From a virus, in the IMG/VR virus record IMGVR_UViG_3300032605_000009, positions 1 to 64,000 of that record: a DNA stretch of 64,000 bases; one strand, given 5' to 3'. The notes under the pieces were generated by a model that saw only the letters and a list, made by a program, of their open reading frames with translations, ran no database searches and was not told the origin of the DNA. Shown one piece after another: positions 1 through 64,000 of this stretch; positions within the stretch are counted from its first letter, which is position 1; each line of letters starts with the position of its first letter. The position numbers and the translations under genes were made by a program.

Positions 1-2
1 CT

Positions 3-539
3 GCTGCATCCTCTGCTACTACGGGTGTTCAGTGGTCAACTCCGTCTGTTTATTCGGCCCCAACAATTGGTTCTACATCAATTGCATCTGGCGCCACAGT
101 ATCTACTATTGCGGGACTAACAACTACTGGACAAGTATTTGATTACCCTATTGAAAACTGGTACATCAACTCAGCAGCGTTTGCTGGTTATACTGCTTAC
201 CTACAGACAAATAACTCATCAGTCCACTACTTGACTGGAACATCAACTGCTTCGGGCACATTAAATATTACTGCCGCCTCTGGAACAACACTCAACTCCT
301 TAATGTCTACGGGTCAAGCAATTACATTTTCTCTTTTAGTTACAAACGGCTCAACGCCGTATTACGCAAATGCGTATCAAGTAGATGGAACCACATCAGG
401 TGTGACAGTTAAGTGGACTGGTGGAACTGCTCCATTAGCAGGTAACGCAAGCGCAGTAGACGTTTACCAATTCACTATTCTTAAAACCGCCTCAGCAACA
501 TGGACAGTCTTCGCTGCTGGCCCTGTTAAGTACGTATAG
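3..539 (+). CDS. virion fibre/structural protein, 5'-truncated by window
   Basis: Frame is open from position 3 into the 231..539 ORF; Thr/Ser/Gly-rich beta-type C-terminus (VKWTGGTAP...VDVYQFTILKT) typical of fibre C-terminal domains. Confidence 0.6.
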   Translation, partial: AASSATTGVQWSTPSVYSAPTIGSTSIASGATVSTIAGLTTTGQVFDYPIENWYINSAAFAGYTAYLQTNNSSVHYLTGTSTASGTLNITAASGTTLNSLMSTGQAITFSLLVTNGSTPYYANAYQVDGTTSGVTVKWTGGTAPLAGNASAVDVYQFTILKTASATWTVFAAGPVKYV

Positions 540-548
540 GAGATATAA

Positions 549-1409
549 ATGCCATTTTTTAGTCCTGTATCTGCTGGTGGAGTAGGTAAAGCAACTGTTA
601 CCGCTACGACTGGTTCTCCTACCGTTGACACAACCTCTCGTACTGGTAAGACCATTTATAAGTTTACCGGCTCTGGCTCCATCACTATTGGTACTGCTGG
701 TTATGCCGAAGTGCTGGTAATTGGCGGTGGCGGCGGAGGCAGCGGAGGCGGACAATTTGGAAGCGCAGGAGGCGGTGCCGGCGGTTATTATTACAACACA
801 TCAACATTTTTAACAGCCGGAACATTAACAGTTACAGTAGGTGCAGGTGGTTCTGCAAACACTTTTACAAATTCTAGCGCTTTTGCTGGAAATGGTTCAC
901 TAATTGGAACGCTATCTATCCCCGGTGGTGGTGGAGGCGGCGGTGCAGCAGGAAACTTTGGCGGAAATGCCGGAGGTTCTGGTGGTGGTGCTTATGGAGA
1001 CCTTGGTGCAGCAGGAGGCGCTGTTATTGCTCCCGGGTTAGGTTACGCAGGAGGCGGCGGGGGTGGTGTAGGCGGTGGCAGCGGTGGTGGTGCTGGCGGT
1101 GCCGGTAATGCTGGTACTGGAACATCAGGTTATTCTGGCGGTGCTGGCGGAACTGGTGCGTCTAATTCAATTACCGGTTCATCAGTTACTTACGCTGGAG
1201 GCGGCGGAGGCGGAGGCTACACTTCCGGTTCTGGCGGTTCTGGCGGTTCTGGCGGTGGTGGCAATGGTGGTGCTGGTACAGGTGCTTCTGGTTCTGCGGG
1301 AACAGCAAACACCGGAGGTGGTGGTGGTGGTTCTGGCAGTAATAATGGCTCACCTGCCCCACTTGGCGCTGCAGGTGGCTCAGGCTATTTAGTAGTAGTG
1401 ATTGGATAA
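549..1409 (+). CDS. glycine-rich domain virion protein (adhesin-like)
   Basis: SD AGGAG; VLVIGGGGGG and GGSGYLVVV boundaries with many poly-Gly runs. Confidence 0.7.
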   Translation: MPFFSPVSAGGVGKATVTATTGSPTVDTTSRTGKTIYKFTGSGSITIGTAGYAEVLVIGGGGGGSGGGQFGSAGGGAGGYYYNTSTFLTAGTLTVTVGAGGSANTFTNSSAFAGNGSLIGTLSIPGGGGGGGAAGNFGGNAGGSGGGAYGDLGAAGGAVIAPGLGYAGGGGGGVGGGSGGGAGGAGNAGTGTSGYSGGAGGTGASNSITGSSVTYAGGGGGGGYTSGSGGSGGSGGGGNGGAGTGASGSAGTANTGGGGGGSGSNNGSPAPLGAAGGSGYLVVVIG

Positions 1410-1412
1410 CTC

Positions 1413-1829
1413 ATGGCACATTTTGCAAAAATAAACTTAGACAATATTGTTGAACAAGTAATTGTCGTATCTAACTGCGCCCTTAACTCTTGTATTGGTA
1501 AAGACCATTGGGATTACCAAGAGGAGTACCACGCTGACCATACAGGCACAGCAGACTTCCCAGAACAAGAGGCACTAGGTCAAAAAGTACTTGCTGACTC
1601 TGGTTTTGAGGGAACATGGAAACAGACTTCTTACAATACTCGCGCTGGCGTTCATTATGGCCCTGATGGAACTCCTGATGGAAAGACTCAGTACCGTGGC
1701 AATCACGCTGGTGTTGGAATGATTTATGATGCTACGCATGATGCTTTTATCGTGCCTCAACCCAGCCCAACTGCTGTGTTAAACACAACAACATTTACAT
1801 GGGAAGAGCCAGCGGCTCCAACAGCTTAA
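1413..1829 (+). CDS. hypothetical partner of Gly-rich protein
   Basis: MAHFAKI..VEQVIVV / WKQTSYN / GMIYD..DAFI pattern commonly found after Gly-rich phage proteins. Confidence 0.65.
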   Translation: MAHFAKINLDNIVEQVIVVSNCALNSCIGKDHWDYQEEYHADHTGTADFPEQEALGQKVLADSGFEGTWKQTSYNTRAGVHYGPDGTPDGKTQYRGNHAGVGMIYDATHDAFIVPQPSPTAVLNTTTFTWEEPAAPTA

Positions 1830-1865
1830 CGCCCGAATTCCCTAAAGAACTGAGAGAATAATCCA

Positions 1866-2333
1866 ATGGCCACAGCAACTTTTGATGAGTTACTGCTTAG
1901 TTCAGCAGCAACCAAAAAGTTCTTTGCCAGAATCTCTCTTCCTGAGACTACAGATGGGTGTTGGGAGTGGTGCGGCACTGTAACATCACAAGGTTATGGG
2001 CACCATTACTGTGGAATTGAGACCAACAAGATTGGCCGTGTGCACCGTCTAGCTTACGAGTGCTGGGTAGGCAAAATACCTGAGGGTATGACCATCGACC
2101 ATCTCTGCAGAAACCGTAAATGCTTAAACGTTAACCATTTAGAGGTTGTCTCTAGAGGAGATAATGTACGTAGAGCTAGAGCAGCTGTTACTCACTGCCC
2201 TAGAGGCCATGAGTACACAAAGGACAACATCAGAGCTACTAAGCGCTTAAATGGCGAAAGATCCTGTCTAAAATGTCATAGAGACCGAGAACATGCGCGG
2301 TTTCTAGCTAAGAAGAAAGAATCGGTGAGATAG
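1866..2333 (+). CDS. free-standing HNH homing endonuclease
   Basis: CWEW.G..GYG, HRLAYE, IDHLCRNRKCLNVNHL; C-terminal THCPRGHEY..CLKC Zn module; AGA-rich codon usage unlike neighbours. Confidence 0.9.
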   Translation: MATATFDELLLSSAATKKFFARISLPETTDGCWEWCGTVTSQGYGHHYCGIETNKIGRVHRLAYECWVGKIPEGMTIDHLCRNRKCLNVNHLEVVSRGDNVRRARAAVTHCPRGHEYTKDNIRATKRLNGERSCLKCHRDREHARFLAKKKESVR

Positions 2334-2791
2334 TGGCGGTTAAGCGTTTTGATGGCACCCAGTGGGTGAACTATGCTGGTAACGGCGTTCAAGGCATCCA
2401 GGGTACCCAAGGCCTATCAGGCACTGCGGGAGCTCAAGGTACTAACGGAGCTACTGGAGCTCAAGGTACAGCTGGTACAGCAGGTTCTGCTGGTGCCTCT
2501 GGTATCTTTACGCCTAACGTAATCTCTACCAACACTAACCTCGCCTCTCAGAACTCGTACTTTGTTACGACTTCTGGTGGAGCGCTTACGCTGACCTTGC
2601 CTTCTTCCCCTTCAGTTGGAGCAGAAATCCACGTCTTTGACGCAACAGGCAACGCCGCTAGCAATAACATTACTGTTGCTAACAACGGCTCAAACGTTAA
2701 CGGCGCCTCACAAAACCTAACAATTGATAAGGCATATGCCGCAGTCAACCTAGTATATGTAGGTTCATCCTACGGATGGAGAGTCTCATAA
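2333..2791 (+). CDS. short collagen-repeat fibre-like protein
   Basis: GXQ/GXA triplets followed by a TLTLPSSPSVG..IHVFD beta domain. Confidence 0.65.
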   Translation: MAVKRFDGTQWVNYAGNGVQGIQGTQGLSGTAGAQGTNGATGAQGTAGTAGSAGASGIFTPNVISTNTNLASQNSYFVTTSGGALTLTLPSSPSVGAEIHVFDATGNAASNNITVANNGSNVNGASQNLTIDKAYAAVNLVYVGSSYGWRVS

Positions 2792-3612
2792 TGGCTATAA
2801 GTTATTCTTCTCTTACCTCGTCTAACCCACCAACTGTTATTGGTGTACCTAATACCGTTAATCTTCGCGCTACTTACACCTCAACAACTAACGGTTTGTC
2901 CTTTCCTAACTCGCAGGTTTACGTTTTAGTAATTGGCGGCGGCGGCTCTGGCTCTGGTGGAGGAAACTACTCTTATGCTGGTGGCGCTGGGGCAGTGCTG
3001 CAGGGATGGGTACCATCCCCTACATCAGTTACTGTTGGCGCGGGAGGTGTTTACAACAACACATTTATGGGTGGGTACAGCTTGGCGGGATCTTTAGTGG
3101 CAAACGGTGGCGGTGGCGGCAATGGCACTAACGCTGGAGGAGCGGCAGGAAATGCTGGACCAAGTGGCAATAGCCCAACTTCTAACGCAACTTATTATAT
3201 GTCTTCTATGTCATCGAACGTAGGCACTATTAATGGAAACGTTTCAGTTGGCGTTGGTACATCTGGCTCAGGGTCAGGTCAGGGTGGGGCAGCAAGTCTT
3301 TACGCTGCTGCTGGAGGAGCTCAGCCAAACTTCAACGCTGGTGGAGGAAACGCTGGGGGATCCTCTATTATCGGAGGATACTCTGGAGGTAATGGAGGAA
3401 ACTCGGCCTCTGGAAATGCTGGAGGTGGCGGTGGCGGTGGAGCTGGTTTCTTAGGAAATGGTTCTGCTGGAAATAACTACTCGGGAACTACTGGCGGTAA
3501 CGGCGGATCTGGTGGTTCTGGCGGTGGAGGCGGAGGAGCTGGCGGTAGCGGTAACAGCGCTAACGGCGGTGGCGGCAATGGCGGCAATGGCTGCGTATTG
3601 GTTTACTACTAA
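2791..3612 (+). CDS. glycine-rich domain virion protein
   Basis: TAATG overlap start; VLVIGGGGSG...GGNGCVLVYY. Confidence 0.7.
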   Translation: MAISYSSLTSSNPPTVIGVPNTVNLRATYTSTTNGLSFPNSQVYVLVIGGGGSGSGGGNYSYAGGAGAVLQGWVPSPTSVTVGAGGVYNNTFMGGYSLAGSLVANGGGGGNGTNAGGAAGNAGPSGNSPTSNATYYMSSMSSNVGTINGNVSVGVGTSGSGSGQGGAASLYAAAGGAQPNFNAGGGNAGGSSIIGGYSGGNGGNSASGNAGGGGGGGAGFLGNGSAGNNYSGTTGGNGGSGGSGGGGGGAGGSGNSANGGGGNGGNGCVLVYY

Positions 3613-3623
3613 GGAGGTATGTA

Positions 3624-3827
3624 ATGGCTAATTTTGCAATATTGTTTAACGGCGTTGTGCACAATGTGGTAGTTGCTGATGACGCATCTAATGCCCAAGA
3701 GTCTTGTCCTGCAAATGCTCAGGCAATTGAGATAACTGGTCCTTGCGGCTACGGTTGGACATACGATGGCGCTAACTTTGTGGCACCTAAAGCCGCAGAA
3801 CCTACTACACCAGCGGCAGGAGCATAA
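3624..3827 (+). CDS. hypothetical partner of Gly-rich protein
   Basis: SD AAGGAGG; MANFAIL..VHNVVVAD..GWTYDG, distantly similar to 1413..1829. Confidence 0.65.
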   Translation: MANFAILFNGVVHNVVVADDASNAQESCPANAQAIEITGPCGYGWTYDGANFVAPKAAEPTTPAAGA

Positions 3828-3829
3828 AA

Positions 3830-3961
3830 ATGGCTGTTTACAACTATAAGTGTGATGTCTGCGGACATGAATACCAAGAAGGCCGACTTCCAAGCGAAGA
3901 GCAATGGAAGACTGCCTGCACTGTTAAAGGCTGCACAGGAACTAATATCGAAGTCAAGTAG
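3830..3961 (+). CDS. small zinc-ribbon protein (FmdB-like), 43 aa
   Basis: Read by hand: MAVYNYKCDVCGHEYQE...ACTVKGC; SD AGGAG; fills the gap between genes. Confidence 0.65.
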   Translation: MAVYNYKCDVCGHEYQEGRLPSEEQWKTACTVKGCTGTNIEVK

Positions 3962-3999
3962 GTCTGTGGTACCCTAGTGCCCTAACTAAGGAGCACTAG

Positions 4000-4185
4000 A
4001 TGGCAACTACACCTAAACCCGCTACGCAAAAACTGTTCACCTATAACGTCAATATGCTTATCCAAGTATTTGGCGAGGACGAAAAAGCTGCTAAGGCTAA
4101 GTTGGACGCAGAAGGCGGCTTTGTATCTAAGCGAGAGGTTTCTCTTGTAAAGACTACAGAACTACCTAACAGCTTTGCTAAGTAG
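4000..4185 (+). CDS. hypothetical protein
   Basis: SD AAGGAG, ORF track. Confidence 0.65.
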   Translation: MATTPKPATQKLFTYNVNMLIQVFGEDEKAAKAKLDAEGGFVSKREVSLVKTTELPNSFAK

Positions 4186-4190
4186 TCGAT

Positions 4191-4979
4191 ATGCCAAATA
4201 TCATCTTTACTGACACTATGGGCGTACCTGAAGAGTTTCGCCCTAAGCCAGCATCTGCATCTGTACCTGATTGGTATAAGAACTTAGAGTCTTATATGGG
4301 TGGAGAAAAAAAGCCTGATGGTAACGGAGGTACGCCAGCCTCTATCAAGCGGTGTATGCCTGTCTTTGACGCCATTACTGGTGGCTATATCTTGTACACA
4401 TACTGTGATGTATATATCTCCCAGAAAAATGCTGAGTACGGCGACAGAGAGCACTTTGAGGCTACGGGAGAGACCAAGCTTCTTACCAAAGCCCAGATGA
4501 AGCGTAAGAAACTACCTTTGACAACACCTCATTATGAGTGGCCGTCTTTTGGCCCTATTCAGTTTCATCCAGTAGCTCAAGCACCTACGCATCCAAATCG
4601 CAATGGGCTGCCAGACCATGGTTCTTACCCTAAGTGGATTAATCCTTGGTCTATCAAGACACCTAAAGGCTACTCAGTCCTCTTTACTCAGCCTATGCAC
4701 CGTGAATCGCCATTTACTATTCTTGATGGCATAGTTGATACAGACGGCTACAACGCGCCTGTCAACTTTCCGTTTGTGCTTAATGACTGGGGCTTTGAAG
4801 GAATCATCCCAGCAGGAACTCCTATGGCTCAGGTTATTCCGTTTAAGCGCGAAGACTGGAAGATGGAGATTGGCAAAGAGGAAGATTACAGAGACCAAGC
4901 TAAAACGACTACTCGTCTGCGTACTAGTTTCTTTGACTCATACAAAGATAAGTTCCGTCAACCAAAGGGGTATAAGTAA
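4191..4979 (+). CDS. conserved phage hypothetical (DUF6065-like)
   Basis: KRCMPVFDA, KWINPWSIKTPKGYS, GIVDTD, GTPMAQVIPFKRE motifs. Confidence 0.55.
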   Translation: MPNIIFTDTMGVPEEFRPKPASASVPDWYKNLESYMGGEKKPDGNGGTPASIKRCMPVFDAITGGYILYTYCDVYISQKNAEYGDREHFEATGETKLLTKAQMKRKKLPLTTPHYEWPSFGPIQFHPVAQAPTHPNRNGLPDHGSYPKWINPWSIKTPKGYSVLFTQPMHRESPFTILDGIVDTDGYNAPVNFPFVLNDWGFEGIIPAGTPMAQVIPFKREDWKMEIGKEEDYRDQAKTTTRLRTSFFDSYKDKFRQPKGYK

Positions 4980-5704
4980 TGGCCTCTAAGAAGGACTTAC
5001 TAACCATTGCTTGGTGCGATGGCGGTATGACGGACGGTAAGTTTACTCAGGGCTTGGTCTACACAATACTCCAAGCCCACAAGGCTGGCTACAAGGTTGA
5101 TCAAGCCCTACGCGTACATGGCAATCAGATTGGGCGCCAGCGCCAAGTCCTGATTGATGCTTGGTACGACAAGTCCAAGACTGACTGGATCCTCTGGGTG
5201 GATAGTGATATCCAGCTAACTATGCCTATCCTAGATACCCTCTGGGAGGCCGCAAACCCCGTTATAAGGCCCGTAGTCTCTGGCGTCTACTTTATCTCCA
5301 AGCAGCCTGAGGGCACCCTTACATTCCCGCTTCCAGCCCTGTTCAACGACATTACTGAGTTCTCTATGCAGCATGTACACCCGCTGCCTGAAAATGAGCT
5401 TATTAAGGTCGATAGCGCTGGCATGGGGCTTGTACTAATGCACCGCTCAGTCATGGATAAGCTTCGTGCCGAGTTCCCTACTCAATCGGTATTTGCTGAG
5501 CAAGAGGGCCGAGGCAATGAATATGTCAGCGAGGATATCGTATTCTTCCGCAACCTTAAGAAGATAGGCGTACCTGTTTATGCCCACACTGGAGCTATTG
5601 GCACTCACGTCAAGCGCTTCAACTTAGACGCCGACTATTACAACCTATTCTGGAAGAATTATGTAGATGAGCACCCAGAAATGCGTAGCGCCACCGACAA
5701 CTGA
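4979..5704 (+). CDS. GT-A fold (family 2-like) glycosyltransferase
   Basis: WILWVDSD (DxD), AGMGLVL, SEDIVF, AHTG motifs. Confidence 0.8.
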   Translation: MASKKDLLTIAWCDGGMTDGKFTQGLVYTILQAHKAGYKVDQALRVHGNQIGRQRQVLIDAWYDKSKTDWILWVDSDIQLTMPILDTLWEAANPVIRPVVSGVYFISKQPEGTLTFPLPALFNDITEFSMQHVHPLPENELIKVDSAGMGLVLMHRSVMDKLRAEFPTQSVFAEQEGRGNEYVSEDIVFFRNLKKIGVPVYAHTGAIGTHVKRFNLDADYYNLFWKNYVDEHPEMRSATDN

Positions 5705-5780
5705 GATCACTGTCTTTATTCCTATCTGGAGGACAGTAGACGATTATATTGACGACTTTGAGGCTCTAGACCTTATCTAG
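5667..5780 (+). CDS. small hypothetical protein, 37 aa
   Basis: Read by hand: MSTQKCVAPPTTEITVFIPIWRTVDDYIDDFEALDLI; overlaps the end of the glycosyltransferase gene. Confidence 0.4.
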   Translation: MSTQKCVAPPTTEITVFIPIWRTVDDYIDDFEALDLI

Positions 5781-5872
5781 GGCCTTAGAATTGATTCAAC
5801 TGGTACATAAATTCGTCTCGCTCCTTAGGGGGCTTCGTCTACCCCCTTCAATCCCTTCGCGAGAGGAAAATA

Positions 5873-7276
5873 ATGACAGTAAGAGATTCAGGCTACAAGC
5901 AAGTTCCATCAGGAAACGTTGCTGTAGATTTCGTCTGGGGTAACCTCCCAGCCCAAACAAACGATGACCGCTCAGGTTCATCTATTTCATTCAACGCCAC
6001 AGGCGGAACCTCAGGTTCATACGGCGGAGACGTTGTATCTGCAACCGTAACAGCTGCATCTGCTACAGGCGGAACAATCACCTACACAGCTGCTAACGAG
6101 TTTGCTGTAGGACAAAACGTAACAGTTACTGGCCTTAGCGGTTCAGTAGCTATCACAGGCATCACAGCTTCTGCTGGTGTTGTGACATACGCAACTTCTT
6201 CAACTGTAGGCCTTTCAGCAGGTCAAACAATCGTTGTATCTGGTGCTTCAACATCAGGCTTCAACGGCACATTCACAATCTTGGCTGTTACAAACAACAC
6301 CAACTTCACAGTTACCTCTGCTGCTACAGGTTCTACCTCAACAGCTACAGGTACATATAGCTCTGCCTTCAACCTAACTGGCGTTATCGCTACAGCTTCA
6401 ACCTCAACGTTCACTATCACAAGTGCTATCTCTGACCGCGCTGTTTCAGGTGCTACAGGCACAGCTACCGTCTACGCTGAACTTCTTGATGGAGTTGGCG
6501 CTGACTACGGTTGGGGAACAACCACAGACTTCACATCTAACGTCCTTACAGAGACCCAGCCAACAGTTACTGTTGGACAAGCTGGAGCCTACGTTGTTCC
6601 AAACGACAACACTGTTAACATCCTAAACGCTTATGAGGCTTTCCCTCTTAACGCTGGAAACAAGACAACAGGCTTCAACCCTGCGTATACCCTTCAAGCT
6701 ACTATCACAGGAGCTTCAGGAAACGGCACAACCGTTACCTACACAGGTGTAAACCACTTCTCAACAGGACAGACTGTGACAATCACAGGCTTGTACAACT
6801 ACGTATCAGCTGGCGCTAACCAACCAATTGCTACTCAGTACAACGCCCCTACCTACACAACAGCATCTGCTTACAACTTGAGCGCTGTGACAATCGCTTC
6901 GATTATCACAACCAACGGAGTTCAGACTGGCTTCACAGTTACAAACTCAACTCAAGACTCAACAGCAGCTACCCTCACAGGTGTCGCTGGTACAGCAGTT
7001 GTTTCAGTTGCAGCTTCAGCTTCAACAGGCTCTGTTCCAACAATCACAGGACTTACAATCAAGGAAGCTATTCGCCAACTTGGTCTTGCTAAGTTCAACA
7101 CAGGCACAATCACCTACACAACTTCAGGCGCTACTGTAAACAACGCAGGAACTGTTTACAGCCAGGCTCTTACAAGCACTCAGACACTCGGTACAGCAAT
7201 TAACTTTGTTGTCTACCGTTTGGCTACAGGTGAGAACCCAGGTGTTGCAGCAGGTACATTTACCTACACCAACTAA
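5873..7276 (+). CDS. Thr/Ala/Gly-rich repeat virion protein with C-terminal PASTA-like domain
   Basis: Three ITxxxxxxxxxTY..GQTVTITG repeats; VPTITGLTIKEA..GTVYSQ; strong codon bias like the capsid gene. Confidence 0.6.
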   Translation: MTVRDSGYKQVPSGNVAVDFVWGNLPAQTNDDRSGSSISFNATGGTSGSYGGDVVSATVTAASATGGTITYTAANEFAVGQNVTVTGLSGSVAITGITASAGVVTYATSSTVGLSAGQTIVVSGASTSGFNGTFTILAVTNNTNFTVTSAATGSTSTATGTYSSAFNLTGVIATASTSTFTITSAISDRAVSGATGTATVYAELLDGVGADYGWGTTTDFTSNVLTETQPTVTVGQAGAYVVPNDNTVNILNAYEAFPLNAGNKTTGFNPAYTLQATITGASGNGTTVTYTGVNHFSTGQTVTITGLYNYVSAGANQPIATQYNAPTYTTASAYNLSAVTIASIITTNGVQTGFTVTNSTQDSTAATLTGVAGTAVVSVAASASTGSVPTITGLTIKEAIRQLGLAKFNTGTITYTTSGATVNNAGTVYSQALTSTQTLGTAINFVVYRLATGENPGVAAGTFTYTN

Positions 7277-7285
7277 TCTCCAATA

Positions 7286-7326
7286 AGAAAGCCCCCCAGC
7301 CTTTTGGCTAGGGGGCTTTTTTATTT
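7286..7326. terminator. bidirectional intrinsic terminator
   Basis: AAGAAAGCCCCCCAGCC-TTTT-GGCTAGGGGGCTTTTTT between convergent genes. Confidence 0.85.
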
Positions 7327-7333
7327 AATGGAA

Positions 7334-7870
7334 TTAATACCAACCATGCACGTTGTGAAACGAGAGGGCGTTACAAGGGCTGCCATAACGAGATTGGATG
7401 TAGCGTAGGCCATCTTTGACCTGATCGACCGCTCCGACGGCCTTCTTTAAGTTGTAGTTAGCCCAGGTTGTAGGGAGGAACTGCGCGATTCCATACGCGT
7501 GCGAGCTCATGTTTAGGGCTTTAGGATTGAAGTGACTCTCTTCAGTCCACAAGGTGTTGAGGCACTTCCACTGCACCATCGAAACTCCTCGTGAGTATTC
7601 TGTTAGGAACGCGACTGTTTGAGGGTCAAAGTACTTGGCGTAAGTACTGGCCAAGGCGTTCTTGGCGTCTGCGCGAGTTGTCGTCACAGTTAAGTAATCT
7701 AGCGCCACTGTCACTGGCTTTTCATGTGTTGTGCTTAGGAGTCTCGCCAAAGGCTCTGACGCTAACGACACATCTGGTGACAGTAGTTGACCCCATACAA
7801 GGACCAAAGAAAACAAAGCTACTGCTACCTTCTTCACGTCGATCGTGAAGTTGATTCTGATATTAAGCAT
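7334..7870 (-). CDS. membrane-anchored/secreted lytic transglycosylase (SLT family)
   Basis: SD GAGGAG before ATG at 7870; N-terminal hydrophobic segment; CLNTLWTEES, YGIAQF, GLRYIQSRYGSPC..GWY. Confidence 0.85.
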   Translation of the reverse strand: MLNIRINFTIDVKKVAVALFSLVLVWGQLLSPDVSLASEPLARLLSTTHEKPVTVALDYLTVTTTRADAKNALASTYAKYFDPQTVAFLTEYSRGVSMVQWKCLNTLWTEESHFNPKALNMSSHAYGIAQFLPTTWANYNLKKAVGAVDQVKDGLRYIQSRYGSPCNALSFHNVHGWY

Positions 7871-8086
7871 TTCTGCTCCTCTCAGTAGAACACGAAAGAG
7901 AGTCATTACTGACTCCCTCATACTCTATAAAACACTAGAGTTACACTCGGTGTCAACTTCAAGCGACACTTTTATTGAGAAAACTATGCGTAACCGTGTA
8001 AAATTGATGCTATTGCACCTTCTGGGCTCTTGTATTTGGACAAATATTAGTTATAGATACGTAGCCCATACTCAGATAGGTGACCA

Positions 8087-8365
8087 ATGTCTACAACAAA
8101 TACCTTACAGGCTATTGCCGCTGGAACCGCAATCCTCGCCGCTTTGGTAGCAGGAGGCGGTTGGGTTATCCGTCATTACCTTTCAGAGCTGCGCCCTAAC
8201 CACGGCAGCTCACTTAACGACATTGTAAAGCTCCAGGTGCTTCCCATTCTAAAAAAGCTTGACGCCTCTCAAGATGAGATCAAGCACGAACAGACAGAGA
8301 TGAAGGTAGACATCGCACGTCTTGAAGGTCGCTTCGACCAATACGTGGAGGAGAACAAAGAGTAA
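8087..8365 (+). CDS. single-TM coiled-coil protein (holin-like/lysis accessory)
   Basis: N-terminal TM, ELRPNHGSSL motif, coiled C-terminus. Confidence 0.55.
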   Translation: MSTTNTLQAIAAGTAILAALVAGGGWVIRHYLSELRPNHGSSLNDIVKLQVLPILKKLDASQDEIKHEQTEMKVDIARLEGRFDQYVEENKE

Positions 8366-8847
8366 TGGCATATGAACCTAGAGTAGGCGATTACGGCGTA
8401 GTAAAGACTAACGGGTTCTTTGGCAAGCTTATCCGACTAGGCACTATGAGCCGTTGGAACCACGCATTTATCTACATCGGTGACGGTCAGATTGTTGAGG
8501 CTACTCCTGGAGGAGTAATTATCAGCCCTGTCTCTAAGTATCCGCTCATCGCATGGAACCAGCACGAGCCCCTAAGTGATGGAACCAGAGAAGTAATCAA
8601 AGCTAACGCCATAGCTCTAGTAGGTAAAGCCTACAGCTTCTTAACTATCGCACTACTAGCTTTTCGTATCTTAGGCGTCAAAGCTTTGTCTAACAGCAAG
8701 GTTATGGGGTACATGGCGCAGAAGGAAGGCTACATCTGCTCTGAGCTTGTAGAAGAGTGCTACGACAAAGCTAATTACGTTCTATTAAATAAGTTTGACT
8801 ATCTAGTCGTCCCAGGAGATCTATCAGAAAGGTTGGTGTACCAGTGA
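8365..8847 (+). CDS. permuted papain-like NlpC/P60 amidase (YiiX/YebB-like)
   Basis: WNHAFIY..IVEA, GKAY, YICSELV. Confidence 0.8.
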   Translation: MAYEPRVGDYGVVKTNGFFGKLIRLGTMSRWNHAFIYIGDGQIVEATPGGVIISPVSKYPLIAWNQHEPLSDGTREVIKANAIALVGKAYSFLTIALLAFRILGVKALSNSKVMGYMAQKEGYICSELVEECYDKANYVLLNKFDYLVVPGDLSERLVYQ

Positions 8848-9284
8848 CAGATGCACATAAGCAAGCAATGAACCTTCATCTTGCCGTTTCAGTACCTGAG
8901 CATGAGCCTCGTGAGAGCGATCCTCATTATCACCTATTCAATCAAGCTAAAGCTCGTATCAAGAAGCAGGGTCTGTGGAAGTGCGTAATCAATGACGATC
9001 TGTGCTCTGGAGGACCGGAACTCCATCACAGCCATATTGAGTTCTCGCAGGTTAACAACATGGACCCTAAGAAGGTTGAGCAGGCATTTGGTCTTCACTT
9101 CACCAACGATGAGGACTTCCAAGAGTGGATCGAGAGCCCTGGAAATCTAGAGGTCCTCTGTGAAGCTCACCACAGAACACGTTTTGGCATACATGAAATT
9201 CCAGCACCTCTATGGGAAACCTTTCGCTACAGGAAGGAAGGAACAGAGGCTGCTGCACAAGTAGTAACGGAGGCTGACAAATGA
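8844..9284 (+). CDS. HNH-fold protein
   Basis: C..C..ELHHSH, NLEVLCEAHH..GIH. Confidence 0.6.
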   Translation: MTDAHKQAMNLHLAVSVPEHEPRESDPHYHLFNQAKARIKKQGLWKCVINDDLCSGGPELHHSHIEFSQVNNMDPKKVEQAFGLHFTNDEDFQEWIESPGNLEVLCEAHHRTRFGIHEIPAPLWETFRYRKEGTEAAAQVVTEADK

Positions 9285-10141
9285 CAGCTGGAGTAGATAT
9301 TGTAAATGTCGCCATGAAGCAGGTTAACTTCTACGGCGGAACAACTGACGCTAACCCATACGGCGACTGGTACGGAATTCCTAATGAGCCATGGTGTGCG
9401 ATGTTCGTTAGCTGGTGCTTTGCTCAAGCTAATGCTTCTCACCTAGTAGCTGCTCAGACTCCTAAAGGATTTTCCTACTGCCCTGCAGGACTTACTTGGT
9501 TCCAAAAGAATGGACAAGTAGTAGATAAGTACTCTGGTCTTCCAGGAGACCTAGTGTTCTTCTCATGGGCTGGTAACGGTGTTGCCGACCACGTAGAAAT
9601 CATTCAGGCTGCCTCTAAGGATGGGATCACAACCATCGGTGGAAACACTGGCCCTGAGCACATGACAACTGCCTCTCAGTATGACGGCCATGGTGTCTAC
9701 CAACGCCACCGTGCATACCTATACGTACTAGCTGTAGTGCGCCCTAACTACGAGGGAAGCTCTAAGCCTGCAACAGCCACAACCCAGAAGAAGACTGTAG
9801 CTGGGGGTGTAGCAGCCGCTACAGCCCTAACAGGAGGCGGCGCAGCAGCTATCCACAGCTCAACCACAGATACACCTAAGCCAACAACAACTGTCCTAGT
9901 AGCACCTCCATTCCCAGGAACCTCTGCCTTTAAGTCTGGATATAAAAACCAGGCCGCTATGATCGTAGAGAAGGCTTTAGAAAAGGCGGGATTGCTACCT
10001 AGCAACCTTGTCACAGGCACACTAACCGCAGAAGATCTGGCGCTGGTACCCGTTTACCAGAGCAAGTTCTCGGCCCTTAAAAAGGCTAAGGTCTTGGATG
10101 CGGCAACCTACGCCTCAATGATTAAGGAAGCTGGTGCGTAA
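9281..10141 (+). CDS. endolysin, CHAP domain
   Basis: NPYGDWYG..PWCAMFVSW, PGDLVFF, DHVEI, TIGGNT. Confidence 0.85.
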   Translation: MTAGVDIVNVAMKQVNFYGGTTDANPYGDWYGIPNEPWCAMFVSWCFAQANASHLVAAQTPKGFSYCPAGLTWFQKNGQVVDKYSGLPGDLVFFSWAGNGVADHVEIIQAASKDGITTIGGNTGPEHMTTASQYDGHGVYQRHRAYLYVLAVVRPNYEGSSKPATATTQKKTVAGGVAAATALTGGGAAAIHSSTTDTPKPTTTVLVAPPFPGTSAFKSGYKNQAAMIVEKALEKAGLLPSNLVTGTLTAEDLALVPVYQSKFSALKKAKVLDAATYASMIKEAGA

Positions 10142-10449
10142 TGAAGTATTTCCAACGTATGTCTGACTGGGCGGCAACAGCCTTCGGGTCCCCTTGGTTC
10201 TTGATAGTCCACATTATCTTCTGGGCCTTTTGGATGACCTTTGCGGCATTTGACCCGTACCCATTCAACCTACTCACCTTAACCGTCTCGCTTGAGTCCA
10301 TTCTCCTATCGGGATTGTTACTAAACGCCACTAACCGTTCAGGCGAAGAAGACCGTAAGATAATTGAGAAGGACCTAAAGCTGGACCACCACTCGCACAA
10401 GCTATTGACAGAGATCTGGGAGAAACTACACCATGGGGATCAAGCTTAA
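10141..10449 (+). CDS. DUF1003-like membrane protein
   Basis: FGSPWFL..H..W..FDPYPFNLLTLTVSLESI. Confidence 0.75.
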   Translation: MKYFQRMSDWAATAFGSPWFLIVHIIFWAFWMTFAAFDPYPFNLLTLTVSLESILLSGLLLNATNRSGEEDRKIIEKDLKLDHHSHKLLTEIWEKLHHGDQA

Positions 10450-10660
10450 CTTTTCAAGCCCTGCCCACGTAGCATTTGGCGGTACGGCCGCCCTGACTAC
10501 TTGGGCAGCTACTGGCTTTTCTACTCAGCCAACACATCTCGGTGCAGTTGTGGCCGCAGGCCTTGCTGGTGTAGCATCTGAGAGTAAGGATCCGTCTAAG
10601 CCTAACGTTCAGGCGGACTCTCACATCATAACGCCGTATGCAAACAACATAGAGGAGTAG
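10433..10660 (+). CDS. small membrane protein (holin candidate)
   Basis: Hydrophobic segments, located in the lysis cluster. Confidence 0.45.
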   Translation: MGIKLNFSSPAHVAFGGTAALTTWAATGFSTQPTHLGAVVAAGLAGVASESKDPSKPNVQADSHIITPYANNIEE

Positions 10661-10662
10661 AA

Positions 10663-10977
10663 ATGGCAAAGTTCACACGTTCAGAAGAAGTGCTCATTGA
10701 GCATTATGTTTACACAACCGCAACAGCTGCAGTTGTTTTGTGGCATGAAGGCCACCACAACATCCACACAGTCCTATGGGCAGCACTACTCGGAGTAATT
10801 GCTCCAGTCGTCGCAAAGCTGAACCCACGTGGCTCTGTAGCCAAGCTTGCTAAGGAAGAACACCTCAGTGCCTCAACCACAGCAGCGATTCAGACTGTGG
10901 CTGCTTCTGCAGTCGCAGATGCTCAAAAAGTAGTCGCTAAGGCTGCTATCGACGCTGCTGCAGACGTCGCTAAGTAA
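10663..10977 (+). CDS. holin candidate
   Basis: Two TM segments, LNP motif, SD GAGGAG. Confidence 0.55.
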   Translation: MAKFTRSEEVLIEHYVYTTATAAVVLWHEGHHNIHTVLWAALLGVIAPVVAKLNPRGSVAKLAKEEHLSASTTAAIQTVAASAVADAQKVVAKAAIDAAADVAK

Positions 10978-10989
10978 GTAATTACGCTG

Positions 10990-11023
10990 GGAGGTCAGGG
11001 TCACACCTGGCCTCCTTTCGTTT
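10990..11023 (+). terminator. intrinsic terminator
   Basis: GGAGGTCAGG-GTCACA-CCTGGCCTCC then TTTCGTTT. Confidence 0.75.
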
Positions 11024-11052
11024 ATACTAGTGACTTAACCAAGGAGTAATAA

Positions 11053-11238
11053 ATGAAATGTGTTAACTGTTCTAATGAGGCGATCTACTCGCTGACTGAC
11101 CCAGGAGTTAACCCTCTGGACTACTGTGGCCGTTGCCTACCTCCACACCTATCTGTGCGTGCAAATGAGGGCCGTATGCCTCTCCGCAAGATTGCTCAGC
11201 CTGCAAAGCCTAAGGCCCCAGAACCTAAGGAAGACTAA
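11053..11238 (+). CDS. small Zn-finger protein
   Basis: CxxC...YCxxC; SD AAGGAG. Confidence 0.65.
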   Translation: MKCVNCSNEAIYSLTDPGVNPLDYCGRCLPPHLSVRANEGRMPLRKIAQPAKPKAPEPKED

Positions 11239-11501
11239 TGAGAGTCGAGCGGATCAATGCCGTTCAAGCTCACTATGTCCCTAACCGCATTGTCTCTCCA
11301 AGAGGTCCGTTTCCTCCAGAGCTATTTGTAGAGCCTGAAATTGTCGACAATTACCTTCCAGCCTTTAATGAGGATGGTCAGGGTTTCGAACCTGGATCTA
11401 CCGCTCAAAATAACTTTCAACCACCACGATGGCTTCGCTGCGGCGATTGCTATGAGCGAGTCCTAGAGACTGAAACAGAAGAACACATCTGCGAGGAATA
11501 A
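11238..11501 (+). CDS. hypothetical protein with C-terminal C2HC-like motif
   Basis: TAATG coupling; CGDC..HIC. Confidence 0.65.
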   Translation: MRVERINAVQAHYVPNRIVSPRGPFPPELFVEPEIVDNYLPAFNEDGQGFEPGSTAQNNFQPPRWLRCGDCYERVLETETEEHICEE

Positions 11502-12043
11502 TGGCTGACTTTATAAGCAATGATGATGCTCAAGCATTTAGAAACGGTATGCAACCAACCAGTGCGTACGACCCTAACTTTGAGGTAATCAACACTCAGC
11601 CTATTGATGAGCAAGCAGACCTGCAAGGCGGACATGAACTACCTCAGGGTATTCACTTCTTCCAGACCTCAACTACAAACCCAGCTCGCCCTCGTACACT
11701 TCGTGCTGGTTACGACACTACAGATGAAACTATGTACGTTATCTTTAATGACGGCACATACTGGTACTACTCAGGTGTTGATCCTCAAACCTGGGATGCT
11801 TTTAAGCAGGCTGAGTCTAAGGGCCAGTTCTTAAACGAGAACGGCTTCGACGCTGGAGTTTATGACATGGGACCTGTAGACTTGTCCAAGATGTCGATCT
11901 CACGCCGTGCAGCACTTACAGCTAACCTAGAACAAGCTCGTATGTTGCAGCAGCGCTATGGCGGCAAGGGAACATATAAGCGCCTTTATGGTAAAGGCCA
12001 TGACTACCGCCTACGTGGCAGTGGAGGATTTAGAAGGAAGTAA
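11501..12043 (+). CDS. KTSC domain protein
   Basis: AGYD...MYVIFNDG..YYSGV...WDAF..AESKGQFLN. Confidence 0.8.
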   Translation: MADFISNDDAQAFRNGMQPTSAYDPNFEVINTQPIDEQADLQGGHELPQGIHFFQTSTTNPARPRTLRAGYDTTDETMYVIFNDGTYWYYSGVDPQTWDAFKQAESKGQFLNENGFDAGVYDMGPVDLSKMSISRRAALTANLEQARMLQQRYGGKGTYKRLYGKGHDYRLRGSGGFRRK

Positions 12044-12044
12044 C

Positions 12045-12362
12045 ATGGAATCAATCGGACCACTATACGTAGACCTAGTTAAGTACGGGCATCGTCGCTT
12101 CTGGCCTTTCATTGAAACTGGCTGGAGCCAAGAGATTGAAGAGCCTTATCGCAAAGGCTCATGTCTAGTATTTCGTGTACCATTTACTCGTCCAGGGTTT
12201 GCTATTGGTATCTTTACTGAGGAACTTCCAGAAGAGGAAGCCCTAACCAGAGCCATCAAATCCCACGTTCACGATGTGCCTTTAGAGGACCTTGAAGACT
12301 GGGGTAGCCCTAATAGCGGCTATGAGGGAGAATGGGTAATCAATGCTAAACCTTCTATTTAA
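12045..12362 (+). CDS. hypothetical protein
   Basis: ATG 12045 after SD AAGGAAG. Confidence 0.65.
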   Translation: MESIGPLYVDLVKYGHRRFWPFIETGWSQEIEEPYRKGSCLVFRVPFTRPGFAIGIFTEELPEEEALTRAIKSHVHDVPLEDLEDWGSPNSGYEGEWVINAKPSI

Positions 12363-12609
12363 GTGGCAAGCTAAGCGTGAGGCAAAGAAGCGCTGGGATA
12401 AGCCGTTTAGCCCTAAGATCGCTAAGCGCGTTCGCCAGATCCCTACAGCTGCTCTGCCTCAATGGGCTGATCAAGCAATCTATGAGCTTGGTAGAACTAT
12501 GTCTGCGTATGAAAGATCTAGCGACCCTCATCTCTTAGAAGAAGCTCGTCGTGGAGCTGAAGCAGTCCACGCAGTTATAGAAGCAATTCATCAACGCACT
12601 ACTATGTAG
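12343..12609 (+). CDS. hypothetical protein
   Basis: ORF track; lies upstream of terminase. Confidence 0.65.
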   Translation: MLNLLFKWQAKREAKKRWDKPFSPKIAKRVRQIPTAALPQWADQAIYELGRTMSAYERSSDPHLLEEARRGAEAVHAVIEAIHQRTTM

Positions 12610-12649
12610 CCGATTAGCAATTTGTCGACAATTGATGTAAACTAATACC

Positions 12650-12705
12650 GCCTCGTTTCCTTCTCTCCCAAGTGGCATGAGGGCCTGGGTTTAACCGCCC
12701 AGGCT
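12650..12705 (+). ncRNA. candidate small RNA with CU-rich loop and own terminator
   Basis: -10-like TAAACT at 12638; TTTCCTTCTCTCCC tract; GCCTGGG..CCCAGGC hairpin followed by T-rich run. Confidence 0.4.
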
Positions 12706-12752
12706 TCTTACTTTACTTTAGACTTTAAGTAACTGACACTGAATCGGACAAC

Positions 12753-14324
12753 ATGAGCGAATTTATAGATGAAGAAGAGTTTCTCGAGGACGATGAGATT
12801 CCCGTTGAGGAAGAGCTCGAGGAAGAGCTAGACGAACTCTCTAAGGAGTTTGTCAATAAGCTAATTGATCGAGTTATGCAATTCATGGCGGCATTCGTAG
12901 GCCATGACCTTCACCCTTACCAAGTCCCTCTGGCTAGACGTATTATTGAGTCAGTTATTATTAACGACGGCGAAGAGATAACAGCCCTAGCGGCCCGTCA
13001 GTCTGGTAAGTCAGAGACCATCGCTAATACCGTTGTTACCCTTATGGTTCTTATGCCTCGCCTAGGCAAGATGTATCCAGACCTTCTCGGCAAGTATAAA
13101 GATGGTATCTGGATCGGTATGTTTGCCCCCGTTGAGGGTCAGGTTGAAACCCTATTCGGCCGTGCCGTAAACCGCCTAACATCTGAGCATGCTAATGAGA
13201 TCCTTGCTGACACAGAGATTGACGACAGCATCAGTAAAGTGGCAGGTGTCACACGTCAGATCAAGCTTAAGAACTCTGGCTCTACTCTCACAATGATGAC
13301 CGCTAACCCACGAGCCAAGATTGAATCTAAGTCGTTCCATCTCATTGTTATTGACGAGTGCCAAGAAGCCGATGATTTCGTGGTATCTAAATCTATCTCT
13401 CCTATGTTGGCTTACTACTCAGGAACCATGGTTAAGACTGGTACGCCTACCACGTCTAAGAATAACTTCTACCGTTCTATCCAGCTTAATAAGAGACGCC
13501 AGACAGGCTCACGCGCTAGACAGAATCACTTCGAGTGGGACTGGCGAGATGTTGCTAAGTGCAACCCTAACTACGCTAAGTTCATTAAGCGTGAGATGCT
13601 TCGTATCGGCGAAGACTCTGACGAGTTCCAGATGTCGTACTGCGGCAAGTGGCTCCTAGAACGAGGCATGTTCGTTACCTCTACAGTTATGGACGAGCTT
13701 GGCGACACCTCTCAAGAGGTAGTTAAAGCCTGGCACCGTTCTCCTGTTGTAGTGGGCATTGACCCAGCCCGTAAGATGGACTCCACAGTAGTCACAGTTG
13801 TTTGGGTTGACTGGGATCGCCCTGATGAGTTCGGCCTCTACGACCACCGTATTCTTAACTGGCTTGAGATCCAAGGCGATGACTGGGAAGACCAGTACTT
13901 CCAGATCGTTAACTTCCTTTCTAACTACGACGTCCTAGCAGTAGGTGTAGATGCGAACGGTGTAGGCGATGCCGTAGCCCAGCGTCTAAAGATCCTACTT
14001 CCTAGAGCTGAGGTACATCCAGTAGGCAGCTCCCAGCAGGAGCAATCCAAGCGTTGGAAGCACCTAAAGCAGCTTATAGATAGACGCTTAGTAGGTTGGC
14101 CTTCTCACGCAAAGACTCGTCGTCTACGTACCTGGAAGCGCTTTTACCAGCAGATGACAGACCTAGAGGTTAAGTTCAATGGCCCTAACTTCTCTGCCGC
14201 TGCCCCAGATGAGGCTCACGCCCATGACGACTTTGCTGACTCTTTGGCTATTGCCTGCTCTCTAACTATGGAATTAGCTATGCCTTCAGTAGAGGTAAGC
14301 TCGAATCTATTTTTTAGTAGATAA
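12753..14324 (+). CDS. terL: terminase large subunit
   Basis: Walker A ARQSGKS, Walker B IVIDE, GTP motif, nuclease GIDPA and HDDFADS. Confidence 0.95.
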   Translation: MSEFIDEEEFLEDDEIPVEEELEEELDELSKEFVNKLIDRVMQFMAAFVGHDLHPYQVPLARRIIESVIINDGEEITALAARQSGKSETIANTVVTLMVLMPRLGKMYPDLLGKYKDGIWIGMFAPVEGQVETLFGRAVNRLTSEHANEILADTEIDDSISKVAGVTRQIKLKNSGSTLTMMTANPRAKIESKSFHLIVIDECQEADDFVVSKSISPMLAYYSGTMVKTGTPTTSKNNFYRSIQLNKRRQTGSRARQNHFEWDWRDVAKCNPNYAKFIKREMLRIGEDSDEFQMSYCGKWLLERGMFVTSTVMDELGDTSQEVVKAWHRSPVVVGIDPARKMDSTVVTVVWVDWDRPDEFGLYDHRILNWLEIQGDDWEDQYFQIVNFLSNYDVLAVGVDANGVGDAVAQRLKILLPRAEVHPVGSSQQEQSKRWKHLKQLIDRRLVGWPSHAKTRRLRTWKRFYQQMTDLEVKFNGPNFSAAAPDEAHAHDDFADSLAIACSLTMELAMPSVEVSSNLFFSR

Positions 14325-14327
14325 GCC

Positions 14328-14363
14328 GTTTAGCCTTACTTACACCTCTTTCTGTAGCACACT
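14328..14363 (+). promoter_or_regulatory. GTTTAGSCT...CANANT promoter-like element
   Basis: Same motif and 29-30 bp spacing also found at 17154 and 62950. Confidence 0.45.
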
Positions 14364-14403
14364 TTAACTGAGGTCCTCAAACCCATATTTCAAGGAGTCA
14401 TAT

Positions 14404-14802
14404 ATGACAATCGCACCAGATCCAAAGTTCCCAGAGAACTCTCCAATCGTTTACGATCGTAAAGTTTCTCCAGCTCTTCCAGGTCAACGCGGCCCACTTC
14501 GCTTCGAAGAAGGCCTAGCTACAGACACCGATATCCCTAACGAATTCTCAAAGGGTGCTGCCCAGGGTTACACAGCTGCTCCAGGTCGCCCAAACCGCAA
14601 CGTCAACGTATTTGAGAAGTTCCCAGAAGAGACAATGCGTGAGCGTGCTCACGTTGGCTCAGCTGCATGGGTTGAAGCTCCTAACACACTTCAGGAGTTC
14701 TCAAACGGTGCTTTCGCTGATCATGGCGATAACCGCATCGAAGAGGTTATGCGTAACGGTTCACATCAGCAACGCCTTAACCCTGCTGTAGTTAACGACT
14801 AA
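14404..14802 (+). CDS. conserved hypothetical head-region protein
   Basis: SD AAGGAG; highly biased codons. Confidence 0.75.
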   Translation: MTIAPDPKFPENSPIVYDRKVSPALPGQRGPLRFEEGLATDTDIPNEFSKGAAQGYTAAPGRPNRNVNVFEKFPEETMRERAHVGSAAWVEAPNTLQEFSNGAFADHGDNRIEEVMRNGSHQQRLNPAVVND

Positions 14803-14874
14803 TCAAATAAGTTTCTTGCCCTCCGTATTCAGGTGACATGGCTGGCGGGGGCAAGAACCTATTAAAGGACAAAC

Positions 14875-15183
14875 ATGGCTCTGATTCAAGGACAAGAAGC
14901 TAAGGAAGCACCTAAGCAATACCCTGCTAATCCTAAGCTCTGGAACATGCTTACAACTCAAGCACGCTCCAAGTTCCGCGCCTACCCATCTCCAGCTGCA
15001 GCGCACTGGGTTCACAGTCGTTATCAGCAACTTGGCGGCAAGTTCGTCGATTCCAAGAAGCAGGTCGATCCAAAGATGCGCGACTACGCTCAAGAGCGTA
15101 AAGATAAGATCGAAGAGAAGCAAAAGAAGAAAGTAACTAAGCCTGTGGGTAAGAACCTTATCTATGGCGAGCGATATAGATAA
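14875..15183 (+). CDS. basic hypothetical protein
   Basis: SD AAGGA; YPSPAAAHWV..GGKF. Confidence 0.7.
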   Translation: MALIQGQEAKEAPKQYPANPKLWNMLTTQARSKFRAYPSPAAAHWVHSRYQQLGGKFVDSKKQVDPKMRDYAQERKDKIEEKQKKKVTKPVGKNLIYGERYR

Positions 15184-15241
15184 TAACTAGCTTAGTGTGT
15201 TACCATATGTCGACAAATAGATTTATTGAGAGGAAGTGTAA

Positions 15242-15433
15242 GTGCCAGCACTAAGTAGCAAGCGCACAGCTCCTCTCCTAGTGGACGCTGGCCTTGTGTT
15301 TGGCCGACTCACAGCCACCGCAGCTCTTTACCCATTTACTGAAGACATGAAAAGCATGGTTGCTACCGCCGTACGAGCACCACGTACAGCCCAGGCTCTG
15401 CCTGTTACGGACGGAAAGGAGGTGAGCGCATAA
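15242..15433 (+). pseudogene. probable internally deleted homing-endonuclease remnant
   Basis: Own promoter and SD; GLVFGRLT resembles the GxxFGRLTV N-terminal motif of phage HNH/AP2 endonucleases; no catalytic motif remains. Confidence 0.4.
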
Positions 15434-17149
15434 TGTCAATTGATTTTTCACCACCATCCTACCGCGCAGCATCGTCGGATTTAACAATATCAATCAGCCC
15501 CCTAGGCCTAGTAGAACTCGCAGACGAAGAGTTCGAGGTGCACGGGCCACGCTTGAATAGATACTCGTTAAATTGGGCGATGTATTAGTTACCTAGGTCA
15601 TCACTGGTCGTACCGCCGTCAAACAGGCGAAGCCCAAATGGCACTCAACTATTTTCGTGCCTTCTCAGATTTCATCATTAACTTCACCTTTGGCAAGGGC
15701 GTTAACTTCCGCTCACCTAAGGAAACAGAAGCTATTGTCCCAGACCTTCTAGAGCGTGTATGGGAAGTAGATAACAACAAAGCTACAGTTCTTTGGGAAA
15801 TCGGCCAACAAGGCGGAGTATCTGGAGACTGCTTTATCAAGGTAGCTTACGAAGAAGCATTCGTGGATACCGCAGGCCGCGCTCACCCAGGCCGTGTACG
15901 TATCCTGCCACTTAACGCATCATTCTCTTTCCCAGAGTTCCACCCACATGATCGCGAGCGCCTCATCCGTTTCAAGTTGAAGTACCGCTTCTGGGGCACA
16001 TCACTTGAAGGCACACGTCAAGTATTCACTTACACTGAAATCTTGACAGACGACACGATTGAGGAATACATCAATGACGAGCTCATTGACTCGCGCCCAA
16101 ACCCACTGGGCACTATACCCGTTATACATATTCCTAACATTCGTATTTCTGGTTCTCCTTGGGGTCTCTCAGACTGTGATCAGATTATCAGCATTAACCG
16201 TACGTATAACGAAACGGCGACAGACATTGCGGACATCGTTAACTACCACGCAGCGCCAGTTACAGTTATTATCGGCGCTAAGGCGGCGCAGCTAGAAAAA
16301 GGCGCCAACAAGGTATGGGGTGGCTTGCCTAAGGATGCTCGTGTAGAAAACCTTGAAGGCGGCGGCTCTGGCCTAAAGCTTGGTCTTGAGTTCCTTGAGC
16401 TAATGAAGAAGGCCATGCACGAAATGGTCGGCGTACCTGAGACTGCTCTTGGTCAGGCTATGCCAGTATCTAACACATCAGGTGTTGCTCTTAGCATTAT
16501 GTTCCAGCCTCTTATGGCTCGTTACCACCAAAAGATTATTCAATACGCTCACGGCCTAGAGCGCGTCAATGAGCTTATCCTTCTTAACCTTGCTGTTAAG
16601 GAGCCTGAGGTATTTACCTGGGATCCTAACTCAAGCACAACGCCTCTAAAGCCTGGTCAGCTTTCACAGCTAGATCCTAATGACCCTATTACTTTCCGCT
16701 CTTATGTTCACTTCCCACCTCCGCTACCACTAGACAAGCTCATCGTTCTGAACGAGATTCAGACCAAGATGTCCCTTGGCTTGGAGTCAAAGGAAGGCGC
16801 TTTGCGCCTATTGGGCGAAGAGTTCCCTGCTGAGAAGCTCACCGAGATCCGTCAAGAACTCATGGATGACGCTAAGGCTGATGGTGCTCTTAAGCTCCTA
16901 CAGACCGAAATCAACAATGAAATTGCTTCCCTTACAGGAATGCTCCCTGCAGAAGGTGGTATGGCTGAGCCTCTACCTACTGGTCCAGAAGGAGAACCTG
17001 CAGTCCCTCAAGGCGGACCAACTCCGATCCTTGATGAGGCAACCATGCTGAACACAGCAGGTGAGGCGGCTCTACGTAACCGCCTAGTTACAGAAGCTTA
17101 CGGCACCCAGATCCCACAGAGAAGGACGCCGCAAGACTACGAGAAGTAA
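15433..17149 (+). CDS. portal protein (SPP1 gp6-like), interrupted by a 7-nt coding gap at 15586..15592
   Basis: Near-perfect SD AAGGAGGTGA before ATG 15433; 51 codons then TAG; the +1 frame resumes YLGHHW.. into the 15638..17149 portal ORF (IPVIHIPN, SGVALSI); located between terminase and scaffold. Confidence 0.85.
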
Positions 17150-17153
17150 TGCA

Positions 17154-17188
17154 GTTTAGCCTGTATTTCTTTCTATGTAGGGCAAAAT
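17154..17188 (+). promoter_or_regulatory. GTTTAGSCT...CANANT promoter-like element
   Basis: GTTTAGCCT at 17154, CAAAAT at 17183, upstream of scaffold/capsid. Confidence 0.45.
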
Positions 17189-17269
17189 TAAATATACAAC
17201 TAACGGTAGGTCATACGTGATACGGGCTTCGGCTCATTTGGAAAACGACCCAGAGGATAAGGACATATT

Positions 17270-18067
17270 ATGTCAGAAACAGCAGAAGTTATGGCGGATG
17301 CCTTCGCGGCTGAAGCTAACACAGTTCCAGTAGTAAATGTGTCTGGCGTTGATGCGCAGACTGCTACGGAATCTCCTGAAGCACGTCCTGGTAAGACTCA
17401 GAAGTTTTATACTGAAGATGATCTAGCCAAGGTTCGAGCCCAGGAAAAGAACAAGCTCTATCCTGAACTTGAGAGCCTACGAGGAGAAGTCCTTGAGCTC
17501 AAAAAAGAGAAGGAAGCTAAGGATGCTGCTAAAGCTCAGCAACGCGCTGAAGAGGAAGCAGCTCTACGAGCTAAGCAAGAAGACGAGCTATCAGCTAAAG
17601 ATCTTCTTAAGCTTAAAGAGCAAGAATGGAAAGAGCAGCTTGAGCATGAGCGTCAAGAACGCGAACGCGCTATCGCTCTTCTGGAACAAGAAAAGGCTTT
17701 TGCCGATCTACAGCAATACCGCCAACAGCGTTTAGAGCAAGAACGAGACAACATCGTCCCTGAACTGCTCGACCTGGTACACGGCAACTCTCGTGAAGAG
17801 TTGGATGCAAGTCTTAATGATTTGCAACAACGCTCTGCGAAGATCCTAGAGTCTGCTCAGCAGGCACTAGTTAACGCTCGTAAAGAAATGCCAGGAACAA
17901 GGGCAACCTTGCCTCCTGCTGGACCACTGGAAACTAATTCGGAACAACGTCAGTTTACGGCAGATGAGATCGCTTCTATGCCAATGAACGAATACGCTAA
18001 ATACAGAAGTCGCCTATTGAGTGATAGAGCTCAGGGTAAGACATCGGGAATGTTCGGCTCAAAGTAA
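17270..18067 (+). CDS. capsid scaffolding protein
   Basis: Charged coiled coil immediately upstream of the capsid gene. Confidence 0.8.
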   Translation: MSETAEVMADAFAAEANTVPVVNVSGVDAQTATESPEARPGKTQKFYTEDDLAKVRAQEKNKLYPELESLRGEVLELKKEKEAKDAAKAQQRAEEEAALRAKQEDELSAKDLLKLKEQEWKEQLEHERQERERAIALLEQEKAFADLQQYRQQRLEQERDNIVPELLDLVHGNSREELDASLNDLQQRSAKILESAQQALVNARKEMPGTRATLPPAGPLETNSEQRQFTADEIASMPMNEYAKYRSRLLSDRAQGKTSGMFGSK

Positions 18068-18103
18068 CCCTAACCTCAACTCTATAGAAAAGGAACCATC
18101 TAA

Positions 18104-19177
18104 ATGGCTTCAGGTATCACAGGTACCGGCAATCTAGCCGCGTCACCAACAGCCTACTCAGGCACAAACACCCAGCTCACACAGGCAATCCAACAGATCT
18201 GGTCTAAGGAAATCCTATTCCAGGCTATGCCAATCCTTCGTTTTGAACAATTCGCTGTTAAGAAGACTGAACTAGGTGTTGCACCTGGTCTCCAGATCAA
18301 CTTCATGCGTTACAACAACCTCGGCTTTGCTTCACCATTGGTCGAAGGTGTACGTATGCAGACAAACGCTCTTACAGCTCAACAGTTCTCAATCACAGTA
18401 ACAGAGCATGGTTATGCTCTTGCTGTTTCAGAACTTCTTCTTAACGCTTCATTCGATGACGTAATGGCTTCTGCTTCACGTCTTCTCGGTCGCAACATGG
18501 CTCTCTACCTTGATGGCCTTTCACGCGATACTCTCTATGCAGCTTCTTCAACACTTTACGGTGAAGATCGCTCATCAGTCTCATCTGCTGTCAACAACTG
18601 GTACGGATACGGCACATTCGCTACATCTCGTGCTTCAATGACAGGTTCTTCATACTTGACACCACACGTTGTCAAGGACACAGTAGAGACCTTGGCTACA
18701 AAGAACATCCCTCGTTTGGGCGAGACCTACGTCTGCTTCGTTCACCCTCACCAATCACGTACACTTCGCGACAACCCAGAGTTCATCGAAGTAACAAAGT
18801 ACGCTGCTCCAGGCAACTTCATGCTCGGTGAAATCGGACGTTTGTACGATGTAGTCTTCATCGAAACAACACAGGTTCTCCACGTTCCTGGTGGTGCTGG
18901 TGCTAACTACACAGCTGACTCAACAGTCGCTAACCCAGTAGTTGTACCTGGCGGAGGATACACAACTCCTAACACCCTCACAGGTAACGGTTCATCTGAC
19001 CGCTACAGCGCTATCTTCATCGGAGACAACGCTTTCGGTCACGCTATCTCTCTTCCAGTCGAGCTCCGCGATGGCGGTATCTTGGACTTTGGTCGTGAGC
19101 ATGCGCTTGCTTGGTACTCAATCTTCGGACTTGGCCTAATCACAGACCAAAGCGTAGTAATTGCGGAGACCAATTAG
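18104..19177 (+). CDS. major capsid protein (N4-gp56 family)
   Basis: FEQFA..G..INFMRYNNL, YVCFVHP, GEIGRLYDVVFIET, DFGREH; extreme codon bias. Confidence 0.92.
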   Translation: MASGITGTGNLAASPTAYSGTNTQLTQAIQQIWSKEILFQAMPILRFEQFAVKKTELGVAPGLQINFMRYNNLGFASPLVEGVRMQTNALTAQQFSITVTEHGYALAVSELLLNASFDDVMASASRLLGRNMALYLDGLSRDTLYAASSTLYGEDRSSVSSAVNNWYGYGTFATSRASMTGSSYLTPHVVKDTVETLATKNIPRLGETYVCFVHPHQSRTLRDNPEFIEVTKYAAPGNFMLGEIGRLYDVVFIETTQVLHVPGGAGANYTADSTVANPVVVPGGGYTTPNTLTGNGSSDRYSAIFIGDNAFGHAISLPVELRDGGILDFGREHALAWYSIFGLGLITDQSVVIAETN

Positions 19178-19196
19178 CCTAAACAGTGATAAGATT

Positions 19197-19232
19197 CTCC
19201 TAGTAGGCAACTAGCCTGCTAGGAGGTCTTTT
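19197..19232 (+). promoter_or_regulatory. 12-bp hairpin: capsid terminator that also occludes the endonuclease SD
   Basis: CTCCTAGTAGGC-AACTA-GCCTGCTAGGAG followed by GTCTTTT; SD AGGAGG in the 3' arm. Confidence 0.7.
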
Positions 19233-19236
19233 ACAC

Positions 19237-19800
19237 ATGGCAGTAAAAGAAGGATGTCCGCAAGGACATAAATATACAGAAGAAAACTCTTACATAGATA
19301 AGAACGGTTATACCCACTGCAGAACTTGTCGCTTAGAGCGAATGAGAGAGCGCAGAAAGGATAACTTAAGGGTTGGACGTGGCGTTAATAACGCCTCTAA
19401 GACTGAGTGCCCTAAAGGTCACCCCTATGATGAAGAGAACACAATTACATATGTAAAGCCTAACGGTAGAACTAGAAGATGTTGCCGTGAGTGTGCCAGA
19501 GTAAACATGATTACCCAGAACGTTAAACGTTATGGAATAACCAAACCAGACTTCGAAGCACTAGTAGCATCACAAGATTCTAGATGTGCCATATGCAAAG
19601 GAAAGTTCTGGGATGAGGTCTCCTCTCCCCATATAGACCACGACCACACCTGCTGTAATGAGCAAATGAGGTCATGTGGCAAATGTATAAGAGGACTCCT
19701 ATGCAGAGGCTGTAACCAAGTTCTTGGCTGTGCCAAGGACGACATCGAGACCTTAAAGGCCGCGATAAAGTACTTACGGTCAGGAACTCTGACTTTTTAA
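19237..19800 (+). CDS. free-standing endonuclease VII-family homing endonuclease
   Basis: Two CPxGHxYxEEN..CRxC modules; CAIC..HIDHDH..IRGLLCRGCN; foreign AGA/ATA-rich codons. Confidence 0.88.
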   Translation: MAVKEGCPQGHKYTEENSYIDKNGYTHCRTCRLERMRERRKDNLRVGRGVNNASKTECPKGHPYDEENTITYVKPNGRTRRCCRECARVNMITQNVKRYGITKPDFEALVASQDSRCAICKGKFWDEVSSPHIDHDHTCCNEQMRSCGKCIRGLLCRGCNQVLGCAKDDIETLKAAIKYLRSGTLTF

Positions 19801-19826
19801 CCGAGACAATACATTGGAGAATTATC

Positions 19827-20195
19827 ATGGCAACACAGAAAGCAAAACCAACCGACGTTACTGGTCGTGCGCGAGAAGCTCTCGCTGAACAGTTCGCCGA
19901 AGACCAAGCGCAACGCGCTGGTGAGATGTCCCTAGCTACAGCTAAGGCAAGTGCACAGCTTGATGAAGTAATTGATGCAACAACCCCTAACCGTCAGACA
20001 GTCATTGTTGATGCTGTAACCACAGTAGGAAACGATGAAGGCGACATGGTTGAGATCCGCACAACTGACAACATTGAGAATATGACCCTTGGTAAGGGCA
20101 ACACCTATAACTTCAAGGCAGGACAGAAGTACAAGGTTACTCGTCACGTTGCTACTCACCTTAAGGAAAAAGGCTACCTGGCTGGCGTCATCTAA
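19827..20195 (+). CDS. conserved hypothetical head-associated protein
   Basis: SD GGAG; follows the capsid gene. Confidence 0.7.
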   Translation: MATQKAKPTDVTGRAREALAEQFAEDQAQRAGEMSLATAKASAQLDEVIDATTPNRQTVIVDAVTTVGNDEGDMVEIRTTDNIENMTLGKGNTYNFKAGQKYKVTRHVATHLKEKGYLAGVI

Positions 20196-20212
20196 GGCGT
20201 AACTTTACGACT

Positions 20213-20245
20213 GAGCGGACTCTCGTCGGGTCCGCTTTTTCGTTT
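20213..20245 (+). terminator. intrinsic terminator
   Basis: GAGCGGAC..GTCCGCTT followed by T-run. Confidence 0.75.
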
Positions 20246-20307
20246 GTGCAGATTTTTAGGCTAATACACGCCATCATAGTACAGGCGTCTTTATGTAGGG
20301 AGTTTAT

Positions 20308-21375
20308 GTGGCTACGATCTCTGATCTACTCTCTCGAGTCCGTCTAGAGCTTGGCGATCAGCAAAAGGCGTTTACCTTTAACGCAACAGGCGACGGCTCC
20401 ACTAAAGTCTTTGCAACTGGCATTAAGCCAATGGAAGTTGAAAACTTATCGGTCAAGGTAGCTGGAAGCAGCATTGCGTACCCTACTGGCTACACTGTTG
20501 AGCAGAGCACAGGTATTGTCACCTTTGCTACAGCTCCAGCTAATAACGCGGCTATTGTCATTCAAGGCAATGTAGATCGCTACTTCCTAGATTCAGAGCT
20601 CACGGAGTTCATCAACGATGCTGTGAACCAGCACACATATAACCGCGTAGATTCCTACGGCAGCCAAGTTACTCTTGCTACTATCTCTGCAGTTGAGGAA
20701 TACCCAGTAGCTATCCTCGCCTCTATCGAAGGGCTATGGGCTCTCGCTACAGACGCAGCTTTTGATATCAACATCACGGCCCCAGACGGCGTAATGATTC
20801 CACGTTCTGAGCGTTACCGTCAGCTTACAGAGATTATCTCTGAGCGTTGGAACCAGTACCGACTCCTCTGCTCACAGCTCAACATTGGTCTCTGGAAGAT
20901 CGAGATGGGTACCCTCATCCGTACTTCCCGCACTACCAACAAATATGTTCCTATCTATGTTGGTCAAGAGATCGACGACTCTCGTATGCCAGAGCGCGTC
21001 TGGATCCAGAACAACCTTACTGGCCGCAACCCATTCCCTTCATATGCTCAGACTTACGATATTGTCCTTTACCAAGGAAACAGCTACCAATCTACATTTG
21101 ATTTTCCATTTGATATTACGGGCATGGACTTTGAGGCGCAGATTCGCACCTACCCAAACTCTCCATCACTCTATGCAACGTTTGAAGTTACAGTCGTATC
21201 AACCTCTACAAGCTTAAGCACACTACAGCTTAACCTTGAGGTTAGCGATACTGAGTACCTTCCTCCACGTGCTTTTTGGGATCTAAGAGCTACCTCATCA
21301 TCAGACTCTAACTGGGCTCAGACTTACATTAAGGGGCAGGTGTTTACCACTGAGGCGGTAACCCTTGACTACTAG
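20308..21375 (+). CDS. head-tail connector/neck protein (putative)
   Basis: Position; RVRLELGD N-terminus; TGDGSTKVF and GIVTFATAPANNAAI motifs. Confidence 0.55.
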   Translation: MATISDLLSRVRLELGDQQKAFTFNATGDGSTKVFATGIKPMEVENLSVKVAGSSIAYPTGYTVEQSTGIVTFATAPANNAAIVIQGNVDRYFLDSELTEFINDAVNQHTYNRVDSYGSQVTLATISAVEEYPVAILASIEGLWALATDAAFDINITAPDGVMIPRSERYRQLTEIISERWNQYRLLCSQLNIGLWKIEMGTLIRTSRTTNKYVPIYVGQEIDDSRMPERVWIQNNLTGRNPFPSYAQTYDIVLYQGNSYQSTFDFPFDITGMDFEAQIRTYPNSPSLYATFEVTVVSTSTSLSTLQLNLEVSDTEYLPPRAFWDLRATSSSDSNWAQTYIKGQVFTTEAVTLDY

Positions 21376-21787
21376 TTGTAATAGATGTGGTAGTTGGCCG
21401 TGTAACTGTGGAGCCATTACTGTAACCCCTTCTGCGCCTATCGTTATCCAGGTCTCAACACCTACCCAGTACACCCAGTCTCAAACCACCCTTCAGGTCC
21501 TGCCTGGGCAAGGTGGGGCTAGAGGTATACAAGGTACGCAGGGCCTTCAGGGCTCTTATGGTGTACAGGGAGCTACTGGAACCAGTCTTCATAACATCTC
21601 TTATACCTATACCCAGGCTACCCCTTCGGCTACTTGGACTATTAATCATAATTTGGGCTATAACCCTAACCTTACAGTTCAAGATTCCGCTGGTACCATT
21701 GTTGAAGGCGAAATATCGTACACCAATTCGAACTCACTTACGGTCACATTCTCAGCAGCTTTTAGCGGATACGCGTACCTATCTTAA
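21365..21787 (+). CDS. short collagen-repeat structural protein
   Basis: GXQ triplets; WTINHNLGYNP..FSGYAYLS. Confidence 0.6.
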   Translation: MTTSCNRCGSWPCNCGAITVTPSAPIVIQVSTPTQYTQSQTTLQVLPGQGGARGIQGTQGLQGSYGVQGATGTSLHNISYTYTQATPSATWTINHNLGYNPNLTVQDSAGTIVEGEISYTNSNSLTVTFSAAFSGYAYLS

Positions 21788-21799
21788 GGAGATAGTTCC

Positions 21800-23062
21800 A
21801 TGGCACGTAAGTTTTTAACACCTATCAACCTCTCTCAACTAGAGCTGCAGAATGCCGCTATTCAAAACCTGGCAACTGCTCCATCAAGCCCAGTAACAGG
21901 TCAAATCTATTTTGATACAACACTTGGTTACCTCAGAACATGGAATGGCACAGCATGGCTTAACGCCAGCATTGGTGCTAACGGTGCTCAAGGAACACAG
22001 GGCATCCAAGGTGTGCAGGGCACACAAGGTATTCAGGGTACGCAAGGTATCCAAGGAGTTCAAGGTACCCAAGGCACTCAGGGAACACAAGGTACCCAAG
22101 GCACGCAAGGCATCCAAGGCCTAACTGGTTCTCAAGGTACACAAGGTACCCAGGGCATCCAAGGAATCACAGGTTCACAAGGAACTCAAGGCATCCAGGG
22201 AATTACTGGAGCGCAAGGTACTCAAGGTATTCAAGGCGTACAAGGAACCCAGGGTACTCAAGGTACACAGGGTGTTCAAGGCCTACAAGGTATCCAGGGA
22301 ACTAACGCTGGAATCCTTTCAACTGATAGCAGCCTTAATATTAACGGCTCTGGTGTTCTTTCTGTCAACACCTCCGTTATAGCTACTAAGGCGTATGTTG
22401 ATGCAACAGCAGAGGGACTTTCAGTACTTGAGTCTGTTCGCACAGATACCAACACTAACCTTAACTTAGCCTCTACTCTTACAACTCTTAACGGCGTAAC
22501 CCTTGCTAACAACGACCGCGTGTTGGTTAAGAACCAGACTACCGCTACTCAAAACGGTATCTATATCTATAACTCTACATCTAGCTTACTTGTTGCGTCT
22601 ACTAACGCAGAAGACACGAACCTTAAAGAAGGCTCGTTCGTATTCGTAGAAGAAGGTACCAACGCCGCACAAGGTTGGGTTATCACCGCTTACTCAGGTG
22701 GAGCTTCTACCTGGACACAGTTCTCTGCTGCTGGAGAGTACACAGCTGGTAACGGAATCACCATCTCTGGTGGCGCAATCTCAGCTAACTACGGTTCTGG
22801 CCTTACAGTTTCTGGCTCACAACTTGTAGTAGACACCAGCAAGGTTGTTGAAAAATACACAACTCTTATCGGTGATGGTTCAAGCACTAGCTACACAGTT
22901 ACCCACAACCTAGGCACACAGAGCGCGATTGCAATCGTTTACGACGCATCAACAAATGCCGAAGTTGTTACTGATGTGGCTTACTCAACATCTAACACCG
23001 TAACAATTGGGTTTGCTGTTGCACCATCTTCAAACGCTTATCGCGTAGTAGTACACGCTTAA
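21800..23062 (+). CDS. collagen-like fibre protein
   Basis: GQIYFDTT..W head, about 35 GXQ triplets, ATKAYVD and DRVLVKNQ..NGIY motifs. Confidence 0.75.
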   Translation: MARKFLTPINLSQLELQNAAIQNLATAPSSPVTGQIYFDTTLGYLRTWNGTAWLNASIGANGAQGTQGIQGVQGTQGIQGTQGIQGVQGTQGTQGTQGTQGTQGIQGLTGSQGTQGTQGIQGITGSQGTQGIQGITGAQGTQGIQGVQGTQGTQGTQGVQGLQGIQGTNAGILSTDSSLNINGSGVLSVNTSVIATKAYVDATAEGLSVLESVRTDTNTNLNLASTLTTLNGVTLANNDRVLVKNQTTATQNGIYIYNSTSSLLVASTNAEDTNLKEGSFVFVEEGTNAAQGWVITAYSGGASTWTQFSAAGEYTAGNGITISGGAISANYGSGLTVSGSQLVVDTSKVVEKYTTLIGDGSSTSYTVTHNLGTQSAIAIVYDASTNAEVVTDVAYSTSNTVTIGFAVAPSSNAYRVVVHA

Positions 23063-23076
23063 TCTAGGAGCGCTTA

Positions 23077-23307
23077 ATGTCCCGTAAGTTTGTTGTACCT
23101 ATAGGGTTGCTAGCGTTAGCTAGTGACCCTGTTGGTCATGAAGCTGGGGACGCTTACTACAGCACGACATTAAATGCTATTAAGACATTTGATGGAACTA
23201 ACTGGACTGCACAATCAAGCACTACTTTGGCTGATCTTGATGGGGGAAGTGCTACTTCTAACTACGGCGGCATTACTTCCATTAATGCTGGCACAGCGAC
23301 AGGATGA
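23077..23307 (+). CDS. small structural protein
   Basis: N-terminus parallels 21800 (MSRKF); GDAYYS..FDGTNW. Confidence 0.6.
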   Translation: MSRKFVVPIGLLALASDPVGHEAGDAYYSTTLNAIKTFDGTNWTAQSSTTLADLDGGSATSNYGGITSINAGTATG

Positions 23308-23322
23308 GGATAAAATAACCTA

Positions 23323-26300
23323 ATGGCTATTCAAATTCAACTTCGCCGCGACACAGCTGCCAACTGGACGTCTGCAAACCCAACTCTAGCTAGCGGTGAA
23401 CTTGGCTTAGAGACAGACACAGGCAAGTTTAAAGTCGGTAACGGCTCTACTTCTTGGACATCTCTTTCTTACTCTTCAGGTATTCAAGGCGTTCAAGGCG
23501 TTCAAGGAACCATGGGTTACACAGGTTCTCAAGGCGATATTGGTCCAGAAGGTGCTCAAGGCACACAGGGCGTGCAAGGCACTCAGGGTATTCAAGGAAA
23601 CCAGGGAACTACTGGTATTCAGGGTGCTCAGGGAACACAAGGCGTTCAAGGTACTCAAGGCTTGCAGGGACTTCAAGGGGTCCAAGGTACTCAGGGCATC
23701 CAAGGAATTTCGGTTCAAGGTACTGCAGGTACCTCTGTAACAATTCTTGGTTCATATAATACTTACGCAGCTTTAGTAGCCGCACATCCAACAGGTAATA
23801 ACGGAGACGGCTATATCATTGACCCTAACCTTTGGGTATGGGAAGGTACACAGTGGGTTAACGTTGGAATTATCCAAGGACCACAAGGAACAAATGGTAC
23901 GCAAGGAACTCAAGGAGTTCAAGGTGTTCAAGGACCTCAGGGTCTACAAGGCACCCAAGGCATTCAAGGAACCCAGGGTGTTCAGGGAGTTCAAGGTCTT
24001 TTAGGTATTCAAGGATTTGTTGGCCTTCAAGGATTAACTGGTGCCCAAGGAACCCAGGGTGTTCTAGGTACACAAGGGGCGCAAGGTACACAAGGAGTTC
24101 AGGGAACCCAAGGTGTGCAGGGTACCCAGGGTACTCAAGGCATCACTGGAGCTCAAGGAGCAACTGGTACACAAGGTGCAACAGGACAAACTGGAACCCA
24201 AGGAACTCAAGGAGTTCAGGGGGCCCAGGGTACTCAAGGCATCCAGGGTATCCAAGGAGTAACAGGTGCTCAAGGCACTACAGGAGATCAAGGCACCCAA
24301 GGCACCCAAGGCACCCAAGGCACCCAAGGCACTCAGGGTATTCAAGGACTCCAGGGAGTTCAGGGGCCTCAAGGTACTCAAGGTACTCAAGGTACTCAAG
24401 GTACTCAAGGTATCCAAGGAAACCAAGGTCTACAAGGAATTCAAGGCATCACAGGTTCGCAGGGAACTACTGGTCAAACAGGAGCTCAGGGAACCCAGGG
24501 AATTCAAGGTGTTCAAGGTCTTCTAGGTATTCAAGGCTTACAGGGAAACCAAGGAACCGTTGGTATTCAAGGAGCAACTGGTACTCAAGGAACGCAAGGT
24601 ATTCAAGGTGTTCAGGGCACTCAAGGTGTTCAAGGAACCCAGGGAATTCAGGGCACTCAAGGAACACAGGGCACACAGGGAATTACAGGTTCTCAAGGAA
24701 CTACTGGCACAACAGGCGCACAGGGAATTACAGGTACTACTGGTATCCAAGGTGTACAGGGTACACAAGGCCTACAAGGACTGCAAGGTGTTCAGGGCAC
24801 TCAAGGTATTCAAGGCCTTATGGGTGCTACAAGTACCGCTAACGCTCACCAATCTGTAAACCTAGCAACTGCCTCCGCAGTGCTTCCTAACTCTCCAACG
24901 TATACAAACGGAACTTCCGACCTTAACGGCGGAACAGGTATTGGTGCTAACCTTACTGCCACTACATTTGGCGCTTTAGTAGTTGACAGCGTAACTGTTA
25001 CCTCAGGACAAAGAATCCTCGTTAAGGATCAAGCAAACGCAATTCAAAATGGTATCTACACAGTTACCACTGTTGGATCTGGTTCTGCGTACTGGGTTCT
25101 TACCCGTTCATCAGATTACAGCAACTCAGTGTCAGCAGAAGATGTTGAGCCTGGTGACTACGTTACCGTTCTTGCTGGAACCGTAAACGCGATTACTACG
25201 TGGATTCAGTACGACGTGGGTTCAAATTCTGATGAATCTATTAAACTTGGCACAGACGCAATCAACTGGACTAAGACCTCTGGTGTAGGTTTACAAGGCC
25301 CTACAGGCCCTACTGGCGCTGGTGGAACAATTGCTTACTATGGTTCATTCTTTGACACCACAACTCAGTCTAATGCAGGCTACCCTTCAGCGGCTAACGT
25401 TGTTGCTATCAACAGCACTGGCGTAAGCAATGGCGTATCTGTTGTGTCTGGCAATCAACTTACCTTTACTTACGCTGGCACTTACCTTATTAACTTTATT
25501 GGCCAGTTCATTACTAGCGGCGGTGGAAGCAATTACCAAGTAACAGTTTGGTACACCAAGAATGGCTCACCAGTAACAGGTGCTGCATACACATTCACCA
25601 CTGCTGGAGTCAACGAGCAAGTATCTGCAAACGTAGAAAACACTTTGACTTTGGCTGCTGGAGATTACATCCAGTTCTACTGGTACTCAAACAATCAGTA
25701 CATGCAGTTGGTACCGACTTCGGCTGGAACATCACCAACCCGACCATCTGCACCTAGCCTTGTAGTCAATGCGATGCAGGTTACATATACACAGGCTGGA
25801 CCGACAGGAGCCACTGGTGCTCAAGGCATTACTGGTACACAAGGCATCACGGGTTCTCAGGGAGCAGTTGGTTCTCAAGGAACAACGGGAACACAGGGCA
25901 CCACTGGGGTCACAGGTGCACAAGGTACTCAAGGAATCCAAGGAATCCAAGGAAACCAAGGCACACAAGGTATCCAAGGAATAACTGGTTCTCAGGGACT
26001 TACTGGGGCTCAGGGAATCACTGGTTCTCAAGGCGCTACTGGGGCTCAAGGAACGCAAGGCGTTCAAGGAAACCAGGGAGCTACTGGTATTCAAGGAAAC
26101 CAAGGAACTCAAGGAGTTCAGGGTGTCCAAGGAACCCAAGGTATCCAGGGCAACCAAGGTACTAATGGCATCCAAGGAACTACTGGAGCTCAAGGACTTA
26201 CAGGATCTCAAGGAACTATTGGAACCCAGGGTGCAACAGGTTTTCAGGGAACTCAAGGAGTTCAAGGAACAATTGGTGTCCAAGGCTTCACAGGTATTCA

Positions 26301-27201
26301 AGGCTTAACTGGTCTACAAGGACTTATCGGTTCACAGGGAACTACTGGTTCTCAGGGAACTGCTGGATTTGTTGGCTCAAATGGTTCTCAAGGTACAACT
26401 GGTGCTCAGGGAACCGTGGGTGCTCAAGGTGCCACAGGAACTCAAGGCCTAACAGGTTCACAAGGAGCAACAGGTACCCAGGGTCTACAAGGTACTCAGG
26501 GCGGTTCAGGAATTGTTACTGTTGGCAATGGCCTTCAGTACACCTCTGGAACTTTATCGCTACAGGCTGTTACAGGTACTGGATATACAACTGTACTATC
26601 TACAAGTCCAACTCTTACTACTCCAGTTATTGGTGCTGCAACAGGTACATCCCTAGCGCTTCAGTACACAGCTAATACAACTACTAACGCAGGAGCTCTT
26701 GCTGTTGGTGGCAATACAACGACGTCTACTGGACAGCTAGCTACCTTCGTAGGCGCTGATACCCAGTACGCAAACGTAATTCTTCAGAACTCAAACAGTG
26801 CCAATACTGCATATGCAGCGTTTGTTACAGCTAACGATCAATATGCTTCTAGCGGCTCTTATATGGAGATGGGTACTAACAGCAGTACCTACGCATCCTC
26901 TAACGGTCTTGGATATCCAGCTAACTCGTTTACCTTACAGGGGGTTAACTTCCTTGAGGCTAACAACGGTGATTTCACCATTGGTACCTGGACAAACAAC
27001 GCTATACACTTCGTTGTAAACGGCCAGACCAACACAGCTGATGCGCTTACGATTGCAACCTCTGGAGCTATCACAGCATCCAGCACCATCACCTCTACAG
27101 CATTTAAGACATCTGGTGGAACAGCTAATCAGATTGTTAAGGGTGACGGTTCGCTATCTCAGGACTTTACAGCTCTAACCCTGTGCTTTGGTGGGCTCTA
27201 A
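23323..27201 (+). CDS. long collagen-like fibre with Mtd-N-type N-terminal domain
   Basis: IQLRRDTAANW..GELGLETDTGKFKVGNG; long GXQ blocks separated by globular domains. Confidence 0.8.
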   Translation: MAIQIQLRRDTAANWTSANPTLASGELGLETDTGKFKVGNGSTSWTSLSYSSGIQGVQGVQGTMGYTGSQGDIGPEGAQGTQGVQGTQGIQGNQGTTGIQGAQGTQGVQGTQGLQGLQGVQGTQGIQGISVQGTAGTSVTILGSYNTYAALVAAHPTGNNGDGYIIDPNLWVWEGTQWVNVGIIQGPQGTNGTQGTQGVQGVQGPQGLQGTQGIQGTQGVQGVQGLLGIQGFVGLQGLTGAQGTQGVLGTQGAQGTQGVQGTQGVQGTQGTQGITGAQGATGTQGATGQTGTQGTQGVQGAQGTQGIQGIQGVTGAQGTTGDQGTQGTQGTQGTQGTQGIQGLQGVQGPQGTQGTQGTQGTQGIQGNQGLQGIQGITGSQGTTGQTGAQGTQGIQGVQGLLGIQGLQGNQGTVGIQGATGTQGTQGIQGVQGTQGVQGTQGIQGTQGTQGTQGITGSQGTTGTTGAQGITGTTGIQGVQGTQGLQGLQGVQGTQGIQGLMGATSTANAHQSVNLATASAVLPNSPTYTNGTSDLNGGTGIGANLTATTFGALVVDSVTVTSGQRILVKDQANAIQNGIYTVTTVGSGSAYWVLTRSSDYSNSVSAEDVEPGDYVTVLAGTVNAITTWIQYDVGSNSDESIKLGTDAINWTKTSGVGLQGPTGPTGAGGTIAYYGSFFDTTTQSNAGYPSAANVVAINSTGVSNGVSVVSGNQLTFTYAGTYLINFIGQFITSGGGSNYQVTVWYTKNGSPVTGAAYTFTTAGVNEQVSANVENTLTLAAGDYIQFYWYSNNQYMQLVPTSAGTSPTRPSAPSLVVNAMQVTYTQAGPTGATGAQGITGTQGITGSQGAVGSQGTTGTQGTTGVTGAQGTQGIQGIQGNQGTQGIQGITGSQGLTGAQGITGSQGATGAQGTQGVQGNQGATGIQGNQGTQGVQGVQGTQGIQGNQGTNGIQGTTGAQGLTGSQGTIGTQGATGFQGTQGVQGTIGVQGFTGIQGLTGLQGLIGSQGTTGSQGTAGFVGSNGSQGTTGAQGTVGAQGATGTQGLTGSQGATGTQGLQGTQGGSGIVTVGNGLQYTSGTLSLQAVTGTGYTTVLSTSPTLTTPVIGAATGTSLALQYTANTTTNAGALAVGGNTTTSTGQLATFVGADTQYANVILQNSNSANTAYAAFVTANDQYASSGSYMEMGTNSSTYASSNGLGYPANSFTLQGVNFLEANNGDFTIGTWTNNAIHFVVNGQTNTADALTIATSGAITASSTITSTAFKTSGGTANQIVKGDGSLSQDFTALTLCFGGL
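23479..26503 (+). repeat. 9-bp CAR-GGN-NNN coding repeats (Gly-X-Gln)
   Basis: Blocks at about 23479-24825 and 25798-26503; perfect tandem runs such as (CAAGGCACC)n near 24290 and (CAAGGTACT)n near 24370. Confidence 0.9.
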
Positions 27202-27869
27202 CGTAGCCAAATCATTCCGACATCAGCTGTCGGTCTTAGATTAGCTTCTTTCCAGCCGCCTGAGGTCCAGGCTTCTTCATGCTTGGATACCCACTCTACT
27301 AGGGCAAACGTGTTGTCTTCTTGTAGTGGGAACCACTCTTCAGGTTGATCTAAATGGTTAACAATGAATTGAGGTGCGTACTCTCGGTATCCAAGGTTGT
27401 AAAGGTAGTCCAGTTGTAGCTCATGCTCTGTAAGGGTAGCGTCAGTCCACTCAAAGGTAAGCATCCCATACTTCTGAGCCATGCCCTTAAAAACCAGCCA
27501 CTCAGCACCTTCTACGTCAACCTTAATGAGCTCAGGTGTACCGTAAGCTCTTACTAAAGAATCTATGGTAGTGGTATTAACAACTACCTCTCTATAAGGC
27601 TTACCTGCATACGGCATAGTCTCATCAGTAAGCCAGTCCTTATTAAGTGTAGACAGGCCATCCTCATCAGCTTCATAGAAGGTAACAGTCTCGTTATCCA
27701 CATTAGAAACTGCATATTTAAGAGGCACAACATTAGAGTTGTAGATAAAGTTACTGACCAACTGCTTATAAACGCGAGGGGCGGCTTCTACAGCTATAAC
27801 TCTAGCTCCCATACTTAGGGCCACTAGGGTGGCATCTCCGCGGTTAGCTCCAATATCAAAGACCAGCAT
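27198..27869 (-). CDS. FkbM-family SAM methyltransferase
   Basis: VFDIGANRG, VIAVEA, LIKVDVEGAE. Confidence 0.9.
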   Translation of the reverse strand: MLVFDIGANRGDATLVALSMGARVIAVEAAPRVYKQLVSNFIYNSNVVPLKYAVSNVDNETVTFYEADEDGLSTLNKDWLTDETMPYAGKPYREVVVNTTTIDSLVRAYGTPELIKVDVEGAEWLVFKGMAQKYGMLTFEWTDATLTEHELQLDYLYNLGYREYAPQFIVNHLDQPEEWFPLQEDNTFALVEWVSKHEEAWTSGGWKEANLRPTADVGMIWLR

Positions 27870-28434
27870 TAGGATCTATCCTTTTCAAATTGTCGACAAT
27901 TGCTGAACGGTAGTTATCTTTAATGTTCATAAGTAGCATGGTGTGAAAGAGGTCTTTAGCCTCTTCTACGCGACCTACCCACCAACCACATACAGCACGC
28001 TCAAACATTAGTGAGTAATCGCCCTCATAGTCTAAAAAAGGATTTGAGTAGCTTCTGTCTTCCATACCGTCAACAAGGTCAAGCCCGATACCAGACCAAG
28101 TATACGCCTCTTGCCATTCGCCGTTGCGCTCATGGAACCTAGACATCAAGAAATAACCCTCTACCTCATTTGGGCAAAGCTCAACTGCCTGCAAGATACA
28201 GTTACTAACTGTATATTTACGATCGTTTTGGTTTTCAAAGCAAATAGATGTACGCAATAAAGATTGGTACGCCAGCTTACGGTGCGTCTCATATCCATAC
28301 TCTGCCGTGCGAAGATAGAAAGAAACAGCCGAGGCGGTCTGCCCTAGGCGGTCGTACTCTTGTGCGCAGGCAAAGTTAAGCTCAGGATTAAACGGATCCT
28401 TAGAAAGTTCAACTACTAGTTCTTCAATTTGCAT
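27856..28434 (-). CDS. TPR-like helical repeat protein
   Basis: A..YLR..E, QAVELCPNEVEGYFLMSRFHE. Confidence 0.7.
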   Translation of the reverse strand: MQIEELVVELSKDPFNPELNFACAQEYDRLGQTASAVSFYLRTAEYGYETHRKLAYQSLLRTSICFENQNDRKYTVSNCILQAVELCPNEVEGYFLMSRFHERNGEWQEAYTWSGIGLDLVDGMEDRSYSNPFLDYEGDYSLMFERAVCGWWVGRVEEAKDLFHTMLLMNIKDNYRSAIVDNLKRIDPNAGL

Positions 28435-29422
28435 AGTTAAGAGCCTCCATGATCAAGTCTTCCACCACAAGCTTTGGGGTACGAAGTACGAATGCTGCGT
28501 TATCTTGGAATCCAAACGAGATAAGCAGATCTTCTCCCTGGATGGCGGCGCCTACAGCAAACTCAATTCGAGCATCTAGGAACGAGAAGGTGTTGGAGTA
28601 ACCGATTAGATTAAGCTCGTTATCCCAAAGGACTAGGCGGTGGCGATAGATACCGTCCTTCTGGTTAAGGTAATTCTTGAAAAGGTTGACCTCATGGGTA
28701 ATCGCAATGTACATGTTGCCCCACTTGACTACCTGTGAACCACCCCGTTGGTCGGATGGTGGAGTAGGGGCTTGCTTTACAAATACCTGTTCGACCTTAG
28801 GCTCATTAGGATCAGCCAAAACTAGCTCAGTAGGAGATGTCCACTTAATGAAGTGGAACGGTGCGTCTAAGATGCCATACCAGTTCTTCTCACAGTATGA
28901 GTTGTCCTCACCAGGAGCTGGTATGCGTGTGCGCTGAACTTCCTTAACTGTCCAGTTAGCTTTATCAATCTCAATCTTGCTGTATTCCATGCGGCCTTCG
29001 CCATGGGCGGTAGTGTCGCGGCGAACGCCTACTAAGTAGTACTCGCCCTCCCACTGATACATGCGAGCGTCCTCTAAGCCTACAAACTCCCAGATTGGAG
29101 TATGCAGTTCAAGCATTTCTACCTTGGCGTAGTCAGTCATCTCTAAGTTTGGGTTGAGACGGCATACGTAGTTTTCGGTGCGCAGGTGCTGATCCTTTTC
29201 AGGATGAAGGTAGGAGAGCGGGCCCCAGCGGCTAGGGAAGAGCTGCTCGTTCTCAGAGTGGTAGAGCGTGTAGTTGACGTGGCGCAGATTGACCAGAATA
29301 TCCCCGTCGTCGTCTATAAAGACCGAGGGGTTCATTAGTCCAGTACCTGCTTTCAGGCCCTTTTCTATTAAGAGAGGAGCTAGTTTTCCACCTTGAGCCA
29401 CGGCCCGTTGCACCAAATTCAT
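28424..29422 (-). CDS. beta-propeller glycosidase/glycosyltransferase-like protein
   Basis: MNPSV, GLEDAR, EKNW, RGGSQ, ITHEV, IEFAVG motifs; leaderless ATG 29422. Confidence 0.65.
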   Translation of the reverse strand: MNLVQRAVAQGGKLAPLLIEKGLKAGTGLMNPSVFIDDDGDILVNLRHVNYTLYHSENEQLFPSRWGPLSYLHPEKDQHLRTENYVCRLNPNLEMTDYAKVEMLELHTPIWEFVGLEDARMYQWEGEYYLVGVRRDTTAHGEGRMEYSKIEIDKANWTVKEVQRTRIPAPGEDNSYCEKNWYGILDAPFHFIKWTSPTELVLADPNEPKVEQVFVKQAPTPPSDQRGGSQVVKWGNMYIAITHEVNLFKNYLNQKDGIYRHRLVLWDNELNLIGYSNTFSFLDARIEFAVGAAIQGEDLLISFGFQDNAAFVLRTPKLVVEDLIMEALNYAN

Positions 29423-29462
29423 ATGCACAGTGTATCAGGTTCAAATGCCGTACCCTATAAGG
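29423..29462. promoter_or_regulatory. divergent pair of leaderless promoters
   Basis: Minus strand TACACT-6nt-ATG(29422); plus strand TACCCT-6nt-ATG(29463). Confidence 0.65.
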
Positions 29463-30002
29463 ATGCGTGGAATCCAGCCTGGCGGTCGTTTTGACATCGC
29501 CTACGAGACTAGTTCACTGCTTGATGGCATCGACTCCGAGGTTACCAAGACGGTAGGAACTGTTGTTCAGTGGTGGGTTTATAACGCGGCAGGTACTACT
29601 GTAGATCCAATCTACGATGTAGGCTCCATCGGCGGCGGTCGTCTATGGCACGGCCCATTTGACCTACCTGTTATCAAGGCAATTGTTAAGCAGGGTGTTG
29701 TGCAGGAAGACGTTCGAGGCTTCTACAACACTGAATCTATCCACCTGCTTATTGACGCCAATGACGCTGAGGCCATCTACCCTAACGTCTTTATGAACCC
29801 AGAGCTGCAGGACCGCAGCCGTATTGTCTGGAACGGTAGCGTTTACCGCCCTAATAATGTCCAGCCTCGTGCCATTATTGCCAACCAATATACCCTTCTA
29901 TTTGTCGAATGCCTTCAGGTCATGCCTGAAGAAATGGTTAATGACACCCAGTTTGTCCAGTATGCCAGCCCTGTCCCAGATACATTTGAGGAGCTTAGCT
30001 GA
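29463..30002 (+). CDS. head closure/neck protein (putative)
   Basis: Position; DRSRIVWNGSVYRP; leaderless start. Confidence 0.55.
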   Translation: MRGIQPGGRFDIAYETSSLLDGIDSEVTKTVGTVVQWWVYNAAGTTVDPIYDVGSIGGGRLWHGPFDLPVIKAIVKQGVVQEDVRGFYNTESIHLLIDANDAEAIYPNVFMNPELQDRSRIVWNGSVYRPNNVQPRAIIANQYTLLFVECLQVMPEEMVNDTQFVQYASPVPDTFEELS

Positions 30003-30133
30003 TGCCATTTAAGTCAAAAGCTCAAGAGGCTTACATGTTTATCCATCACCCTCAGATGGCCAAGCAGTGGGCCAAGATCACTCCTAACCCTCAGTCTCTA
30101 CCAGAGAAGGTAAGTAAGAATGCCAACAAGTAA
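30002..30133 (+). CDS. small basic protein, 43 aa
   Basis: Read by hand: MPFKSKAQEAYMFIHHPQMAKQWAK..; TGATG coupling. Confidence 0.7.
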   Translation: MPFKSKAQEAYMFIHHPQMAKQWAKITPNPQSLPEKVSKNANK

Positions 30134-30347
30134 AAGCCCTAAGAAAATAGTCGCTAAGAAGACTGTCAAGGTAGCTGGCCAAAAGCACGTTGTCGAGAAG
30201 AAGGCTAACGGCGAGATTGATGTTGCACATCCAAATGGCGGAAAGACCTACAACCTTTCTAAGCTGGCTGGAGCCAAGACCATCAAACAAGGAACCGCTT
30301 CAGTCAAGAAGTGGCACAGTACCCACCCTAAGAAAGGCGGCAAATAA
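30120..30347 (+). CDS. small Lys-rich protein
   Basis: ORF track. Confidence 0.65.
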   Translation: MPTSKSPKKIVAKKTVKVAGQKHVVEKKANGEIDVAHPNGGKTYNLSKLAGAKTIKQGTASVKKWHSTHPKKGGK

Positions 30348-30655
30348 TGGCGCTAACACACTCAGTTGTAACCCTTAACGCTTCAACAGCTGTATCCCTT
30401 AATACGGATCCTGCAGTAACTACCTCTATTGAGGCTCGTAACAAGTGGCAGTACGGCACAATCTCTATCCAAAATACTGACGCAACAATTACAGTCTACC
30501 TAGGCGGGTCTACCGTCAGCTCTTCTTCTTATGGCGTTCAGCTTATTGCTGGAGCTTCAGTAACCCTAGACAGCCTTGGACCTGAAGACGTCATCTACGC
30601 AATTGCAGCCTCAGGAACTCCTAAAGTTGCGACCTTGATGGTCACCACTGCATGA
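30347..30655 (+). CDS. small beta-rich structural protein
   Basis: ISIQN..VYLGGSTVSSSSYG. Confidence 0.7.
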   Translation: MALTHSVVTLNASTAVSLNTDPAVTTSIEARNKWQYGTISIQNTDATITVYLGGSTVSSSSYGVQLIAGASVTLDSLGPEDVIYAIAASGTPKVATLMVTTA

Positions 30656-30741
30656 GCATCCGCATAACTAAAAAGGGCGAGAGAATCAGCGTAGCTACCG
30701 CATCTCAGTCCAAGAACACCATTAAGATCAAGAAACCCTAA
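30652..30741 (+). CDS. small basic peptide, 29 aa
   Basis: ATGA overlap; MSIRITKKGERISVATASQSKNTIKIKKP. Confidence 0.45.
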   Translation: MSIRITKKGERISVATASQSKNTIKIKKP

Positions 30742-30751
30742 GGAGTAGGAC

Positions 30752-30943
30752 ATGGATAAGAAGAAAAAGAAGCCACTAGGCGAGGGCTCTCGCTTTGAAG
30801 ATATTGAAAAGAAGGCAGCTAAGTCTGGCGCCAAGAACCCAGCGGCTGTTGCTGCTGCAGCAGGCGACAAGAAGTACGGAATTGCTAAGATGGAGAAGCT
30901 TGCTCAAAAGGGCAAGAAAGACGCTAAGAAAGGTAAGAAATAA
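30752..30943 (+). CDS. small Lys-rich protein
   Basis: LGEGSRF..NPAAVAAAAGDKKYG. Confidence 0.7.
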   Translation: MDKKKKKPLGEGSRFEDIEKKAAKSGAKNPAAVAAAAGDKKYGIAKMEKLAQKGKKDAKKGKK

Positions 30944-31068
30944 TGTGCATGTCATGTGGATGCGGTAAGAAGAAAGGCGAAGCTGGATACGGCAAGGGCA
31001 AGATGGCTGCTAAGAAGGCCGCTGCTAAGCCAATGGCTTCTATGAAGAAGATGGGCAAGAAGAAGTAA
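30943..31068 (+). CDS. small Lys-rich protein with N-terminal CxxCGC, 41 aa
   Basis: Read by hand: MCMSCGCGKKKGEAGYGKGKMAAKKAAAKP..; TAATG coupling. Confidence 0.7.
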   Translation: MCMSCGCGKKKGEAGYGKGKMAAKKAAAKPMASMKKMGKKK

Positions 31069-31224
31069 GTGGCCCACAAAGATTCAAAATGGGAGAAGGG
31101 GATGACCCCGGCCCAGAAGGAAAAGTTTGAAAAGAAGGACGCTAAGAACGACAAGGCGCTAGCCGAGGAGATCAAGAAGTCCGTCAAGCCAAAGAAGGCC
31201 ACGAAGACCAAGAAGTCTAAGTAA
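31069..31224 (+). CDS. small Lys-rich protein, 51 aa
   Basis: Read by hand from GTG: MAHKDSKWEKGMTPAQKEKFEKKD.. Confidence 0.65.
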   Translation: MAHKDSKWEKGMTPAQKEKFEKKDAKNDKALAEEIKKSVKPKKATKTKKSK

Positions 31225-31229
31225 TGCTT

Positions 31230-31250
31230 AGCCCCCGAAAGGGGGCTTTG
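31230..31250 (+). terminator. intrinsic terminator
   Basis: AGCCCCC-GAAA-GGGGGCT then TTG. Confidence 0.7.
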
Positions 31251-31328
31251 TCATTTATCCTTAAATAGTAGTCCTGTGCGGGACTGCGGCTATACCTTGC
31301 GAACACCCTGCTTCCATTAGGAGTTACG

Positions 31329-31463
31329 ATGGCTAATATCATCTTTGGCGATAAAGATGGCTTCGAAGAGTCAATCTTTCAAAACCTGCCAGGCGCAAGA
31401 GATAACCGTAACAATCTACTAATGGTCACAGCGGCGTTGTTGCTGGGTAAGAAGATTAAGTGA
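31329..31463 (+). CDS. small hypothetical protein, 44 aa
   Basis: SD AGGAG; GTGA overlap with the next gene. Confidence 0.6.
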   Translation: MANIIFGDKDGFEESIFQNLPGARDNRNNLLMVTAALLLGKKIK

Positions 31464-31783
31464 ACCTCCAGGACGATCCCGAGGTAACCCGAAAGATAAA
31501 CAGCCTGTTAACAGGCGCCTTTCGCACGCACGCAGTAAAGACTGGGTGGACAAAAGACCTAGCAGATGCGGTAACCGTACGCTTTGACGGCGATAACTTT
31601 GAGTATGTGATCAACCCTGCCTATAAGGAGAAGGTTGATAATGCTGAGTATGGCGACGGATCAAGCGGCCCTAAGCGAGCCATGTTTACCTTTACCCATG
31701 AAGCCAGCGAGATCATTGCTGATGTAGCTGACGAAGCAATTATGGATTACATCTTTGGTGAGCAGCAGGGGGAGATCGCCTAA
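31460..31783 (+). CDS. hypothetical neck/tail-completion protein
   Basis: Position; AEYG motif. Confidence 0.5.
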   Translation: MNLQDDPEVTRKINSLLTGAFRTHAVKTGWTKDLADAVTVRFDGDNFEYVINPAYKEKVDNAEYGDGSSGPKRAMFTFTHEASEIIADVADEAIMDYIFGEQQGEIA

Positions 31784-32430
31784 TGTTTATCCTACGAGAA
31801 GACTTAGCCCTAAAGAACTGGCTATCAGGTATCAAAGTATCTGACGGCGTTAGCTCTATGCGCCCTGTTCAGGTTTGGTTTACCCTGCCTGAAGTTGAAG
31901 TTCGTTCTCAATCCTACCCTTACATCACCATAGACCTTATTGATATTCGTCAGTCAAATGAGCGCCAAGCGTCTGGCACAATCTATGACGCAGACTTTGG
32001 CGGAACAGTAGCCCCAGAAGATGGAGTGGTCTACTCATACGAGTACCCAGTTACATATGACCTTTACTACCAGATCACCACATACTCTCGTAACCCACGT
32101 CATGATCGAGCCCTGCTTAATGTTTTTATGAAGTACGCAACCCCAGGCAAGTATGGTCATCTTCCACTTCCAAATGACTATGGAACTGACGATACCAACA
32201 CTACCTATGAGTGGCGCCACATGTTTGTGGAAGGCTTTGTAAAACGCGACGTTATCGAAGATAACCGTCGCCTATTTAGAAACACAATAACTGTTCGCGT
32301 GCTTACTGAGCTAACTCAGGAAGCCGCAAGCAACGCTCTCTACGAAGTAGAGAACGTAGACATCACGACGAATATATCGAGCATACCAACTGGATACACC
32401 CCGGTCCAAGATACGGTCACTTCCGACTAA
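31783..32430 (+). CDS. tail terminator-like protein (putative)
   Basis: YPYITIDL..YDLYYQITTYSR; directly before the sheath gene. Confidence 0.55.
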   Translation: MFILREDLALKNWLSGIKVSDGVSSMRPVQVWFTLPEVEVRSQSYPYITIDLIDIRQSNERQASGTIYDADFGGTVAPEDGVVYSYEYPVTYDLYYQITTYSRNPRHDRALLNVFMKYATPGKYGHLPLPNDYGTDDTNTTYEWRHMFVEGFVKRDVIEDNRRLFRNTITVRVLTELTQEAASNALYEVENVDITTNISSIPTGYTPVQDTVTSD

Positions 32431-32448
32431 CCAATCAAGGAGATATAA

Positions 32449-33978
32449 ATGGCAGTTTATCAACAGCCAGGCGTATACGTTCAAGAAGTCTTGAGCGCAG
32501 TACCGCCTACAGTTGGAGCCTCGACAGCCGCTATAGGAGCATTCCTAGGAGCTATCAACCAGGGTCCTCTAACACCTACAGTAGTAACCAAGTGGTCTGA
32601 TTTCGTTAACCTCTACGGAGGATTTGTTGGCGATGCTACAGACAACCTACGTCTTGCAGTCAAGTCTTTCCTAGTAGACAACAATGGTGGAGCTTGTGCA
32701 GTCCAGCGTGTACTAGGTACTGGAACAGCTACATCTACCCAGTCTTTCTATGACAGCTCAGGAACTGGCGGAACAGCTGGTTCAGCAATCTCTATCGTTA
32801 TCTCTGCAGCCAACCCAGGCGCATGGGGCAACAAGATCTATGTAGACATCGTAAAGACAACAGCTACAGCTGCAACCTTTACTCTTGTTGTTCACGTAGG
32901 CGATGGCACATCCTCAACAATCGTTGAGACATGGCCTAACCTATCTATGTCATCAACAGACCCACGCTACGTAGTTAACTTTGTTAACAGCAACTCAAAG
33001 TATGTAGTCGTTTCTCTTCCTTTGTCAAATGGTACAACAGCTTCTTCACCAGCTAACGTCCCTGTGTCACAAACCGCACAGCCATTGGCTTCTGGTGTAG
33101 ACGCTACAGGTGGACAAACAGCTACTTCTGTTGCTGGAGCTGTAAACAGCTTTGACACCATCACTCAGACCTTGGTGCTTAACGCCCCAGGAATTACTGA
33201 TGCTACAAACGTAAATACAATCTTGGCATACGCAGCTACACGTGGAGACGTGTTCGTAGTCATCGACCCTATCGCTGACACAGTAGCTAACCAACTAACC
33301 TTGGCTGCTTCTTACACCTCAACCTCTTACGGCGCTGTGTACTACCCACAGATCACAGTTGCTGATCCAACATCTTCTGCCCCAGGCGTAGTGCGCACGA
33401 TCAACCCTGGTGGAGCTGTTGTAGCTCAGTACCTTGTAACAGACCACGTAACTGGGCCATTCAAGGCTCCAGCTGGTATCAAGACACGTATTGGTGGAGC
33501 TGTATCAGTTGCAGCTTTGACCAACACTAACTTGGCTTCAATGAACAGCGCTGCTGCCCCTGTTAACGCAATTCGTTTCGTTCCAGGCTCAGGCATCGTA
33601 ATCATGGGCGCTCGTACCCTACAACCAGGGTACTCAACAATGTACGTGCCCGTCCGTCGTTCTCTTCAATACATTGAAAAGGCGCTTACAAACCTTACAC
33701 AGTTTGCAATCTTTGAGCCAAACGATCAACGTCTATGGCGTCAACTATCAGCAACTGTAGGTAACTTCCTCACAGACTACTGGCGTCAAGGTGGTTTGAG
33801 CGGTTCAACACCAGCTCAAGCTTTCTACGCTGTCTGCGATAGCACAAACAACACATCAGTAACCATCAACAATGGTGAGCTTCACATTGATGTGGGTGTT
33901 GCCCTAGAACGTCCAGCAGAGTTCGTCGTAATTCGTATTTCACAATACGACGGCGGCACAACAGTAACCACAGCATAA
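32449..33978 (+). CDS. contractile tail sheath protein
   Basis: PGVYVQE, YGAVYYP, KAPAG, GARTL, YVPVRR, FEPND, PAEFV. Confidence 0.95.
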   Translation: MAVYQQPGVYVQEVLSAVPPTVGASTAAIGAFLGAINQGPLTPTVVTKWSDFVNLYGGFVGDATDNLRLAVKSFLVDNNGGACAVQRVLGTGTATSTQSFYDSSGTGGTAGSAISIVISAANPGAWGNKIYVDIVKTTATAATFTLVVHVGDGTSSTIVETWPNLSMSSTDPRYVVNFVNSNSKYVVVSLPLSNGTTASSPANVPVSQTAQPLASGVDATGGQTATSVAGAVNSFDTITQTLVLNAPGITDATNVNTILAYAATRGDVFVVIDPIADTVANQLTLAASYTSTSYGAVYYPQITVADPTSSAPGVVRTINPGGAVVAQYLVTDHVTGPFKAPAGIKTRIGGAVSVAALTNTNLASMNSAAAPVNAIRFVPGSGIVIMGARTLQPGYSTMYVPVRRSLQYIEKALTNLTQFAIFEPNDQRLWRQLSATVGNFLTDYWRQGGLSGSTPAQAFYAVCDSTNNTSVTINNGELHIDVGVALERPAEFVVIRISQYDGGTTVTTA

Positions 33979-33992
33979 GGAGATAAATAAAC

Positions 33993-34637
33993 ATGCCAAC
34001 TAATGACGTTTCACGTTGGGGTTCGGTTGCGACTGATCCGCTACGTAATTTCCGATTCCAGGTTGAGTTCTTGCCTCCTTCAAACGGTGGTACCTACTTT
34101 AACCCTGCGTCAACAGCAGCAACAACAGGCTTCTCTGGTGGATTCACCAGCGTATCTGGCCTAACCATCAACACACAGGCTATTGCCTACCGTGAAGGTG
34201 GATACAACACTACTGTTCACCAGATCCCTGGAATGACAACATTCAACCCTATCGTGCTCAGCCGCGGTATGGTCTATGGTCAAGATCAAGCTATCACATG
34301 GATGCGTGCCCTATTTGCAGCAGCAGCTGGCGATGGAATCGCACTAGGTTCTTCAGACTTCCGTTTAGACCTTAACATCTATGTAAACGATCACCCATCA
34401 ACAACAAGTGCACCGAACTCAGCTTCTGGCGCAGCAGGATCAAACACACCTCTTGTTCTCTTCCGCGTCCACAACGCTTGGATCAGCACCTTGTCATACA
34501 ACGATCTAAACGGTACAGACAACAATATCTTGTTTGAGGGTATCACCCTTGTCCACGAAGGCTTGTCAGTTGAGTTCGTTGATAGCACAGGAGCACCATA
34601 CACAGGAAAGAGTGGAGTGGCTCCAGCCGCTTACTAA
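33993..34637 (+). CDS. tail tube protein (T4 gp19-like)
   Basis: DPLRNFRFQVE, YREGG, IVLSRG, HNAW, LVHEG. Confidence 0.9.
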   Translation: MPTNDVSRWGSVATDPLRNFRFQVEFLPPSNGGTYFNPASTAATTGFSGGFTSVSGLTINTQAIAYREGGYNTTVHQIPGMTTFNPIVLSRGMVYGQDQAITWMRALFAAAAGDGIALGSSDFRLDLNIYVNDHPSTTSAPNSASGAAGSNTPLVLFRVHNAWISTLSYNDLNGTDNNILFEGITLVHEGLSVEFVDSTGAPYTGKSGVAPAAY

Positions 34638-34659
34638 TACTTAACAAGGAGAACAATTC

Positions 34660-35457
34660 GTGTCACAAATTACCGATGCAGCCACAATTAATAAACTATC
34701 CGAACAGATGTCTCTATCCAGCGGAGAGCCAAACGTCGAAGTTACGACTGAGGCTCCCGCTGATAGCAGAGTCCATCTACCTGGAGGTTATATTAAGCCT
34801 GATGGCACTGTAGTCAAATATGTAGAAGTCCGAGAGCTTAACGGAATCGATGAAGAAGCTATCGCTAAGTCTGGTACACCAGCCAAAGCGCTTCTGACAA
34901 TTCTTGCCCGTGGGCTTGTTGACGTCGACGGAGATCGACCATCCAAAGATGTCTTGGATGCCCTTCTTTCAGGAGACAGAGACGCAATCATGCTGGGTAT
35001 CCGAAAGGTTACGTTTGGCAAAGAAGCCAAGCTTGAGTCTTTTTGCCCAACATGCGAGAAGGTTCATATCTTCGACATTGACCTAGACAAGGACGTCAAG
35101 GTTACTGAACTAGATAACCCGATCGACGACCGCAGTTGGACAGCAAAGATCAAGAAGGGCGAGGTCACTTTAGTACTTCCTAACGGCATTACCCAGCGTA
35201 AGGTCATGGAAGCATCAGATAAGACTACCGCCGAGATCAACACCATGATCCTGTCTGGATGCGTTCTAGCTGTTAATGGCTCACCTGCACGTCCGAACAC
35301 CGTACTAGAACTTGGCATACAAGACCGTGAAACTCTCATCTTAGAGATTATGGACCGCAACCCTGGTCCCCGCCTCATGGGGGTGACAAAGGCCTGCGAG
35401 GCATGTGGAACAGAAGTTGCTGTACCGCTCAGCCTGGCTGCTTTGTTTCGCCTATAA
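34660..35457 (+). CDS. tail assembly chaperone / T4 gp26-like protein
   Basis: Located between tube and tape measure; RELNGIDEE, CPTC and CEAC motifs. Confidence 0.7.
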   Translation: MSQITDAATINKLSEQMSLSSGEPNVEVTTEAPADSRVHLPGGYIKPDGTVVKYVEVRELNGIDEEAIAKSGTPAKALLTILARGLVDVDGDRPSKDVLDALLSGDRDAIMLGIRKVTFGKEAKLESFCPTCEKVHIFDIDLDKDVKVTELDNPIDDRSWTAKIKKGEVTLVLPNGITQRKVMEASDKTTAEINTMILSGCVLAVNGSPARPNTVLELGIQDRETLILEIMDRNPGPRLMGVTKACEACGTEVAVPLSLAALFRL

Positions 35458-35590
35458 GGAAAAAGATTATGAGGCCTTGCTTGACCAGTACGAATGGTTA
35501 ACAAGGGCGTTTACTGGATGGACGTTAGCCGATATTCGCAACATGTCCTTCAGAGAACGTAAAAACTGGATTGAACGTTCACGTAGATAA
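35447..35590 (+). CDS. chaperone C-terminal extension in the +1 frame (probable frameshift product)
   Basis: YE.L...GWTL.DI..M..RER..W motif typical of chaperone extensions; no well-spaced ATG/SD. Confidence 0.55.
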   Translation, partial: FAYKEKDYEALLDQYEWLTRAFTGWTLADIRNMSFRERKNWIERSRR

Positions 35591-35604
35591 GTAAGGAGGT
35601 TAGT

Positions 35605-37872
35605 ATGGCTGGTTCAGGTATGGACAATCTTAACTCAAGCATTGGTCAGTTTAATTCAACCCTTGAGAGAACTAAGAACTCCATTTCTGGCATTGTCCAG
35701 GAGATTACTACCTTTGCCGACGCCATGCGTGGCGGAGTCTCATCTACTAGCGGTGGAAGCAGCGCTGTACCTCAAGGCTCCAGCGCAGCTACTCCTCGCT
35801 TCTCTGCACCTTCTTCTGCCTCTGGTATCGGCAGCGGAATCACTAACTTCCTGGCTTCTATCCCAGCAGTTATGGGTGCAGCGCTTGGAAGTCCAGCTTC
35901 TATCGCCTCATACCAGCTTGGTACATCTCGCTCAGCGTTCTTTGCTAATCAATCTTACGGAGCTAACGCTGCCAGCCAGATGCAGATGTCTCTTAGCGGA
36001 ACAGCTAATAGCTCTACTGATGCCTTAGCAGCTCAGGCAGCCCTGCAATCAGCAGGTATCTTTAATATTCAGCAGTTTGGTAAAGGCGTATCCTCCCTTT
36101 CAAACTATGCTCCAGGACTAGGCCTTGCTGGAACAGCTATGGCTACAGCTTCCTTGAACTCAGCTCAGACTGTAAACAAACTTAACATGCTTGGTATTAG
36201 CGAGCGAGGTTCTAACGGACTTGCTCTCGACCCAAACACAATCATCAATGAGTTCGTAGACATGATCTTCGCTAAGACTCCTCAGCTACAGCAGGGATCA
36301 GCCGCAGCCTACTCATACTTGATGGGCGCCTTGGAATCAGGCAATCAGCTTAACATTATGTTAAGTACGTACTTTACAGACCCTAATCTTATCAACCTTG
36401 TTATTACTAAGTTGTTTGCTAAGGCTAAGGGTCTTCCAGACAACGCAACTAAGTCTCAGTTAACAGCAGCTGGCATTACCACTAAGACCACAAACTTAAT
36501 GAGTAACTACAACGCTGCTCAACTTAACCTTACTCAAGCCACTACTAACGGAATCCTTCAGGGATCTGACGCGGCGCTCTCACAATTAACTAGTGCTACA
36601 AATGATTTTGCTGGTGCAGCCAAGAACCTTAATGGTCTTCTAAAAGCATACGGATACGGCGAGACAATGCTTGGTGGCTTTAATGGAGCTGTCACGTTAC
36701 TAGCTACCTCTATTGCAGGAAATCTACTTGGGCCTCTTCTTTCACTCCTTAGCGGAGGCAAAGGCGGCCTTGGTGGACTTCTTTCTACAGGAAAAGGCCT
36801 TCTAGGTGTAGCAGCTAGCGCACTTGCTGGATACGGCGTTGGAGATGTTGTTGCACAGGGCGGTAAAGCACTAGGTAACGCACTAGGTACTTCATCTACA
36901 GTTACAAGAGCAGGTTCAGCAGCTGCTGCTGCAGGAGCGGGAGCCTTAGCTGGTGCCGCTATTCCAATTCTTGGTGAGACAGGTATTAGCGAAGTAATCG
37001 GAGCTATTGCTGGCGGTATTAGCGGATGGCTTCACTCTAAGCCAGCAACTACTACAGGCGCTGGATCTGGAAGTGGTCGTGGAGCTACAGTATCTCCTTC
37101 TAATACCATGGGTGGAGGAAGTACTGCACCTGTATCTGCACTTCTTACTACAGCCGCATCTCAAATTGGAGTTCCATACTCTTGGGGTGGCGGTGGCGTA
37201 AACGGACCAAGTTCTGGTTTTGCTCAAGGCGCTGGAACCGTAGGCTTTGACTGCTCTAGCTTTGTCCAGTATGTATTTTCTAAGCAAGGTGTTTCACTTC
37301 CTAGAACAACTTATGCTCAGGTTAACTGCGGAACTGCAGTTCCTCCGTTGCAGGCTCAGCCAGGAGACCTTCTTTTCTTTGGTAGCGCAACCGCACCAGA
37401 CCACGTTGCTATCTACCTAGGTGGAGGCCGCATTATTCAAGCCCCTCATACTGGTGGTGTAGTAAGTATTGCTGGTGTAGACCTAAGTACCGTATCTGCT
37501 TGTCGCCGAGTTCTAAACGGCTCAGGCAACGGTGTTCAAATGTCTACCCTGTTTAACTCTCAAGTTATGTCGTCTATTGGCATGGGCAGCTCACCTATGC
37601 CTAATACTGTTGGCGGCTTTAGTGCTGCTGGTGGAATGGGCGGTGCTCTATCGGCTCTCTCAGGAACTGCTACAGCTGCACCTTCAACAGTTGCTGGGTA
37701 TAGCAGTGCAGTTTCTTCTGGGTCAGGAGTTGCCACAACATCAGGTAGCGGCATCACTATTAACGTAACAGTACCAGCCTCTACAAGCCCTAATGCTATA
37801 GCGCAGACTACCAAGGCTGTAGCAACCGCTGTACAGCAGGGCATAGCAAGAGCTAACGCAAGGAGCAACTAA
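35605..37872 (+). CDS. tape measure protein with NlpC/P60 peptidase domain
   Basis: Ala/Gly helical N-terminal part; GVPYSWGG..FDCSSFV..PGDLLFF..HVAIY. Confidence 0.85.
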   Translation: MAGSGMDNLNSSIGQFNSTLERTKNSISGIVQEITTFADAMRGGVSSTSGGSSAVPQGSSAATPRFSAPSSASGIGSGITNFLASIPAVMGAALGSPASIASYQLGTSRSAFFANQSYGANAASQMQMSLSGTANSSTDALAAQAALQSAGIFNIQQFGKGVSSLSNYAPGLGLAGTAMATASLNSAQTVNKLNMLGISERGSNGLALDPNTIINEFVDMIFAKTPQLQQGSAAAYSYLMGALESGNQLNIMLSTYFTDPNLINLVITKLFAKAKGLPDNATKSQLTAAGITTKTTNLMSNYNAAQLNLTQATTNGILQGSDAALSQLTSATNDFAGAAKNLNGLLKAYGYGETMLGGFNGAVTLLATSIAGNLLGPLLSLLSGGKGGLGGLLSTGKGLLGVAASALAGYGVGDVVAQGGKALGNALGTSSTVTRAGSAAAAAGAGALAGAAIPILGETGISEVIGAIAGGISGWLHSKPATTTGAGSGSGRGATVSPSNTMGGGSTAPVSALLTTAASQIGVPYSWGGGGVNGPSSGFAQGAGTVGFDCSSFVQYVFSKQGVSLPRTTYAQVNCGTAVPPLQAQPGDLLFFGSATAPDHVAIYLGGGRIIQAPHTGGVVSIAGVDLSTVSACRRVLNGSGNGVQMSTLFNSQVMSSIGMGSSPMPNTVGGFSAAGGMGGALSALSGTATAAPSTVAGYSSAVSSGSGVATTSGSGITINVTVPASTSPNAIAQTTKAVATAVQQGIARANARSN

Positions 37873-39524
37873 TGGCATCTCGTAACTCATCTGTAAAAAC
37901 TAATGCTCAGTGGGTCGCCTACGCGTCGTCCTACATCAACGACAGCACCAACACACTATCTATCAGAAGTAAGCTATCAACTTTGCAAACCGCCTATACA
38001 ATCAACATGGCTAATGCTCAAGCCTCTCTTGACAACCAAAACGGCGTTTTCAATGGAACTCTTCCTGAGGACGTTATTGGTGGCAGAAACTATAACTTCA
38101 GTGCTATTCAAAAAGCTATTGAGGACAGCTCTGTTGTTATCAATAACGTTGAGTTCTCTAACAGCCTTGCATACGGAGACCAATCTAACCTGCAAGCTTA
38201 CTTAAATTATAAGTATTCAGCTGATATCGGGGCGTACGCTAACAGCCACGGCGAGTGGGTCCTCAACCTACACGATGCTGTGGACTTCTATACTAAAGAG
38301 CCTTTGCTTAGCGAAATGAACAGTTATGTTCCTAGACTTACTGGAGCCAATCAAACAGCTGCGCTAAACTTTATTGCCGATCTACCCCAACTAACTAAAA
38401 CAGTTGTGGACAAGATGGCCAAGGTTACTGCCAGCATTAAAACGATTACTGCCTCGCTAGATATTGAAAAAGGTAGCATTACTACTAGCTACGTTAATCA
38501 AGTTAAAGCCTTAATCGGTGGAGGAAAGCCCCAAAGCCCTACAGTTGTTGGTTCAGGTGGGGCTAACGGCGGTACTGGCGGCGGAGGTAAGCCAGCAAAG
38601 ACTAACCTCAATGGGTCTGATCCAAGCTCTACTGACACGCCTCCATCTAAGTATCCTCCTACAGCTGAGTTCAATCTTCCTCCACATCAATGGAGTCTTC
38701 CACTAAGCGCTAAGACCATGGAGCCTGCTTTATCTTCAGCAGCATCCCAGTCTGGTGACGTGAACCGCAGAGGTCGTTTTTGGTTCTATGCAGACAGCGC
38801 TACTCAATACACGGCTAAAGCCAATGCCGCAAGAGACTACGGATTCCAATTCATTTGGAACCCTACAGACTACTCAGTAAGCGTAGCTTTGAACCCAGAC
38901 GTCACTCCTTCATCATCTATGTACTGGGGAACAGCCCTTCCTGTGTTCCCAAGCGGTGAAAATCTATCTGTATCGATCATCTTGGACCGTACAAATGACT
39001 TTGCTTGCTTTGGCCCATACGCCAGCACAATTGGAGCAGCAACTATCGTCGGACAAGCTACTGCCGCGAACCCTGCAAACCAGGACCTACTAAATGCCCT
39101 TACAAATCTAGAGCAAGCTCTTACAGACACCGCCAGCAACGTGACTGCAGCACAATTTACTCCGTACTACGCAAACGCGGGAACCAACGTAGAAACTCAA
39201 ATTGCTGATCTTATGCGCCGAGGAACTCTGGCTGACCTTGAGTACCTATACAAGTGCATTAACGGTGATGGCTGGGTGCGGTTAGATCAGGCAACCTCAG
39301 ATATCGGATTCTTGGCTATGACACTAGTAGAGATCGAGCTGGGGCCTATGCGCTACCTTGGGTATCTAAATAACCTAAATATTAGTCATCAAAAGTTTAC
39401 GGAAGAGATGATTCCGCTTACAAGCCAGGTAGACCTGCAGTTTGTACTTATGGCATCTGCTTCTGTTGCACAGTCTTCCTCACTTTCTAGAACTGGAACA
39501 GGAGCGGCGGTGGCTACATCATGA
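37872..39524 (+). CDS. baseplate/tail-tube initiator-like protein
   Basis: YGFQFIWNP..; position after tape measure. Confidence 0.55.
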   Translation: MASRNSSVKTNAQWVAYASSYINDSTNTLSIRSKLSTLQTAYTINMANAQASLDNQNGVFNGTLPEDVIGGRNYNFSAIQKAIEDSSVVINNVEFSNSLAYGDQSNLQAYLNYKYSADIGAYANSHGEWVLNLHDAVDFYTKEPLLSEMNSYVPRLTGANQTAALNFIADLPQLTKTVVDKMAKVTASIKTITASLDIEKGSITTSYVNQVKALIGGGKPQSPTVVGSGGANGGTGGGGKPAKTNLNGSDPSSTDTPPSKYPPTAEFNLPPHQWSLPLSAKTMEPALSSAASQSGDVNRRGRFWFYADSATQYTAKANAARDYGFQFIWNPTDYSVSVALNPDVTPSSSMYWGTALPVFPSGENLSVSIILDRTNDFACFGPYASTIGAATIVGQATAANPANQDLLNALTNLEQALTDTASNVTAAQFTPYYANAGTNVETQIADLMRRGTLADLEYLYKCINGDGWVRLDQATSDIGFLAMTLVEIELGPMRYLGYLNNLNISHQKFTEEMIPLTSQVDLQFVLMASASVAQSSSLSRTGTGAAVATS

Positions 39525-39805
39525 GTATTGATATTAACTCTCGTTACTACTACTCAACTATTGATTACATCCAACTTGTGGAGGACAGCGATAACAAAGC
39601 TATTGTCTTTTATGAGTTCGACACCATCGGAACGATCACCTATACAAAGCATATATACGTAGAAGGCGAACGCTTAGACTCAATCGCCTACAAGTACTGG
39701 GGACGATCAAACCTCTGGTGGGTAATCCCTGAGTACAACCCATCTATAACCGACTTTACTAATATCGCACCTGGAACAGAATTGATCATCCCTACAAATG
39801 TTTAA
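39521..39805 (+). CDS. LysM/tail-X-like baseplate protein
   Basis: EGERLDSIAYKYWG..WWVI..NP..PGTELIIP. Confidence 0.8.
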   Translation: MSIDINSRYYYSTIDYIQLVEDSDNKAIVFYEFDTIGTITYTKHIYVEGERLDSIAYKYWGRSNLWWVIPEYNPSITDFTNIAPGTELIIPTNV

Positions 39806-41132
39806 TTTCATAGACATTGAGTTTCCTAATTCAGGGCTGCCTTTAGTTCTTTCCTACAGAACTACCTTCCATCAAGCTAGATATGAGCATGAAGAAGTAA
39901 CCATGTACATAAAGAACTGGGGCGTTCAGTATGCCCGAATTCAAAACGGAACCCCTATTCAAGCTACCTTTAAGTCCCCTACTGGGTCTAGGACCTTTCA
40001 AGGGTACGTCCACAGCGTAACTCCAGACCTATCTCCAGGAAAAAACTTCGCTCAGGTAGTCGCTTACGGCGCGTCGTACGTTATGAAGCAAGCCTCTCAA
40101 AAGATCTGGACTAACGTAACTGCGGATACCGTGGTGGCTGAAATTGCTAAGAAGTATGGTTTTTCTTATAACGCTATGCCGCACCCACGTGTCTACGACC
40201 ACTTAATTCAAGCGGGAGAGTCTGATTGGGCTTTTCTAGTAAAGCTAGCAAAACAATGCGGTTACTCTCTAAGAGCTGAGAACACAGCACTTTACTTTAA
40301 CGAAATTACAAATGACTACAAGCAGAACTTTCAAAGCGCTAAATATGCCATTATGCGTGAAGCTAACAGCTCTCTTGGTAGCAGCATGTTTAAGTTTACT
40401 CCAGAGGTATCTGAAGCAAATGACATTGATGCTGGAGTCATGAAGGCTGCTACAGCTGTAGGCGGAGTCAACCTAGATACAGCTACTGCAATAGTCACCA
40501 CTAATCAAAGCAGACCTACGACCACAAAGACCGTCTCTAAGTCTGAAATGTTCGACAGATTCTCTCCTACTGTTGTGATATCTAATGGAAACGTAGCTTC
40601 TTCTGAGGCTAAAGCCGCAGATGAGCGAGCTAGATACCCATATCGTGGAAGCGTTCAACTGCTGGGCGATGCCACACTAAAGCCAGATCTTCCAATTTAC
40701 TTAGACGGCCTAGGCACTGAGTACTCTGGGTACTGGACAATTCTAAGCGCTGACCACATATTTGAAGAACACATGTATACAACTGAACTGCATGTGGGTT
40801 CTGATTCTTTAGGCAAAGCTTCTCCTGGATTTACAGGTAGCCCAGACCTAATACCTTCAACGGTACCAAAAAGGCAGATTACGCCAAATGTTGCTCAGAC
40901 AAATAAGAAGGTAACTTCAAGCTTATCTCAAAACTCTCGTGCTGTTAACGGGGCAACCAAATCGACTAGCCTTGTTGCCACTAACAACAGAAAGCAGCCT
41001 AAGGTAGGAAGAACCGATTCTTCTAGCTCCGCTAAGTGGTCTGGGCCAGTAACTAATTTACTAAGTGCGCCTAAGAAAACTAACTTATCATCAGCAGCTG
41101 TAGCTAAGTTAAGGAGTACAGGTGTCCGATAA
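39798..41132 (+). CDS. baseplate hub (gpD/VgrG/gp27-like)
   Basis: FQGYV, IAKKYG, QAGESDWAFL..LA. Confidence 0.85.
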   Translation: MFNFIDIEFPNSGLPLVLSYRTTFHQARYEHEEVTMYIKNWGVQYARIQNGTPIQATFKSPTGSRTFQGYVHSVTPDLSPGKNFAQVVAYGASYVMKQASQKIWTNVTADTVVAEIAKKYGFSYNAMPHPRVYDHLIQAGESDWAFLVKLAKQCGYSLRAENTALYFNEITNDYKQNFQSAKYAIMREANSSLGSSMFKFTPEVSEANDIDAGVMKAATAVGGVNLDTATAIVTTNQSRPTTTKTVSKSEMFDRFSPTVVISNGNVASSEAKAADERARYPYRGSVQLLGDATLKPDLPIYLDGLGTEYSGYWTILSADHIFEEHMYTTELHVGSDSLGKASPGFTGSPDLIPSTVPKRQITPNVAQTNKKVTSSLSQNSRAVNGATKSTSLVATNNRKQPKVGRTDSSSSAKWSGPVTNLLSAPKKTNLSSAAVAKLRSTGVR

Positions 41133-41490
41133 ATATTATGGTTTGTACAGAGCTATCTGTACCGATAACAACGATCCCGCAGGAACGAACAAAATCCGCG
41201 TCCAAATACCTTCAATAGTAGGCACAACCGATGACAGTGGTGACTTGTTTCAGACTGGGTGGATACCTGGATGTTTACCTGCTGTTGATAACGGAACGCA
41301 TCTTAACCACACAGATGAGTATACAACTACATCGACTTCGATTGGGCCTTACGGTTCACACACTCACAACGTAACCCTGAACGCAGAGCACTCTTCGCAT
41401 TTAACGGTACCTAACGTAGGGCAGCCTGTGTGGATCATGTTTGAGCAAGGCGACGTTAACTTTCCAGTATGGATGGGAGTATACCTATGA
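41122..41490 (+). CDS. baseplate spike OB-fold protein (gpV/gp5 N-terminal-like)
   Basis: YYGLYRA..NNDP..IRVQIP; VPNVGQPVWIMFEQGD..PVWMG. Confidence 0.85.
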   Translation: MSDKYYGLYRAICTDNNDPAGTNKIRVQIPSIVGTTDDSGDLFQTGWIPGCLPAVDNGTHLNHTDEYTTTSTSIGPYGSHTHNVTLNAEHSSHLTVPNVGQPVWIMFEQGDVNFPVWMGVYL

Positions 41491-41888
41491 CCGAGAGAGC
41501 TATAGCTTTCCCGTTTTCAATTGACTCAACTGGGTCGATCTTGACAACCACAAATGAGGAGAAGATCTGGCAAGACAGAGTTGCCTTTGTCCTGCTTACC
41601 AATGAAGGCGAAAGAGTTATGCGCCCTACATTTGGCTCCCAGATAAACGCCCTTATCTTTGAGAACAACTTCTCTAGCACTACTGCCGCCGAACGTGTGG
41701 TGGCTGGTGCGTTCTCACGCTGGCTACCCACGCTAAAACTGAACAACGTAGTCGCTCTTCCAGACACAGTTAGCGGAGGATTGGTAGTCCAAATTACTTA
41801 TACTTTACCTAGCGGCCAGCCAGGTACGGTCACCACCTATACCAACACAGCAAACATTAACCGCTACGGCGATATCGTAACGAACTAA
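41487..41888 (+). CDS. baseplate wedge/sheath initiator (GPW/gp25)
   Basis: LLTNEGERVMRPTFGS. Confidence 0.9.
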   Translation: MTERAIAFPFSIDSTGSILTTTNEEKIWQDRVAFVLLTNEGERVMRPTFGSQINALIFENNFSSTTAAERVVAGAFSRWLPTLKLNNVVALPDTVSGGLVVQITYTLPSGQPGTVTTYTNTANINRYGDIVTN

Positions 41889-41900
41889 GTAGGAGACCAA

Positions 41901-43577
41901 ATGGCAACCAGCAGTAACTATGTCCCACAGGTGGATTACACCTCCCGTGACTATGCGGCTATCAGCGCTGATCTTCAGAACCTGATTCCTAACTTCCTGC
42001 CCGACTGGACCAACCGTGACCCAGCTGACTTTGGTATTACCCTGATTGAGCTATTCGCTTATATGGGTGACCTCATGTCCTACTACATTGACCGCTCTGC
42101 TAACGAGGCATTCTTAACCACAGCCAGCCAGCGTCAAAGCGTTCTTCAGATCGCCAATTTGCTCAATTACACCCCTAGTGGCTTGATTGACGCGACAACC
42201 ACCTTAGAGTTTACAAACTCTACAACCTCAGCTATCACAGTACCAGCGGGTACTCAGGTAGCTACAACTGCCGTAGTAAACGGCACTAACCCACAGGTTA
42301 TCTTTGAAACCCAGCTCGATGTCGTAGTACCAGCAACCAGCACAACTGCTGTTGGAACAGCGTCTTCTACATCAGTGGTAACTTTGTCTGCGGCTAACAC
42401 CAACATCTCTGTAGGAATGACAGTAGCTGGAACAGGCGTCGACTCTGGCACCATAGTAACGGCAGTAAACAGTGACGTCTCTATTACCCTAAGCGAATCT
42501 GTTACTTTGTCAGCAGTCACTCTTACCTTTACTTCTCCAAGCCCAACAGCTTCAGTTCAGGCTCAAGAAGGTCAGACAATCACCTCTGATCCTATTCAGG
42601 TATCTGATGGACTGGCCTCTCAGATTTACCAGCTTGTACAAAGTCCAGTAATCCAAAACAGCGTGGCTGTAACTGTAGACAACAACATCTACACCCAGGT
42701 AAGCAATCTTCTTGACTCAGGTCCAAATGATGCCGTCTTTGCAGTAACAATAGACGCAAACAACAACAGTTACGTTCAGTTTGGCGACAACATCAGTGGC
42801 CGTATCCCGCCAATCAACTCTCTTATTAGCTTCACCTATCGTATTGGCGTAGGCGCGGCAGGAAACGTTTCTGCTGGCTCATTAACCAAGATCTTGAACC
42901 TTAACGCTGCTGGACTTTCCGTAACCCAAGCTAACCCAGCTATCGGTGGCGCAGACATCGAATCCACTGACTCTATCCGTGTAAATGCGCAGGCCCCTGT
43001 GTCAAACAGTGGTCGCGTTGTATCTTTACAGGACTATCAAACCGCAGTTACAGGCGGAGTACAAAATGCTAGTAAAGCTAACGCGATCTCTAGTGTCTAC
43101 ACGGCAGTTACTCTTTATGTAGCTCAAAAAGGTGACCCAGGAATCGATCCACTAACAAGTGATTACACCACTGCGTTCGTTACCTTGTCTTCTTCAGTTC
43201 AAAGCTTCTTGACAGGTAAGACAGCCCCTAACGTAACGGTCAGCGTGCTTCCTCCGACTTATGTACCTATCAACGTTACATTGGCAATCGTTGCCCCTAA
43301 GAACGTGCGAAACAGCACCGTTCAGACCGCTGCAACAGCAGCTATCGCTGGCCTACTTACCTTTGACGCCACATCTTTCGGTGAAACTGTTAAAGTTGAT
43401 GATATAAGGAACGCCCTGTACGCACTAAATAGTCAAAACACTCAGGTGTCAAGCATTACGTTCACGACCGTGGCCCGTTCAAACGGTTCAGGTTACGCGG
43501 ACGTTGTTTGCGCCCCGAATGAGATACCCGAAGCTGGAACAATAACTGTAACCGTAACTGGCGGAATCTCGAGCTAA
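41901..43577 (+). CDS. baseplate J-like wedge protein
   Basis: DYTSRDY, DFGITLIEL, FGD..GRIP, GGADIES, RVVSLQDY. Confidence 0.9.
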   Translation: MATSSNYVPQVDYTSRDYAAISADLQNLIPNFLPDWTNRDPADFGITLIELFAYMGDLMSYYIDRSANEAFLTTASQRQSVLQIANLLNYTPSGLIDATTTLEFTNSTTSAITVPAGTQVATTAVVNGTNPQVIFETQLDVVVPATSTTAVGTASSTSVVTLSAANTNISVGMTVAGTGVDSGTIVTAVNSDVSITLSESVTLSAVTLTFTSPSPTASVQAQEGQTITSDPIQVSDGLASQIYQLVQSPVIQNSVAVTVDNNIYTQVSNLLDSGPNDAVFAVTIDANNNSYVQFGDNISGRIPPINSLISFTYRIGVGAAGNVSAGSLTKILNLNAAGLSVTQANPAIGGADIESTDSIRVNAQAPVSNSGRVVSLQDYQTAVTGGVQNASKANAISSVYTAVTLYVAQKGDPGIDPLTSDYTTAFVTLSSSVQSFLTGKTAPNVTVSVLPPTYVPINVTLAIVAPKNVRNSTVQTAATAAIAGLLTFDATSFGETVKVDDIRNALYALNSQNTQVSSITFTTVARSNGSGYADVVCAPNEIPEAGTITVTVTGGISS

Positions 43578-43586
43578 GGACAGAGA

Positions 43587-43946
43587 ATGACTACTTACTA
43601 TCCAAATGGGATAACCCCTTTTACTACTCACGTAGACATCACTGAGATCATTGATGCGTCTCATGTCAACAAGCTTCAGACTGAAGTAACCTCTATCGAA
43701 ACAATCGTAGGTGTTACCCCATCTACTGTACCTACAGGCGGCTTTGCTACCGACCTTACGGCAGCTTCCAGCACGAGCAATCCAACGCCTACGTCAAATT
43801 TGTACTTGACGGCTGGGACTCAATTTAACAGCATCTCTGATCGTATTACAAACGTTGAAAACATTGCTATCACGGCTTACACCTCAGGAGCAGCTGCAGC
43901 ACAGGTAGGAAATGTACTAGCGGTAGAAGTACTCGGCGGATTCTAA
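43587..43946 (+). CDS. baseplate/fibre-associated protein
   Basis: ASHVNKLQTEV motif; position. Confidence 0.55.
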   Translation: MTTYYPNGITPFTTHVDITEIIDASHVNKLQTEVTSIETIVGVTPSTVPTGGFATDLTAASSTSNPTPTSNLYLTAGTQFNSISDRITNVENIAITAYTSGAAAAQVGNVLAVEVLGGF

Positions 43947-43960
43947 CTTAAGGACTACAC

Positions 43961-46255
43961 GTGGCAACATACGGAATTGATTACTACGGCCGCGGCTACT
44001 ACGGAAACGTAAGCCTAGCTAACTTTGACGCAAACCCTTTTACAGCCGCGCCTCTTGACTATGGCAAGATCTATCTTCAATGGAACACGCCTACAGGTAA
44101 CTATTCAGGCATCCGCCTTGTTCGTAACGGTAGCGGTTTTCCTCAAACTGCCGATGATGGAGACGTTCTAGTAGACGGCAGCTATGGAACAGTAGCAAAC
44201 GACTTTTACGACCCATCACCTTACGGCTACGACGGAACCTTGCCTATGGGCAAGTTCTTCTACTACTCAATCTTTGTTTCAGACACTGATACAGGCCAAT
44301 GGGTGCGTGCTGCAAATGCTGCTGGCCTATCTGTCAAAAATTACGGTACGCCAGACGCTATGTACGATTACCTTCCTGGTATCTATAAGACAACAGACAT
44401 TACAGCTCCAGTAGACACCTCTGATAACCCAATTCTCTCTGGGTTTTTAAAGATCTTTGGCTTTTACTACGACATGATGCGCACAGAGATCGACAACATC
44501 ACATCACGCTATGACGTAGCTAACCTTTCTGGAAATCTAATTCCTGGCTTGATGCAGCAGTTCGGCATCCAGTACGAACCTGAGCTAGGTCTTGCTCGTG
44601 GACGATCGTTCCTCTCTAACGTAGTACATATTAACAAAACCAAGGGAAGCCTTGCGGGAGTTCAAGATTACGTTAAATCCTTTACAGGTAACGCTGGAAT
44701 TGTGACATTGGGTAAGAACTTGATGCTTGACATCAATGACTCTTCTGCGGAGCAGAGTATTGGTAGTTGGACAGTCACTAATGCCACGATCACTCAGCAT
44801 GTTCCTCAATTTATTACCTCGTGGTCGGTAAGCGCTAGCACCTCATCTAGCACTCTCACGGTCACAGTGCCAAGTACAGCAGAGTTTTCTACGGGCAATA
44901 CCATTGAGATCTACGGAACTACGCTTATTAACGGCACCTATACGCTTACAGGAACAACCACGTCTACAGTTTCAATGGTGACCGCGACTCCGTTTCCTAC
45001 TGCTCAAAGCGGCACTGGTGGCCAGATTTCTAAGCATGCTCCGTACAACGAGACGGCTAATCCTTACGGTGTCCAAAATGGCCGTAACGGTGAATTTAAG
45101 ATTACTGCTACAGGTACCTCAGCCATTACTGGCACATGCTTAAACACATCAGTAGCTATTGCAGTAGGAAACGACACTACAACAACCTACTACCAGAGCC
45201 CTACCTCTCACAGCATTGGTGTATCCGCTTCTACCGAGTACACCCTCAGCTATAGAGCTTGGTCATACGCAACAGCACGTAGCTTTAAGGCTGGAATTAA
45301 CTGGTACGACCGCACAGGAACAATCATCGGCAGCACCGCACTCGGTTCAGCAACAACATCAACTACAACTTCTTGGACGACTATCAGCGTAACAGCTACC
45401 TCTCCAAGCAATGCTGTATTTGCTATTCCAGTATTTACTATCGCTAGCCCGACTGCCAACGAAGTCCACTTCCTAGATGCGTTTCAGTTTGAGGCAGGTG
45501 GATCAGTTACCTACTTCCAAGAGTCTCGCTTAGTGCAGATAGCAGTCGCCGCAAACCGAGTCAACCTCTTTGTTAATCCTAACTTTGAGTACAGCACGAA
45601 TGCTCCTTGGACTGCTACTAACGGAACACTGATTACGCAGTCGGACACTGTAGTACCTAACTCATCACCTAACATTGCTATCAGCTCAAGCGCTTTAGAG
45701 CTTCATAACTCAAGCACCTCAGCAGTTACCTTAAGCTCAGCAGCTACTTCAGCTGACTACATGCCAGTGCTTAGCAATGAGACCTACACCTTTAGCGGTT
45801 ACTTCTTTATGTCACCAGATGATGGAGCACCTGCTCCGCAAGGAATTTACTTCAAGACAATCTGGTATGACTCAAGTAACACACTCATCTCGTCTAGCTT
45901 TAGCCAGACGTTTACAGTAAGTACTACTGAGTGGAACAGATTCTCGTTTACAACGGCTTCTCCTAATAATGCTGCTAGCTGTAAGTTTCAGGTCGTATGG
46001 CCAGCACCTACTACCACAGGCATTGCGATATTGATGGATGCCTTCCTATTTGAGGCCTCTGCTTATGTGGACAGCTTCTTTGACGGAAGCTTTGGTTACG
46101 CTGATCTAGGCGATGTAACTTGGAAGGGCACACCTAATCAGAGCCCTAGTTACTACTACCGTAACCGCTTTGCTACGCAGAACCGCGTCAACGAGACACT
46201 GCCTAACTACCTGATGATAGGAACTAACTTTGCAACTTATTACGCGCAAGCGTAG
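43961..46255 (+). CDS. tail protein I-like baseplate protein with carbohydrate-binding-like domains
   Basis: YLPGIY..FL..F, KGSLAG; NLFVNPNFE and YTFSGY CBM-like segments. Confidence 0.7.
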   Translation: MATYGIDYYGRGYYGNVSLANFDANPFTAAPLDYGKIYLQWNTPTGNYSGIRLVRNGSGFPQTADDGDVLVDGSYGTVANDFYDPSPYGYDGTLPMGKFFYYSIFVSDTDTGQWVRAANAAGLSVKNYGTPDAMYDYLPGIYKTTDITAPVDTSDNPILSGFLKIFGFYYDMMRTEIDNITSRYDVANLSGNLIPGLMQQFGIQYEPELGLARGRSFLSNVVHINKTKGSLAGVQDYVKSFTGNAGIVTLGKNLMLDINDSSAEQSIGSWTVTNATITQHVPQFITSWSVSASTSSSTLTVTVPSTAEFSTGNTIEIYGTTLINGTYTLTGTTTSTVSMVTATPFPTAQSGTGGQISKHAPYNETANPYGVQNGRNGEFKITATGTSAITGTCLNTSVAIAVGNDTTTTYYQSPTSHSIGVSASTEYTLSYRAWSYATARSFKAGINWYDRTGTIIGSTALGSATTSTTTSWTTISVTATSPSNAVFAIPVFTIASPTANEVHFLDAFQFEAGGSVTYFQESRLVQIAVAANRVNLFVNPNFEYSTNAPWTATNGTLITQSDTVVPNSSPNIAISSSALELHNSSTSAVTLSSAATSADYMPVLSNETYTFSGYFFMSPDDGAPAPQGIYFKTIWYDSSNTLISSSFSQTFTVSTTEWNRFSFTTASPNNAASCKFQVVWPAPTTTGIAILMDAFLFEASAYVDSFFDGSFGYADLGDVTWKGTPNQSPSYYYRNRFATQNRVNETLPNYLMIGTNFATYYAQA

Positions 46256-46264
46256 TATGGAGCT

Positions 46265-46519
46265 ATGACCACCTTATTTTTAGTTTCAGGCTTTGTAGCC
46301 TTCTTCATAGCTGTCGTCGAACAGCTTGTTGATCTACGAGCCTTCAAGGCGCTTCTCTGCCTAATTCTATCTGCGGGGGCTGTGGCAATCGTAGGCGGGC
46401 TTACTACGCGCCAAGAAATCCTTTACACAGTTGGCGGTGCCTTCTTTGGTCCCATGCTTGCTTTAGCCACTGACAAGATGTCGACATTTACCCAGGCGGT
46501 AGTGCGAACTCGCGAGTAG
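46265..46519 (+). CDS. small membrane protein, leaderless
   Basis: TAGTAT-6nt-ATG; hydrophobic sequence. Confidence 0.6.
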   Translation: MTTLFLVSGFVAFFIAVVEQLVDLRAFKALLCLILSAGAVAIVGGLTTRQEILYTVGGAFFGPMLALATDKMSTFTQAVVRTRE

Positions 46520-46552
46520 GTGTATCATGGTCAACCTCTGAAAGGGAGAACC

Positions 46553-47155
46553 ATGAACTCATATATCGTAATTGCTGGAAACGGCGAGACAAGCCGTAAC
46601 AATCTAGAAGCTTTGGTTTCTGATTATGTAATCATGCTAAAGCAAAAGAAGAAGACGCCAATGCTGGCCTTCTTAGCTAACGACAAGCCTTCACTGGCCC
46701 AGACTTGGGCTTGGCAGTATGCCAAGGACAAGGGAATTGAGTGCACACTCTTTGCTGTCAAGGAATCGGCCGCTGGCAAACTAAGCCACATCTCATTTAA
46801 CCAGTCCGACAACCCCGCCAAGTTAGCTATTGACGTCTTTGGAACAGAGGAGACTAATGTCTTCTTGCTTTGGGATGCCGATGACCCTGAAACCGTAGAG
46901 ATCGCCTCTGAGTTCGCCTCAGCAGGCGTAGTTTGCTACGACCTGACAAATGGGCTCCTACCTATCGAACCAGTAGGCCCTAAATCGGCCCCAGAATCGC
47001 CTATGAAGCCCTTAGAGGCCGAAATGGTACTCAAGCCTGTCGTCTTGCCTGTCGAGGCCCCTAGCGTAACTACAGAGCCCTCTGACAAGGCACAGGCAAT
47101 CCGTCAGGCAGCCCTAGATTTTGCTGAAGCGATTATCAAAGCGATCAATGCTTAG
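46553..47155 (+). CDS. hypothetical protein
   Basis: SD AGGGAG, ATG 46553. Confidence 0.65.
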   Translation: MNSYIVIAGNGETSRNNLEALVSDYVIMLKQKKKTPMLAFLANDKPSLAQTWAWQYAKDKGIECTLFAVKESAAGKLSHISFNQSDNPAKLAIDVFGTEETNVFLLWDADDPETVEIASEFASAGVVCYDLTNGLLPIEPVGPKSAPESPMKPLEAEMVLKPVVLPVEAPSVTTEPSDKAQAIRQAALDFAEAIIKAINA

Positions 47156-48041
47156 CCTTCGCGCCACTGGGCTATATGCCTATATTTGCCAGAACCCTGA
47201 CGAGTCTCTTTCGGCGATCTCAATCGCCAAGAAGTTTCAAGAGGGCGAGAAGGCTGTTCGCGCTGCCCTTAACGAACTCCGTGAGGCTGGTTTGATCATA
47301 ACCAGGACAATACGGACATCCAAAGGCCAGCTAATCAAGGTGACCGAGCTAGTAGCGGACTCCCAAAACCGAGCGGCGGAAACCGGCGGATACATACAGC
47401 TGAATGAGCTCTATAGCCAGAACAGCCTATTAACCCAAATAGCTAGTTCTTCTAATAGAGATATAAGCTTTGCTAATAGTAAAACGGAGTTTTACGAGGA
47501 AGAGAAGTTTGAGATAGGAGAAGAGATGGGCTACGAGTTCTTCGGCAAGACCTCCTCTGGAGATGATGAAGTGGCCGTAGAGCGTAAGAAGTTCGAAGAC
47601 CAGAAGAAGGCCGAGTACCAAGAGGCCAAGCTAAAGAAGCATGAGGAGACGTTCCGTGCTCGTAAGGATGTGGCTCCAGAACTCTGGACCTCATCAGATA
47701 CGGCCCGCCAGTTCTCATCCATGATCCACGACCGCTGGGATATTCCGCCTTGGAAGGTTTCCGACACGCCGCTATCGGCCGCTATCTATCAGGCACGCCA
47801 GAAGCACGACACCAATGGCGCTATAGAGCTGGTTATGCTTAAGATGTTCTTTGCTCAGGATAACGTCAAGGCTATGAAGGATCCGAACATCATGTGGCGT
47901 CACTTCATCTCTTCATTTGGCTCCTTGTCAGATCGTGCTAAGCTGGAGATGCCAGACCCTGAGAAGAGAGCAAGATCAGAAGAGCGAGCTGCTAAGGTTA
48001 ACGCCTTCCTATTCGAGTTAGATGAGGATTCAGATGTATAA
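47148..48041 (+). CDS. HTH replication initiator-like protein
   Basis: LSLRATGLY..EGEKAVRAALNELREAGLI wHTH; lies upstream of a DnaC-like gene. Confidence 0.7.
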   Translation: MLSLRATGLYAYICQNPDESLSAISIAKKFQEGEKAVRAALNELREAGLIITRTIRTSKGQLIKVTELVADSQNRAAETGGYIQLNELYSQNSLLTQIASSSNRDISFANSKTEFYEEEKFEIGEEMGYEFFGKTSSGDDEVAVERKKFEDQKKAEYQEAKLKKHEETFRARKDVAPELWTSSDTARQFSSMIHDRWDIPPWKVSDTPLSAAIYQARQKHDTNGAIELVMLKMFFAQDNVKAMKDPNIMWRHFISSFGSLSDRAKLEMPDPEKRARSEERAAKVNAFLFELDEDSDV

Positions 48042-48729
48042 GCCAGAGGCACTAAAGGTAAAACGCAAAGCTTGGCTAAAGCTTTCAGGCGTTCCTGCAT
48101 CTTCTACAGGTTGGCGCTTAGAGGATTGCACAGACCTTGATGCCGATGATGCAAAGAAGATCGCTGCATGGGTGGCACATGCTAAGAACGGTCGCATCAT
48201 CCGAGCATTAGGTCAGAAAGGTTGTGGCAGAGGTCTACTGCTACATGGCGACCCAGGGTTCGGTAAGTCAACAGTTGCTTCAGCGATCCTGCAGGAGATG
48301 ATCACGAAGTTCATGCTCGTGTCATTTGACGCAGAAGCTCAAGTGGTCGTTCGCCCTTGCTACTTCTCTAGCTACAACGCTATTGTTGCGCTGAAGGGCA
48401 GCACGATGAACGATGAGGTTTCAGATGCTGACCTTAAGCTGATGTCAGGAATTATGGGCGAGTGTAAGGACGATGCTTACAACGTACGTGTTCTTGTCAT
48501 TGACGACATTGGTAAAGAGCATATGAGCCAAAGCGGTTGGCAACGTAACCTACTACATGACATTCTTCGTACTCGTTACTCAAAAGGTTTACCTACTATC
48601 GTTACAACTAACTTAGAGGTAGATGATTGGGCACAAGTTTACGGAGAGGCTACAGGTAGCTTTATCAACGAAGCTTTTGGCATTATCGCCGTTAAAAGTA
48701 AGGCAGGTGATTTAAGATTAAAGGCATGA
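48034..48729 (+). CDS. DnaC/IstB-like AAA+ helicase loader
   Basis: GDPGFGKST, VLVIDDIG, PTIVTTN. Confidence 0.85.
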   Translation: MYKPEALKVKRKAWLKLSGVPASSTGWRLEDCTDLDADDAKKIAAWVAHAKNGRIIRALGQKGCGRGLLLHGDPGFGKSTVASAILQEMITKFMLVSFDAEAQVVVRPCYFSSYNAIVALKGSTMNDEVSDADLKLMSGIMGECKDDAYNVRVLVIDDIGKEHMSQSGWQRNLLHDILRTRYSKGLPTIVTTNLEVDDWAQVYGEATGSFINEAFGIIAVKSKAGDLRLKA

Positions 48730-49022
48730 CGCAAAAGAAGTTGTTACAGGTATTTCTCAGCAAGACGCAGACTCCAGGACCTGGCGTCTACGAAGTATCT
48801 ATAGATGACTACGACAATCTGTCCTGTACATGCTCTGGATGGACTGCTAAGGCAACCTGTAAGCACACTCGTTTTGTTAACGCACGCATCGAGAGTAACG
48901 GTGGTACTTACCCGCTAGAGATCTCTGATAGAGCCAGCACTGAAGATGCTGATCTGGCTCAACGATCAGACGAAGCTTTTAGAAGTTTTATTATCAGATT
49001 CGGGAAAATAGAGGTTTACTAA
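48726..49022 (+). CDS. SWIM zinc-finger protein
   Basis: CTC..CKH. Confidence 0.75.
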   Translation: MTQKKLLQVFLSKTQTPGPGVYEVSIDDYDNLSCTCSGWTAKATCKHTRFVNARIESNGGTYPLEISDRASTEDADLAQRSDEAFRSFIIRFGKIEVY

Positions 49023-49025
49023 CAA

Positions 49026-49451
49026 ATGCTAAAAGGGGACATCAGTAACGCTTTACCAAGACGCTTCTTGGTTAACATTGATGTGGTACGTTCTTCCAAG
49101 CCGCAGATTAAAAAGCGTCTGGGTATCATTCCAACTGTTCAATACACGCATGAATACAACATGCAGATGCTTAGCCGTTTCTACATCCATACGGTTAAGG
49201 TAGGCGAAACGCTAGAGCTCTTCTCTGTAGAGAACTCTCAAGAAGAGCTTGACGAAATGATGGAGTACCTAGATCGTATTGGGACTAATCCATTTCGCTA
49301 CTTCACTTCTTACTCATCGCTGGCTCACGTAGTCGCAGAGCTTCCTTACCGACCAGAGCTTGTCGGAGTTGTAGATACCTCAGAACGTTTGCTACGTTAC
49401 GGTCATTGGGGCATAACCCCAGAAGAATTTTTTGGAGGAAAGCGTGACTAA
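49026..49451 (+). CDS. hypothetical protein
   Basis: ORF track, within the operon. Confidence 0.65.
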   Translation: MLKGDISNALPRRFLVNIDVVRSSKPQIKKRLGIIPTVQYTHEYNMQMLSRFYIHTVKVGETLELFSVENSQEELDEMMEYLDRIGTNPFRYFTSYSSLAHVVAELPYRPELVGVVDTSERLLRYGHWGITPEEFFGGKRD

Positions 49452-50691
49452 TGAAACTCGTATGCTGCATAAGGCAATCATTGACCGCAACCTCACGCCA
49501 GTATTCTCTCGTGGAGTAACTGACGACTGGTTCCGAGATGAGGGTGATCGACGACTTTTCTTGTTTATGCGTAAGCACTATGCTAACTACAGCGAGGTGC
49601 CTTCGCTCAACGCTATCAAAGATAACTTTCCTAACTTTGAGCTAGATACTGAGGTCTCTGACAGTATTGAGTACCTAGTTGATAACGTCATTACCTCTCG
49701 TCGCAAAGAGGCGACTGAGAAGATCATTGATCGTGCTATCCGCACTATTGAGAAGGATAAAGACCATGAGGCTGCTCTTATTGAGATGCAGGGCGGTATC
49801 GCCGCTCTTGACCAAGAGGGATTTAGCTTCAAGTCAGACTACGACCTTACAGAAGATCCAGAGGCTCGTTTTCAAGAGTACTTGTCTCGTAAAGATCGTC
49901 CCGACTCTTTGCTTGGTTATGCCACAGGCTTTCCAACCATTGACTCAACACTAAGCGGTATCCAACGCGGCCAGCTCATTGTTATCGCTGCTTTGCCTAA
50001 GACAGGTAAGTCAACGCTACTAATGCAAATGGCTCTGAATATGCACAACGACGGCAAGTCAATTATGTTCGTTACCTTTGAGATGACTGCTTTTGAGCAA
50101 GCGCTTCGTTATGATGCTATGCGCTCTAAGCTTTCATACCAGCGCTTGTCTACAGGTACTATGACACCTGATGAAGAGGCGCGATATAGCACCAACCTCA
50201 AAAACCTAAAGAGTTACGATGCTGGGTTCCACCTTGTAGGTTACGACACAGGGCCTTCTCTAACTGTTACAGGTATTGCTAACAAGATTCAAACGCTACA
50301 GCCAGACGTAGTAATCATTGATGGTACTTACCTTATGATCGATGAGAACGGCGAAAAGGTTGGTTCATCACAAGCAATCACCAACATCACACGTGGTACA
50401 AAGAAGCTAGCTATGCGAGCAAACCTACCTGTAATTATGTCTACTCAGTTCCTTGAGAGCAAGACTCGTGGTGGTAAGGCTGACATGTACTCAATCGGTT
50501 ACTCATCTTCTTTTGGTCAAGACGCCGACGTAGTTTTTGGCCTTGAGAAGCAAGATGAGAACGTTGACGAGATGCGCACTCTTAAGATTATGGCCAGCCG
50601 TAACTCTGGTCCTGCTGAGATCGAACTTACATGGGACTGGGATGGTAGTACGTTCCGAGAAGTCGACGAATCAGATTTGAATATTGACTGA
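49444..50691 (+). CDS. dnaB: DnaB-like replicative helicase
   Basis: TGFPTID, ALPKTGKS, TFEM, VIIDG, STQ, GQDAD. Confidence 0.92.
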   Translation: MTNETRMLHKAIIDRNLTPVFSRGVTDDWFRDEGDRRLFLFMRKHYANYSEVPSLNAIKDNFPNFELDTEVSDSIEYLVDNVITSRRKEATEKIIDRAIRTIEKDKDHEAALIEMQGGIAALDQEGFSFKSDYDLTEDPEARFQEYLSRKDRPDSLLGYATGFPTIDSTLSGIQRGQLIVIAALPKTGKSTLLMQMALNMHNDGKSIMFVTFEMTAFEQALRYDAMRSKLSYQRLSTGTMTPDEEARYSTNLKNLKSYDAGFHLVGYDTGPSLTVTGIANKIQTLQPDVVIIDGTYLMIDENGEKVGSSQAITNITRGTKKLAMRANLPVIMSTQFLESKTRGGKADMYSIGYSSSFGQDADVVFGLEKQDENVDEMRTLKIMASRNSGPAEIELTWDWDGSTFREVDESDLNID

Positions 50692-51623
50692 TGACTACGG
50701 GGGAGATGGAAGACTTTCTTGCTCGTCTGGGCATTGAGGTAACTGGCGTACGTGGCGATGAGGTTCAGGCTAAATGCCCTGGGCACCTCTTCAACACGGG
50801 TAAAGAAGACCGCAACCCTTCTTGGTCAATAAATGCTGAGACAGGTGCGCATATCTGCTTCTCCTGTGGGTTTAAGGGCGGTGTTAACTACCTAGTTAGC
50901 TTTATGGGTGGCTCAGAAGACACAGAGAAGTGGCTAGAAGAAAACACCAAGCATCTGAGCATGGCGTTTGACGCGATGAAGCGCTCGCTTAACCCAGAAA
51001 AAGAAAAGATCGAGTATCTAGATGAGTCGATGCTTGCTATCTACACAGAGCCTCCAGCTGACGCACTGAAGTCTCGAGGCCTAAGCCCTATGGCTGCTCA
51101 CCTCTACAACTTGCTGTGGGATCCTCGTACAGAGTGCTGGATTATTCCTATACGCGACCCTAAGAACAATAAGCTCCTAGGTTGGCAGGAGAAGGGGCAT
51201 ACAAGCCGTTACTTTAAGAACCAACCTGCTGGTATTAAGAAGAGCCGAGCACTTTATGGGTACAACGAGTACTCAAGCGGAGACATGATCCTTGTAGAGT
51301 CGCCATTAGACGTAGTACGCCTTGCCTCTGTAGGAATACTTGGGGGCGTTGCTGCGTATGGAGCCCTAGTGTCTAAGGATCAACTAGAGCTACTTAAAAG
51401 CGCTGAACGCTTAGTCATAGCTTTAGACAACGACGACGCAGGTAGAAAGTCGACCGAACAGTTGTTTGATTGGGCAAAGTCTATTAGTCTAGGCATCTGG
51501 TTCTTCAACTACAGCGGCATCGACGTTAAGGACGTCGGCGGTATGAGCAAAGCTGAGATCGAATCAGGCCTAGCTAGTGCTAGACATAGTTTGAGAGGAC
51601 GCTCCGCTGTCTACAGAAGATAA
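50691..51623 (+). CDS. DNA primase (Zn finger + TOPRIM)
   Basis: CPGH..CFSCG; VESPLD; ALDNDDAG; KDVG. Confidence 0.9.
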   Translation: MTTGEMEDFLARLGIEVTGVRGDEVQAKCPGHLFNTGKEDRNPSWSINAETGAHICFSCGFKGGVNYLVSFMGGSEDTEKWLEENTKHLSMAFDAMKRSLNPEKEKIEYLDESMLAIYTEPPADALKSRGLSPMAAHLYNLLWDPRTECWIIPIRDPKNNKLLGWQEKGHTSRYFKNQPAGIKKSRALYGYNEYSSGDMILVESPLDVVRLASVGILGGVAAYGALVSKDQLELLKSAERLVIALDNDDAGRKSTEQLFDWAKSISLGIWFFNYSGIDVKDVGGMSKAEIESGLASARHSLRGRSAVYRR

Positions 51624-51651
51624 GATACGACGCCTTTCAATAGTGCTTCGT

Positions 51652-51756
51652 ATGATGAGCGGTCAATGTGCCCACACAAGTAACTTCAGATTAAGAGCCG
51701 ATTGCATAACTTGTATGGCTGAGGAAATATTAGAGGAGGTAGAAACATGGCAATGA
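51652..51756 (+). CDS. small Cys-containing hypothetical, 34 aa
   Basis: Read by hand: MMSGQCAH..DCITCM..; ATGA overlap with the kinase start at 51753. Confidence 0.45.
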   Translation: MMSGQCAHTSNFRLRADCITCMAEEILEEVETWQ

Positions 51757-52286
51757 TCATCGGACTAACAGGGTACGCCCAATCTGGCAAGGACTCAGTT
51801 GCTTCAGTGTTAATAGAGAAATACGGCTTTGAGCGGGTGGCTTTTGCTGACCCGATTAAATCATTTCTAATGGAGCTTAACCCAGTACTAGAGACAGGCT
51901 ATCGTCTTCGTGAAACTGTTAGTGATTATGGCTGGGAGCTAGCCAAGGCAAAGACAGAGGTTCGCCGTCTACTTCAAGCTACAGGTATGGCAGCTCGCAC
52001 AGCGCTTGGTCAGGATATCTGGGTACTATGCGCTCTTCGTGCTATCTCTGACAATAACCAGTCTTACGTTATTACAGACGTCCGCTTTGACAACGAGGCG
52101 AGAATGATCAAGAACCTAAATGGTCAACTATGGCGTGTAGAGCGCCCAGGGGTTGGCCCAGTAAACGATCACGTCTCTGAGACCACAATCCAGGAGTTTG
52201 AGGTTTCACAGACCTTCCTGAACTCTGGTACCTTAGAGGACCTAGAGGCACAGGTAACTACGCGTATGAAGGGCTTACTGGTTTGA
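51753..52286 (+). CDS. deoxynucleoside monophosphate kinase
   Basis: IIGLTGYAQSGKD, FADPIK, RRLLQ, ITDVRFDNE, HVSE. Confidence 0.9.
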   Translation: MIIGLTGYAQSGKDSVASVLIEKYGFERVAFADPIKSFLMELNPVLETGYRLRETVSDYGWELAKAKTEVRRLLQATGMAARTALGQDIWVLCALRAISDNNQSYVITDVRFDNEARMIKNLNGQLWRVERPGVGPVNDHVSETTIQEFEVSQTFLNSGTLEDLEAQVTTRMKGLLV

Positions 52287-53872
52287 CCTTTACAGGTACT
52301 TTACTTCCTTATCAGCCAGAGGCTGTGGATCGTATGTGCGAGCGTAAGAAGATGCTCGTGGCGTACGACCTTGGTTTGGGCAAAACCGTTCTAACTATTG
52401 CTGCTTTAGAACGTTTGATGGATGAAGGAAAAATTACCGAGCCAGGCATTATCATTTGTTTATCCTCACTTAAATACCAGTGGGCTAATCAGATTGAGAA
52501 ATTTACCAGTGGGACTTCACGCGCTTTGGTCATTGACGGCACACCAACGAAGAGAAGGGCACAGTACGAAGAAGCTTACGACTGGGGCCACACCCTCGTT
52601 GATTACGTCATTCTTAACTATGAGCAAGTTGTTAACGACTGGGACTACGTTGCCAAGCTCCCACGAGGATTCGTCGTCCTCGATGAAGCCACAGCAATCA
52701 AGTCCTTTAAGTCAAAGCGATCTAAAACAGTAAAGCGTCTAGGTAACGCTGAGTACAAGTTTGCGCTTACTGGAACTCCTATTGAGAACGGTAAGCCAGA
52801 AGAGCTTTACAGCATCATGCAGTTTGTAGACAACAACGTCTTAGGCCGCTTCGATATCTTTGATCAAGCTTTCATCGTCCGCAATAACTGGGGCGGGGTT
52901 GACCGATACCGCAACCTTCCAGTACTCCATGAGAAGCTAAAGACAGCGGCTGTTAGAAAATCACAGAGCGACGCAGATGTCGCCCCATTCCTTCCAGAGT
53001 CAATCCATAAGGAACCTCTAGAGGTCTTCTTTGATCGCAAGGCCTCTAAACTTTACGGACGTATTACAGATGACCTGTTAGCAGACCTAGAAGAGGCTCA
53101 GACGCTCTTTGGTAGCTCCTTCAATGTCTTGGCCCACTACGGACATGAAAGCCAGTACGGCGGTCCTGCAGACGAATTACGCGGTCGTTTGATGTCTAAG
53201 ATCGGGGCGCTAAAGATGCTTTGCTCCCATCCTGACCTAGTTAAGGACAGCGGTCTTAAGTTTCATAAGATGGAGGGCGATGGGTCAGCCTACGCTGCTG
53301 AACTACTAGATGAGGGGCACTTAGAAGGCATTACGCACTCCCCAAAGCTTGAGACCTTGAAGGAGTATGTAAACGCTCACCTAGACCTTAATCCAGCTAA
53401 CAAGGTTGTGATCTTTGCCTCATACGTAGGTATGCTTGATATTATTGCTGAGGCCTTAGGGCCAGACCAATGCCGACTATACTCAGGGAAACTAGATGCT
53501 AAGACTAAGGAAGACAACAAGATCTCGTTCAACACGCAAGCGGAAGTTCGCGTTCTCATTTCTTCTGATGCTGGTGGGTATGGTGTTGATCTGCCTGCTG
53601 CTAATCTACTGGTCAATTATGATCTACCCTGGTCATCAGGAGGAGCAATTCAACGTAATGGACGAATAAAGCGGGCCTCATCGACTTGGCCTACTATCGT
53701 CATTCAAGATATGATTATGAAGAACTCAATAGAAGAGCGTCAACATCAGGCCCTAATGCAGAAGACCTCTATTGCTAATGCAGTAGTTGACGGCATAGGA
53801 ATCGATGATGAAGGCGGCGTACCTATCACTTTGACCAGTTTGCGCCAGTTTCTGCAATCAGCCAGCGTATAG
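52283..53872 (+). CDS. SNF2-family helicase
   Basis: LGLGKT, LDEAT, LTGTP, GVDL, QRNGRIKR. Confidence 0.9.
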   Translation: MTFTGTLLPYQPEAVDRMCERKKMLVAYDLGLGKTVLTIAALERLMDEGKITEPGIIICLSSLKYQWANQIEKFTSGTSRALVIDGTPTKRRAQYEEAYDWGHTLVDYVILNYEQVVNDWDYVAKLPRGFVVLDEATAIKSFKSKRSKTVKRLGNAEYKFALTGTPIENGKPEELYSIMQFVDNNVLGRFDIFDQAFIVRNNWGGVDRYRNLPVLHEKLKTAAVRKSQSDADVAPFLPESIHKEPLEVFFDRKASKLYGRITDDLLADLEEAQTLFGSSFNVLAHYGHESQYGGPADELRGRLMSKIGALKMLCSHPDLVKDSGLKFHKMEGDGSAYAAELLDEGHLEGITHSPKLETLKEYVNAHLDLNPANKVVIFASYVGMLDIIAEALGPDQCRLYSGKLDAKTKEDNKISFNTQAEVRVLISSDAGGYGVDLPAANLLVNYDLPWSSGGAIQRNGRIKRASSTWPTIVIQDMIMKNSIEERQHQALMQKTSIANAVVDGIGIDDEGGVPITLTSLRQFLQSASV

Positions 53873-53890
53873 AAAGGGTATAATTATAAA

Positions 53891-54046
53891 ATGCCTAATG
53901 CACCTAAGACCCCAACACGTACCATCCGCGTCTCTGACGAGATCTGGAAGCCTGTACAGGCTAAGGCCCTAAAAGAGGGGGTCACTGTTACGAGCGTCAT
54001 TATCAAGGCTCTTGAGGCTTACTTAGCGGAAGTTGACAATGCCTAG
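53891..54046 (+). CDS. ribbon-helix-helix DNA-binding protein, leaderless, 51 aa
   Basis: TATAAT-6nt-ATG; TPTRTIRVSDEIW..A..EGVTVTSVIIKALEAY. Confidence 0.8.
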   Translation: MPNAPKTPTRTIRVSDEIWKPVQAKALKEGVTVTSVIIKALEAYLAEVDNA

Positions 54047-54085
54047 TCAAGTGGTAATGTAATCCATATAACCGAGGGGGTTACT

Positions 54086-54493
54086 ATGGATCTAACTCAG
54101 ATCAAAGACTTAGTTCGTCAAGCTGCATCTCTTAAAGATCAATCAGATCTTCTTAATAAGCGCCACTCTGAAATCAAAGGCCGTCTTACAGAAGCTATTG
54201 ATGAGCTAGGTGAGACAGATGGCCGTGGCCACATAACACTAGAAGTCGATGACACTGTTAGTGGCATCAAATCTATTTCTAAGCAACGCCGCGTAAGCCA
54301 ATCAATCGACATCGAAGTTGCCGAAGCGCTTCTTGCTGCTAAAGGCCTAACAGAAGATTGCGTTAAGCAAGTCCCTGTTCTAGATGAAGATGCGATTATG
54401 TCTGCTTACTACCAGAACAAGTTGTCAGAAGAAGATATTGACAAGATGTTCCCAAAGAAGATTTCCTACGCATTTATTATGAATAAGGGATGA
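54086..54493 (+). CDS. hypothetical protein
   Basis: SD GAGGGG; TTGACA upstream at 54033. Confidence 0.7.
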   Translation: MDLTQIKDLVRQAASLKDQSDLLNKRHSEIKGRLTEAIDELGETDGRGHITLEVDDTVSGIKSISKQRRVSQSIDIEVAEALLAAKGLTEDCVKQVPVLDEDAIMSAYYQNKLSEEDIDKMFPKKISYAFIMNKG

Positions 54494-54948
54494 GTATGGA
54501 CGACGATCTAATTGACGCTACGTTTGCTGACTTGGATGTTTACTATCCAGGCAGTAAGCGCAAACGCCGTGAGGTCGTAAAGCCTGAACCAAAAGGTGAA
54601 GGTGCGTGGGACTCGAAGCCCTACATCAAAACACTTCCCAGTGGTAAAGACATTGAGATGTTTGCTGTAGGATCATTGGCAACAGCCTTAGGGCGCCCGC
54701 TTATAACCATACGTGCGTGGTTCAAGTGGGGTTACTTACCAGAGTCGCCTTATCGTCTTCCTACCAAGAAAGACAAGACTGGTGTAGAGCGTAAAGGTAG
54801 ACGCCTTTACACAAGACCTATGATAGAGTCTGCAATTGAAATCTTTACGAAGAATGGACTTATGTTCAAACCTCGTATAGACTGGTCGCAACATCCTACG
54901 ATCGCTAAGGAGATCGCAGATGCTTGGGACAAACTTCTAGAAAACTAA
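54490..54948 (+). CDS. MerR-like HTH DNA-binding protein
   Basis: LATALGR..TIRAW..GYLP..RRLYT. Confidence 0.65.
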   Translation: MSMDDDLIDATFADLDVYYPGSKRKRREVVKPEPKGEGAWDSKPYIKTLPSGKDIEMFAVGSLATALGRPLITIRAWFKWGYLPESPYRLPTKKDKTGVERKGRRLYTRPMIESAIEIFTKNGLMFKPRIDWSQHPTIAKEIADAWDKLLEN

Positions 54949-54970
54949 ACCATAAGAAAAGGACTGCCAA

Positions 54971-55627
54971 ATGGCCACAGATACAGATAACTACCTAGTG
55001 GATCTAGACGATTCATTGGATGCTCGTCCAGAGCAAATCACATCAGCAGCTAGTAGCGTTGCTTCTGGCTGGGATGCAGCTACAACAAATGCCGCTCCAG
55101 CTGATGGTTACCCAGTAGACTTTAAGCAATCTGAGGATCCTCAGATCATTAAGTTTATTGATCCAGACGGCCCGTTCGCTGTCTACAAGCTTCACTTCCT
55201 ACAGAACAAGGCTGGTAAGAAGTCTTACATCTGTATCGGAGAGAAATGCCCACTCTGCACAGTGCTACGTCACCGCCCAGAGGATAAGAAGGCATTCACT
55301 ATCATTAACTTCAGCGCACCTGAAGGTGCACAGCGTCAGCAACTTGTAGCGACTCCACGTCTTTACAAGACTATCCACGCTGCTCACTTCTCACCTCAAG
55401 GACCATTGACCAAGAACTACTGGGCAATGAGCCGCACAGGTAAGATGCAAACAACTGTTTACCACATGAATTCAGTCAAGGCTCGTGATCTCAATGAAGA
55501 TTGGGGTCTAAACGAAGCTGAGGTTGAAGCCGCAGTTGGTACGTTCAAGCCATACGATCGCTCTGTAATCAAAGAGAACTCTTACCAAGAGCTTCTTGAG
55601 ATCGCTCAGGATCTACTTAACGACTAA
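54971..55627 (+). CDS. single-stranded DNA-binding protein (gp32-like, putative)
   Basis: IKFID..YKLH..SYIC..CPLC; directly before the polymerase gene. Confidence 0.6.
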   Translation: MATDTDNYLVDLDDSLDARPEQITSAASSVASGWDAATTNAAPADGYPVDFKQSEDPQIIKFIDPDGPFAVYKLHFLQNKAGKKSYICIGEKCPLCTVLRHRPEDKKAFTIINFSAPEGAQRQQLVATPRLYKTIHAAHFSPQGPLTKNYWAMSRTGKMQTTVYHMNSVKARDLNEDWGLNEAEVEAAVGTFKPYDRSVIKENSYQELLEIAQDLLND

Positions 55628-55641
55628 CGCACACTAGACGT

Positions 55642-55693
55642 CCAGAGGCATAGGTTTCCCCCTTTCTCTATGCCTCTGGGCCTTTTTAAGGGG
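55642..55693 (+). promoter_or_regulatory. terminator-like hairpin with an SD-complementary loop
   Basis: 12-bp perfect stem; loop contains CCCCTT; downstream SD AAGGGG. Confidence 0.6.
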
Positions 55694-55698
55694 TAAAT

Positions 55699-57675
55699 AT
55701 GGGGTTAATTCTTACTAAAGAAGAACTAGATGAGATGGTTGCTTACTATCTAACACAAGACGCTTTTGCTTACGATGTGGAAACAATGGGAGATCGCCGA
55801 GGCGATACTCCAGTAAACGATGTAGTGTGGATTAGCTTTGCCACATATGGCCGTGTAGATGTTATTCCTATGGGTCATCCTAATGGAGAGTTTATAGGCT
55901 TAGACCGCCCGTTAACTGGTCAGGGCCAAAAGCGTGTAGACGCTGGACATGCTCCTCGTGAAAGCGATTACTCTCGCAGTGATAAGCGAGCAACAAAACT
56001 ATTCTCACCTGCTCCAGAACAACTGTTCCCAGCAGAGGTATTCAAGGCGCTAGAGCCTTTAATGTTTAACGATAAGATTCTTAAGGTCGGGCATAACCTA
56101 GCCTTCGACCTTACTTCAGTTGCTAAGTACCTAGGTAAGCGTGTGCCTGTAGGCCCTTACTTTGACACTATGATTGCCTCGTTCCTGTACAACACACAGA
56201 ATAAAGGTAAGTGCGGACTTGCTGATTGCTTGAAGCGTGAGATCGGCTACGAGATGGTCAAGGGCGTCGGTAAAGAGATTGAAGCCCACTCATTCCTAGA
56301 GACATATAAGTACGCTGCTTTGGATGCTAAGTACACCTTCTTGCTATGGAAAGCTTTAATCCCTAAGCTAGAAGAGTCAGGCGTCGAGAAGGTAATGAAC
56401 CTAGAGATGGATGTACTGGCAGTTCTTTGCGATATGAAGCTTACTGGTGCTCCGATTGATATGGACAGCCTTACAAAGCTTCAGATCACACTAGAAGCTG
56501 AACTAGAGATCAAGCGTGCTTCTATCTACAAGCAAGCTGGTCGTCAGTTCAACATCAACTCTATTCCAGAACGTCAAGAGCTTTTATACAAGCCTAAGAT
56601 TGAGGGCGGTCGTGGTCTTAAGACCAAGGTACTCACTACAAAGGGCCAAGAAAAGAGCGATGAGGGTAAGGAACTACTTTACACAGACTACTCCACCTCC
56701 TCAGAAGCACTGGCTGAGAACAAGGAGAAGGACGAGCTTTGTAAATTGCTCGTAGAGTACGCAGATCTTAACAAGTTGCTTACTACTTATGTGATTCCAT
56801 ACCTAGGTGGGGACGTAACCAAGACCACTGGCGGTAAGTCTAAGACCGAGTACCGTGACAGCCTGTTAATCAATGGCCGTATTCATTGCGACTTTGTGCA
56901 GAACGGTGCGGAGACTGGTCGTTTCTCCAGCCGTAATCCAAACCTACAGAACGTCCCTAGTCCTGCTACTGCTCACGGTAAGGCGATTCGTAATCTCTTT
57001 ATCCCACCAGTGGGGCAAAAGCTAGTAGTCGCCGATTACTCTCAGATTGAACCTCGTATCATTGCTGACTTCTCTCATGACCCAATCATGGTTAAGTCAT
57101 ACCTAGATAAAGAGGATATCTACATGACTGTAGCGGCTACCATGGGCGTTAACCGTGCTGCTGGTAAGACCCTAGTCTTATCCATGGCCTACGGCGTAGG
57201 TCCTGACAAGATAGCCCGCAGTATTGGCTGTACCAACACAGAGGCTAAAAAGCTTCTTAACGACTTCGCTGAAAAATTCTCCGCCGTTGGCCTGTATAAG
57301 TTAAGAGTCATCGGGGTAGCCCGTAAGCGTAAGTATGTAGTCACTGCCACAGGGCGCCGTCGCTACCTTCCAGATATCGTATCCAGTAACCGTGAGAAGA
57401 AGGCGGGTGCTGAGCGCCAGGCCTTCAATACTGTGATCCAAGGCACAGCTGCCGACATCATGAAGATAGCCATGGTCCGTGCTCATAAGATGATTCCAGA
57501 AGGTGCTAAGATACTCCTCACAGTGCACGATGAACTTGTGACTTCCTGCCCAGAGCACTTAGCTGAACAGACTGCCGAGGCCATTCGTGAAGCAATGGAA
57601 GGCGTAAAGATGCTCAAGACTATTCCGCTTATCGCGGATGTGAAGATAGTGGATAAGTGGGGTATGGCTAAGTAA
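55699..57675 (+). CDS. polA: DNA polymerase family A with 3'-5' exonuclease
   Basis: YDVET, GHNLAFD, YAALDA, TGRFSS.NPNLQN, ADYSQIE, QGTAAD, VHDE. Confidence 0.95.
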   Translation: MGLILTKEELDEMVAYYLTQDAFAYDVETMGDRRGDTPVNDVVWISFATYGRVDVIPMGHPNGEFIGLDRPLTGQGQKRVDAGHAPRESDYSRSDKRATKLFSPAPEQLFPAEVFKALEPLMFNDKILKVGHNLAFDLTSVAKYLGKRVPVGPYFDTMIASFLYNTQNKGKCGLADCLKREIGYEMVKGVGKEIEAHSFLETYKYAALDAKYTFLLWKALIPKLEESGVEKVMNLEMDVLAVLCDMKLTGAPIDMDSLTKLQITLEAELEIKRASIYKQAGRQFNINSIPERQELLYKPKIEGGRGLKTKVLTTKGQEKSDEGKELLYTDYSTSSEALAENKEKDELCKLLVEYADLNKLLTTYVIPYLGGDVTKTTGGKSKTEYRDSLLINGRIHCDFVQNGAETGRFSSRNPNLQNVPSPATAHGKAIRNLFIPPVGQKLVVADYSQIEPRIIADFSHDPIMVKSYLDKEDIYMTVAATMGVNRAAGKTLVLSMAYGVGPDKIARSIGCTNTEAKKLLNDFAEKFSAVGLYKLRVIGVARKRKYVVTATGRRRYLPDIVSSNREKKAGAERQAFNTVIQGTAADIMKIAMVRAHKMIPEGAKILLTVHDELVTSCPEHLAEQTAEAIREAMEGVKMLKTIPLIADVKIVDKWGMAK

Positions 57676-58166
57676 TGGGCTTCTTCGATAAGTTTAAGCG
57701 CGATAGAGACCAAGAGGTAACTCTTGAGTCTATTGAGATCCCTATGTCAACACTCGCACGCTGGTACTTGTATGACATGCAGATTGAAAACCCAGAGGTT
57801 ATTGCTTCTGACTTAGGTCTTGTTAACATCAGTGAAGAGGGTTCAGAAAAGGAACGTCAAGATAGCGATGACCGCATTGCTATGTTGTCTGGTGTTTCGG
57901 AGTTCGCAGAGATGATGGCGGAGATAAACGCCTCAGTAATCGGCGCAGTTAAGTCACGCATTGTGGAAGAGTGCATCAGCAACGGTACATTAGAACTAGA
58001 TGAGGAAGAGTTAGAGCTCCTCTACGATCAAATGGAACTGACAGATGACCTTTCACACAGTATTGGGCTTAGTGCTATTATGGCTACATTATCAATAGGA
58101 ATTAACACAGGGCTGCTCCAACTAGGACCAGCATGGGCAACTGAAGGGCACAAACATGAGCACTGA
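57675..58166 (+). CDS. hypothetical protein
   Basis: TAATG coupling. Confidence 0.65.
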   Translation: MGFFDKFKRDRDQEVTLESIEIPMSTLARWYLYDMQIENPEVIASDLGLVNISEEGSEKERQDSDDRIAMLSGVSEFAEMMAEINASVIGAVKSRIVEECISNGTLELDEEELELLYDQMELTDDLSHSIGLSAIMATLSIGINTGLLQLGPAWATEGHKHEH

Positions 58167-58563
58167 CTGGTGGTCAAAAAAGATGGGCGCACCTGCTGCC
58201 CCACGTCAACCTCTACCTCCTGCACTTCCCCCGCAGCAATATCAAGCACCTGCGCCCACTAACCCTGGTTACGCAGTAGTCAACCCTACTGTTGAAATAA
58301 CTCCACAGGTTCTTCCTAAGAGCGCACTTAACCCTGTGCGATGTCCTGCATGTAATGGTGGTAACTATCCAAAGGTAGGTATGGGTACCTCACAGAATGG
58401 TAGCTTTGACGTTCACCGCTGCTACGATTGCGGTTACCCAAAGGTGCAAGCTGGCTCAGGCGTTGGTACTGTAGGCGGTAGTTCCTCAGGAGGTCCAGCA
58501 ACACCTGCAAAACAAGTTGCTACAGGCGGATTTAACCCTACGACTATCATTGGACATATTTAA
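58156..58563 (+). CDS. Pro-rich Zn-ribbon protein
   Basis: CPAC..RCYDCGYP. Confidence 0.7.
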   Translation: MSTDWWSKKMGAPAAPRQPLPPALPPQQYQAPAPTNPGYAVVNPTVEITPQVLPKSALNPVRCPACNGGNYPKVGMGTSQNGSFDVHRCYDCGYPKVQAGSGVGTVGGSSSGGPATPAKQVATGGFNPTTIIGHI

Positions 58564-59624
58564 TGGCTACAGCAGAACTAGACAAGTTTGTACTAAAGAT
58601 CAATAAGAAGCTTGGCCCAGGAACTATCGTTCGTGGCTCAGAGATTCGTGACAACCTACTAGAGCGATTCCCTAGCGGTTCATTGTCCCTAGACGTAGCG
58701 CTGGGTGGCGGTTGGACTGTTAACCAATGGCACGAAATCGTTGGAGAAGCTTCCAATGGCAAGACTGCTATTGCGCTAAAGACCATCGCTGCTAACCAAA
58801 AGCGTGACCCTGAATTCACTACTGTATGGATTGCTGCAGAGCAGTGGGTTCCTCAGTACGCTGAGATGTGCGGAGTAGATACCTCACGTGTGTATGTAAT
58901 CTCTACCAACATCATGGAAGATGCCATGGACGCCGTCATCGAGTTGGCTGAGAGCCGCAACGTAGACTGCATCGTTATTGACTCACTTCCAGCCCTAGTA
59001 CCTAGTGCTGAGGATGATCGTGAGATGGGAGAGTCAACTGTTGGTCGTGGCGCTATCGCCTCTAACAAGTTCTTCCGCAAGGTTGGTAAGGCGTCTAAGC
59101 GCAGCCTAATAGACGAGTCTGACCGCCCATTTATCGGAATTATGATCAACCAGTACCGCCAGAAGATCGGCGTTATGTATGGAGATCCTCGCACTACCCC
59201 AGGCGGACTAGGTAAGGACTACTCGTTCTTTACCCGTATTGAGGTAAAGCGCGATGACTGGATCGAGGTCGGCACAGGCGATAGCAAGCGCCGTGTAGGT
59301 CAGACCATCAAGATCCGTACCCTTAAGAACAAGTCTTCAGCCATCAATCCACCAGCATTTATAGACTTCTATTTTGCTGAGGGTGGAGAACTACTTCCAG
59401 GTGATTTTGATATCGGCAAGGAGATTGTAGCCTTGGGTATCCTAAACAAGATCATCACCCGTGCTGGTGCGTACTACAGCTATGGAGATAGAAAGTGGAT
59501 GGGTGGAGATGCTATCCTTAAGTCACTGAGAGAAGAAATAGATCTACGCGAAACACTTGAGAAGGACGTCCTAAGAAGCGTCTTGGAGAGCTCAAAGTTT
59601 GTCGCCTCACTCGATGAAGAGTAA
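58563..59624 (+). CDS. recA: RecA/UvsX recombinase
   Basis: SGSLSLDVALGGG, GEASNGKT, VIDSL, INQYR, TPGG. Confidence 0.95.
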   Translation: MATAELDKFVLKINKKLGPGTIVRGSEIRDNLLERFPSGSLSLDVALGGGWTVNQWHEIVGEASNGKTAIALKTIAANQKRDPEFTTVWIAAEQWVPQYAEMCGVDTSRVYVISTNIMEDAMDAVIELAESRNVDCIVIDSLPALVPSAEDDREMGESTVGRGAIASNKFFRKVGKASKRSLIDESDRPFIGIMINQYRQKIGVMYGDPRTTPGGLGKDYSFFTRIEVKRDDWIEVGTGDSKRRVGQTIKIRTLKNKSSAINPPAFIDFYFAEGGELLPGDFDIGKEIVALGILNKIITRAGAYYSYGDRKWMGGDAILKSLREEIDLRETLEKDVLRSVLESSKFVASLDEE

Positions 59625-59952
59625 GGGACAACGAGAGTCAAGGAAACACGAGGACCGACTCGCTAAAAAGTTTGACGGGAAGCGCAACGCTGGGAGCGGT
59701 GCTTTTTGGAGTCGTAAGGGTGATGTCAGAACTGATGAGCTTTTAATCGAGCACAAGTGGACTGGCAAAACTCAGTTCACCGTCAAAGCGGTGGAGCTGG
59801 AAAAGATTGTCACAGAAGCAATTCTTGATAGTCGAACGCCTGTCCTTGGATTTCATCTGAACGGCAATAACTACGTTATGCTGACAGAAGATGACTATAT
59901 GGAGCTCCGCCATTACCTCCAGGAGTGTACGTGTACAAGGGAGACCCCCTAG
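59614..59952 (+). CDS. PD-(D/E)xK nuclease (Hjc-like resolvase)
   Basis: E..A..GSGA..KGDV..LIEHK. Confidence 0.75.
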   Translation: MKSKGQRESRKHEDRLAKKFDGKRNAGSGAFWSRKGDVRTDELLIEHKWTGKTQFTVKAVELEKIVTEAILDSRTPVLGFHLNGNNYVMLTEDDYMELRHYLQECTCTRETP

Positions 59953-60239
59953 ATCGTTGGTACTACCACGCTAAGTGCTTCAATGAAGACACTGAGATAT
60001 TCTTTCCTCCTAGAGACAAAGCGTTGTATAAGCCTATTGCTGATAAGGCAAAGGCCATTTGCTTTGGTAAGGACGGAAGACCAGAGTGCTCAGTACGAAG
60101 AGAATGTCTGCTGTCTGCTATAAAGTTAGATGAGCAACACGGAATCTTTGGCGGCATGAGCCACAGAGAAAGAAACGCTTTACAACGTAAGGCGGCTCGT
60201 AATAATATGACCATTGAAGAGTGGTTAGATAAAAACTAG
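59931..60239 (+). CDS. whiB: WhiB-family transcription factor
   Basis: Four Cys, FFP, AKAIC, GIFGG..ER. Confidence 0.92.
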   Translation: MYKGDPLDRWYYHAKCFNEDTEIFFPPRDKALYKPIADKAKAICFGKDGRPECSVRRECLLSAIKLDEQHGIFGGMSHRERNALQRKAARNNMTIEEWLDKN

Positions 60240-60249
60240 GGGAGACTAA

Positions 60250-61107
60250 ATGGCACAGAAGCCAAAGGGCGCACTAAAGCAGTTCTTAGATACTACTAAG
60301 AAGGAATCTAGAGTACTAGGGAAGCTAGAGCGTCACTTCCTAGCCACACCCCGCATCAAGGATCGTCGCACCGACGTCTTGCACCCATCTGAGATGGCTA
60401 AGGACAGCTGGTGTTATCGAGCCTCCTATTTTCATCTTATGGGCTTTGAGCCAGCATCAGCTAAGCGCAAGCTATCTATGCAGACTGATGGCGTATTTGA
60501 AGAAGGCCATGCCATCCACCATAAGTGGCAGAAGCGCTTTAAGAACATGAACGCTATATATGGTCTCTGGGAGTGCCGAGAGTGTGATGAGTCCTTCTGG
60601 GGCATGCCAGGAGACCATAACGGCAATCCTGACGGCGTTGTCTATAAAGAGGTCCCACTAGATTACCCACAGATGCGTATTGCTGGCCACGCTGATGGCT
60701 GGCTGACAGAGTTCGGTGATCCACTACTACTTGAGATTAAGTCAGTTGGAGAAGGAACCATCCGCTGGGAAGATCCATCCATGCTTTACAAGTACGATGG
60801 CGATTTCAAGAAGGTATGGGCTAACTTAGAGTCCCCATTCCAAAGCCACATTATGCAAGCTCAGATCTACATGAAGTTGATTGAGCTAATTGGTTTCGAC
60901 CAACCAGCACCTCAGGAGGCTTGTTTCATCTACGAGTCAAAGCCTACACAGGAGTACAAAGAGTTCATTATTCCTAAGAGCGACTTCGGCATAACAGAGA
61001 AGTTCGACGCAGCGCAAATGATTGTTGATGCAGTTGGCAAAGGTACCCCACCTATGTGTAATATAGGCGGTCCAGAACTATGCAGCAGTTGTAAGGAGTA
61101 CAAGTGA
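60250..61107 (+). CDS. Cas4-like/PD-(D/E)xK exonuclease
   Basis: HPSE..C, G..IH, GHADG, LEIKS, QAQIY, C-terminal Cys cluster. Confidence 0.8.
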   Translation: MAQKPKGALKQFLDTTKKESRVLGKLERHFLATPRIKDRRTDVLHPSEMAKDSWCYRASYFHLMGFEPASAKRKLSMQTDGVFEEGHAIHHKWQKRFKNMNAIYGLWECRECDESFWGMPGDHNGNPDGVVYKEVPLDYPQMRIAGHADGWLTEFGDPLLLEIKSVGEGTIRWEDPSMLYKYDGDFKKVWANLESPFQSHIMQAQIYMKLIELIGFDQPAPQEACFIYESKPTQEYKEFIIPKSDFGITEKFDAAQMIVDAVGKGTPPMCNIGGPELCSSCKEYK

Positions 61108-61580
61108 TTACCCTCAACACAGGTGAAGCAAGTGCAGAGGCAGTTGCTAAGCTAACTATTCAAGGATACGGAGCGGCTACTACCTACAACGATAGTATTC
61201 CTAGCATCCCTGATGACCTTACAGATATTGACGACCAAGAACTAATGAAGTTATTCCAGCACTTTGTTGAGTACAACAACTTTCTACTGCTACAGATCTC
61301 ATGTGCTCGCATTGATGAAGAGGCTGCAACTAAAGTATTAGAGCGCTTCGAAGCATCGAAAATGATTGATGCAGTTAAGGGTGAAACCGTTGCTCGTACT
61401 AAAGCTAAGACAGCTTCTGACCCTGTAGGGCAAAAGCTTGATGATGAGCTAGCAGTACGCCGTAACTACCACACCCTGCTTAAGAGCATCCAAGATGGCG
61501 TAAATGAAAGCACCAAGGTAATCAGCCGTGAACTGTCACGCCGTACAGCGAACCCTGGGTTTACGAGCCGTAAATTCTAA
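61104..61580 (+). CDS. hypothetical coiled-coil protein
   Basis: SRELSRR C-terminus. Confidence 0.65.
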   Translation: MITLNTGEASAEAVAKLTIQGYGAATTYNDSIPSIPDDLTDIDDQELMKLFQHFVEYNNFLLLQISCARIDEEAATKVLERFEASKMIDAVKGETVARTKAKTASDPVGQKLDDELAVRRNYHTLLKSIQDGVNESTKVISRELSRRTANPGFTSRKF

Positions 61581-62116
61581 TGAAGGTATTTGACGGAGGT
61601 ATAGATCTGTCTGAGCCTTTATATGTTGGTATAGACCAGTCGTATAGCGGGTTTGCAATAACCATGCTAAATGGCACTGGGCACAGAACAACAGTGTTTA
61701 AGGCAGGTAAAGGTGGGATTAACCGCCTGTATGACCTTCGCCATCATCTAGTAAGTACTTTAGAGCATAAAGATATATTGGACGTAGCCATAGAAGGCTA
61801 TGCCTTTGGCTCACAGATGGCTAATATGCTTGGTGAACTAGGCGGAATGGTAAAGCTGGCCTTGTTAGACCTAGGTCCTTATTACCCACTCATAGTTCCA
61901 CCAACTAGCCTTAAGAAGTATGTAACAGGCAAGGGCACAGGCGTTCCTAAGAGCCAAATGCTATTACAGGTTTACAAGGTCTGGGGGCAAGAGTTCACAG
62001 ATGACAACGCGGCTGATTCGTATTCCTTAGCAAAGTTAGTGTCGGGTGAGGCTAAGTTTGCCTATCAAAAAGAGGTGTATGCTAAGCTTCAGGATCCAAA
62101 GTTTAGGGAGAGATAA
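61580..62116 (+). CDS. RuvC-like Holliday junction resolvase
   Basis: VGIDQS, IEGY, LKKYVTGKG..K, DNAADS. Confidence 0.85.
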   Translation: MKVFDGGIDLSEPLYVGIDQSYSGFAITMLNGTGHRTTVFKAGKGGINRLYDLRHHLVSTLEHKDILDVAIEGYAFGSQMANMLGELGGMVKLALLDLGPYYPLIVPPTSLKKYVTGKGTGVPKSQMLLQVYKVWGQEFTDDNAADSYSLAKLVSGEAKFAYQKEVYAKLQDPKFRER

Positions 62117-62404
62117 ATGGCCTCAAAGAAGAATTTAAAGAAGAAGATCAGTGAGCTAGAAGCTGAAGTTTATATGGCTAGACAAATGCGTGATTCTTGG
62201 CATAGAGCAGCAGAGTTTAATAAACAGGAGATGCAAGAGTGGCGTAAGAAGTACGAGCTCTCACAGCTAACCCCAGAAGTTAAAGCAGATACTGAAGCCG
62301 CCTTTAAGCGCGGAGGCGCGTTCGTTAAACAGCAGATGATGACTGGCCTACGTTCTATGGTAGAGGCGCTAGAGATCAACCCTCCTACAGGTCAAAGCCG
62401 TTGA
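62117..62404 (+). CDS. hypothetical protein
   Basis: ORF track; SD GGAG. Confidence 0.6.
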   Translation: MASKKNLKKKISELEAEVYMARQMRDSWHRAAEFNKQEMQEWRKKYELSQLTPEVKADTEAAFKRGGAFVKQQMMTGLRSMVEALEINPPTGQSR

Positions 62405-62592
62405 ATGAGTTAGACCTACCACGGCCCGAAGACGTTAACTTCGGAGGCATGAGGCGCAAAGAGCAGACAGCCTACTACCATGAGCGAGTCAGAGAATTAC
62501 TAAGCCTGGTTTTAGAGTCAGATGATTTGCCCGAGAAATTTCGCCACGCATTAGAAATAATTAATGACTACACCTTCTACCTAGGAGACTGA
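62401..62592 (+). CDS. hypothetical protein
   Basis: ORF track, overlap coupling. Confidence 0.5.
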   Translation: MNELDLPRPEDVNFGGMRRKEQTAYYHERVRELLSLVLESDDLPEKFRHALEIINDYTFYLGD

Positions 62593-62593
62593 T

Positions 62594-62743
62594 ATGCCAG
62601 AAGAGTTTGAAGAGGACCTATTCGATGAAGACCTCTCTGAAGAGGGCATTGATTGGGAAGATGACTGGGAAGATATGGAGCCTCTAGACGAGAGCTTATT
62701 CGAGGATGAGCTCGAGGACGAAGAGGACGATGAGGTCGATTAG
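62594..62743 (+). CDS. hyper-acidic small protein, 49 aa
   Basis: SD AGGAG; MPEEFEEDLFDEDLSEEGIDWEDDWEDMEPLDESLFEDELEDEEDDEVD. Confidence 0.65.
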   Translation: MPEEFEEDLFDEDLSEEGIDWEDDWEDMEPLDESLFEDELEDEEDDEVD

Positions 62744-62948
62744 AGAGTTAAAGCCAGACTACACGGGCACCATGGACTACGCAGAGGTCATCTGCCATGA
62801 GTGCCCTAAGTGTGAGTCTAACCTCTGGAACCTCAAGGTATCCTTTGAGGACTACAAGATAGCCACATACCTTTTGGAGATGGAATGTGCCATTTGTGGA
62901 TCGTATGCCACGGCTCCAACCTTGGTGGATAAACCTAACACTCTGTGA
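62730..62948 (+). CDS. Zn-ribbon protein
   Basis: CPKC..CAICG. Confidence 0.65.
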   Translation: MRSIRELKPDYTGTMDYAEVICHECPKCESNLWNLKVSFEDYKIATYLLEMECAICGSYATAPTLVDKPNTL

Positions 62949-63028
62949 GGTTTAGGCTGAAAAACCTCACATAAAACCTCACACTTATTAGACCGTAGTA
63001 CTAATCGTCTAATATATAAGAGGTCTAA

Positions 63029-63316
63029 ATGTCTGAAGTAACCCCTGCTCCAGAGGAGCAATTCCTGCGTGTTTCAGCAGGTTCTAATCCACAGGCTGTA
63101 GCATCGGCTATCGCCCACTCAATCTATGAGACTCGCACCTGTAAAATTCGTGCGGTTGGCGCTGGTGCCGTTAATCAGGCTACTAAGGCTATTGCCATTG
63201 CCCGAGGATATACGGCCCCTAGAGGTATTGATATCGCCTATGTTCCAGGCTTTACAACCATCCAAAGCCATGACGGCGAGATTTCAGCGATAGTTTTAAC
63301 CGTTATTGTCCTGTAA
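63029..63316 (+). CDS. spoVS: SpoVS-family (Alba-like) protein
   Basis: LRVSAGSNP.AVA.AIA..IRAVGAGAVNQATKAIAIARG..P.F. Confidence 0.9.
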   Translation: MSEVTPAPEEQFLRVSAGSNPQAVASAIAHSIYETRTCKIRAVGAGAVNQATKAIAIARGYTAPRGIDIAYVPGFTTIQSHDGEISAIVLTVIVL

Positions 63317-63357
63317 GGCTGATACAGTTATTTAACCCCCTTTGCAAAGGAAATCAT

Positions 63358-63684
63358 ATGTCAGAGAAAGAACCAAAGAGCGCGTTTTCAACCATGGGAA
63401 CTAGCGCCTCATCAGGATTCAAGGACGCCTCAGCTGAGACCTCTAAGAACACCAAGCTAGTTAAGAAGGGCAACGCTGCAGCAGGAGACCCATCCCGCGA
63501 AGCTAAGCCAGCACGTAAGGAAAGCCTTCGTGAGAAGCAAGGTGCACGTTACGCAATTCGCGTAAAGCTACCTGGTGGCACATCTCCAGAAGCAGGACAG
63601 ACACAGGCTAATGGACGGATCATTCCTCCAGCAGTCAACCGTACAAAGCCTAACTTCTCAGATGGAATGGCTGATCACAACTAA
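63358..63684 (+). CDS. basic hypothetical protein
   Basis: SD AAGGA. Confidence 0.65.
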   Translation: MSEKEPKSAFSTMGTSASSGFKDASAETSKNTKLVKKGNAAAGDPSREAKPARKESLREKQGARYAIRVKLPGGTSPEAGQTQANGRIIPPAVNRTKPNFSDGMADHN

Positions 63685-63699
63685 CATCTAGTTTTACCT

Positions 63700-63730
63700 A
63701 AGGCCCCTAGCTAACGCTGGGGGCCTTTTG
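63700..63730 (+). terminator. intrinsic terminator
   Basis: AAGGCCCCTAGC-TAAC-GCTGGGGGCCTT then TTG. Confidence 0.8.
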
Positions 63731-63829
63731 CATGCCATGCAAGATTAAAAAACAGTTTCGTGTTGTTGTCCAAACGTTTCAATATGTGTTATGATTAACA
63801 TGCAACTGTCCACTAGATGAGGGAAACAC

Positions 63830-64000
63830 ATGGATACAGCATTAAAAGCCGAATTCGCATCAATCCTAGCAGGGGCCAAGCGCTGTCCTGTAGGTCAGTG
63901 GTTAGACACACTAGACAAGGAAGAGCGCGAGTTCTTTGATAAAGACATTCTGCCCACTCAGACACGACGCCAAGCACTGCTGGAAAAGTTACAGGAAGTC
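63830..64000 (+). CDS. hypothetical protein, 3'-truncated
   Basis: Promoter-like TTGTCC..TATGAT, SD GAGGG, frame open to the window end. Confidence 0.55.
   Translation, partial: MDTALKAEFASILAGAKRCPVGQWLDTLDKEEREFFDKDILPTQTRRQALLEKLQEV

Follow-up and report, generated by a model that had tools for sequence, protein, structure and literature searches.

A probable mobile cassette at the start of a phage portal gene

A predicted remnant of an HNH homing endonuclease gene, a recoded portal gene 5' end, and a short coding gap probably make up a single mobile homing cassette in the genome of a lake phage. The cassette would occupy positions ~15242 to 15592 of the DNA that we analyzed, with the donor-type tract running on to ~15677. 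This DNA, which we refer to as the window, is 64,000 nt long and represents the first 64 kb of a single 77.5-kb contig that is described as a complete genome. We propose that an HNH gene inserted at the portal start codon together with its own ribosome binding site (RBS), recoded codons 1 to 51, and the 7 nt TAG T TAC after Tyr51. The endonuclease would then have lost ~145 internal residues in frame, and the recoded segment and the gap would have stayed. We further infer that ribosomes hop over the gap and that the gap protects its carriers from the nuclease. A preliminary description of this DNA had suggested that endonuclease, recoded 5' end, and gap are one mobile unit; their co-occurrence, their scattered distribution, and the existence of near-isogenic partners all argue for it.

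The portal protein matches the Pfam profile SPP1_portal (PF05133) at 5e-17 and is 55% identical to the annotated portals of Streptomyces phages, in which the genes are ordered terminase-portal-scaffold-capsid. The local order in the window is terminase, two small genes, ORF63, portal, a scaffold-like gene, a capsid gene, and a gene with an Endonuclease VII domain (Table 1), so that both the profile match and the location between the terminase and the scaffold/capsid genes place the protein among the SPP1-type portals. Closer relatives were found in 80 IMG/VR contigs, whose portals are 78 to 90% identical to that of the window; in total, IMG/VR contains more than 594 relatives of the portal. 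An AlphaFold portal model built from 30 close homologues reached a mean pLDDT of only 33.6 and was unusable, and a profile search of PDB sequences with the portal gave no match.

Table 1. Features of the portal locus, in positions of the window
Feature	Position	Strand	Remarks
Terminase gene	12753..14324		
Two small conserved genes	14404..14802, 14875..15183		
Ancestral portal upstream region	15184..15241	+	GTCGAC motif, TAnnnT -10-like element, SD-like GAGAGGAAG; now 5' of ORF63
ORF63	15242..15433	+	63 aa, GTG start, contains GLVFGRLT; predicted HNH homing endonuclease remnant
Cassette-borne RBS and TAATG stop/start overlap	15416..15435	+	AAGGAGGTGA at 15416-15425; couples ORF63 to portal
Portal codons 1-51, recoded 5' end	15433..15585	+	Frame 1, from ATG 15433
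Recoding site	15583..15592	+	TAT 15583-85, TAG 15586-88, T 15589, TAC 15590-92
7-nt coding gap	15586-15592	+	TAG T TAC
Remaining portal	15593..17149	+	Frame 2; first ~85 nt (to ~15677) still donor-type

ORF63 as a predicted endonuclease remnant

The preliminary description had reported an ORF containing GLVFGRLT upstream of the portal and a 7-nt offset within the portal itself, and both are present. Judged by its alignment with six intact homologues of 204 to 215 aa, ORF63 is what is left of a free-standing HNH homing endonuclease after an internal, in-frame deletion. It retains ~26 N-terminal residues (through FGRLTAT) and 37 C-terminal residues, and the ~145 internal residues that are absent include the Cys-rich/Zn-binding region as well as the HNH catalytic motif, which the intact relatives possess. 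Because the whole catalytic part is gone, the window holds a remnant and not a working endonuclease, and no second HNH copy able to act in trans was found in the genome. ORF63 alone matched no family in Pfam or PHROG; an intact homologue matches Pfam HNH (PF01844) at 1.3e-9 and also the PHROG HNH families. Intact HNH genes of 204 to 226 aa occupy the same locus in ~30 related lake-metagenome contigs. The alternative that ORF63 encodes a conserved 63-aa protein unrelated to endonucleases was checked, and the alignment revealed a deleted HNH endonuclease gene instead, in agreement with the origin and later decay first proposed for it.

A second short HNH form (P0005, 57 aa) lies on sequence similar to that of contig L047 and differs from ORF63 in its deletion end points, which suggests that the endonuclease has decayed in frame at least twice. 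The junction pattern of P0005 had no match among viral contigs. Both remnants retain the two ends of the protein, and this fits a need for translation into the TAATG overlap, in which the TAA of ORF63 overlaps the portal ATG at 15433. The same layout, a new SD and the portal ATG at the 3' end, is found in all intact HNH genes.

ORF63 had also been credited with its own -10 element (TACCAT) and SD. These elements exist, but they belong to the ancestral portal. The upstream region given in Table 1 is nearly identical to the orf102-portal spacer of two gapless, HNH-less relatives (L004 and L005), where it ends at the portal GTG. In relatives that lack the HNH gene, 43 to 93 nt separate the portal from the 102-aa gene. 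This spacer contains GTCGAC, TAnnnT, and an SD, with the TAnnnT element kept at the same place despite the lack of an endonuclease gene. In the window and in L046 and L047, the GTG that closes the ancestral spacer is that of the HNH gene and not of the portal. Since the -10-like element, SD, and GTG of ORF63 are the same in HNH-less relatives, we regard them as the ancestral signals of the portal. A scan for sigma-70 consensus promoters upstream of ORF63 returned none, and TACCAT was not picked up.

A 7-nt gap interrupts the portal reading frame

Frame 1 of the portal ends with ATG TAT TAG at 15580-15588, after 51 codons. Frame 2 is open from 15572, and portal homology restarts at the TAC at 15590-15592. 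In tblastn alignments, the TAT at 15583 and the TAC at 15590 both align to one and the same Tyr of unbroken portals, which gives the offset of 7 nt. Gapless relatives have ATG TAY followed by CTN GGN CAY CAY, and the window has ATG TAT (TAG T TAC) CTA GGT CAT CAC; the portals of Streptomyces phages and of IMG/VR contigs encode ...NWAMY LGHHW... in one frame.

The gap is real and is not a sequencing or assembly error. Of the 31-mers sampled across 15150-15800, every one occurred in no fewer than 11 metagenome runs from lakes or fresh water, and 16 runs contained at least 95% of them. Run X13, which carries no flag as a potential source, gave a 1685-nt contig that spans 15000-15706 with zero differences from the window, and no indels at the gap were reported in the metagenome-run comparison. 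The presence of the exact allele in at least 16 lake-water runs and in the X13 contig speaks against an error, as do similar gaps in ~30 other contigs. None of the sequencing runs listed with the window sequence was of RNA. As a separate observation, a contig joint in run X13 connects 15239 to 15677 and matches the inferred cassette borders; with one contig and a 30-nt side, it is a hint only.

Divergence breaks around the recoded portal 5' end

Over codons 1 to 51, the window and its closest gapless relative, L004, are 100% identical at the amino acid level and only 72% identical at the nucleotide level (pS of 0.98). The same codons are 86 to 91% identical in nucleotides to those of the gap carriers L090, L093, and L047, with pS of 0.34 to 0.38 against L090 and L093, although the downstream portals of these three and of the window are not each other's nearest relatives. 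After the gap, pS between the window and L004 is 0.97 over codons 1 to 28 and then 0.35 over codons 29 to 88. Because this drop comes ~28 codons past the gap, the donor-type tract of the window appears to end near 15677.

A second comparison, between L047 (with the cassette) and L072 (without it), gives tighter borders. The two are almost identical left of the start codon. Their first 51 codons have a nucleotide identity of 74% and a pS of 0.90, and after the gap they are 93 to 99% identical, with pS falling through 0.33, 0.13, and 0.11 to 0.08 in successive segments. The borders in the window are less sharp since L004, its partner in the comparison, is only ~84% identical to it downstream. 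In both pairs the pattern is that of co-conversion, with pS of 0.90 to 0.98 in the 51 codons against the nearest cassette-free relative and of 0.08 to 0.35 downstream. The check on synonymous divergence 5' and 3' of the junction, as it had been proposed, thus yields a sharp break at or shortly after the gap. It supports the suggestion that the portal 5' end was brought in with the endonuclease, but in the window the donor-type tract runs on past 15590, to ~15677.

The contrast in codon usage across the gap that had been described is likewise real: the CAI of the 51 codons is 0.574, at the 1.7th percentile of the genome's 51-codon windows, compared with 0.82 after the gap. It is not diagnostic of foreign origin, however. 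The gapless relatives L004 and L005 have an equally low CAI (0.58) at the portal 5' end, and codon bias was rejected as a sign of foreign origin because they share it.

Gap and endonuclease occur together and probably move together

An association between the gap and an endonuclease had been expected, and it was found. The type-A gap pattern was detected in 12 IMG/VR and 7 metagenome contigs, all of which have an intact HNH gene of 204 to 215 aa directly 5' of the portal. An HNH profile search added further loci, and wherever the portal 5' end is complete, one or more gaps are present. Among the HNH-less relatives with a 43- to 93-nt spacer, 0 of 73 have a gap at the window's site, and L011 is the only HNH-less locus with a gap at another portal site (site 1, described below). 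The HNH gene is therefore sporadic, present at one position in ~30 contigs and absent from 73, counts that overstate independence because the contigs share phylogenetic ties and were obtained in a limited number of lake studies.

Gap and endonuclease might instead be linked by common descent only, or the portal might be the decaying pseudogene of a defective phage; in either case there would be no homing, and the gap would be functionless. The carriers are indeed related phages from similar habitats, and the endonuclease of the window is dead. On a tree of the post-gap portal (76 rows), however, the gap state is scattered and requires at least five changes, at least three of which strongly supported branches make unavoidable. 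Two gapless relatives pair with carriers: L004 is the sister of the window (96*), and L072 groups with L085/L088 (100*). Near-identical partners that lack the cassette or carry an alternative one also exist. L120 and L111 share 99.5% identity as far as the start codon and match fully again from just past codon 52. In between, L111 carries a window-type HNH and a gap of 7 nt at codon 51, and L120 carries a gap of 4 nt at codon 36 and an HNH whose N-terminal half is different. L011 and L012 are set apart solely by 36 codons that have been recoded and a gap of 7 nt at codon 36; no HNH gene is present, and the two sequences become identical again directly after the gap. Moreover, both sides of the gap are under purifying selection, each of the 13 differing inserts opens with a stop codon, and the allele is maintained across many lake samples, within a complete 77.5-kb genome. 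Explanations by common descent or gene decay are largely refuted by this evidence, and we give them next to no chance of being correct.

A family of stop-led inserts at three portal sites

A catalogue of inserts was drawn over all loci from the HNH profile search and the gap pattern. It holds 13 types of 4 to 9 nt (4, 7, 8, or 9) at three sites in the portal. Site 1, after Glu36, has TAGTGAA, TAGTGAG, TGAA, TAGTGTA, TAAGTAG, and TAGCCCGAA; site 2, after Tyr51, has TAGGTAC, TAGTTAC (the window's insert), TAGTTAT, TAGTTTAC, TAAC, and TGAC; and site 3, after Gly53, has TGAATAGGT. A stop codon opens every one of the 13 types, and nine close with a codon synonymous to the one that precedes the insert (Tyr, Glu, or Gly). 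The other four (TAAC, TGAC, TAGTGTA, and TAAGTAG) have no fully matched landing codon and would pair at two of three positions. The inserts TAGGTAC, TAGTTAT, and TAGTTTAC in relatives preserve the stop and the Tyr landing codon. Inserts of 9 nt (L102 and the L095 group) are in frame but contain a stop, and one of 8 nt occurs in L104. Two gaps in one portal are found in L114 and in the L095 group.

In these comparisons, the gap site tracks the type of the HNH N-terminal domain. Carriers with a site-1 gap only have an HNH with a Zn-ribbon-like N-terminal half, and carriers of site-2 and site-3 gaps have an HNH with an FGRLTAT-type N-terminal half. The L095 group has an FGRLTAT-type HNH and gaps at both site 1 and site 2; in L114, which has gaps at the same two sites, the HNH is FGRLTAT-like (HGLLTAT, 54% identical).

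How the gap may be read

In a set of six distinct carriers, the 51 codons have a pN/pS of 0.086; past the gap, the ratio is 0.21 over the first 16 codons and 0.14 over the first 60. Start codons in the resumed frame first appear 76 codons downstream in L047 and 138 in L090. Together, the ratios on both sides and the distant start codons suggest that both sides are translated and that a separate start for the C-terminal part is unlikely. They bear directly on the idea that the portal is made as two polypeptides without recoding, a 51-aa peptide and a C-terminal piece from ATG 15638. This ATG lies 16 codons past the landing site in the window, and genes split beside homing endonucleases can work, as exemplified by T4 gp39 and gp60. 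However, ATG 15638 has no convincing SD and is missing in L047 and L090, and the codons between the gap and the later starts are under purifying selection (pN/pS of 0.14 to 0.21). We consider two separate polypeptides very unlikely.

Comparison of the carriers suggests that ribosomes most likely hop over the break from Tyr to Tyr. In the proposed mechanism, the ribosome would stall with UAG in the A site, and peptidyl-tRNA-Tyr would quit UAU and re-pair with UAC 7 nt downstream, yielding ...NWAMY-LGHHW... with no extra residue. By our own reasoning, the move from UAU to UAC would exchange a wobble pair for a Watson-Crick pair if the host tRNA-Tyr has G34. A short hop would be the simplest single mechanism, as it covers every insert length and restores the uninterrupted protein exactly. 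Only 12 portal subunits are required per virion, so even a low hop efficiency could suffice.

The same cassette could also be read by a programmed +1 frameshift at UAU UAG U, which would add two residues and give ...AMY-S-Y-LGHHW... (NWAMYSYLGHHW). Inserts of both 7 and 4 nt are +1 in frame, and the stop codon sits in the A site, where it is a known stimulator of +1 frameshifting (PMC5009743). The sequences TAT TGA C and TAT TAA C, which lack a Tyr landing codon, resemble the UGA C context of prfB, and the lack of a fully matched landing codon in four insert types leaves room for this explanation. Nevertheless, the tRNA-Tyr would be unable to re-pair on AUU, and a +1 step would not solve the 8-nt insert of L104 or the in-frame 9-nt inserts of L102 and the L095 group. 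The fourth insert base varies between G and T, so that a frameshift would place a variable Arg or Ser inside a motif that is invariant in 30 portals, and a landing codon that matches the take-off codon is seen again and again, at three sites. A prfB-type frameshift shares only the stop codon in the A site; the window has neither a re-pairing P-site codon nor an SD-like element 3 nt upstream and does not belong to that class. We therefore judge a +1 frameshift to be improbable and favor the Tyr-to-Tyr hop.

As for accessory elements, no tRNA gene was found in the genome, which rules out a suppressor or frameshift tRNA encoded by the phage. A consensus RNA fold contains a 4+4-bp hairpin (GAUG..UUAG-KUAC-CUAG..CAUC). 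We do not claim it as a stimulatory signal, because one carrier breaks it and the energy of the window hairpin does not differ from that of shuffles (z = -0.4). A search around the gap found no clear stimulatory signal and no convincing SD-like element.

A proposed role of the gap in self-protection

In portal alleles that lack the cassette, an intact HNH enzyme would make a cut at the gap site or close to it, and the cassette would be copied in during repair. The insert would interrupt the recognition or cleavage site and would thereby protect carriers, including those without the enzyme. Three findings together suggest that the gap site is where the nuclease acts and that the insert breaks up its target: the recoded tract has its right-hand end at the gap or just past it, the gap site tracks the nuclease variant, and the gap has been retained after partial (the window) or complete (L011) loss of the nuclease. 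Self-protection is likely on these grounds. Gapless relatives share lake runs with the phage of the window, and retained protection may therefore still be useful.

A broader proposition is that free-standing homing endonucleases generally use stop-led gaps of 4 to 9 nt as a modular means of self-immunity: every nuclease variant would gap its own cut site, one essential gene might carry two gaps, and ordinary ribosomes would hop without elaborate signals. We put this forward tentatively, as a possibility that could well turn out either way. If it is true, natural stop-hops would be common and not a T4 curiosity.

Two questions become testable at this locus: what the minimal signals for a ribosome hop are, and whether frame-breaking inserts serve as protection from homing endonucleases when the target protein cannot change. 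The relatives offer a resource for both: an essential gene with 13 insert variants at three sites, two variants of the nuclease, and near-isogenic partners that carry or lack the cassette. There is also a consequence for annotation, in that such portals get called two genes or pseudogenes.

Comparison with known systems

The MobA HNH element brings a 50-nt bypass into T4 gene 60 (Bonocora et al. 2011, as cited in bioRxiv 10.1101/2022.08.31.505936). There, the bypass insert and not the polymorphisms blocks nicking, and it is said that the T4 bypass cassette "remains unique" (Manning & Atkins, bioRxiv 10.1101/2022.08.31.505936). The cassette in the window works like that of T4 gene 60/MobA and is no member of that element family. 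Each has an HNH gene directly upstream and a diverged copy of the flanking coding sequence (67 to 81% nucleotide identity in T4 and 72 to 74% here), a take-off codon that is immediately followed by a stop and matched by the landing codon, and an element that ends at or just after the landing site. Both also have repeated independent insertions beside near-identical insert-free genomes and an endonuclease that decays as the gap stays. As in MobA, HNH gene, diverged copy, and gap form one unit with a stop-led gap and a matched landing codon, and portal codons 1 to 51 are the counterpart of the "homR" of the T4 element.

The differences are equally clear. The target is a portal gene instead of a topoisomerase gene, and the phages are from lakes, with Streptomyces phages as their closest named kin. 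Insertion was at the start codon, so that the portal is unsplit and has no added tails, whereas the T4 gene is split with tails. Gaps of 4 to 9 nt, with no evident take-off stem-loop, gap SD, or nascent-peptide signal, stand in place of one of 50 nt. Unlike T4, a single gene here has several gap sites and two nuclease variants, and sometimes two gaps per portal. We found no published endonuclease-linked gap in a portal gene in the literature.

The proposed hop is closer in size to the synthetic stop-hops of E. coli, in which matched codons flank a stop (Weiss et al. 1987, as cited in Atkins et al. 2016, PMC5009743). In each case the peptidyl-tRNA is proposed to leave the codon before the stop and to re-pair with a match a few nucleotides downstream. 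Those sites were engineered and had low efficiency, whereas the portal sites are natural, conserved, and part of an essential gene; a 2016 review knew of no natural in-frame stop-hop (PMC5009743).

A further parallel is the terminase gene of the Streptomyces phage phiHau3, which has 10-nt inserts after UUA, with a 7-nt insert in an S. catenulae prophage (Antonov et al. 2023, PMC10732093). Bypass in this terminase was seen by mass spectrometry in E. coli (PMC10732093). In both cases, short inserts break the reading frame of an essential actinophage gene for packaging or the head, and the arguments for bypass are that the junction is conserved and that an insert would not be tolerated. In phiHau3, however, the trigger is a rare UUA codon, which has been proposed to act as a sensor in regulation, and a connection with homing endonucleases is not described; in the portal gene, a stop codon stands within an endonuclease cassette. 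Set beside these cases, the portal locus and its ~30 relatives would be an independent and much simpler natural bypass system.

Portal alleles with and without coding gaps

The lake samples that hold the window's phage also hold relatives with a gapless portal gene (window 15000-16000; sequencing runs X13, X17, and X18). The alignment of one contig from these runs to the window starts only at 15590, and its sequence 5' of that point reads ...TGG GCT ATG. A single, weakly supported contig joins 15239 directly to 15677, in agreement with the borders inferred for the cassette of HNH endonuclease gene, recoded portal 5' end, and gap. A gap-only allele is found in L011 (compared with L012 1700-1886), which has 36 recoded codons together with GAA TAGT GAA but lacks the endonuclease gene. 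Two copies of GGAGGTGATGCC are present, one at the ancestral portal ribosome-binding site and one where the HNH gene ends. Precise removal or omission of the nuclease could come about by recombination between the two copies or by a short conversion tract. Other portals, those of L114 and the L095 group (also L092, L112, L122, and L130), carry two coding gaps each; translating them would require two recoding events inside 16 codons.

The spacer between orf102 and the portal, which is the ancestral portal upstream region, contains a palindrome-like motif, (T)GTCGAC(A) or ATCGAC, conserved in most relatives (L004-L083) and located about 10-15 nt 5' of a TAnnnT element. This region may be a late promoter or a regulator site; a search of the spacer for a sigma-70 consensus found none.

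Features of the window and related contigs
Feature	Position	Details
orf102-portal spacer	window 15184-15241	
L114 portal gaps	within 3111-3330	TAAGTAG after Glu36; TGAC after Tyr51
L095-group portal gaps	L095 6700-6900	9-nt TAGCCCGAA, in frame, after Glu36; TAGGTAC after Tyr51
Gap-only allele	L011 3843-4030	
Endonuclease VII-domain gene	window 19237-19800	187 aa; PF02945, 3e-20

Endonuclease modules and a probable second endonuclease gene

The N-terminal module of the HNH protein (GDVFGRLTV ... CxCxCG ... GNTSSCGCLH) also occurs alone, as 83-86-aa proteins (P0007-P0009) on other metagenome contigs, which suggests that it is an independent DNA-binding domain shuffled between nucleases. The Endonuclease VII-domain gene is flanked by the capsid gene and the gene that follows it, both of which are intact and without a gap, and expands the spacer there from 80-115 nt to about 650 nt. 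Only three of the approximately 56 relatives (L011, L057, and L084) share this insertion, which probably represents a second free-standing endonuclease of the homing type.

Follow-up and report, generated by a model that had tools for sequence, protein, structure and literature searches.

A seven-nucleotide insert in a phage portal gene and its putative bypass by a short ribosomal hop

The essential portal gene of the uncultured lake-water phage recorded in IMG/VR as IMGVR_UViG_3300032605_000009, analysed here over positions 1 to 64,000 of that record (64,000 nt, henceforth the window), is interrupted after 51 codons by seven nucleotides that begin with a stop codon. The insert is real, and the gene is colinear with its uninterrupted homologues once the gap is left aside; moreover, the gap is tied to a nuclease gene, and the portal gene is a mosaic. 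It is probable that the insert was carried in by a homing-endonuclease cassette and is passed over by a short-range stop-hop of the ribosome, by which a full-length portal is made; we infer the hop, its efficiency and the immunity associated with it. Comparison with about 70 related contigs suggests, at the level of sequence, that ribosomes hop over inserts of this kind.

The interrupted portal gene

The initial annotation had described a strong Shine-Dalgarno (SD) element before ATG 15433, and it is indeed seen there, 5 nt from the start codon. The 51-codon reading frame that was said to run from this ATG into a stop is likewise present and closes with ATG TAT TAG, while TAC 15590 lies in frame with ATG 15638, 16 codons further on, in an ORF that ends at 17149; this frame (frame 2), in which the portal resumes, is open from 15572 onward. 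Excision of seven nucleotides had been proposed to restore the portal, and joining 15433–15585 to 15593–17149 does yield a protein of 569 aa that reads NWAMYLGHHW across the junction, as in intact relatives. The take-off codon TAT (15583) and the landing codon TAC (15590) are matched, both specifying tyrosine, and the stop or hungry codon that accompanies bypass is represented in the window by TAG, directly 3' of the take-off codon. Since the intact homologues, with NWAMYLGHHW or YWAWYLGHHW at the junction, have no indel there, the window portal holds exactly seven surplus nucleotides. The 7-nt gap is missing from all of the intact relatives (182/182), none of which has any indel in residues 10–99. 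The features are collected in Table 1.

Table 1. Coordinates of the portal gene, its insert and the associated cassette in the window
Feature	Position	Strand	Basis or remark
SD AAGGAGGTGA of the portal gene	15418..15427	+	Read directly; sits within the 3' end of the nuclease remnant
Portal ORF1, codons 1–51, with take-off codon TAT at 15583–15585	15433..15585	+	Residue-for-residue alignment with intact portal N-termini
Coding gap TAG-T-TAC	15586..15592	+	A-site stop 15586–15588, spacer T 15589, putative landing codon TAC 15590–15592
Portal ORF2, 518 codons plus stop	15593..17149	+	Restarts at CTA 15593, +1 frame
HNH homing-endonuclease remnant, 63 codons plus TAA	15242..15433	+	Catalytic core deleted; TAA and portal ATG overlap as TAATG
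Acquired cassette, putative co-conversion tract (probable extent)	15242..15592	+	Nuclease remnant, recoded codons 1–51, gap

The joined protein is an SPP1 Gp6-like portal (PF05133, Pfam SPP1_portal; E = 1e-18, 68 bits, gathering cut-off 25.5) whose match spans profile positions 14–410 of 416, the start of the match moving from profile position 44 to 14 once the 51 codons are added; its ORF2 part shares 57% identity with portals from the Streptomyces phages Alone3, GiJojo and BRock. A sequence-based search for a solved structure of the portal found none. The N-terminal 68 residues are the best-conserved part of the protein, and the idea that they form a dispensable, decaying segment was ruled out by this top conservation together with a dN of about 0 in gapped genes. 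Across the whole 77.5-kb contig, there is a single site at which a stop plus one nucleotide, flanked by synonymous codons, unites long ORFs (81 and 519 codons). A look-alike at 33386 (GCG TAG T GCG) was rejected as an off-frame chance match within a 509-aa gene.

An assembly error, which the initial annotation had listed among the outcomes to be checked, is countered by the presence of the insert in contigs of four lake-water runs, although contigs may hide rare variants. These Logan contigs (runs X13, X15, X17 and X10, from different samples) span 15300–15700 with 0 gaps, and one of the four has a SNP near the insert, still without an indel. The identical TAG-T-TAC gap is also found in contig L213, which comes from a separate data set. 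Codons 1–51 of the window differ from those of L213 and L225, both cassette-bearing, by 12 synonymous and 0–1 non-synonymous changes; similarly, pairs of genes that share the same gap show a dS of 0.4–2.3 and a dN/dS of 0.03–0.08 on either side of it. Both flanks of the gap are under purifying selection.

Nuclease cassette and gaps of related phages

An HNH or EndoVII ORF lies no more than 400 nt upstream of the portal in 32 of 57 gapped loci versus none of the 165 intact ones (Fisher p = 2e-23), and the type of nuclease (HNH versus EndoVII) follows the position of the gap; at the other 25 gapped loci, the window among them, an intact upstream nuclease gene was not detected. The initial annotation of the gap made no link to homing endonucleases. 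The window ORF at 15242–15430 matches the 234-aa HNH ORF of L213 (L213:873-1574, minus strand) only at residues 32–53 and 201–234 (BLASTP), and the HNH domain of the latter sits at residues 157–200 (Pfam PF01844). The window ORF itself gave no Pfam match and has no HNH catalytic motif, and about 440 nt of the nuclease gene are missing compared with L213 (tblastx). Because nothing but the two termini of the L213 HNH protein is preserved in this ORF, it is regarded as a remnant and not as an active member. The nuclease ORF of L213 ends in DGEEVSA and abuts the portal start, as in the window.

The mosaic structure of the portal gene is seen in its nucleotide identities. Codons 10–51 are 86–93% identical to those of the cassette-bearing contigs L213, L225, L206 and L212, versus 72–74% for L005, the closest intact backbone; past approximately residue 80 the pattern flips, and identity to L005 is 78–92% (76% in the last interval compared). 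The genes that flank the window portal are only 70% identical to those of L213. Moreover, the gapped genes are dispersed across the backbone tree, whose 196 tips require 33 or more changes of state, and the nearest backbones of the window are intact. The switch of identity is consistent with a co-conversion that ended at the gap and with horizontal spread of the cassette; the gap would then be present in this phage because a homing-endonuclease cassette brought it in.

The gaps of related phages were surveyed by two complete pattern scans of IMG/VR combined with DP alignment. About 70 related contigs, chosen by spacing patterns, hold 82 gaps of 4–11 nt that lie at 16 codon positions between portal codons 33 and 76 and fall into 48 types, which are phylogenetically non-independent. 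Read in the 0 frame, the gaps open with a stop codon in 32 of 47 types and with TTA in ten, the others opening with AGA, ATA, CTA or AAA. The landing triplet equals the take-off codon or a synonym of it in 26 of the 47 types and matches it at codon positions 2–3 in 16 more; re-pairing is therefore possible in 42 types versus 6.2 expected, a value reached by none of 20,000 resamplings, and five gap types have no re-pairing landing triplet. Among synonymous types, a U-ending take-off codon is followed by a C-ending landing codon in 10 of 14, with the opposite order seen once. The matched flanking codons could stem in part from the origin of the insert, such as a micro-duplication at a repaired cut, instead of from selection for re-pairing.

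At the site occupied by the gap of the window, relatives carry the variants TAG-G-TAC (nine contigs), TGA-A-TAC and TTAC, and gaps of 6, 8, 9 and 10 nt with matched codons are found at other portal sites. All frame classes are represented (4/7/10, 5/8/11 and 6/9 nt), so that one hop mechanism can stand in for +1 frameshifts, −1 frameshifts and readthrough together. In a scan of genome contigs, which returned mostly chance matches, gapped portals were confirmed only in a prophage of Streptomyces sp. AD2-2 (L274) and an element of Saccharothrix sp. ST-888 (L283), both of them TTA-led. In the collection of cultured phages, matches were limited to five BRock-like Streptomyces phages, all with intact portals, and no gapped example is included. 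There are 113 clusters of orphan "hypothetical proteins" of 28–90 aa that correspond to portal N-termini.

Translation across the insert

In the sequence of events that is proposed, an HNH cassette would have landed directly before the portal start, bringing a nuclease gene, its own synonymously recoded version of codons 1–51 and the short insert; the nuclease gene of the window phage would later have lost its catalytic core while the insert stayed. By analogy with T4 gene 60 and MobA, the insert probably disrupts the recognition site of the nuclease in the highly conserved 5' region of the portal gene, and a site broken in this way would render carriers of the cassette immune to their own nuclease. 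During translation, UAU would be occupied in the P site by peptidyl-tRNA-Tyr when the stop UAG enters the A site; the tRNA would detach, the mRNA would slide by 7 nt, and tRNA-Tyr would re-pair with UAC, whereupon decoding would restart at CUA and produce the 569-aa portal with the junction peptide YSLNWAMYLGHHWSYR. The hop from UAU to UAC over UAG-U had already been suggested by the initial annotation, and it gains support from the relatives through colinearity, gap variants and matched codons. The initial annotation also proposed that the gap may limit portal output.

A +1 frameshift at UAU-UAG-U, in which AGU-UAC is read and the portal gains Ser-Tyr (AMYSYLGHHW) for a total of 571 aa, appears unlikely, even though the downstream frame is +1, the A-site stop is a classic +1 stimulator and 50 of the 82 gaps belong to the +1 length class (4, 7 or 10 nt). 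With one extra residue, such a shift explains the 4-nt types, e.g., TAT[TGAC], equally well. However, peptidyl-tRNA-Tyr has no +1 re-pairing (UAU to AUU), and, for a shift of the RF2 type, the upstream UGGGCGAUG is not an SD, and none stands at an RF2-like distance. The shift would also add two residues to a segment that has no indel in 182 intact relatives, it leaves the matched landing codon unexplained, and the matched gaps of 5, 6, 8, 9 and 11 nt in relatives are beyond its repair.

It is quite improbable that the portal is made as two pieces, namely a 51-aa N-terminal fragment and a separate C-terminal fragment, begun at ATG 15638 or by re-initiation, that assemble non-covalently. The resume frame has no ATG, GTG or TTG from 15572 to 15638, and reading of the upstream sequence bears out the statement that ATG 15638 lacks a convincing SD. 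This ATG is present, cases are known (MobA, MobE) in which genes split by homing endonucleases yield halves that still assemble, and the purifying selection on both halves would suit two working fragments; however, methionine occupies the corresponding position in just 43 of 182 sequences, the 16 codons from the gap to 15638 are conserved in frame, and neither the exact colinearity nor the matched codons of 42/47 types are explained by a split.

It is very doubtful that the 7 nt reflect a mistake of assembly, a minor allele or a defective genome with a lethal mutation, with no full-length portal being made. The window does come from a metagenome contig that is judged to be 81% complete, and rare variants are hidden in contigs; against this stand the indel-free insert in four runs from different samples, the identical gap of L213 amid 12 synonymous changes, the low dN/dS, an in-frame stop with a matched codon far above chance and the intactness of the other genes checked in the contig. 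Least probable of all is the removal of the 7 nt from the mRNA before translation by editing or by cutting and rejoining, for which nothing direct speaks although exact colinearity would also result, since 7 nt is much too short for a known self-splicing element, there is neither an Rfam match nor a conserved structure, and such a step would not account for the stops or rare codons with which the gaps open in the upstream frame.

The stop-hop thus remains the preferred reading, and signals that might stimulate it were searched for. The initial annotation had noted a weak RNA fold over the gap, which proved not significant (z = −0.81 for 101 nt, z = −0.53 locally); across the family, gaps have a mean structure z of −0.25 versus −0.31 in intact genes, and an Rfam search returned no match. 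The gap TAGTTAC contains no SD-like element and no purine-rich stretch. Portal residues 22–44 are near invariant, and equally so in intact genes, so that conservation of the nascent peptide does not discriminate it as a bypass signal. Similarly, no tRNA genes were found in the window; nothing therefore indicates a suppressor or quadruplet-reading tRNA supplied by the phage. The sequencing runs listed as containing the stretch included no RNA run.

Significance and comparison with known systems

For phages, T4 gene 60 is the proven case of translational bypass, and phiHau3 a second one that has been tested in part. The window and its roughly 70 relatives provide, within one essential gene, a natural set of gaps of very small size, in which rules for the take-off, A-site and landing codons become testable, with dozens of natural variants if the reading is true, and which leads to Streptomyces and Saccharothrix strains in culture with TTA-type versions. 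If the hop is true, no special RNA structures are needed by ribosomes for bypass, homing elements have repeatedly used bypass as a mark of immunity, and gene callers systematically mis-annotate gapped portal genes. It is somewhat likely, as a wider proposition, that natural stop-hops are common and evolvable: across a large family of actinophage-like phages, homing endonucleases would mark their carriers by inserts of 4–11 nt at many sites in the best-conserved portion of the portal gene, and a stop or rare codon together with a triplet able to re-pair would suffice for ordinary ribosomes to hop, with none of the elaborate T4 gene 60 signals.

Synthetic stop-hops in E. coli (Weiss et al. 1987, cited in PMC5009743) have matched codons around a stop, with the peptidyl-tRNA re-pairing a few bases further on; they were engineered and are of low efficiency. 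According to the 2016 review, no natural in-frame stop-hop was known (PMC5009743). The relative L227 (TGG TAG TGG) has exactly the synthetic form, whereas the putative hop in the window covers 7 nt and changes frame. The prfB (RF2) gene resembles the window in its A-site stop followed by the +1 frame; however, the window offers neither a codon for +1 re-pairing nor an SD upstream, and colinearity calls for a shift of 7 nt and not of 1 nt. The mitochondrial byp elements of Magnusiomyces capitatus are many short inserts in coding sequences that ribosomes skip (cited in PMC10732093 and PMC5009743). Unlike the portal gaps, these elements are longer, mitochondrial and without a link to endonuclease genes. 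The byp blocks measure 27–55 nt.

The phiHau3 terminase, which the initial annotation had named as a precedent, is a genuine one (PMC10732093). It contains two 10-nt UUA-led gaps, with the bypass junction peptide detected by MS in E. coli, and bypass over frameshift was argued from conservation of the junction; a 7-nt terminase gap is found in the StrepC.1 and S. catenulae prophages (PMC10732093). As in the window, the inserts are of 7–10 nt and break the frame of an essential actinophage packaging gene whose flanks are colinear with gap-less homologues, and a slow A-site codon follows the take-off codon, ten portal gap types also being TTA-led. However, the window gap starts with UAG and that of phiHau3 with UUA, and a portal is affected here instead of a terminase; because the window stop is UAG and not UUA, no bldA-type regulation is implied. 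The phiHau3 paper makes no mention of a homing endonuclease (PMC10732093), whereas this link is strong in the portal family.

T4 gene 60 and MobA have been described as combining matched codons, a stop or hungry codon and an insert that blocks self-cleavage, and decay of the nuclease while bypass is retained has been described as well (bioRxiv 10.1101/2022.08.31.505936). In T4 gene 60 as in the window portal, an essential and conserved gene is interrupted by non-coding sequence that travels with an HNH nuclease gene just upstream, and the take-off codon is followed by a stop or hungry codon and matched by the landing codon. The gap is of 50 nt in T4 gene 60 versus 7 nt in the window (4–11 nt in the family), and the target is a topoisomerase in T4 versus the portal here, the nucleases belonging to unrelated lineages (HNH and EndoVII-like in the portal family). 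Unlike T4 gene 60, the window has no take-off stem-loop and no internal SD, and its hop is read from sequence; moreover, the portal gene is not divided into two ORFs with added tails, and it has many insertion sites versus one. By this analogy, the evidence suggests that the portal gap of the window may be a miniature natural counterpart of the T4 gene 60 bypass.

Portal reading frames and the additional seven nucleotides

The source viral contig is 77.5 kb long, the window being its first 64 kb, with a G+C content of ~48% and an estimated completeness of 81%. The initial annotation's description of the portal start, of the 51 codons closed by TAG and of the +1 frame agrees exactly with the window sequence and ORF listing. 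With the 51 codons joined, the Pfam SPP1_portal match begins at profile position 14, as compared with position 44 for the 503-aa ORF.

Features of the window portal region
Feature	Position	Details
Large terminase gene	12753-14324	near the portal gap; ORF listing and Pfam
ORF of a nuclease remnant	15242-15430	
Portal start and upstream frame	ATG 15433	preceded by AAGGAGGTGA; 51 codons ending ATG TAT, then TAG
+1 frame	open from 15572	TAC at 15590, then CTA GGT CAT CAC TGG; leads into the called portal ORF
Gap	15586-15592 (+)	TAG-T-TAC
Portal ORF as called	15638-17149	starts at ATG
Two small conserved ORFs, scaffold-like ORF, major capsid protein		neighbourhood of the gap; ORF listing and Pfam
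Free-standing nuclease ORF	19237-19800 (+)	187 aa; Recombination endonuclease VII domain, Pfam E = 2e-20 on 19468-19776

The seven nucleotides are absent from related portals. Intact genes in the Streptomyces phages Alone3, GiJojo and BRock (57% identical) read ...YWAWYLGHHW..., and a single continuous portal ORF is found, as far as each contig extends, in 79 of 80 closer IMG/VR relatives (76-91% identity), the exception being a contig (L071) with another 7-nt gap at codon 35, GAA TAG T GAA. The relatives examined here read ...NWAMYLGHHW..., that is, the window sequence minus the gap, which bears out the expectation that its removal would restore the sequence of related portals. Moreover, Logan contigs from four lake-water runs span 15300-15700 with no indels, and one of them has C>T at 15380 and is therefore not the same assembly as the window. 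The seven nucleotides are real, on the evidence of assembled contigs, alongside which a minor gap-less allele may coexist.

Gaps across the portal family and their decoding

When protein sequences were searched with the 51-aa fragment, 113 clusters of "hypothetical proteins" 28-90 aa long were retrieved, which are portal N-termini truncated by such gaps; the contigs of many measure 35-120 kb, and in most the end falls cleanly within conserved sequence. Their listing as hypothetical proteins is a systematic annotation artefact. For a census, IMG/VR was scanned with spacing patterns (two scans complete), and each match was aligned, with nucleotide gaps allowed, to a position-specific profile of 182 intact genes. 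This yielded 82 gaps of 48 types on ~70 contigs, at 16 codon positions within residues 33-76; their lengths are 4 nt (24 gaps), 7 nt (22), 9 nt (13), 6 nt (7), 8 nt (6), 10 nt (4), 11 nt (3), 5 nt (2) and 1 nt (1). The window gap is one case of this family-wide pattern: it recurs exactly in L213 at Tyr51, where other contigs carry TAG-G-TAC (nine), TGA-A-TAC (two) or the 4-nt forms TGAC, TAAC and TTAC.

Codon statistics refer to 47 types, the 48th being a single inserted base. At the A-site codon, which is the first gap codon when read in the upstream frame, stops account for 32 types and TTA for 10, the others being AGA (2), ATA, CTA and AAA. The last gap triplet codes for the same amino acid as the pre-gap codon in 26 types and agrees with it at codon positions 2-3 in a further 16, and at least one same-amino-acid landing occurs at 11 of the 16 sites. 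Re-pairing triplets thus number 42 of 47 against 6.2 expected, a count that 20,000 resamplings never reached, although shared ancestry among types and the choice of contigs by spacing make such p-values overstate independence. Among synonymous types, a U-ending take-off is paired with a C-ending landing in 10 of 14, and the opposite holds in one.

The initial annotation proposed that peptidyl-tRNA-Tyr hops from UAU over UAG-U to UAC, and this is the best-supported reading of the window portal and probably correct, given colinearity and the matched codons of the family. All three frame classes are represented among the gaps, with stops inside the in-frame ones of 6 and 9 nt (e.g., GGT TGA ATA GGT, TGG TAG TGG), and a hop to a re-pairing triplet would account for every class. 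A +1 ribosomal slip, which would add Ser-Tyr, is less well supported, since the +1 frame of the window offers tRNA-Tyr no codon with which to re-pair, the addition would fall where 182 intact genes have no indels, and the 8-nt gaps (GAA TAG CT GAA, TCT TAG CG TCC) are beyond repair by such a shift. A split gene with separate N- and C-terminal products likewise ranks below the hop: no in-frame start codon lies between 15572 and 15638, only 43 of 182 relatives share the Met at 15638, and the matched codons would be left unexplained.

Pairs of genes sharing a gap type (window-L213, window-L225, L139-L199, L071-L244) have dS of 0.4-2.3 and dN/dS of 0.03-0.08, with 0-1 non-synonymous and 9-12 synonymous changes upstream of the gap; it follows that the gap persists in genes whose two halves are both translated and under constraint, and gapped portal genes appear to work. 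Regarding stimulatory signals, the weak fold previously suggested across the gap is not significant in the window (z = -0.81 and -0.53), and family-wide folding gives a mean z of -0.25 in gapped vs -0.31 in intact genes. The seven nucleotides hold no SD-like element, and searches of the window returned no tRNA gene and no Rfam match. A role in the exit tunnel is conceivable for the nearly invariant peptide at residues 22-44, whose conservation is just as high in intact genes.

Several other portal variants were recorded. Two high-G+C contigs (L238 ~12597; L235 ~6425, minus strand) carry a 7-nt gap, CGA [TTACCGC] CTC/TTG, well away from the 5' hot spot, at residue ~174; its A-site codon is TTA, and the matched codons on either side specify Arg. 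Portals with two TTA-led gaps each occur in the Streptomyces sp. AD2-2 chromosome (L274; e.g., CGA [TTACGT] CTG, CAC [TTACCAC] TGG) and a Saccharothrix sp. ST-888 contig (L283), and these cultured actinobacteria are possible experimental systems. In-frame TAGs in otherwise intact portals with no extra bases, replacing a conserved Tyr (L041 ~3013) or probably Trp (L232, 9817, reverse strand), may represent nonsense alleles, sites of readthrough or errors. A one-base deletion at residue ~82 (L262 ~5025, GTA TT- GGA), with neither stop nor matched codon, differs from the other gaps and resembles a plain frameshift or a sequencing error.

Nuclease cassette and mosaic portal

Homologues of the L228 and L241 nucleases described below are encoded on the portal strand, no more than 400 nt ahead of the portal start, in 32 of the 57 gapped loci with enough upstream sequence and in none of 165 intact loci (Fisher p = 2e-23, with the same overstated independence). 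EndoVII-like nucleases accompany mainly gaps at codons 47-50, one HNH group those at codons 34-35, and another those at codons 51-52. By Pfam, the ORF before the gapped portal has an HNH domain in L228 (3058-3902) and an Endonuclease_7 domain in L241 (3200-3851); each of these ORFs opens with a duplicate of portal codons 1-32 fused to it and is followed by another portal 5' end, this one containing the gap, and the start signals used by the nuclease seem to be taken from the portal. In L213, a 234-aa HNH ORF ends at the portal start, with the Pfam HNH domain at residues 157-200. The remnant ORF of the window matches only residues 32-53 and 201-234 of it, so the catalytic core has been deleted, and the window gap persists as the trace of a homing-endonuclease cassette that has decayed.

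Over portal codons 10-51, nucleotide identity of the window is 86-93% to the cassette carriers L213, L225, L206 and L212 and 72-74% to the closest intact backbone, L005; after residue ~80 the values are ~61-86% and 78-92% (76% in the last window), respectively. In a backbone tree of residues 85 onward, the 51 gapped tips of 196 require at least 33 state changes, and the window's nearest neighbours are intact. Mosaic and tree together are the expected signature of a homing cassette with a co-conversion tract ending at the gap.

Elsewhere in the window, the free-standing nuclease ORF is flanked by the major capsid gene and the gene after it; its neighbours look intact, and it may be a second homing-type nuclease of this phage. 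In related contigs, tblastn matches fall in pieces ~220-1050 nt apart in the major capsid gene (L092, L102, L126, L149, L155, L163) and the large terminase gene (L113, L139), a pattern suggestive of introns, inteins or nuclease-gene insertions in further essential genes of the family.

Relation to known bypassing systems

No description of portal gaps was found in the literature searched. Synthetic stop-hops with matched codons have long been known, and a 2016 review knew of no natural one (PMC5009743). In the phiHau3 terminase there are two UUA-led gaps of 10 nt, related prophages have one of 7 nt, and the phiHau3 bypass junction peptide was detected by MS in E. coli; homing endonucleases are not mentioned in that paper (PMC10732093). 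The nearest parallel is T4 gene 60 and its MobA HNH element, in which a stop or hungry codon at take-off is combined with matched codons and an insert preventing self-cleavage, and in which the nuclease often decays while the bypass stays (bioRxiv 10.1101/2022.08.31.505936). The stop at take-off and the matched codons are common to T4 gene 60 and the window gap. Beyond bypass itself, the present analysis adds the gap as a leftover of a decayed homing-endonuclease cassette, and what appears to be new is a probable ultra-short stop-hop in a portal gene, at many sites and with two nuclease families.
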